A stretch of 63,357 nt of DNA, filler included, from Octopus bimaculoides (lineage: Eukaryota): NCBI RefSeq assembly GCF_001194135.2. It is 7 parts of 7 records of this genome, joined end to end, with 100 filler letters (N's around TTAATTAATTAA, not from the genome) between each part and the next. Parts side by side here need not be neighbours in the genome. Positions count along the whole stretch, not along the records: positions 55,809 to 60,708 come from NC_069010.1; 6 more parts are not named here. One strand, given 5' to 3'. Under the pieces are notes generated by a model. The model ran no database searches and had not been told where the DNA came from. It saw only the letters and a program-made list of their open reading frames with translations. The position numbers were made by a program, and so were the translations under genes. How positions within the stretch are numbered: position 1 is the stretch's first letter; the number at the start of each line of letters is the position of its first letter. Shown here piece by piece: positions 1-63,357 of this stretch.

Positions 1-11199: not shown

Positions 11200-13290
11200 T
11201 AATGCGTAGGACTAGCTCAAGAACCACATTAGTCCCTTTTAAAAAGACCTAGAACATCAAGGATATATGTAACATGAGGATCATACAAGTCTATCAGATA
11301 AAACTGAGAGTTTGTATCAGGTGGATAAAGCTTTTTACAGTAGTTTCATGCACAATGCTATGACAAATACCTATAATAAGATCAACCACAGAACTTTGAA
11401 TAAGATAAATATTATGGGACAAAGATGATCTATGTGCTCGACCGAACTGAAGCACTAATTACGGAAACTCTCCGCTTCACTCCCATGAACTTGGCAAAAG
11501 CTTTACGATTAAAGCTGATGCAGATAAAAAAAACAAGTAAGCTAATTTTTGATAAATTTACCAATAAAATTGGATCAATAGTAGCATTACATTTTTTAAT
11601 CATTCAGCTTCACTCAACTAGTTTAAAAACAAGAAAATAACGAAATTTGTCAAATTTGGCATCCAATACTATTACTCTTCGATCACTTTACTGTAAATTA
11701 ATGTCACTATCAAATTTGCCGAGTCCATCCCTACAATTAACAACCAAGAAACCGAAACAGCTGTACAGGTTCGTAAATTCTCGTAGATTCCAAACATGGC
11801 CAATAGCTGAATAAGAAATCTAGAATACCAACCGATGTTAACATAGGAGCGAGTGACTCAGCAGAAGTCACAGACTTTATTGGATTATATATTCTTTCCA
11901 GACTCTATATTTTCCCAACATTGAAGGGGACTGTACGCAATAATAGTTTACATATTCTCACTAATTACACTCTACAAGCTTAGAAAGATTTTGAATGAAT
12001 ATCATGAATTTTTTTCAAGAACTGTGGAATTACTATCACTGTTGATGTTAATTCAGTAAAAAATTTATCTTAATCAACGACCTCCACAATCATTGTAGAT
12101 AATCAAACGAGACACTTAACTATATCCACAGACTGTCAAACCAACTTATTAAAATTACGAAAAATTTAGATATGAACGTTTTTCTGTAACTTTCTAGTAT
12201 TTCAGCTAATGAAAAGAGTTTTAATTACAACTCAAACCACTGTCATGAAGATAAAAGTGATTTTAGCCAAAAGAGAATAAAACTAGGAATCTTAGAAACA
12301 GAACTGAACAATCTGCGAATACAATGTCGACTATGGTAAACCTCCAGACTTATAGCTGTAATACTCCCCTTCCTACTCACGAAACATTCCTGCACACACC
12401 ATGGATATTATTCTATATTTAACATTAATACGATAAAACTAGTTTTATGAAACACACCCAACTTCCAACAAAATATTCCTTTGTTTAATGTATTCAGACT
12501 AGAACGAGTCATTAGGGAAGATAATAGTAACCACAATTACCCTGATAAAAAATGTATCACTATAACAATAACAACAACTATGATAATAGTAATGGTAGCA
12601 TAGTCATCATCATCACTAACAGCAGCAATAGGTACAGTAGTAATAATGATGACGAGGATTCCTTTTATTTAATAATAACTATTTTTGAAATAGCATAATG
12701 GTTTTTTAATAACAATAACAACAATAATTATAGCAGCAGTAACGGTAATCTTAGTAATGACGATAGCAACAACTATAATAGTAATAATAATAATAGCACT
12801 AACAATGACGGCAATGGATATTATGTCAACGCAATATCCATAGCAGCCATGGCATATAGCAACTATGATTACAATTTTAACAATTCCAGTAAATGCCTAT
12901 TGCACGACAAGTGTATAACTTGGGGGTATCATATATAAATATATACTCAAATCTTCTAGCTCAATCAATGTATATATTGGAAAAAAAGTAAATAGTTTTT
13001 ATACATGATATTCTTATGCGCAGTCGTTTAGAAACAATGTAAGTACTAGTGCTACATCATTATCATAAAGCTTCCGGAAACTCAAAACCCCAAACACACC
13101 TTACCACTTGAAGTGGAGCATTTTAGCTAAATTCAAAACCCTACAGTAGAAATAAACAATTATGTGACTTCTGCATCACTGAAGCACCCGTAATCCTTTT
13201 CGCTAAAGATCAGCTCATTAATTGTAATATGGTGAGGGCTTCCTCGTTTGTACATTGTAGGTACTCTACATACTTGCACTTTAATCTAAA
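11200..13290 (+). mobile_element. Near-full-length decayed Penelope-like element (RT + C-terminal GIY-YIG endonuclease)
   Basis: Collinear motifs: SDKTESLYQVDK...; FVKFGIQYYYSSIT (motif A); DVNIGASDSAEVTDFIGLYILSRL...GLY at 11834-11935 (cf. FDVTMGSYDGAE.CELVGLY); YIHRLSNQ; IFNINTIKL; EN GGIIYK...VYIG...LKWSILAK...LCDFCITE. Confidence 0.88.
12520..12880 (+). repeat. AAT/AAC/AGT trinucleotide-like low-complexity tract inside the PLE linker
   Basis: Lies between the thumb motif (IFNINTIKL) and the EN; reads as Asn/Ser-rich in one frame. Confidence 0.8.
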
Positions 13291-13299
13291 CGAATAGAA

Positions 13300-13337
<38 letters not shown>

Positions 13338-13400
13338 TTGAAGTGCATAGAGTACACACACCTACATATATGTGTGCGTGTGCGTGTATATATATATATA

Positions 13401-13957
13401 CGAGGGGAAGTCAAAAGTTATCCGCACTTTCGCCATAACATATCTTTATTATCATCACACTGCCTTTTGCGCATGCGTCCATATAGTTGGTACTATTGTG
13501 GCCACATGATCGAAGTTTGAGCCTGATCGCGCCATTCATCGGAGGCTTTTAGCACAATACGGTGCACTACTGCGTAGAAGTGTGTATGAATGGATGGAGA
13601 AGTTTAAAAGTGGCCGGGCAAGCGTGACGCACGAACAGGGAGCAAGACGTCCGTCACCTGCCACCACTGACGAGAAAATTGAGCAAGTTCGAGAGATGGT
13701 AATGGTGAACCGGCGAGTTATCATCGATTTGGTTGTCGATTTCCTATGAATGAAGACGTGAAGGAAGCGGTGCATAAATGGTTACACGACCAGCCGAAAA
13801 CCTTCTTGGAGGGAATATGCAAGCTTGCGGACCGCTGGATCAAGTGCATCGAAAATGAAGGAGAGTATATAGAAAAATTAACGTACTTGTTTATCCCCTG
13901 CTTTTGTGTAAATACATTGAAAAATTACGAGTGCGTATAATTTTTAACTCACCCTCT
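13401..13957 (+). mobile_element. Internally deleted mariner (557 bp), both TIRs and TA TSDs present
   Basis: TA|cgaggggaagtcaaaagttatccgcact ... gtgcgtataatttttaactcaccctct|TA. Encodes the HTH (IHRRLLAQYG...WMEKFKSGR) fused to the C-terminus (EDVKEAVHKWL...RWIKCIENEGEYIEK); the catalytic core is absent. Confidence 0.9.
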
Positions 13958-14945
13958 TATATGCAAGGAAATTTCGCCATAAATCTTTCGGACATTTGCA
14001 TCTTTCTTACCTTTTGAAGTCTTGTAAGGTAAACAAAAGCAACTGCTAAATGCATATAGAAACAATTTCTTTAATTATTTGTTCGTTATTTTATTTATTT
14101 ATTTATTTATTTATTTACTAAAAAGAAAAAAAAACAAGTTTAATTAAGATTAACATTTTGAATTCTACTCAGAATTTTTATTCATTGTTTCAAAGACATT
14201 ATGAAACAGGAGTTCTAAACCCGAAACACAAACGAGTGAATGAATGAATATATAACTGAAACTGACAACAACATGGGCATAGCGATACACATGTACCGAA
14301 TATTGGTCTTCCTGATGTCCTATTACAGAATCCTATATCAATATGCATTCCATGATCTAGTCACCTTCCTGTGGTAACCATAATTTAATCAGCTTTGCAT
14401 TTATTAATGGATGAGGGATGAGAAGCCTTCGGACACAATATTCCTAATCAATTAAAAACATGTATCCGTAATGTCAATATTAAATAGCAAAAACCGTCGT
14501 GCTTTATTAAATACCGAGAGCCGAATAATGACAGAGCAGAAGTTTAGCCCGACTTCGGTCAATAAAGAGATATACGTAGCAGAAATTTAGACATTACACC
14601 GGTCACATAGACCCGTTAACCACAACGTGTAACGGTACAACACTTTTGATGCTGTCCATTGCTTAATTTAAGCAGGACATTAACACAACTAAATGCCTAT
14701 TTCTATTTCTATATATAGGATCAACGCCAAAAATTAATTATACCGAATATCTAATTATGCGAAATGCATAATCTCAGGTGTCTCACTACAGAATCGTATG
14801 TCTTTACATATGAATAAATATTACTTTACCTTGGCGTTACCAAATGTAGCTGTCAATTTAATATAACTGTTGTCTGTTTATCTTTATGATACTGATATAG
14901 TTATAGTCTTCCTCCGGTCTTTTCCCTTAAGCACACACATAGATT

Positions 14946-15152
14946 TCTGTCTGTCTGTCTATGTCTGTCTGTCTGTCTATGTCTGTCTGTCTGTCTATGT
15001 CTGTCTGTCTGTCTATGTCTGTCTGTCTATGTCTGTCTGTCTGTCTGTCTATGTCTGTCTGTCTGTCTGTCTGTCTATGTCTGTCTGTCTGTCTATTTGT
15101 CTGTCTATGTCTGTCTATCTGTCTCTATTTCAGTCTGTCTATCTGCCTATCA

Positions 15153-15223
<71 letters not shown>
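14946..15223. repeat. Compound (TCTG/TCTA)n-(TATC)n microsatellite
   Basis: Direct reading. Confidence 0.95.
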
Positions 15224-15224
<1 letters not shown>

Positions 15225-15289
15225 CCTTTCCTGCTATCGCTAATCATATCATGTATAATATCACACAAAGCATAGATGCATCTATTTAC

Positions 15290-15440
15290 AGTGCTCAAAT
15301 AGTACTTATTTTATCGACCCCGAAAGGATGAAAGGTAAAGTCGACCCCGGCGGCATTTGAACTCATAACGTAAAGACGGACGAAATGTTGCTAAGCATTT
15401 TTCCAGGCACGCTAACGATTCTTCCAGCTTGCCGCCTTAT
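15290..15440 (-). mobile_element. tRNA-derived SINE head and core
   Basis: Minus: aaggcggcaagctggaagaatcgttagcgtgcc...gagttcaaatgccgccggggtcgactttacctttcatcctttcggggtcgataaaataagtact; same family as 26236 and 60380. Confidence 0.88.
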
Positions 15441-15445
15441 ATATA

Positions 15446-16719
15446 CACAGACATGCAGGAAGTAATTAGACACCTTTAATTTTCAAAATTTCTGATTTAA
15501 GCATCTTAATGTTTTCAGCGGTGTAGAATTTACAATGTAAGTATTCCTTTTCATTCCAGGTGCCATTATATTAAACATTTGCGAAGAGTAACCATGCCAC
15601 ACACAAAAAATGCAGTAAAACTGTCAGATTTTCAAAGAGGTCGTATTGCTGGGCAATCTGTGGCTGGTCTTAGCCAGCGAAAAATTGCCGAAAATCTTCA
15701 AATTCCTCTTGCTACTGTTAATAGAATTATAGTGCAATTCAAAAGCAAAGGAAAAGAATCAACAGATTCTCATCCCGGCCGACCTGGGCCCTCGGAAAGG
15801 AAGCTTCGCTGTTTGAAGAGAATTGTGGAAAACGAACCCCGTTCGAAGGCTTCTGACATTGCAAAAAAACTAGAAGTTAGTCTAAGAACGTATGTTACAT
15901 ATCTGCATAAACTTGGGTATTATGGACGAGCAGCTAGAAGAAAACCTATCCTTCAACCAATTAATATCATGAAAAGAAAGAAATGGGCTTAGGAGATGTC
16001 AGAAAAATCCAGTTCATTTTGGGATAGAGTGATTTTTTTGGATGAATCCAGATTTGCATTATTTTCAGACAGTGGACGTGTCTGAGTCTGGAGGCTTCCC
16101 AGTCAAGAATTTGATTTGAAACGAATCCAACCAACTGTCAAACATAATGGTATCTCTGTAATGATATGGGAAGCTGTCACCAGCAATGGTCGTTCTGAGC
16201 TGATCGAATGTGTTGGAACCATAAACTGAAAAATACATCGAAATACTTAAGCAAGGACTACTTCCGATGTATTCACGCGATAACACAACGAAAAATGTGT
16301 TTTTTATTCGTGGAAGATGGGGGCTCCATGCCACACAGCGGAAAGGAATCAACAATGGCTGACTGAAAATGGGATCAAAAAGCTTCATTGGCCGAGCCAA
16401 TCTCCTGACATGAATCCAACTGAAAATCTTTGGAGCATACAAGATAGAACTATACGAAAAACTCGACAGAAACCTAAATCTAAGTTGAATTGTTTCGATT
16501 GTTACGTGAAAAGTGGGCAGAAATTCCACAAGAGACAATCACAAAGCTCATCAGTTCAATGCCAAAAAGAGTTTCTGAATTAAAAACTGCAAAAGGAATG
16601 TTAACTAAATACTAAAGTATGTAGTCCTAACTATCGATTACATTTCAATTGTTTGCTTTGCGTATTAAATAAAAGATTTTGAAAATTAAAGGTGTCTATT
16701 TACTTCCTGCATGTCTGTG
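15446..16719 (+). mobile_element. Full-length Tc1 DNA transposon (1274 bp)
   Basis: 44-bp TIRs (15446-15489 and 16676-16719, one mismatch) flanked by TA on both sides. Confidence 0.97.
15594..16580 (+). pseudogene. Tc1 (DD34E-type) transposase pseudogene
   Basis: MPHTK...GRP...RAARRKP HTH region; VIFLDESRF; VMIWEA; DGAPCH; WPSQSPDMNPTENLW. Several stops and frameshifts. Confidence 0.95.
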
Positions 16720-17371
16720 TAGGTAAATATTACGTACACACATTTAAACACATAGCCATATATGCNNNNNNNNNNNNNNNNNNNNNNNNNNNNNNNNNNN
16801 NNNNNNNNNNNNNNNNNNNNNNNNNNNNNNNNNNNNNNNNNNNNNNNNNNNNNNNNNNNNNNNNNNNNNNNNNNNNNNNNNNNNNNNNNNNNNNNNNNNN
16901 NNNNNNNNNNNNNNNNNNNNNNNNNNNNNNNNNNNNNNNNNNNNNNNNNNNNNNNNNNNNNNNNNNNNNNNNNNNNNNNNNNNNNNNNNNNNNNNNNNNN
17001 NNNNNNNNNNNNNNNNNNNNNNNNNNNNNNNNNNNNNNNNNNNNNNNNNNNNNNNNNNNNNNNNNNNNNNNNNNNNNNNNNNNNNAAACCTACCCTTCAT
17101 TTCATCAACTATTTGTCATATTAAATTGTTTGTTTCGCTTTCATTCTCTTTCCATAAATGTAGACTAGAAATGATCATATAAGCATACACAGTCACAATG
17201 ACGATGACACCTACGCATTAGTATCGATAGGCACATTCATGAGGATGTACACATTCGTACAGCGATTACAAGTCTTCGACTATTCTCTTCTGAGGTACGA
17301 CAACCTTTTAGAAGACCTACAAATGTCGATAACTTAAGGGCAACCTGTTAGAATTTTATTGATTAATGCAT

Positions 17372-17428
<57 letters not shown>

Positions 17429-17729
17429 ATGCTTTCCGATATGCATGTGTTGTTGTTGTTGTTGTTGTGTGTGTGTGTGCATGTATGCATGCGTGTGTGT
17501 GCGCGCGTGTGTGCGTGTGTGCGTGTGTGTGTATGTGTGTATGTGGTTGTACGTTTTTGTTTATCACTCGTAGTTTGTACAGATATCAATTCTGTTGTTT
17601 CATTTTATAGTTCTTGATGCTATACACATAGGGATATATCTCTGTGTATATTATAAAATATATGTACACACATATACATGCATTTACACATGCGCACGCA
17701 CACACGCACTATTTTATTAAAGTCGAAAC

Positions 17730-17816
17730 AATTCACAGACTGTTTGTTACTCAGAGTTTCACATGACCGTTCGTCACGTCGCCAGTCACGTGAAACTGAG
17801 CGATAGTTTGTGAATT
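17730..17816. repeat. Imperfect inverted repeat (hairpin) with PLE/hammerhead-like core remnants
   Basis: aattcacagact/agtttgtgaatt and ctcagagtttcacatgac/gtcacgtgaaactgag arms; minus strand reads gTGACGA-ACG-gtca-TGT-GAAAC. Confidence 0.7.
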
Positions 17817-17917
17817 TTTTCTCAGATTTAATAAAATAGTATTTTACTCTGCCTTAGGTATTCGAGTACTATTTTTTCCACTTTGTTTTGCACCTATCTG
17901 CTTACTTGTCTGTCTGA

Positions 17918-17993
<76 letters not shown>

Positions 17994-18997
17994 CTTTTTT
18001 CTTCTAAACTTTAAGAAACGTTTTTTGTATATTCTAGATGAATCTGGTCGGATTTACACACCATACACGACCGCAAGTCAGTTGTTGTTGCTTAGCTCCG
18101 ATTTATTCCTGATCGAGCAGACCTATGATGAAAGGTATTCCGGCAGTGACCATCCAATCTTTTTAGGGGTATGTAAAACTTCATCATTCAATATGTCTTC
18201 TCATGTTTTTGTTTTTTTTCAAAAAGACTCTGAGGTTGAAATTTCTAGCAGGTCAAGTCACTACTCAGATATCCTTCGTTCGTCAACAAGCTTGTCGTTC
18301 AAATGGTTGTCAGCCTATCACTTGAGAAACCAGTGGTTTAGGTCTTGTCACTTGCTATGTGTACATAACACTGATTTAACACCATCATTTAATAATTAAG
18401 GAACGTGAATCGTTTTATCATAGACTTTTTTAACGCCGTCTACTTGGTGTCGCAGATTCGACGCTGACCTATTTGACGTTGGACGTTTTAAAGTTTCTCT
18501 CGTTCTCTCCCATTGTATATGTGTTCTCTCTCTGTATATGTGTTCTCTCTCTCTGTATATGTGTTTTCTCTCTGAATATATGTTCTTTCTCTGTATATGT
18601 GTGTGAGCATCTAATATTTATATGTATGTGTAATATACCTCTCTCTTTTTTTCTATTACTTTCTCTATATGTGTGTATTTTTTAGTGTGTCAGCGTGTGT
18701 TTGCCATCCAATCAGCTGTGTCAATTCGTCGGCGTCCAAATTGCCATGCCGAATCGTTTCATTCCGATCACTGAGTGGTTTTATTGGAGTCATTCTGTTA
18801 TAAGCATTCGGACCATAAATTTTCTTTTTTCCGAAGATATTATTTTACAGATATTCAGACTAGGCGTTGGTACCAGCTATATCCCTAATCTGGGAGAATT
18901 TATAAAGGTGATATCACCAACTCTACATCCTCCGTGTATCTCATTATATGAAACAAAAAAGAAAGAAGGTATTTTCACTTCGAATTGTTGGTTATTG

Positions 18998-19042
<45 letters not shown>

Positions 19043-19868
19043 AATGTGAGTATGAGTGTGTGAGTATGAGTGTGTGAGTATGATTGTTCATGTGTGAGTG
19101 TGTGTGTGTGTGTGCTTCATTGGTTTAGATATTGGCAATACTGTATAAGATAAGCATATCTCAATAGGTTGCAGTTTTGAGTTTGAATCTCACCGAGAAG
19201 GATGTTATATAATGCCAACCTTAAGCTAATATAACTATAGTTATTCTATATATTTCCAAATACGTTAACAACTAGAGACACACCAACTTAAAGTCTTGTT
19301 TATTCTTTTTGGTTATCTTGGATGAAGAAAATGTGGTTTGCGTAGTCTCTACTTAAAACACTTTATCGGATGTAGCATCTAACTTTCTTAAACTACGTAG
19401 TTTCAGAAAGTAGGTTAATGAGGGCTACATAGGAGAATCTTGCATCTAACAAATCAAATCTTACTGTCTTAAAAAAGAAGAGCATATTGGCTATGGTTGA
19501 TAAAAATATGGGATGATCATAGCTGGTCCGCTTTTGATGATAGATTTACTAACCCAGAGCTCAGTAATTAGGTTAAAGAGAGCAGGACTTGTTTGAATAT
19601 GGTATATAACTGCTCGTTGTGTTACTTAGCTTCAGATTAGTCTTGAGCGAGCAAATCTTGCATCAAAGTTGTTCCAGTTATGGCCACCTCGTCTTTTCAT
19701 TAGGTAGAGAACTATATTATATTTAGAAGACAGCAGGATGTGATATGAGGGAGATTTGTCGGTTATTTCTAGCAGGTCGATTGATCATAAAGAAGCTCTC
19801 TCTCACTGGCCATCACGTATAAGTTGTGTGTATGCTTGTATATCTATGAATGAAAAAATGAGAGTGAA

Positions 19869-19922
<54 letters not shown>

Positions 19923-20599
19923 GGAGAGAGGAAGAGAGAGAAAGAGAGAAAGAGAGAATGGATGGAAGCAGAAGGAAATTCCACCTTGGAGTTTTAATGC
20001 ATATGGTAGCAGTTGATATTATTTGAGGATCGCTCTTACATAGATACCTTAATGCACTTGTTGTTTAGTCTAGAAGAGTAATCACTCAATTAGAGATTGA
20101 GAATTGCCATTGAATATTCACAAAGGGAATATTAACATTTGTGAACTAATGTAACGGGTATGAATACTTTAAATAGATCAGAAGATAACTTGACATAGTT
20201 TGTTATGAGTAACTTGTCTGGTTTCAACGAGCGAGATTTCCAGGCAACTTTTGCCTGAAGTCGGGTACGTGAGACTAATAGTTGCAACATGCGACATTTC
20301 TGTTTTTAGATAGAAACTACGCAAGCGCGCACACAAACATATGCGCGCGCACACAAACATATGCGCGCGCACACGCACGCACGCACGCACGCACGCTCGC
20401 TCACTCACTCACTCACTCACAGACACACTCACAAACACTCACACACACGCATGCCCACACGAGCGTTAAGTACTTCGTAATAGTATTTGACTTTGTTTTT
20501 ATTCAGGGTATGTATATGTATATATTTCAATGTGTGTATATACATTCTAAGCTTTAAATCCATGGGTGTATATAAATCTGAATAGGCATGTGTGTGTAT

Positions 20600-20880
20600 G
20601 TGGTGAGAATGTTACACCCCTGATCGCGAAATCGGTGGTTTCGATTCCCAGACCGGTTCCCAAAACACTTCCCGATTCCCAAAACACTTCCTTTCATGTC
20701 GCTCCAGTCTACTGAACTGTATAAATGAGTAATCCTGCGACAGACAGGCGTTCAGTTCAATAGGAAATGTTGGCTTGCTTCGCTTAGCCATTGGAGTGAC
20801 ATCATTCGAAAGCTACAATAATGCGCCTTCTTGCATTGTGACTGGTGCTGTGTAACAGCGACCGATAGTTTGGTCGACAC
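20600..20880 (+). mobile_element. Degenerate tRNA-derived SINE
   Basis: B-box-like GTTTCGATTCC followed by acacttcctttcatgtcgctccagtctact...ataaatgagt, homologous to the 31540 family; internal short tandem duplication. Confidence 0.65.
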
Positions 20881-23800
20881 AGTGATACAGTAACACACAC
20901 ATACACACACACACATTTATGCATGTATGTATACATACATGTGACACTATATTGTAATTTAGTTAAGTATTATGTCTACTTCATTGTCACTTTTATTAAT
21001 AAATTCTTTAGCTATTGAGTATATATCTTTTCTCTTATATAACACTTTTATGCTAAACTGTTTGAACAGTTCTAATCACATACAATACCTAATGTTCTAT
21101 TTCCTCTAACACAAGTTTAAAGACGTTTGATTCTTACCTAAGTAATCTCTGAGATACCAAGTGTTTCGAAGTCTTCGCTCATATCTACGTTAAACTTCCT
21201 TTCTTTCTATTTCATACCTTTTCTTACCAATATTTATCTATGTTGCTTTATAACCACGTAGTGTTTACGGTTACTGACGTAAGTTGTTTTAACGGCATAC
21301 CTTCACGAGTATGCCCCCACCCCGACTTTGCTCATGCCTCTCAGAAAAAAAATAATTTTTTTTTAATGAAATTTTCTACAAATGCCTTTCAGATGGTGTA
21401 GATTACGATTATGTCGGAATTTAATGAGAAAAAAAAAAGAGAAAATAATTGTTGAGCGCGCATACATACATACTAACACACATTACACACACACACACAC
21501 ACACACACANNNNNNNNNNNNNNNNNNNNNNNNNNNNNNNNNNNNNNNNNNNNNNNNNNNNNNNNNNNNNNNNNNNNNNNNNNNNNNNNNNNNNNNNNNN
21601 NNNNNNNNNNNNNNNNNNNNNNNNNNNNNNNNNNNNNNNNNNNNNNNNNNNNNNNNNNNNNNNNNNNNNNNNNNNNNNNNNNNNNNNNNNNNNNNNNNNN
21701 NNNNNNNNNNNNNNNNNNNNNNGTATGTATATGTGGACACCCATATTTTTTTTTTACATTAAATTCCGATATAATCGCAATATATAACAGTTGAAAGTTA
21801 TTTCTACAGCATTTCATTAAAAACTACTGTTTCTGAAAGTCATGAGGAAACAAAGTCGATACCTATGAATTATTCGAAACTTCTCTCTTCCACTAACCAA
21901 AAAAAAAAACAACAAAAAACAAAAAAAAAACACTCGTTTCGATATAGTCGGAATCTACGCCATCTGAAAGATATTTGTAGAAAAATTCACTAAAATATTC
22001 ATTTTTCTGAAAGTTGTGAGGAAACAAAGTCGGACAGGGGCACACTGTGTAGGGATGCCGTTTTAACATAGTAAGACTATTATAAAATTTTTCCTTGATG
22101 ATACGTTGTCTCGTTGTTTATAATTTGATTATATATTTTTGATATTAATTTTTCTGTATTTTCAAAATGGAAGCTGTTGTATGCTTAAAAATTATAAAAA
22201 CTTAAAAATTTAACTCGTGTGGTTACTCTGATAATTTTTATCTGCTAGATTTTCCGTTAGGTTCCGAAATCACTCTCTCTCTCACACATATTAGTATGAG
22301 CCTACCTGATTATTTTTGATTAGACAATGTATAGAATACATCACTGTACTATTTCTATATGGTCCGTAGGGCCCAGCAGTTTATAAATTCTTGTACACGG
22401 CTTAAATACGTCTAAATTCACTATAGCAGTATTTGATTAATGTCAAAGTCTTGCAATTAATCTAAGTCATGTTGCCACTTATATTTATCCCATCTTCTAT
22501 TTCATTAACCAAAAAAGAAAAGATTTAAAGGTTGTATGTGATGTGTGTTCAGTTCGTGAAAGAATATTTCTCAATATCTGAGATTGTAATTTTGTTAAAA
22601 GCACTTTTCTTAGAGAAAAAAATACAAAAAAAAAAAAATACTACGAACTTGGATGGCGTGTCTAAGCAAATTTTATTCCGTAAAATAATCTGATTTCTCC
22701 TACCTTTTTGGATATCTACTTTCATAGACGTTTAATCAGTGATTCTTCTTTCTCTCCTTGAAAAGATACGGTGAGGTTTATGCTTCGCTAATAGATCATA
22801 CGTTCGAAAAACATATTCCGAGTTGTCTGCCATACTTGCTTAAATAATAAAAAAATAATATTAGCTATTGCCTAACATTGTTTTTTCCTCATTACATAAT
22901 TATTTACATTTAACATGTTATGTTCCTTGTATTAAATAGGTTAACAATAACTAAACTATGTAGAGCCGAATAAATGGAAGTGATACGAATGCAGCGGATT
23001 GTAGGTCAGAAACAAACCTTGCCAAAGTCGGTAATTTTAAAACTTCATCCACGAACCACAGTAAATGTAATATTACACTGTATTGTAACATTCGATATCC
23101 TATAGAGAGGCATCCTAATGGAATGGATAATATATTAGATTACCGGACTAGAATCTTGACTCTAAATCCGTTGGGTCTCTTAATTCAATTAGCAGCCAGG
23201 AGTATGTGGAGAATGATCAAGGGTAAGTTCAATAAGGCTGATAAATTATACATCAAGCGTTCGATTCCATGTATCGCTTTGGTTCATGAGATAGAAGCAA
23301 GAATTGAAACAGTTGTAAACTCGCTTTGCCACAAAAATAATTCCACTTCAAACTATTCTTTTACAATATTGCTCGACCTTTTATAAATGGCAGTCAAATA
23401 TCTTCCAAGTCAAACTACATCGTTTTAAATACACGGACATATTAAATAATGCTGTCCTGCATTCCATTCGAATAGCTTTACACATAGAAAAAAGAATGAA
23501 AAGCAAAACTGATGTGTTTGTGCTTGTGGGATAGGGGTGCGATGCACTTGCGCGCGTGTATGCGTGCATGCACGAAATAAATTCTGTTGTTGCTTAGATC
23601 CAGGCCAACCCCCATTGGACAGTCCAATAATAAAAGGCTACCCTGTAAATATGTATTAGTGTGTTTGCATTAATACCGAGATGTCATTAAATAATAATCT
23701 GTTAATATCAATGAATCAAGAGAAATGTGTAACCGGATTAAATGTCTTACAACATGTAGTTTTCTCCCTTTACGTACACCCTTATGAGGTTAGGTTTGTT

Positions 23801-23981
23801 TCATTCCCACGAAGCCATTACCAGTAATACTCTCGCGAAAATTTAATCGCTGCTTCTCTAACAAAAATTGACTTTTTGCCTATTCCTGTGTGCGTCAATG
23901 CGTGTGTGGACGTGCGCGTGTGCGCATATATATATATATATATANNNNNNNNNNNNNNNNNNNNNNNNNNNNNNNNNNNNN

Positions 23982-24045
<64 letters not shown>

Positions 24046-38339: not shown

Positions 38340-41265
38340 CAAGAGGTCATATAAAAAAGCCACTTTGCTTCCATGAGGCCCAAAGCTCAAAAGGAACTCA
38401 GCCACTTTGCTTCCTTGAAGCCCAACACTCGAAAGGAACTCAGACAATTTGCTTCCGTGAGACCCAATGCTTGAAAGGTGTTCTTTACGTGCCACCAGCA
38501 TGGGTGCATTTGGCTTGACAGGTCCTCTCAAGCACAGCAAATCTTCAAAGGTCTCATTCACTAGTCATTGCCTCTAAAAGGCTCAAAGTTTGAATATCAT
38601 GCTTCACCACCTCATCCCATGTCTTCCTGGGTCTACCTCTACCACAGGTTCCCTCCACAGTAAGAGATCAGCACTTTTTTTACACAGCTGTCCTCATCTA
38701 TGTGCATCACATGACCATACCAGCACAGTCATCTTTCTTGCACACTACATCTGATGCTTCTTATGCCTAACTTTTCTCTCAAAATGGTTACACTCTGTCG
38801 AACATGCACACTGACATTGCATACTGATTTCATTTCTTTCAAGCCTATGTATGTCCTTAGCTGTCACAGCCCATGTTTCACTGCCATGCATCAAACAATC
38901 TGCCTTTCATGCTGACTGAGAGGTCCTTTGTTGCCAACAGGAGTAGGAGCTCTCTGAACTTTGCCCAGCCTAATCTTAACAGCTACACTCTGGGAGCATC
39001 CACCTCCAGTATCAACTTGGTCACTGAAATAATGGAAGCTATCTACTACCTCTAGCTTGTCTCACTGGCAGTTGATGGAATCGATTTTCTGCACTTTTTC
39101 AGCGTTTATTGTACTTGTGCATCTTCCACATACCAAAATTAGTTACTCTGTTAACTTTCTTCTTATATTGCTGCACCTTTTATGTGTCCAAAGCTTACAC
39201 TGTGTGCATCTTATGGTGTTTCTACCCACACCTTTTCTACAGATTGAGCAGGGCCAGCTACCTGAAGGGATTTTTGATTTGTCTGCCTTCCTACTTACTA
39301 AGACTGGTTTTTTCTAGGTCAACTCCAGGGCCATTTGATTCGGGTGGTGATTCAGCCATAAGAGCAAGGTCATCAGCATAGAGGAGCTCTCAGGGGCAGC
39401 CTTTCTCAAATTCCTCTGCTATTACCTAGAAAACTATGATGAACAAGAGGGGGCTGAGCACCAATCCTTGGTGAACCCCTACTAGTACCCTGAATTCTTC
39501 GTTGTACTTATTGCCAGCGCTCACCTTACTGGTAGCTTCCCTGTACATAGCTTGTACAGCTCTCACCAACCACCTGTCTATCCCTAGTTTCTGCATTGAC
39601 CACCAAATAAGGGATTGGGGCTTTCTCCAAGTCAAAAATGGCTAAGTACAGAGCTATGTAGCTTTGGCTATGTATTTCTGTTGCAGCTGCCTTGCCAGAA
39701 ATATAGCATCAATGGTACTTCTCCTTGGCATCTCATCTCATCTAAGCTAACTCTCACCCTAACTCTGTAACTTTCATCACCTGATCCAGCAATTTGATAC
39801 CTCTGTAATTATTTCTTAGGCATCACTATTACCTTTGCAGCAATTGACTATAGTGTTGCTTCATCAGTCATTAGGTATGACTCCTTTGTGAACCACCTGA
39901 CTTACAATACGGGTGGCTAGACCATAACCCACACCACGGGCATCTCAGCAGTGATTTCTGAAAGGCCAGGGCCTTTTCTTGTCTTCATATCATGAATTGC
40001 TTTATCTACTATGGAACTGTTGATTCAGGTAGCTGGTCCCTCAGTTGGGTCAACATTTTACAGACTCTCCTCCTCCCACTCATTCTCTATGTTCAGCAGT
40101 CTTTCATAATAGCATTTCCAAGTCTCTTTCTTTGCAGAATCATTACATGCAAGTACACCATCATCCATACATAGACAAACTTCTTTTCTGCTTCTTCCTT
40201 GGCTTCTCTTCTGGCTATCTGATACCCTGCTACCCCTATTCTTCCAGGCATGTTTCTTAGCTCTAATGACCCTGTCCACCGCATCGTCCCACCACCAAAT
40301 TACTTTACGTCTGGATGGGACTTTGCACCAGCCACAGATTTGGTTTGTGGCATTCAGCAAGCTCTCCCTCAAGAATTCCCAGTTGCTCTCTATGTCATAA
40401 GTCTGTTGCTCCTCCCTTTCATCAAATTTCTCAATAAGGATGTCCCTAAATCTCTGACCATATGAAGTGTCCTTAAGCTTCCAAATCCTTCTTTTCCAGA
40501 TTGGTTTACTTCTTGGTATCTTTCTGGCCAGGAGTCTAAAGTCACTAATGACTAGTCAATGCTGGGGGGTACATTCTTCACTAGGGGGAGTCTTTGTATT
40601 TAGGAGCAACCATGCATCTCACTATCTGGTGAGAATGTAATTGATCTGGCTAGCACAGGCACCTGATTGGTAGATTATCAGGTGGTTGGCTGACTTCCTG
40701 AAGTTGGTGTTGCAAATAAAAAGGTTATTGGTATCACAGAACTCCAGTAGCCTTGTTCCCTCTTCATTTTGGGAGCCAAATCTATGACCCCTATGCACAC
40801 CATGGAAGATACCAGACTGCTATCCAACATGCCCATTAAAATCCCCAGCCATGAAGAGATCATTGTCACTCGTCTTCGAGATAGCCTGTGGAAGAATATA
40901 ATAAAACTGGTCTTTCTATTCATTTGGTAGGCCTGCTTGAGAGGCATAAGCAGAGATAATTGTCACTATACTGTCTTTTTGTAAGACTAGCCTAAGCTTA
41001 AGCACTATATCACCCACTCTAACTACCTCTATGACCTTATCCACCCATTTCTCTGCAAGATATGCTCATGCCACCTACCCATCACTACTACTTTCCTGGA
41101 AGATTTTATACCTATGTGTCTTGCCTGTGAGGAACCGGGCTGAAGCTCCTCTCCACTTACCACTTGGATGCAAATACATCAACATATCTCTGTTCAAGCA
41201 TCTCAACAATCTTGCTAGACCTACCTTTCAATGTGCCTACATAGATAGTGCAAACTCTGGAAACT
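38340..41265 (-). mobile_element. Near-full-length RTE LINE, decayed
   Basis: APE endonuclease (ISAYA, GDFNGHVG), RT (GVHQGLVLSPLLF, LLYADDLAL), C-terminus (WYGHV...GRGRPRKTWDEVV); 3'UTR with 42-bp repeats. Confidence 0.95.
38359..38478. repeat. 42-bp tandem repeat x ~3 in the RTE 3'UTR
   Basis: Units at 38359-38400, 38401-38442 and 38443-38478 (gccactttgcttcc...aaaggaactca). Confidence 0.9.
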
Positions 41266-41279
41266 GGGAAAGGGATGTG

Positions 41280-42373
41280 GGAGGGAACATGGGAAGGAGT
41301 GATGTTATTCAGCACCTGAAAAAAAAAGGTTTCTGTGATCGTTTGATAGCCCCCGAAACTATGGCTCTATCCATATTTGATGACAATGTTCCAACAGAGG
41401 TGAAAGCAAATATTACTCAAGTTATACTGGAAGCAAAAGTGAAGAAGAGAAAGAAGAAAAAATCAACTGAAGAGGTACATTCTGCACCAAAATGACTTTT
41501 CTTCTTTTACAAACATTGAGTTTTCATCTTTTGTAACTCCTGATACAAAAACTTCCTTCATGAGATTTTGTATCGGCATCAATTTACACGACAAAGACAA
41601 TTCAACATAGAAAGATGATACTAGTTACAAAAATGAACTTGAAAAACTTGCGAAGACAGTTGTTGTGAATGATGTTGAAGAAAGAGGTGTCAAACTCATT
41701 CAGGATTACAATAACATTCTTACAAAAGATGAAACTGAGAAACAATTTGTTTTACAGATCATTACTGAAAACCATAAAACATACCTAGCTGCCACCAAAT
41801 TCTCTCTTATGCAAAAATAATGTTCAATATTCACTGTTCAGTGTTCACATTTTGCTTTTGGTTCTATAGAAACTATTGTTGTAAATAAAAATGCATTTCT
41901 CTTATAGAAGTTGTGTGCTTTATTAAGAAAACCTAATATTTCTTAAGTTTTTCATCTTATTTCAGGAAATTTTCAAATTAGCTCTTGTTCAGAACATTTT
42001 TAAACATTTGTTGGGGTTACCTGGATGTGTCCACATAAATTTCTCTAAGAAGAAAAAAATAGTGGAGAAAGGGAACAGTATACCACTTTTGAAAAGAATT
42101 AATCATTGCATATAATATGTTCCAACTTCAAGGCGTTTGAGGGTCTGATTTTTTTTTTATTACCCATGTGGGCTAACATAGAGGGGAATATTTGAGGGTC
42201 GCCCAGCAATTGTTTGATTAAGCTGAAATTTTGCACATATATATATCTGTATATCTGTATATATATAAAAGAGAGGATGTTTGTGTGTGTGTGTACATGA
42301 ATGTGGTTTATGCACGTCCACAGATTAGCACGCATGTCGCTCCAATTTCAGGAGAAGATTCGGAATGACCCTA
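41280..42373 (+). mobile_element. 3' part of a DNA transposon, probably hAT superfamily (hATm-like)
   Basis: Reads ...PETMALSIFDDNV... and VVVNDVEERGVKLIQDYNNILTKDETEKQFVLQII; a possible TIR end gaatgacccta at 42363-42373 (TAGGG- on the minus strand). Subfamily assignment is from recalled motifs only. Confidence 0.55.
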
Positions 42374-43894
42374 TGTGCATTTTAGTGAACTTTCTCTCTC
42401 AGAGGTACCCGTGTATACCTGTAAAAATCGATAAACTGTTACCAATTTTGAAGTTTGTTGACATGGCGAAGTCAAATCTGTGCGTACGCGCATGAAGTAG
42501 AGAGAGAGAGAGAAATTGTATGGTTGTGAGAGGGAGGGTGAAGGAGAGTTACATTTTGTNNNNNNNNNNNNNNNNNNNNNNNNNNNNNNNNNNNNNNNNN
42601 NNNNNNNNNNNNNNNNNNNNNNNNNNNNNNNNNNNNNNNNNNNNNNNNNNNNNNNNNNNNNNNNNNNNNNNNNNNNNNNNNNNNNNNNNNNNNNNNNNNN
42701 NNNNNNNNNNNNNNNNNNNNNNNNNNNNNNNNNNNNNNNNNNNNNNNNNNNNNNNNNNNNNNNNNNNNNNNNNNNNNNNNNNNNNNNNNNNNNNNNNNNN
42801 NNNNNNNNNNNNNNNNNNNNNNNNNNNNNNNNNNNNNNNNNNNNNNNNNNNNNNNNNNNNNNNNNNNNNNNNNNNNNNNNNNNNNNNNNNNNNNNNNNNN
42901 NNNNNNNNNNNNNNNNNNNNNNNNNNNNNNNNNNNNNNNNNNNNNNNNNNNNNNNNNNNNNNNNNNNNNNNNNNNNNNNNNNNNNNNNNNNNNNNNNNNN
43001 NNNNNNNNNNNNNNNNNNNNNNNNNNNNNNNNNNNNNNNNNNNNNNNNNNNNNNNNNNNNNNNNNNNNNNNNNNNNNNNNNNNNNNNNNNNNNNNNNNNN
43101 NNNNNNNNNNNNNNNNNNNNNNNNNNNNNNNNNNNNNNNNNNNNNNNNNNNNNNNNNNNNNNNNNNNNNNNNNNNNNNNNNNNNNNNNNNNNNNNNNNNN
43201 NNNNNNNNNNNNNNNNNNNNNNNNNNNNNNNNNNNNNNNNNNNNNNNNNNNNNNNNNNNNNNNNNNNNNNNNNNNNNNNNNNNNNNNNNNNNNNNNNNNN
43301 NNNNNNNNNNNNNNNNNNNNNNNNNNNNNNNNNNNNNNNNNNNNNNNNNNNNNNNNNNNNNNNNNNNNNNNNNNNNNNNNNNNNNNNNNNNNNNNNNNNN
43401 NNNNNNNNNNNNNNNNNNNNNNNNNNNNNNNNNNNNNNNNNNNNNGCAAAACGCTAGAACAGGACAAAATGAGAAATATACAGAATAAAGAATTATCTAA
43501 GGCCTGCTGCAGTTTCGAACATTAACGTTTTACTTTCGTAACATCCGTGTTCTCATATATGTATATATACTTAAGACTTCGTTGTGATCTGAACAGAACC
43601 GCTTCTGACACAGAGAATCGGGAGCCCTTTTGGTCATTCTATTTTCCTTGCTGGAAGGGTTCCTAACCCATGAGCAACGAGGGGTTAGATGATGGCGGTG
43701 GTGTTTTCAAAGGGATGGCATGTATAACCTGATCACCTCTGCCGATCAAACTCTCAACCCATGCGCTCCAGTTGCAACACTGATTCCGCCCAAATTTGAC
43801 TTAGTTTGACTGATTCCGCCCAAGTTACTTAGTTTGGTTTGAAATAAAGAACTTGATTAGCTTAATAATTCCAACTTAATCCCGGGCTATACTG

Positions 43895-44230
43895 CTAGTA
43901 TATATATAGGATCAACTATAAATTTTAAACAACAATACGCTGTGCATCTCAATTCTTTTAGATATGAGAAACACAGTAAATCCACAACACTCACCAGTCA
44001 CATACATCATCTCAAAATAGAAATATTCCCTACATCTTGTCATGGTCCATAATAGATTCAGGGCTTCCATACCAAGGTCAATGCTCAGCCTGTAAGCTAT
44101 GCTTAAAAGAGGCATTCCCCATATTAAAATACAACTTTTCAATACTACTAAATAAATATAATGAGGCCCTAGGTACATGCAACCACTGCTTTTTCCATAC
44201 CTTCAAATTTTACCACAAATCTAAATGCAA
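43895..44230 (+). pseudogene. PLE GIY-YIG endonuclease fragment
   Basis: IYIGSTINFKQQYAVHLNSFR...STTLTSHIHHLK / SWSII...PY...CKLCLKE...LLNK, with one frameshift. Confidence 0.85.
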
Positions 44231-44339
44231 TCTAAATAATGACACAGTACATATCCCGAACACCACTTAGGTAATCTCCAACAACCCTATTTGACTTTCT
44301 ATTAATTTTTTAACTCTGAAATCTTATTTTAATTGCTTA

Positions 44340-44700
44340 ATACTATACATATGGACATGCATATGTGTACGTATGTGGATGATGTACATTTGTACATATG
44401 TGCATGCATGTGCCTGTGTGTATACATGTGTGCATGTATGCACGTTTATGTGCACATGTGTATGCATGTGTGCATGTATTTATGGGTATGCATGTGTATG
44501 TATATATGTGTGTATGTATGTATATGTATGTTTGTATATGTATGTGTATAAATGCATGCAATTGTGTGTATATGTATTTATATTATATGCATACAGGTTT
44601 AAATACACAAGTACACAGGCCTGTATAATAATGCATACACACATACACATATATGTAAATGTGTGTATGCAAATATCGATATACACTTTCTTTCTTTTTA
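44340..44700. repeat. Degenerate (TG/TATG)n low-complexity tract
   Basis: Direct reading; source of the CVCM/HTHI ORFs. Confidence 0.92.
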
Positions 44701-44737
44701 TTTGATTCCTCTACCCACACTATCACATTAGCCAGGT

Positions 44738-45475
44738 GCATGCTAACTGCGAGTTACCTACAAAATAATGCTGAATCTTACATCCTAGATAGCCAGTAAA
44801 ATTCCAAGTGGTGAACAAATAAAAGTCTACATGTCAGCTACTGCATATCCTCCCTCAATAATAAAAAAAAAACTAGACACTTTCTATTTAAATAAAAGCA
44901 ACAATAAGAACAACAGTGGTAATAGTAAGAATAAAAACAATAAACCTTACCCCAATCTTAGTAAAGGGAACACTCAGAACCATAATAACGCTATCAATCT
45001 TAATAGACCTTGCACTACCCCACTAGAAAGCAATTCCCCACCACAGCACAATCTATGTGACTGTAGGAATAGGGAGAATTGTACCCTCAGAAATACCTGT
45101 AGAATTAAGGACATAATTTATCAATGCACAGTCACAACACAGTTTAGTAAAATAAGTTACATAGGAGCTACCCAGAATGAAATGAAACATAGACTAGCTG
45201 CACACCAGCACTCTTTCAGAAATAGAAATAGGATTAACTCAACTGGATTAAGTAAGTATATTTGGGAACTCAAAGATAGTGATATTAGTTTCACGTTAGA
45301 ATGGGAGATCCTTGCCTCTGCACCTTCATACAATGTAAAAAACAGGAAATGTTATCTTTCCATCAATGAAATGTTTTTCATTCTAGCAGCATGACACCCA
45401 CTATTAAACTTGAGGGAAGAGTGAAGCCTAACTTGCCTGCACAAGGGGTGGTTTACCTTTGCTAAATATAAATAA
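44738..45475 (+). mobile_element. PLE fragment: Asn-rich linker + GIY-YIG endonuclease (ORF 44831-45394)
   Basis: CDCRNRENCTL...C...IIYQCTV...SYIGATQNEMKHRLAAHQHSF...STGLSKYIWELK...LEWEIL...PSY...KCYL; homology continues past the stop (LLNLREE...CLHK). Confidence 0.92.
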
Positions 45476-46442
45476 CATTAGAAACCCTTGTGCCACCCCT
45501 AAATAGCATCAAGAGCCCTTCACCATAGAAATAGTAGACCTTGGTATTAATTTGAAGATCATATATATACTCTTTAATTAAGTATATATATATATACTCT
45601 TTAATTAAGTATATGTATATATACTCTTTAATTAAGTATACTACTAACCAGTTAGTAGTACAAACCGGAGCCCTTGCAGATGTTCCTATAACAATACCCC
45701 AATCTCTTCACCAAAATTTCTGAGTTTAGATCCCATTCCCCACCCGTAACAACTACCTACATCTTATATTTATTAAGCCATTTCTCTTTAATAAAACCCA
45801 CCAACCCCCTTTAGAGAATGCCAGATATTTCAATCATGAACCTAATTGAGAACATAGTTATTTAACCCCAATGTTAAGACTCTTGGTAACTAATTCTAAT
45901 TTTAATTTAATTTTATTTTTATTTTCCTGTACCTTTTATACTATGGATGAGCTTGTTGGCACTTGTTTCAATTTGGACTTAATTTCTCTACCAGCATATT
46001 GGTCTACCTCCATTTAAGTAGACCCTACTAGTCCTACCCACTTAGGAACAACACTATCCCCCATAGAATTTAATATAATGAACTCAATACTACCTTTCCG
46101 CAATCTACATTGTAGAGATCTGTACTTAGACACTGCAGTAGCTGACTTCCTAAGAGATATTAGTACACTTGGGCATATTTTGTTTGACTGAAAGTGTAAT
46201 TAGGTGGTAGACCCAGTATGTTTGCACCCACGTAAGGGTTAATATAATTAATAAATTTATTGATAAGAACAATCTAACTTTTATGATACTATAATACATA
46301 TTAAGTAAGATTTAGTAAACTGTATTTAGTAAACATGGTAGTAATTAGCATGTGTTTTAATTTTAATTTTTAATTGCTTGAATGTTTGGGGTTTTGTGCT
46401 GTTACCCTTTTGTGTACCTATGGGGCAGAATTTACTTAGGAA

Positions 46443-46551
46443 CGTGTAAACTTTTACTTGTTCATCCATTATTGCCACCGCTTGCAATTTTACTGGCTAG
46501 CTAGGATGTAAGATTCAGCATTATTTTGTAGGTAACTCCCAATTAGCATGC
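46443..46551 (-). repeat. Inverted copy of 44738-44833
   Basis: 46481-46551 is the reverse complement of 44738-44808 with 4 mismatches in 71 nt; homology extends beyond an indel. Confidence 0.92.
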
Positions 46552-47604
46552 CCATCTTGTGCTAGTTGTTCTCCCCTTAACTATAAAAAAACTACAACTG
46601 TTTGACTAATAACATTTATCTTTTTATTTTATTTTTATTCATGCTATGTTGAGAAGTTGTAGAAAGCCATAAGTGGCCTGTTGCCACTTATATCAGTCTT
46701 CTCCCCAAACCCTTTATTTACTGGTTTGTTTTCTTCTTTGTTTACACATCTCCTGTAACAGTCTTAACTTCTGCCATTGGTTCAAATATATTTGACCAAT
46801 TGTAGAGATGGCTAGACTTTGGTCAATTCCATTGCAGACAACAGGTGACGGTCTCTATAATATTTCAGTAAGTACACTGTTATAAGAACACTACGGTTTT
46901 GTTTTTGGGTAAATATTAATTAACTCTATTTACGATATCATAAGCGCTATTCTTTTTCTAGACATATTGGTAATTCTTGTCTAATTTTAGAACTAGCTTC
47001 GTTTCACTACTATTCAAATACCCTGGTTTCCCTTTATATAGAAATAACCAGTAAATATTCCCCTAGACCACTGCTAGTTCATTCTTTTGCCTATCGACTT
47101 CAAGCTCCATGTTACAAGATGATATGATTTTAATATATTGAGCCTTCTGACCTCTTCTTGAGGCTCTGTTCTTTCCTCTTCCCTTTGTTCATCTTATTTT
47201 ACATATTTGTATTCACTCTGATGAAGCTCCATGTACTAGATCAAATGTGCTATGAAGATGATGAATATTATTTGTGGAATCTCTTTCATAAGAACCGACT
47301 AACAGTGGAAGTGGAAATGGCTGTAAGAAATGTTATGTCATGTTTTGTATTAAAAAATAATCAACCAATGTGGTTCAATTTGTTTGTATGATCAAAAGTT
47401 TTTTAGTTATATAAATTTGATTCCTGCTAAACTTTTGTTTATTCTGTTGTTATCTGTACCCAATGCACATAGCATGCCTACATACCCATGCCTAGGGTTA
47501 GTACAGTTAATTGATACTGATAGTAAATACGGATACTATTATCCCTTAGATGGTTATTACAGCCGCTAACTCTGCTTACCTTATATATACATACATTGCT
47601 GAGA

Positions 47605-47935
47605 TCCCCTTCAGTCATGACTGACCATGGGATTGCACCTAGAAAGTTACCCTCCGAGGCACAAGTCTGGGCAAGGTTGTTTATAGCAGACCAGCAGTCG
47701 CCCATGCATACCAACTTTCCTCTCCACTCTACCGATGTCATCCAAGGGAAAGGCAAAGGCTGATACAGCTTGGCACCAGTGATGTTGCAACTCATTTCTA
47801 CAGCTGAATGAACTGGAGCAACGTGAAATAAAGTATATTGCTCAAGAACACAACACACAGCCCAGTCCGAGATTTGAACTCACAACCTCACGATCGTAAG
47901 CTCGATGCTCTAACCACTGAGCCATGCGCCTTCAC
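47605..47935 (-). mobile_element. Full-length tRNA-derived SINE (same family as 31540-31870)
   Basis: Minus: gcgcatggctcagtggttagagcatcgagc...gagttcaaatctcgg...; collinear with the 31540 copy to the ggtcagtcatgactgaagggg tail. Confidence 0.93.
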
Positions 47936-48439
47936 ATAAACATACATATGTATTCATATATATATATATGTATATAGAGAGTAGTTTTGAAAGTGATGAA
48001 AATTCCAGAAGCTTCTTAAAGCCAACATTTACTGAATACCACCCTGCCAATAGTAAATTAATGTTGCTGGCTGATGTTGGTGAGTATGTCTGACCCTTCT
48101 GTAGTGGGTAGGATGGCGTTTAACCCCTTCCTATAAAACAAGGGGGCATGTATAATATCTACTAAGTCTTTACCCATTGCTATGCTGCCGGTAAAAATAT
48201 TTGTTAATCCATGCATGTACCTTCTTTTAATAGTAGACTGTTACATAGTGAAAGTATCATTAGTTACTATGGTGACATCACTCTGCCTGTGTATCTATCT
48301 TTCACATACACACTCTCTTACTTCACATCTTACTTCATGTCTTCCAATGTGCAAAGGCAGTGGATGGCCCGTCCAAGGGCAATATCAGCAGAGTGACTGC
48401 AGCAAATGTAAACAAAAACGCATGCATGCACATAGATCT

Positions 48440-48575
48440 GCCTGTTAAATTCTTCACAAGGCTTTAGTTATCTCAGATCTATTATAAAAAAAAGCACTTG
48501 CTCAAGATGTCCCACATTGGGATTGAACCTGAAATAATCTAGTTGGGAGTGAACTTCTTAACCATGCAGTCATAT
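48440..48575 (-). mobile_element. Degenerate SINE head (family of 6100-6207)
   Basis: cttcacaaggctttag...cacttgctcaagatgtcccacattgggattgaacctgaa...agttgggag is homologous to 6095-6200. Confidence 0.7.
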
Positions 48576-48790
48576 CTGATTGCACACACATGTACGTGCG
48601 TATTTTATCCTTCTCTCTCTTGTGAAAACAATCCCTTCAAAGGGGTGTAAAACGTCCAATGGTACAGCAGTTGGATACCACAGAAATAGGGGTATAAATA
48701 CAAATTACAAATGAGGAATTAGAGAAATAAAATTGACAATCTAACAATTTACTTACATAATATAATATAAGGTAAAATATAATATAATAG

Positions 48791-48915
48791 TTGATCAAAA
48801 TGCACACATCACCACTATTGGATCCGCGCACTCCCTTGTCCACCGATTTTCCATTATTATCGGTTGGCAACGGAGTGTGTGGATCTAGTGGTGGAGATGT
48901 GTGCATTTTGATCAA
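48791..48915. repeat. 125-bp palindromic (MITE-like) element
   Basis: Arms 48791-48847 and 48859-48915; the outer 20 bp are perfect (ttgatcaaaatgcacacatc), with two 3-nt indels and 5 mismatches internally. Confidence 0.88.
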
Positions 48916-48967
48916 AAGTAGTAAATATATTATAATGCAAATGAATTGTTGGATTGTCAATTGTATT

Positions 48968-49028
<61 letters not shown>

Positions 49029-49262
49029 TNNNNNNNNNNNNNNNNNNNNNNNNNNNNNNNNNNNNNNNNNNNNTTAATTAATTAANNNNNNNNNNNNNNN
49101 NNNNNNNNNNNNNNNNNNNNNNNNNNNNNTATATATATATATATATACACATACACACAAGCATATGTGAGTGTATGTGTGTGTCTATGTGTGTCTTTTT
49201 GAGTGTATGTATATATATATATATATTTACATATATTAAAAATATATGTGTCTGTCTGTGTG

Positions 49263-49296
<34 letters not shown>

Positions 49297-49599
49297 TGTA
49301 TGTACACCGACGGATGCTCCTAAACCGGTTATTAAGTATCCCACCCGCGAGGGATCGATTCTAGATGAGTCGAAACAATTGTAGTGATTAATAAATATTC
49401 TTCCGTCTCTCTCTCATTAATCAAATTTGTGTGTGTATGTGTGTGTGTGCCTGTGTGTGCGCATGCGTATATGTAAAACCGGTCTTCAGTCATCTTTAAA
49501 GAGATTGTACAGTGTGGGATAACCATTGTTGATATTTTCCAAGAATTACGAACTACTGCTCTAAATGAACTCCTTCGTTACTTCACATCTATCTATCTA

Positions 49600-50140
49600 T
49601 GTATTTATGTGTATGTATANNNNNNNNNNATGGCTCTGTGTCTATGTGTGTTTGTATGTATATGTGTACGTGTGTGTGAATGTGTCTCTGTGTGTATGTG
49701 TATGTGTATACATTTGGAGTATGGTTCTTTGTGTTTGTGTGTGTACATGTGTATGTTTGTATGTAAATGTATATGTATGTGTGTGTATTTGCGCATGCCT
49801 ATGTGTGTGCATGTGTATGTGACAATGGGAATATGGTTCTGTGTGTATGTATGTGTGTTTGTATGTATATGCGTATGTGTATATGTGTGTATATATGCGT
49901 CTGTGCATGTGTGTGTGTGTGTATCGATTGTTTGCGTTTGCATTGATTGTAAATTGAGTATTTATGGATTGTGCACGCTGCGTGTCTTGTAGATTGCAAT
50001 TTCGTATTGTCGCGCAAGTGTTGGTGCCTCACTTGGTGTAAGTATATATTTGCATATATATATGTGTGTGTGTGTATGTGTGTGTGTGTGTGCGTGTGCG
50101 TGCGTGCGTGCGTGCGTGTATGTATCTATGTGTGTGTGCG

Positions 50141-50172
<32 letters not shown>
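49600..50172. repeat. Degenerate (TG/TA)n low-complexity tract
   Basis: Direct reading. Confidence 0.92.
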
Positions 50173-50175
<3 letters not shown>

Positions 50176-51534
50176 TATTGTAAATTTTAGAGGTAATACT
50201 TGATAATTGCAAGCACATGTATATGCCAGATAGTCGCCGAGGTGAAAGAATATATTAAAATGTAAAATGAAAACAGAACACAAAGGATTCCGCCGTACAC
50301 GTGTTNNNNNNNNNNNNNNNNNNNNNNNNNNNNNNNNNNNNNNNNNNNNNNNNNNNNNNNNNNNNNNNNNNNNNNNNNNNNNNNNNNNNNNNNNNNNNNN
50401 NNNNNNNNNNNNNNNNNNNNNNNNNNNNNNNNNNNNNNNNNNNNNNNNNNNNNNNNNNNNNNNNNNNNNNNNNNNNNNNNNNNNNNNNNNNNNNNNNNNN
50501 NNNNNNNNNNNNNNNNNNNNNNNNNNNNNNNNNNNNNNNNNNNNNNNNNNNNNNNNNNNNNNNNNNNNNNNNNNNNNNNNNNNNNNNNNNNNNNNNNNNN
50601 NNNNNNNNNNNNNNNNNNNNNNNNNNNNNNNNNNNNNNNNNNNNNNNNNNNNNNNNNNNNNNNNNNNNNNNNNNNNNNNNNNNNNNNNNNNNNNNNNNNN
50701 NNNNNNNNNNNNNNNNNNNNNNNNNNNNNNNNNNNNNNNNNNNNNNNNNNNNNNNNNNNNNNNNNNNNNNNNNNNNNNNNNNNNNNNNNNNNNNNNNNNN
50801 NNNNNNNNNNNNNNNNNNNNNNNNNNNNNNNNNNNNNNNNNNNNNNNNNNNNNNNNNNNNNNNNNNNNNNNNNNNNNNNNNNNNNNNNNNNNNNNNNNNN
50901 NNNNNNNNNNNNNNNNNNNNNNNNNNNNNNNNNNNNNNNNNNNNNNNNNNNNNNNNNNNNNNNNNNNNNNNNNNNNNNNNNNNNNNNNNNNNNNNNNNNN
51001 NNNNNNNNNNNNNNNNNNNNNNNNNNNNNNNNNNNNNNNNNNNNNNNNNNNNNNNNNNNNNNNNNNNNNNNNNNNNNNNNNNNNNNNNNNNNNNNNNNNN
51101 NNNNNNNNNNNNNNNNNNNNNNNNNNNNNNNNNNNNNNNNNNNNNNNNNNNNNNAAACTCCGGCGTTTCGAAGAATTAAGGCAGTACGCATCGTTAAAAT
51201 GGTTCTTCCCACGAACACAAATTAAATTTGTTTTCGTGGAGGGTAGTGGCGGACGGAAAACAAGACAGGAAAACGAAACGGTGAAATAAACAAACAAAAA
51301 GGCTGTACAGCCAGACGTGAAGTGTGTATGCTTTGAACGCTGTGAAGCACGTACAGGAGGGGCAAAGAAGTACCTGCGAGCTTGGTGATTCCAAGAACGA
51401 AAATAAATAGCAGCCGGACACACGTGACCAAGGTTGTGTGAAGAGATACTCATACATATATATATATATGCATTTGCATATATGTATGTGCGTTGGTGTG
51501 TGAGTGTGTTTCTACTCACGTTTATGCAAATGTA

Positions 51535-51579
<45 letters not shown>

Positions 51580-51763
51580 GTCTGTCTATCTATCTTATGT
51601 GTCTATCTGAATCTATTTTCTTTTCGTATTTATACAATGGACGAGTATATTTATCTATACACTGTATACGGATGTCCACACACGTGCAAGTCGCTACAAT
51701 TCAACTTTCCTCCGTCTATATCTGTGTGTGTATTAACATATATATATGTGTGTGTGTATTAAC

Positions 51764-51810
<47 letters not shown>

Positions 51811-52076
51811 TGTTTATTTATATGTATCTATATGTATATAGATATATAAGGTCAGGCGTGGGTCACGCCATGTGTGGAGGCGGTCAGAGTGTCTGTCGTT
51901 TAGACAACATAATTTCCCGCCATAATCAGCTGAAGGATGAAAAATGCTTCCAAAATATTTCCAAATATTTCTGCGATGAAACTGCTAAGATTAATGTATT
52001 TTCAGGAAGCCGAATACCAAACACTGAAATTTTTGTTTCCTTTTTAAAATTAATATATATATTTTATTTTTTTTAT

Positions 52077-52134
52077 TTTTTCAGTTAATTATAAGGCTTG
52101 TCCTTCAGGACAAGCCTCATAATTAACTGAAAAA
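52077..52134. repeat. Near-perfect 58-nt hairpin
   Basis: 28-bp arms (52077-52104 and 52107-52134), one mismatch, 2-nt spacer. Confidence 0.95.
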
Positions 52135-52703
52135 GAGTCGTAGTGTATGGTTACTGGTATTTTAGTGTTGGTAGTAGTAGTAGTAGTAGTAGTAGTAGTT
52201 GTTGTTCTTGTTCTTGTTGTACAGCGTTCTCTGATGAAACCTTATAAAGTAGATGTAAGATGAATGTAGTTCTAACTGTAACAATCTCGAGTTACTTTAT
52301 GTTGTTTTTTTTATTATTATTTATAAAGAATACTAAATGTCTCTTTAATCTTTTAAGACACTATAGTGAGATTTGACGTAGATTTGGCTGCTATTTCTGG
52401 CAACGGGCAAGGCCTTTTATAGAGTCATCTTCATCATTCGCTCATAACGGTACCTTAACTGATTTGCGCGTATGTGTGCGTCTATGTCTGTGTGTGCGTT
52501 TGTATGTAGGCATGTGTGTGAGAGTGAGTGTGCGCGTTCATATTGTTATTGAGTATGGAATGAGACAATTGGGCGTTGTAGCTTGGATGCAGACGATTTG
52601 GTACGACTGACTGGATATTCAGCTCATTTTGGCGACAGTAATTTCTGGCACTCGAGGCAAACAGACACACACACCTACCAATACGTATGACGTGCATACG
52701 TAT

Positions 52704-52888
52704 ACTCTTTACTCTTTACTCTTTACTCTTTTACTTGTTTCAGTCATTTGACTGTGGCCATGCTGGAGCACCGCCTTTAGTCGAGCTAATCGACCCCAGG
52801 ACTTATTCTTTGTAAGCCTAGTACTTATTCTATCGGACTCTCTTTGCCGAAGCACTAAGTTACGGGGACGTAAACACACCAGCATCGC
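52704..52888 (-). mobile_element. SINE core + CR1-like 3' tail ending in (AAAGAGT)n
   Basis: Minus: ...gaataagtactagg...tggggtcgattagctcgactaaaggcggtgctccagcatggccacagtcaaatgactgaaacaagtaaaagagt(aaagagt)n. Confidence 0.92.
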
Positions 52889-53013
52889 CACCTTTTGTTT
52901 CTTTTTATTTTATTATTGAAGTATTTTCACACTAAACTGGAGGATTACTCAATACATTCGGTACAGCATAAATTTATTATACTTTTATAAGAATTATATT
53001 GACAGTAACTTCG

Positions 53014-53076
53014 AAGTTTCGTTCAGCTAAGCCATTATCAGACGGTCCAATAATGGCGCTTAGATGGTCGAAACTT
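53014..53076. repeat. Imperfect hairpin with GTTTCG/CGAAAC arms
   Basis: aagtttcg/cgaaactt, ctaagc/gcttag and gccattat/ataatggc pairings. Confidence 0.8.
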
Positions 53077-53109
53077 TTGTTTCTGACAATACTATTCTTG
53101 CTGAAGAAG

Positions 53110-53650
<541 letters not shown>

Positions 53651-54109
53651 TATTCATATACCCACGCACATTTAGTCTGCAAGTAATTGATAACATCAGA
53701 GTTCTCTATCTCGCCCAGTTTTATTGCTCTTTACATGTCGGAAAATAGATATATCAATTTTCAAATCTAAATTGGCCTCATTAATTAATTTAACTAATAA
53801 TATTAGTATTTAACCCCAATTCAGCTCTGACTCAGTAAACCTGTGTACGAACAAAAAGTGACCCAGATGTGACCTGCTTAGTATATCATGGACTACATTA
53901 TCCTATATGACCAGGAAATTTTAAAGAAAAATAAATGAATTGAGAAAATAGACAAAGACTGCATGAAGCCTGCCCGATAGATTGTATCTGCAATTCGAAA
54001 TGTGCAGTCGTTCCAAAATGTGTCACACTGATTATACATCAGTTTATTTGAAGGTACTCATGTCTGTGGAATACTCAACCACCAGACACTAACACCTTAA
54101 TTTAATGAG

Positions 54110-54490
54110 TGTGGAGGCGTAATGGCCCAGTGGTTAGAGCAGAGGACTCGTGGTCGTAGGATCACGGTTTCGATTCCCAGACCGGGCGTTGTGAGTGTTT
54201 ATTGAACGAAAACACCTAAAGCTCCACGAGGCTCCGACATGGGATGGTGGCGAGCCCTGTTGTACTCTTGCACCACAACTTTCCCTCACTCTTACTTCCT
54301 GTTTCTGCTGTCCCTGTAATTCAAAGACTCAGCCTTGTCACACTCTGTGTCACGCTGAATCTCCCCGAGAACTACGTTAAGGGTACACGTGTCTGTGGAG
54401 TGCTCAGCCACTTGCACGTTAATTTCACGAGCAAGCTGTTCCGTTGATCGTATCAGCTGGGACCCTCGACGTCGTAACCGACAGAGTGCC
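54110..54490 (+). mobile_element. tRNA-derived SINE, another family
   Basis: A box TGGCCCAGTGG, B box GTTTCGATTCC; ~380-bp body distinct from the other SINE families here. Confidence 0.85.
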
Positions 54491-55430
54491 AACAATTCAA
54501 TAGGTGATGCAAAAAAGGGACAACAAAATATCCAGATAGATGATACAAAGAAAAACAAGGACGGGTCATTCGGAGTTTTCTTTCCTCAGTCGTGGTTTCT
54601 GAACTAACAGAAATGACAGCCAAACTCCTTCAAATCATAACGATACCTATATTAAAACGAAGAGAATTACCACCACCACCAACAACAACAACAACAACAA
54701 CAACAATGACCATAGCAGCAATTGTAAAATAATTAATATAATGCGACGCTCGTCGCAACTAAGTCCGAAGAAGTGATTGTTAATTGCTGTTGAACGTAAT
54801 TATACACACGCCAGTAGACACACACACACAAACTTACTCATACACACTCATACACATGCATGTATGTATACAAAAATGGCAACAACAACAATAAAATAAG
54901 TGGTACGGGGCTCACCCCGGTGAAGCCCAAATCAGTGACTGTTAATTGCTATGAACCGTAATTAAGTATATAATACGTGTATATATATATATATATATNN
55001 NNNNNNNNNNNNNNNNNNNNNNNNNNNNNNNNNNNNNNNNNNNNNNNNNNNNNNNNNNNNNNNNNNNNNNNNNNNNNNNNNNNATACATAACTACAATGA
55101 AAAATAGTACAATATAACGAAAACAAACCGACAACAAAAACTTAAATATGAAAACAAAAGAAACCAATTTGAAAAGAAACAGACATCTTCCAAAGCATCG
55201 AGTATCCGGTTTCAAATTGGACGGGTATCATTAATAAACTCCCGATACATCATACAGCCACCTACCTACCCGTCTTCATTCGTGTGCGGCTGCCAGCGCC
55301 ACCATAGTTTTTATAAAATAGGTTAAATTTCAGTTTCGACCCTCATTTACACTAATTATAAATCAATCAACCGTCATTTATCTATGTCAATATGTATGTA
55401 TGTTTGTTTGTATGTATGTATGTATGTATG

Positions 55431-55461
<31 letters not shown>

Positions 55462-55675
55462 ATATACACACACAAACACACACAACCACACACACACACA
55501 CACACACATACATATGGAAATACATATGTACGTATTTGTATGTATGTACACAAACACACACATATGAATAAATATACATATATATACAACCATATATAGT
55601 CATGCATATATGTACATACACATATATATATATGTGTAGATATTATTATATATGTATGTGTGTATGTATATGTAT

Positions 55676-55708
<33 letters not shown>

Positions 55709-55808
55709 NNNNNNNNNNNNNNNNNNNNNNNNNNNNNNNNNNNNNNNNNNNNTTAATTAATTAANNNNNNNNNNNNNNNNNNNNNNNNNNNNNNNNNNNN
55801 NNNNNNNN

Positions 55809-58300
55809 CGGTAGCCCGGCAAGAAATTCCTCGAGGACCACCCCACCATAAGGACCGCCATCACCTCCGAACAGCTGGGCGAAGTACTCCTGAAAGGCCT
55901 CACAAATTTTCTCGGGTTCGTTTACCATTTCGATTGGTCAAAGACACCATTTCGATTGGTCAAAGTCCGAATAGTGGAACTATTTCCTTGCCGAGCTTCC
56001 ACCACTCGGGCCCATCCAGCGGCCTTGATTCCTTCAATTCCCATCGCACGTAACTTACCTCTGGCAATACTTCCCATGTGTTGGGTTTCAAGATACTGGT
56101 TCAACTCCAATCTCTTTACCTTCACTTGGTCCGCATTACCAAACCTCAAAGCTTCTTCAAGTTCCTTATACCATCTCTTATTCTACGTCCCTTCTTAGCT
56201 AAACTTATGCTAAACTTAATAGACTCATATTTGAGGGCGTACCACCATTTATTATTATTGATGGTACCTGTCAATGTCTTCTATATTAACATCTTGATCT
56301 GCTTTCTGCATTCCTAAATCGCTAAAAGGGACGTATTGAGTTTCCAGTAGCCAGATCCCTGACTATGCAACTTATCTACCGTCAGTTTACAGGTAACCAT
56401 CTTGTGGTCACTGTAGCTGACTAGAAAAAACTGTGGACATTTAGCTATGGACTTATCTGTTTCTCTAATTAAAACCCTATTTATATATATTCTGGAAGAC
56501 CCGTCACTATTTGACCACGTCCACTGTGGAGTGTTCGGTTGTTCCAACCTATATGAATCTGCCAGTTGAAAGTGACTTAGTAGATCCCGAAAGTCAGGGT
56601 TATATTTTCTATTCATGTTCCAGCCAACACAGTCTGTGCGTGCATCACATATTGTGTTAAAGTCTCCTAACAATATTAGCGAATGCGACGTGGCCAGGAA
56701 CTTGGCCAGGTCACGAAAATATTCACTTTGCGGACCTATAAAATCGCAACCAGCCTGATTGTCTTGCCACAACTGAACGTTTGGTCGAGAACGACCAGCC
56801 TGCCTTCTAGATCAGAAAAAAAAAACTTTTTCTCGGTTACCCGGTTTCTCTTTACTTGGACCAAGACCCCGTCACCGCCACCCGCCCGTCTTGGAGAAAC
56901 GTATTTCTTGTAACCGNNNNNNNNNNNNNNNNNNNNNNNNNNNNNNNNNNNNNNNNNNNNNNNNNNNNNNNNNNNNNNNNNNNNNNNNNNNNNNNNNNNN
57001 NNNNNNNNNNNNNNNNNNNNNNNNNNNNNNNNNNNNNNNNNNNNNNNNNNNNNNNNNNNNNNNNNNNNNNNNNNNNNNNNNNNNNNNNNNNNNNNNNNNN
57101 NNNNNNNNNNNNNNNNNNNNNNNNNNNNNNNNNNNNNNNNNNNNNNNNNNNNNNNNNNNNNNNNNNNNNNNNNNNNNNNNNNNNNNNNNNNNNNNNNNNN
57201 NNNNNNNNNNNNNNNNNNNNNNNNNNNNNNNNNNNNNNNNNNNNNNNNNNNNNNNNNNNNNNNNNNNNNNNNNNNNNNNNNNNNNNNNNNNNNNNNNNNN
57301 NNNNNNNNNNNNNNNNNNNNNNNNNNNNNNNNNNNNNNNNNNNNNNNNNNNNNNNNNNNNNNNNNNNNNNNNNNNNNNNNNNNNNNNNNNNNNNNNNNNN
57401 NNNNNNNNNNNNNNNNNNNNNNNNNNNNNNNNNNNNNNNNNNNNNNNNNNNNNNNNNNNNNNNNNNNNNNNNNNNNNNNNNNNNNNNNNNNNNNNNNNNN
57501 NNNNNNNNNNNNNNNNNNNNNNNNNNNNNNNNNNNNNNNNNNNNNNNNNNNNNNNNNNNNNNNNNNNNNNNNNNNNNNNNNNNNNNNNNNNNNNNNNNNN
57601 NNNNNNNNNNNNNNNNNNNNNNNNNNNNNNNNNNNNNNNNNNNNNNNNNNNNNNNNNNNNNNNNNNNNNNNNNNNNNNNNNNNNNNNNNNNNNNNNNNNN
57701 NNNNNNNNNNNNNNNNNNNNNNNNNNNNNNNNNNNNNNNNNNNNNNNNNNNNNNNNNNNNNNNNNNNNNNNNNNNNNATGTCTTGAAAATAACAGTTTTC
57801 CTTTTTTCTGCCGTTAATTGTTCTGGTATTTCCACTTTTACCACTCCATCTTGTACCGTTATCTTTTCCTTGTATTTTAAGAATTCTTTTTTGTCAGTTG
57901 ACAGCTGTCGAGTTTCACTACCAGCTGTTGACGCAAAACTTTTTCTTTCTTCATTTTGAATGGCCTTTGCTCCTATATTTCTTTTAGCACCCGTAACTTT
58001 TGGTAATACAGGGAATTCACTTTCCGAAACATCAGAAATGTTATCCAAAATTAAACTTTCTATCTTCCTCGCTTCCTGCTCGGTCGATGAATCTTCACCC
58101 GACGAAGACACACTTTTCGGCATCTTGCGGCAATTAATGTTTTCCCCCTCAGGGGAAAACCACAAATAGCTTTCGAAAGAAAACTATGATACAATTTTTT
58201 AAACAATAGGTCTAACAATAGGCACAACAAGAGGTATAACGATATAACAATTAAAAGAAACTTACTTTACGAACACACTCCAACAATATATTTTCAATAA
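55809..58300 (-). mobile_element. Tx1/L1-like LINE 5' half: ORF1 + APE endonuclease, truncated by gaps
   Basis: EN 56314-56772 with LLGDFN, WTWSN, SRIY(I), YSDHKMV and GSGYWKLNTSLL; upstream ORF1-like MPKSVSSSGEDSS... from 58165. Confidence 0.9.
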
Positions 58301-58944
58301 CAGACAGACGAAATACTGCTCAGCATTTTGCCCGGCGTGCTAACATTTCTGCTAGCTTCCTGCCGCCTTAATATACTTAAATATTAATTTTACTGATATC
58401 AAGTATCAGTAGAAATTTATAGACGTTTGAAGCAAAAAAAAAAACAGTTTATCTTCTGTCTGATGGTCAAAAACATGATGTTTGTGTGTATGTAATCATC
58501 ATCCTCATCGCTCATCATCACTTGATTTCGGTTTTCTCTGCTGGCATGTGTTGGAGGGTTTGACGACAGCTAGCAAGCAGGACAACTACTCTAAATTCGA
58601 GTTTGATTTGGTTGGCTTTTACGGCTTCCTTACGTCGACCATTTTGCAGAATGTCACTAAGCATTTTCCCCGGTCGTTAATAATTGTTTCAAATTTGGGT
58701 ACAAGGCCAGCAATTTCAGGGACACGGCTATGTTCATTAAAACTACATGTTGTATCGATCCGGAAACGACGGAAAGCAGAGTGGATGCCTATGAAATTTG
58801 ATCTCAGAACGTAATGAAGTCCGAAACGCCACGACGCATTTTGTCCAGCCTGCTATCGATTCTACCATTATTTTGGCTTCCCGTGTGATAATACTCCGTT
58901 ATGATATTTAGCATATAATAATATTCTCTCATGATCTTTTCCAG

Positions 58945-59088
58945 TTGAACATGCTTCCTCAAGAAATATTACCACTGATTCTTTGCTTCTGTTTGCCTCC
59001 ATTGCTCTGTTCATTCTGGACATCATTGTTGGTTACTTTCTGTTCAAGAAATTGACAAGAAAAATGAGAACTCTTCAACGTCCAAATG
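58945..59088 (+). CDS. Candidate transmembrane exon 1 of a single-pass membrane protein (144 nt, phase 1-1)
   Basis: Acceptor gatcttttccAG, donor G|GTATTT; open frame EHASSRNITTDSLLLFASIALFILDIIVGYFLFKKLTRKMRTLQRPN = NxT sequon, 22-aa hydrophobic segment, basic stop-transfer. Confidence 0.78.
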
Positions 59089-59643
59089 GTATTTTAATTT
59101 TCTTCTTATATTTAAAGAATTTGTTTTAGATGCTTGACGCCCAATTGTTACTTACTTTGGGTATGAACGGTTGGTTTAAGTGTAAATTGGTTTCATATTT
59201 AGGCATAAAGCCAGCAAGTACACGGGCGAGGCTAAATCAATTACATCGATCTCCGTCCTCAGTTGGTACATATTTTATCGTTCCGAAAGAATAAAAGGTA
59301 AAGTTAACCTGGGTGGTGTAGTAGTCTGTAGCTAAATAGTTAAATGACTTTGCAAGAAGGTTTATTGAGTAATCTCCCTTTACGAAGTTTCTCGAAGCAT
59401 CTGTGTCATGAGAAGTAATTCTTAATTATTCAAGAAGCTTAGCATTTCTTTTGGAAGTTTCTAGAATGTCTAGCATTCCGTTAATAAAAACTGCTTACTA
59501 ACCCTGCTCTTCGCTTCTTAGTCGATTAGATTCAGAGCCATTCACGTCGTTACTATGTTCGTCTATTTCTCTACGCCACATGACTGAAAACCAGCACTTA
59601 GCTGTTATTTCTACATTTCCTGTTTCTGAACTTTCTTGCATAG

Positions 59644-59675
59644 ATTACTTCATTCAACTAGATTCGACATTTTGA
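59644..59675 (+). CDS. Candidate terminal exon for TM exon 1 (DYFIQLDSTF*)
   Basis: Acceptor tttcctgtttctgaactttcttgcatAG; phase-1 compatible; TGA 59673-59675; AATAAA 59695-59700. An alternative acceptor exists at 59521. Confidence 0.45.
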
Positions 59676-60169
59676 TTATGGTTCATCGTCGACCAATAAA
59701 TAGAACATATTTTTATATAGTAAATATATAATTCTTAAATTTATTCATTTTCCCTGTAAGAATTCTTTTAATAATATACACGCAGCCATATCAATACTTG
59801 CTATTGAACATATATTCCCACTACAGTGCTATTTCAAATTTGAACGTAAAGACTGACGAAATGCCTCTAAGAATTTTGTCGGGTGTGCTAACGATTGCAC
59901 CAGCTCACAGTCTTTCGAAATCTAAATATTGGTTTCAAGGTTCTGCAGAAGTTTAGCCATTTCGGGCAGGGGTTCAATCGATTGCATTCACCCCTGTTAT
60001 TCATTTTCTCTAACCATGGAATGTGATCTTAAAACGTAAACGTGGAGAAAATGCCGCTAAGCATTACGCCCAGCGCGCTGTCGATTCAACCAGTACATCG
60101 CTTTCCCATATAATACTAATTCATTATGATATTTAGCACTTTATGACACATTTTCTCAATCTTTTCCAG

Positions 60170-60310
60170 GTGAAGATGTTTCTCCAATAAATCTTACCAC
60201 TGAATTTGTCCTTCGGTTTGCATTTTGTGCTCTAATCTTTGCAATGAACACACCTGTTGCATTTGGTTGTAAGATGAGGAAAGAAACAAAAACTCTAAAA
60301 TGTGAGGATG
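60170..60310 (+). CDS. Candidate transmembrane exon 2, paralogue of exon 1 (141 nt, phase 1-1)
   Basis: Acceptor aatcttttccAG, donor G|GTGTTT (alternative in-frame donor TT|GTAAGA at 60268); EDVSPINLTTEFVLRFAFCALIFAMNTPVAFGCKMRKETKTLKCED; 27/34 nt identity to exon 1 at the 5' end. Confidence 0.68.
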
Positions 60311-60379
60311 GTGTTTTGATTTTATTCTTTTATTCTCTCAGCACATTGCCTTCTCATGTGACAATATCCCATTACGATA

Positions 60380-60708
60380 TGGAGGTCGGTGAGCTGGCAG
60401 AAGCGTTAGCACGCCGGGCGAAATGCTTAGCGGTATTTCGTCTGCCGTTACGTCCTGAGTTCAAATTCCGCCGAGGTCGTCTTTGCCTTTCATCCTTTCG
60501 AGGTCGATAAATGAAGTACTAGTTACGCAATGGGGTCGATGTAATCGACTTAGTCCCTTTGCCCATCTTTGTTTGTCCCCTCTATGTTTAGCCCCCTTGT
60601 GGACAATAAAGAAATAAGAAACGTTAGCACGCCGGGCGAAATGCTTAGCAATATTTCGTCTGCCATTACGTTCTGAGTTCAAATTCCGCCGTGGCCGACT
60701 TTGCCCTT
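60380..60708 (+). mobile_element. Two tandem SINE copies; the first carries a Tx1-like AATAAA tail
   Basis: Head gctggcagaagcgttagcacgccgggcgaaatgcttagc...gagttcaaattccgcc, repeated from 60620; tail ttgtcccctctatgtttagcccccttgtggacaataaagaaa. Confidence 0.92.
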
Positions 60709-62054
60709 NNNNNNNNNNNNNNNNNNNNNNNNNNNNNNNNNNNNNNNNNNNNTTAATTAATTAANNNNNNNNNNNNNNNNNNNNNNNNNNNNNNNNNNNN
60801 NNNNNNNNCACATCCTAGATACCACACGACCTACCTGTGGTCAGTTAAAAAATTTGGGTATTTTATGTTGGAAGAACTCAAAATCTTTTCAAAAAGGACT
60901 ATTTTGGTTTCCATGGCAAGTAAAATATTTTTCTTTCCCTTCTGTTTCTATTGGAAAAATCTCCCAATTTTTTTCAAGAAGAACTAGATATTTTTGTTTC
61001 AATGGCAAGTATAATTTTCTCAATTCTCAATCTTTTATTGTACTTCATTACATGGTAAAATCAGAAGAAAAACGAAAATAAAACATAAAACATCTGTAAA
61101 AAAATTGTTCTCTTAGTGTAGCAAAAGCACAAATCAAAGCAATCGGAGCATACCAGCTCACAGAAAGCCCATGGGGAAGAAATTGAAAAACGATCCACTG
61201 GAGGGTCGTACAGAACTCCCTAACATATCAACACGATCCACAGGCAGGACATGTGGGAGCCAACGTACTAAATATTAATTCAAATATACATAATGAACTT
61301 GTTTATTTGCTTGACATAATGTTTATTTACATCATACGTGATGTTTTGGTAGGGTAGTCTACTTTGCTTCATAAACTGTAAAAACCACAACTCATATCTC
61401 TGTTGAACGCATTTTGAAGGGTCGTGGTTAATTACGTATCTGTAGTGGAGGACGAGTGGAATAGTCTGCCTCGAATGGTACTTTTGGGTCTGCTGTATAA
61501 GACTATATAGGCTATAAAGGCCTGAATGTGGTGGCGGTGGTGGTGGCAAACACAAGAGTTGCCCTGAGTGGTACTCATTCTAACTATGCCATTAGTCGTG
61601 GTTTTCTTTATAACTAAAATATTTAAACCACGAACAATAGCTTATTTTAAACACATTTTCATAAACAATTTTTGTAGGTATTAGTAGGACATTGTACTGT
61701 CAGTGAGTAGAAACATGACTGATGAAGCAGTAGACCGATATAATTTCATTATATAAGTCCTTGCTTTCATTAAAATTTTCCATAAAGATTAATATATATT
61801 CATATAAATATCTAAAAAAAGCGCATTTTCGATGGGATAGTACAGAAAAACATGGATAATAAAACTATTGTGTAAAATTATCTTCTATCTAATTAAAACC
61901 TGGGAAGAAGTGTTTGTAAAACACCATTCTCTATATATTTGAGATCAACTCTCTCTCATCCTCTTCGGTTAGCAGGCCTCGAACCAGGAGCAATTGGTTT
62001 ACCGCACAGCATAGCATCGACCGGAACAACATACTCTTTCTTCCTCTCTGTCAG

Positions 62055-62137
62055 CAGAACGTACAGATCACACACTACCAACTACTAGCGAGCTATCAAC
62101 ACTATTTTCAATTACTACTAAGTGTGGACCTTTGTGA
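62055..62137 (+). CDS. Candidate terminal exon for TM exon 2 (AERTDHTLPTTSELSTLFSITTKC-GPL*)
   Basis: Strong acceptor ctctttcttcctctctgtCAG(CAG); phase-1 frame open to TGA 62135-62137. Speculative without transcript data. Confidence 0.3.
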
Positions 62138-62821
62138 TTTGACGGGCAACATTTTTTTATGTAGTGTTTTTGGTACCGAAACACTAAAAATTTTTGTATT
62201 CGAAGTTATTTCACGTTAAAAATTGTCTTATTTCGATAATTTCAACTAATCACTGACGTCTATTCAGTTGAATACAGTTACTGCTGTGGCGGTGTATATG
62301 GTATTAATCCCCGTTAGTTCTGACATTTCCGATTAACTAGACTGTTCGTAAACAAAGGGGAAAAAGCCATCAAAATACTTGAATATTGCCTGCACGTGTT
62401 ATTGGAGCTACCAGAATTATTAATGCACCTCCACCAAGTGCTTCNNNNNNNNNNNNNNNNNNNNNNNNNNNNNNNNNNNNNNNNNNNNNNNNNNNNNNNN
62501 NNNNACACAGATACGCACAGCGTAATTTATTATATAAACAATATATGCGTATAAATTACGATTAAACCGGATGAAATATGTCACAGGGAATAACATTTTT
62601 ATGACCGGCAAGCACTGACTGTATTCAGCTGAATAGACGTCTGTGATTGGTTGAAATTACAGAAATACGACAACTTTAACATGAAATAACTTGCGATGTA
62701 CATTTTTTTGTTAAGAAGGTTAAGAGAAAAAGTTGTTTTGTATGACACATTCTACCAGTGTCCCAAGTTTGAAAGTGTTTCGTTAAGAAAACAAGTGTTG
62801 CCCGTCAAATCACAAAGATCC
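62126..62821. mobile_element. Non-autonomous long-TIR DNA transposon with an 8-bp TSD
   Basis: ctaagtgt at 62118-62125 and 62822-62829; termini ggacctttgtgatttgacgggcaaca / tgttgcccgtcaaatcacaaagatcc; inner IR blocks ~62200-62282 vs ~62615-62695. Confidence 0.92.
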
Positions 62822-63187
62822 CTAAGTGTATTTAGCTAACAACTGCTGGCAAATAAATTGGAGACTATTATTCTTTTCCTTTTCGATGTTGTTATTACGC
62901 TGTTTCATCCTACTTTCGACGCGGCACAAGTAACTTTTCATTGTACGATACGATTGGTACCTCCGACGTGGGAACCTTACATTCATACACTACATATAGT
63001 GACCCCTTACATCTCACCACTACATTTAGTAACCGCGATGTATACTGAGTGTCACACACACACACACACACGCGCGCGCGCAATTAAATCCAATTAAAGT
63101 TTTGAAATCTCTATTGTATCTACGAAAAAAGATTCTTCCATTGTCTGTATATGTCTTTAATATAAAGCAGAAGGCAAAAGTTAAAAT

Positions 63188-63231
<44 letters not shown>

Positions 63232-63357
63232 CATTTGTGTGTGTGTGCACCCGTGTATTTATACATACATACACACACACACATATTAATACACGCTCCA
63301 CACATTAAACACAGCATACACATATATACACGTGGTTTATCTAAAAGAAAATCAATC

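What the first reader, a model, noticed from the sequence alone, without database searches (positions are those of the whole stretch)
58945..60310. Tandem-duplicated transmembrane exons: a candidate switchable membrane-anchor system
Seen: two exons 1.2 kb apart share an identical 11-nt acceptor (atcttttccag), 27/34 nt at the 5' end, equivalent donors and symmetric phase 1-1. Both frames are open (47 and 46 codons, 14 identical residues) with NxT sequons (NIT/NLT) and basic stop-transfer. No ectodomain exon lies between them, so this is exon rather than gene duplication. TM1 contains an Asp; TM2 contains an Arg plus N-T-P. Established: Dscam uses mutually exclusive TM exons to change localisation, and vertebrate immunoreceptors assemble through opposite charges in TM helices. 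Inference: alternative anchors on one ectodomain, possibly differing in partner binding or trafficking. Retained frames with many amino-acid changes suggest relaxed or diversifying selection. The gene is unidentified.
Basis: partly seen in the sequence, partly recalled or inferred. Interest (0 to 1): 0.8.

Follow-up and report, generated by a model that had tools for sequence, protein, structure and literature searches.

The report
Serial transmembrane exons, octopus membrane gene
The two look-alike exons are real, but they are most likely the first two of five or six duplicated exons that are spliced one after another to build a multi-pass membrane protein of an uncharacterised octopus gene family. 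They are probably not two alternative anchors for one protein.

Summary
Exon 1 (58945-59088) and exon 2 (60170-60310) lie 1225 nt apart. They share an 11-nt acceptor and similar donors, and both have open frames in phase 1-1.

A profile of the two peptides, searched against 1.84 billion proteins, hit only two Octopus bimaculoides genes, LOC106877375 and LOC106873011. Both are annotated as uncharacterised. In both gene models the counterparts of exon 1 and exon 2 are consecutive exons. Three or four further paralogous single-helix exons follow them.

Window exon 1 is closest to TM exon 1 of those genes (57% and 47% amino-acid identity). Exon 2 is closest to their TM exon 2 (64% and 42%). The two window exons are only 33% identical to each other. 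The duplication is therefore older than the gene family.

All 13 exons compared are open, have lengths divisible by three and carry the same splice-flank motifs. In both models, hydrophobicity, buried charges, cysteines and basic loops alternate between odd and even positions, as expected for an N-out multi-pass protein.

The repeated unit (about 0.6-0.7 kb at its shortest) carries an antisense SINE. This suggests growth by unequal crossing-over.

I saw no transcript data, so alternative or combinatorial use of the exons is not excluded. I found nothing that supports it.

The parts
58945..59088 (+). TM exon 1 (144 nt, phase 1-1). It encodes a short acidic juxtamembrane stretch, a strongly hydrophobic helix (LLLFASIALFILDIIVGYF, containing an Asp) and the basic loop KKLTRKMRTLQRPN.
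   Evidence: It is 57% identical to TM exon 1 of LOC106877375 and 47% to that of LOC106873011. tblastn E = 1.8e-11.
60170..60310 (+). TM exon 2 (141 nt, phase 1-1). It encodes NLTTE, a marginally hydrophobic helix with a conserved Arg and Pro (FVLRFAFCALIFAMNTPVA), and a loop containing Cys (GCKMRKETKTLKCED).
   Evidence: It is 64% and 42% identical to TM exon 2 of the two octopus genes, with dN/dS about 0.4. tblastn E = 3.6e-14.
58922..58944 (+). Conserved 3' splice region before exon 1 (tattctctcatgatcttttccag): a candidate branch point (ctcAt), a pyrimidine tract and the AG.
   Evidence: The same motif, 'tttcatgatcttttccag', precedes all 13 family exons. Mean pairwise identity of the last 20 intron bases is 0.85, against 0.56 for unrelated sequence.
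60147..60169 (+). Conserved 3' splice region before exon 2 (cacattttctcaatcttttccag).
59089..59106 (+). Donor and conserved downstream intron of exon 1 (gtattttaattttcttct).
   Evidence: The family consensus is 'G|gtattttgattttattc'. Mean pairwise identity is 0.75.
60311..60328 (+). Donor and conserved downstream intron of exon 2 (gtgttttgattttattct).
58744..58867 (-). Old antisense tRNA-derived SINE copy inside repeat unit 1. Its head ends about 70-78 nt before the exon-1 acceptor.
   Evidence: blastn against the intact SINE at 60380-60620: SINE positions 16-139, 67% identity, E = 9e-14.
60018..60100 (-). Old antisense SINE head inside repeat unit 2. It ends 70 nt before the exon-2 acceptor, the same offset as in unit 1.
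   Evidence: The same offset (50-71 nt) is found in 9 of 13 family units.
58791..59112 (+). Repeat unit copy 1 as found by blastn: part of the SINE, the proximal intron, exon 1 and 24 nt of the next intron.
   Evidence: 68% identical to 60016-60334 over 328 columns, E = 6e-41. MAFFT extends the homology to about -260.
60016..60334 (+). Repeat unit copy 2.
   Evidence: It is also 73% identical to L001 31194-31677, the TM exon 2 unit of LOC106877375.
59232..59316 (-). 3' part (positions 89-174) of an antisense SINE in the exon1-exon2 intron. Together with 59831-59908 it forms one SINE split by an insertion.
59831..59908 (-). Head part (positions 10-87) of that split antisense SINE.

Best explanation
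The two exons are TM exon 1 and TM exon 2 of a member of a small, uncharacterised octopus gene family. This member matches no protein in the collection searched. The annotated members are O. bimaculoides LOC106877375 and LOC106873011.

In this family one exon of about 111-144 nt, in phase 1-1, encodes one membrane helix with its flanking loop. That exon has been duplicated in tandem five to seven times. In the annotated members the copies are spliced consecutively. The product has a Cys- and sequon-rich N-terminal ectodomain, five or six helices and a basic tail.

Inferred roles of the two window exons:
- Exon 1 supplies helix 1, running outside to inside. It is strongly hydrophobic and is followed by a loop with six basic residues.
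- Exon 2 supplies helix 2, running inside to outside. It is marginally hydrophobic, has a conserved Arg and Pro, and is followed by an exoplasmic loop containing Cys.
- The junction codon G|GT reads Gly.
- The Asp of helix 1 and the Arg of helix 2 most likely neutralise each other, or the conserved Glu of helix 4, inside the bundle.

Inferred origin: the array grew by unequal crossing-over of a unit (about 0.6-0.7 kb at its shortest) that carries an antisense SINE next to the exon.

What is shown and what is inferred:
- Shown: homology, exon structure, serial arrangement in the gene models, conservation of frame and splice flanks.
- Inferred: actual splicing of the window copy, membrane topology, charge pairing, the recombination mechanism.
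- Unknown: the biochemical function of the family.
For: - The profile search hit only two proteins at E <= 0.001: P0002 (E = 5e-23, three matched stretches) and P0003. Both are O. bimaculoides proteins annotated as uncharacterised.
- Exon maps rebuilt on L001 and L002 reproduce both proteins exactly. The exon-1-like and exon-2-like exons are adjacent, and every TM exon is in phase 1-1.
- Homology is specific to position in the array. W_E1 versus A_E1 is 57% and versus B_E1 47%. W_E2 versus A_E2 is 64% and versus B_E2 42%. W_E1 versus W_E2 is 33%.
- Homology extends into the introns, at 73-75% nucleotide identity to L001.
- All 13 exons have lengths divisible by three (nine distinct lengths), are open and have AG/GT.
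- Odd helices have negative approximate insertion energies (-0.45 to -4.7). Even helices have positive ones (+0.9 to +4.7) and carry Arg, Glu or Asp.
- Cysteines occur only in the N-terminal domain and loops 2 and 4, never in loops 1, 3 and 5. Loops 1 and 5 and the tail of LOC106877375 are strongly basic.
- An antisense SINE sits at the same offset in 9 of 13 units, and all 26 SINE hits in the two loci are antisense.
- The unit occurs only inside the arrays of the two loci, not in their flanks.
Against: - The gene models are predictions and I saw no transcript evidence. Any gene predictor would chain exons that are all in phase 1-1 and divisible by three.
- The exons have three features that, from my own knowledge, are typical of regulated cassette exons: symmetry, conserved flanking intron, and a conserved weak donor (GTATTT, where the non-TM exons of the same genes have GTAAGT or GTAATT).
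- Each copy keeps the polarity acidic flank, helix, basic flank. For even helices this places four basic residues in loops predicted to lie outside.
- The N[LF]TTE motif before helix 2 is conserved in all three genes although it is predicted to be cytosolic.
- The models have no signal peptide ahead of an N-terminal domain of 85-165 residues, so they may be incomplete.
- dN/dS for exon 1 is 0.8-1.0.
- The window copy matches no protein in the collection. Its other exons lie outside the piece, so it could be a dead paralogue.
Confidence: 0.7

Rival explanations
1. Alternative use of the array. This covers mutually exclusive choice of one TM exon and combinatorial skipping of cassette exons. Either would give isoforms with different anchors, helix numbers or tail orientation.
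For: - Every TM exon is in phase 1-1 and divisible by three.
- The preceding ectodomain exon ends in phase 1 and the last exon starts in phase 1, so any subset is in frame. All five single-exon versions of gene A translate without a stop.
- Splice-proximal intron sequence is more conserved than the exons: 0.85 and 0.75 against 0.66.
- The donors are weak and conserved (GTATTT).
- NCBI lists several isoforms of LOC106877375.
Against: - The two isoforms I could read (X1, X3) differ only at the 5' end and contain all five TM exons.
- The LOC106873011 protein carries two NCBI accessions and a UniProt accession with the same sequence, and it contains all six TM exons.
- No docking/selector pairing stands out from shuffled controls.
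- Even-numbered exons encode helices with positive approximate insertion energies and buried charges, so they are poor sole anchors.
- The odd/even alternation of Cys and charge has no reason to exist if only one exon is used at a time.
Confidence: 0.13
2. The window copy is a non-functional or unexpressed paralogue. The exons are relics whose frames happen still to be open, and exon 2 in particular is decaying.
For: - Neither peptide shares words with any protein in a collection of 5.8 billion clusters.
- Within the window, exon 1 versus exon 2 gives dN/dS of about 0.95 with differences spread evenly over codon positions.
- Exon 2's hydrophobicity is no higher than expected for a neutral descendant of exon 1 (31% of simulations reach it), and a neutral copy keeps its frame 17% of the time.
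- A dead unit of this kind exists in L002: an open frame with the donor mutated from GT to CT.
- A LINE and further insertions sit in the neighbouring introns.
Against: - Both window exons keep the AG, the GT, the frame and the position-specific motifs shared with their counterparts (VLRF, P-V, GC-MRKE, LKCED; FLFKK, RKMR).
- For exon 2, dN/dS against its counterparts is about 0.4.
- The absence of a protein match says little. A control search with the LINE ORF of the same piece also found almost nothing, so this locus may simply not be represented in the collection.
Confidence: 0.15
3. The peptides are chance open frames in transposable-element sequence: a dispersed repeat family, not a gene.
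For: The units contain SINE sequence, and the piece is dense with SINE and LINE fragments.
Against: - The SINE part ends about 70 nt before each exon, and the exon itself has no SINE similarity.
- The unit is found only inside the TM-exon arrays of two annotated genes, not in their flanks or long introns.
- All 13 copies are open, divisible by three and flanked by AG/GT.
Confidence: 0.02

Closest known systems
Octopus bimaculoides LOC106877375 (XP_014781750.1 / XP_052834142.1) and LOC106873011 (XP_014775695.1, UniProt A0A0L8H3I4), both annotated 'uncharacterized protein'
   Same: Exon-1-type and exon-2-type exons share position-specific motifs (57-64% and 42-47% identity). Phase, acceptor and donor motifs are identical. 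Intron homology reaches 73-75%. The antisense SINE lies at the same offset.
   Different: The window copy is a distinct gene, since identity is far below 100%. It matches no protein in the collection. Its exon1-exon2 intron is longer (1081 nt, with an insertion of about 527 nt). Only two of its exons are visible.
Drosophila Dscam1 exon 17 cluster (two alternative transmembrane exons, mutually exclusive; PMC1397879 for the exon-17 array)
   Same: Tandemly duplicated exons that each encode a transmembrane segment, with equal phases.
   Different: In this family five or six copies are chained in series in the gene models. Including several keeps the frame. No RNA pairing was detected. Even copies are poor stand-alone anchors. 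There is no sequence relationship.
[quoted passage not shown]
   Same: The overall layout of LOC106877375: a Cys- and sequon-rich beta-strand ectodomain, five helices and a short tail. From my own recollection, the CD47 gene also has roughly one exon per helix.
   Different: There is no sequence similarity: no CD47 chain appears even at E <= 10. An Ig fold is not established, because the AF2 model has pLDDT 41. LOC106873011 has six helices. The CD47 helices are not known to me as recent duplicates of one exon.
Tandem exon duplication by unequal crossing-over between flanking SINEs (Alu-mediated exon duplications in human genes; own knowledge), and tandem duplicated exons in general (PMC9741552)
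   Same: Head-to-tail units that each carry a SINE in the same orientation beside the exon. The duplicated exons are symmetric.
   Different: Here the process was repeated until it built most of a multi-pass membrane domain, and the copies are constitutive in the gene models. The recombination breakpoints are too old to be seen.

Membership tests
LOC106877375 / LOC106873011 family (octopus, uncharacterised) | An exon-1-type and an exon-2-type TM exon, adjacent and in that order, with position-specific motifs | tested here: met
   W_E1 is closest to A_E1 and B_E1, and W_E2 is closest to A_E2 and B_E2.
LOC106877375 / LOC106873011 family (octopus, uncharacterised) | Phase 1-1, length divisible by three, and the shared flanks 'tttcatgatcttttccag|GTGAAGA' and 'G|gtattttgattttattc' | tested here: met
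LOC106877375 / LOC106873011 family (octopus, uncharacterised) | An upstream Cys-rich ectodomain exon ending in phase 1, and downstream TM exons 3-5 plus a tail exon | not testable with these tools
   None is present in the piece. In the homologues these exons lie 1.7 kb or more upstream and 0.6 kb or more downstream, which is beyond the piece's ends or behind the LINE and the N gap.
Mutually exclusive exon cluster (Dscam exon 17 type) | Tandem homologous exons of like length and equal phase | tested here: met
Mutually exclusive exon cluster (Dscam exon 17 type) | Exactly one member of the cluster in each mature transcript | tested here: not met
   This was tested only on annotated gene models. 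X1 and X3 of LOC106877375 and the LOC106873011 model contain all members in series. No RNA reads were available.
Mutually exclusive exon cluster (Dscam exon 17 type) | A mechanism that enforces exclusivity: a frame shift on double inclusion, an intron too short to splice, or competing docking/selector RNA pairing | tested here: not met
   Double inclusion stays in frame. The introns are 0.46-1.9 kb. Best duplexes between candidate docking introns and the conserved upstream elements are no better than with shuffled elements and do not share a site. Much of the downstream intron is N, so the pairing test is incomplete.
Mutually exclusive exon cluster (Dscam exon 17 type) | Each alternative can replace the others functionally (here, as a stand-alone anchor) | tested here: not met
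   Even-numbered helices have positive approximate insertion energies (+0.9 to +4.7 kcal/mol; window exon 2 +4.0) and buried Arg, Glu or Asp. The energy scale values were entered from memory.
CD47-like proteins (IgV ectodomain + 5 TM) | Sequence or fold similarity to CD47 | tested here: not met
   phmmer of P0004 against all PDB chains gave no CD47 chain at E <= 10. The only hit is a Fab heavy chain at E = 0.31. There is no Pfam family. The AF2 model is unusable, so the fold was not compared.
SINE-mediated unequal crossing-over (tandem exon duplication) | Same-orientation repeats bounding each duplicated unit | tested here: met
   An antisense SINE head lies 50-71 nt upstream of the acceptor in 9 of 13 units. 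All 26 SINE hits in L001 and L002 have the same orientation.
SINE-mediated unequal crossing-over (tandem exon duplication) | Recombination breakpoints inside the repeats (hybrid SINEs) | tested here: inconclusive
   The blastn boundary of the window's two units falls inside the SINE part (58791 / 60016). The copies are only about 67-70% identical, so no hybrid junction can be recognised.

The most novel reading that the evidence does not exclude
The array is a splicing 'construction kit'. Every TM exon is in phase 1-1 and is flanked by conserved, weak splice sites. Octopus cells could therefore include different subsets, producing proteins with one to six helices on the same ectodomain. Odd and even helix numbers would place the basic tail on opposite sides of the membrane. 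This would amount to combinatorial control of membrane topology by cassette exons.
Probability: 0.1. Interest if true: 0.75.

Novelty: new member of a known kind. Interest (0 to 1): 0.35.

Why it matters
It replaces an attractive reading with a plainer one. What looked like a Dscam-like switch of membrane anchors is best explained as two neighbouring helices of one multi-pass protein.

The family itself has some interest. Most of its membrane domain was assembled by repeated duplication of a single one-helix exon, recently enough that the introns, an embedded SINE and the splice signals are still recognisably homologous. This offers a view of how a helix that inserts outside-to-inside adapts after duplication to the opposite orientation. 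The changes seen are loss of hydrophobicity, gain of buried charges, and Cys in alternate loops.

The work also flags a paralogue that matches no protein in the collection searched, and a family with no Pfam domain, no solved structure and no paper found for its identifiers.

Tried and rejected
- Word-indexed protein searches with each peptide found nothing. A control with the LINE ORF of the same piece gave one weak ENA hit.
- Comparing only the two window exons suggested that exon 2 is a neutrally decaying pseudo-exon: dN/dS about 0.95, even spread of differences over codon positions, and hydrophobicity no better than simulated decay. I dropped this after the true counterparts were found. 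It survives only as a minor rival.
- tRNA and Rfam scans of the piece gave no tRNA and only sub-threshold snoRNA-like hits.
- Pfam, the PDB sequence search and a paper search for the gene and protein identifiers returned nothing usable.
- The AlphaFold2 model of LOC106877375, built with a two-sequence alignment, had mean pLDDT 41 and pTM 0.25. I did not use it and did not run a fold search on it, so the CD47 resemblance remains a lead from memory.
- A docking/selector RNA pairing search in gene A gave no signal above shuffled controls.
- A metagenome scan with the conserved acceptor pattern gave three chance hits with no homology beyond the pattern.
- The look-up of encoding contigs with isoform X3 returned nothing on record. 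The same tool worked with X1 and with P0003.
- The TE-family explanation is rejected.
Full report
**1. The observation**

The piece (55809-60708) is AT-rich, with 33-45% G+C. The motif 'atcttttccag' ends at 58944 and at 60169.

- Exon 1 is 58945-59088 (144 nt) and exon 2 is 60170-60310 (141 nt), 1225 nt apart start to start.
- The donors are 'ATG|gtattttaatttt' and 'ATG|gtgttttgatttt'.
- Only the frame that begins at the third exon base is open in both exons. It gives EHASSRNITTDSLLLFASIALFILDIIVGYFLFKKLTRKMRTLQRPN and EDVSPINLTTEFVLRFAFCALIFAMNTPVAFGCKMRKETKTLKCED, with 14 identical residues and one in-frame 3-nt indel.
- No other coding-looking segment lies between the exons.

**2. What the window alone says**

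The similarity is wider than the exons.

- It runs over 58791-59112 versus 60016-60334 at 68% identity. Weaker similarity reaches about 260 nt upstream.
- The upstream part is an old antisense copy of a tRNA-derived SINE. An intact sense copy of that SINE lies at 60380-60620, and other fragments are at 58298-58357, 59232-59316, 59831-59908 and 60617-60708.
- Identity by segment: SINE part 70%, proximal intron 80%, exon 68%, first 25 nt after the donor 80%.
- Between the two exons dN/dS is about 0.95, and the differences fall evenly on the three codon positions (18/20/16).
- A neutral copy would keep the frame about 17% of the time. A random 141-nt frame in this piece is open 6-10% of the time.
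- Peptide 1 is a strong membrane helix: Kyte-Doolittle 19-residue mean 2.48, approximate insertion energy -0.45 kcal/mol.
- Peptide 2 is marginal (1.74 and +4.0). It is no more hydrophobic than 31% of simulated neutral descendants of exon 1.

From the window alone, exon 2 could pass for a decaying duplicate.

**3. External evidence changes the picture**

Word-indexed searches with each peptide found nothing. A control with the LINE endonuclease ORF of the same piece also found almost nothing, so those negatives are weak.

A profile of the two peptides (A2) was scored against 1.84 billion representative proteins. It found two proteins at E <= 0.001:
- P0002, E = 5e-23, three matched stretches.
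- P0003, E = 2e-4, two matched stretches.

They are XP_052834142.1 (LOC106877375 isoform X3; isoform X1 is P0004, 411 aa) and XP_014775695.1 (LOC106873011, UniProt A0A0L8H3I4). Both are Octopus bimaculoides proteins, both are annotated 'uncharacterized protein', and both map to CM046630.1.

Their loci were fetched as L001 and L002. I rebuilt the exon maps, and the spliced products equal the deposited proteins exactly.

**4. Anatomy of the family**

LOC106877375 (gene A) has three 5' exons, five TM exons and a tail exon.
- The third 5' exon is Cys-rich and ends in phase 1 with a GTAAGT donor.
- The TM exons in L001 are 30835-30978, 31516-31650, 32827-32952, 34333-34449 and 34926-35054.

LOC106873011 (gene B) has six TM exons in L002: 42399-42542, 43194-43331, 44293-44424, 46286-46402, 46959-47069 and 47963-48097.

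Features shared by the TM exons:
- Every one is in phase 1-1 and divisible by three (111-144 nt).
- Each encodes one helix with its loop.
- Each is framed by the same motifs, 'tttcatgatcttttccag|GTGAAGA' and 'G|gtattttgattttattc'.

Position of the window exons in this family:
- Window exon 1 is closest to TM exon 1 of genes A and B (57% and 47%).
- Window exon 2 is closest to their TM exon 2 (64% and 42%).
- The two window exons are 33% identical to each other.
- Intron homology to gene A is 73-75%: 58479-59303 with L001 30367-31180, and 59831-60334 with L001 31194-31677.

The exon 1 / exon 2 duplication therefore predates the divergence of the three genes. The window holds a third member of the family.

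Exon 2's peculiar residues are conserved in its counterparts: Arg in 'VLRF', Pro, 'GC.MRKE' and 'LKCE'. Its dN/dS against them is about 0.4. Exon 1 is less constrained, at 0.8-1.0.

Nine distinct exon lengths, all divisible by three, imply several independent in-frame indels. That would be very unlikely without selection on the reading frame (my inference).

**5. Serial or alternative use**

In the gene models the exons are consecutive. Four observations speak for serial use.

- (a) Both readable isoforms of gene A contain all five TM exons and differ only at the 5' end. The gene B product carries NCBI and UniProt accessions with the identical sequence.
- (b) There is an odd/even alternation in both genes.
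  - Helices 1, 3 and 5 have negative approximate insertion energies.
  - Helices 2, 4 and 6 have positive ones and carry Arg (helix 2), Glu (helix 4) or Asp/Arg/Glu (helix 6).
  - Cysteines occur in the N-terminal domain and loops 2 and 4 but never in loops 1, 3 and 5.
  - Loop 1 (7-9 basic residues), loop 5 and the tail of gene A are basic.
  - This is the pattern of an N-out multi-pass chain. It has no reason to exist if a single exon is chosen.
- (c) Nothing enforces exclusivity. Joint inclusion stays in frame, the introns are 0.46-1.9 kb, and RNA duplexes between candidate docking introns and the conserved upstream elements are no better than with shuffled elements.
- (d) Even-numbered exons would be poor sole anchors.

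Points against serial use:
- The models are predictions, and I saw no reads.
- Any predictor would chain symmetric exons.
- The TM exons share a weak conserved donor (GTATTT), whereas the non-TM exons of the same genes have GTAAGT or GTAATT.
- Their splice-proximal intron is more conserved than the exons: mean pairwise identity 0.85 and 0.75 against 0.66, with an unrelated baseline of 0.56-0.62.
- All single-exon subsets are in frame.

From my own knowledge, the donor, flank and symmetry features are classic traits of regulated cassette exons. I put serial use at about 0.7 and some form of alternative use at about 0.13.

**6. Origin**

- Start-to-start spacing of units ranges from 593 to 1993 nt. 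The shortest spacings are about 0.6-0.7 kb.
- An antisense SINE head ends 50-71 nt before the acceptor in 9 of 13 units. Many units carry a second antisense SINE at about -230 to -270. All 26 SINE hits in the two loci are antisense.
- The sequence after each donor runs into the next unit's SINE.
- The unit occurs only inside the arrays.

This fits repeated unequal crossing-over of a SINE-plus-exon unit. The breakpoints are too old to be seen, so this is inference.

**7. Identity of the protein**

- There is no Pfam family.
- There is no PDB relative by sequence. The only hit is a Fab heavy chain at E = 0.31.
- No paper was found for the identifiers.
- The AF2 model is unusable, with pLDDT 41.

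[quoted passage not shown] No sequence similarity supports membership.

The piece most likely comes from an octopod genome. The basis is the closest homologues, the shared SINE, and intron-level similarity to O. bimaculoides. The species was not determined.

**8. Verdict**

- The thing itself is another member, without a protein match in the collection searched, of a predicted but uncharacterised octopus family whose membrane domain was built by serial exon duplication.
- It is of moderate interest for membrane-protein evolution. Interest would be higher only if transcripts show combinatorial use of the exons.

Noticed in passing
L002 45386-45524 (between TM exons 3 and 4 of LOC106873011): There is a seventh TM-exon unit that is not in the gene model. 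It has the intact acceptor 'gcttttccag|GTGAAGAT' and an open 46-codon frame (EDSLPSICTIWIVIAFLSIAPSIAWATAAYCLLKMTIQMITQKWKN, exon-3-like). Its donor has mutated from GT to CT. It is probably a recently dead pseudo-exon.
   Followed up: partly
L001 32821 / 32827: In TM exon 3 of LOC106877375 the annotated acceptor lies 6 nt downstream of the family's conserved 'ccag' ('ccaggtgaag|AT'). The conserved site would also stay in frame and would add Gly-Glu. This may be a tandem alternative acceptor.
   Followed up: partly
window 55809-58165, minus strand (N gap 56918-57777): A LINE-like retroelement lies antisense to the gene. One ORF (56314-56772) matches the Exo_endo_phos family (PF03372, E = 9e-7). 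An ORF start (MPKSVSSSGEDSS...) is at 58123. The element is interrupted by an assembly gap of 860 N. Its only protein relative in the collection is a 34%-identical ENA fragment.
   Followed up: partly
window 59304-59830: A segment of about 527 nt is absent from the corresponding intron of LOC106877375. It splits an antisense SINE into 59232-59316 and 59831-59908. It is presumably a later insertion, and its nature was not identified.
   Followed up: no
window 60380-60708: Two sense-strand copies of the same tRNA-derived SINE lie head to tail: 60380-60620 complete, and 60617-60708 cut by the end of the piece, 90% identical. They are much younger than the antisense copies inside the exon units. 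ARAGORN does not call them tRNAs.
   Followed up: partly
L001 31651-31760, 32953-33060; L002 43332-43440, 44425-44530: The introns after TM exons 2 and 3 of both annotated genes carry a different repeat ('...gtttcagtcatttgactgcggccatgctggagcacc...') about 40 nt after the donor. This insertion therefore predates the gene duplication and groups exons 2 and 3 together. The window's exon 2 lacks it and has a sense SINE instead.
   Followed up: no
P0004 / P0003 N-termini (L001 10001-10199; L002 10001-10051): Neither gene model begins with a recognisable signal peptide, although the N-terminal 85-165 residues carry 3-5 N-x-S/T sequons and 4-7 cysteines. The models may lack a 5' exon.
   Followed up: no
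window 58891-58907 and 60117-60133, and about -55 to -40 of all family units: A second conserved intronic block, 'ccattatgatatttagca', is nearly invariant in 11-13 of 13 units. It lies upstream of an AG, so it is unlikely to be the branch site. Its function is unknown; it may be a splicing regulatory element.
   Followed up: partly
window 58430-58513, minus strand: A weak C/D-box snoRNA-like Rfam hit (ceN89, 24.7 bits against a gathering score of 48, E = 0.033). Probably chance.
   Followed up: no
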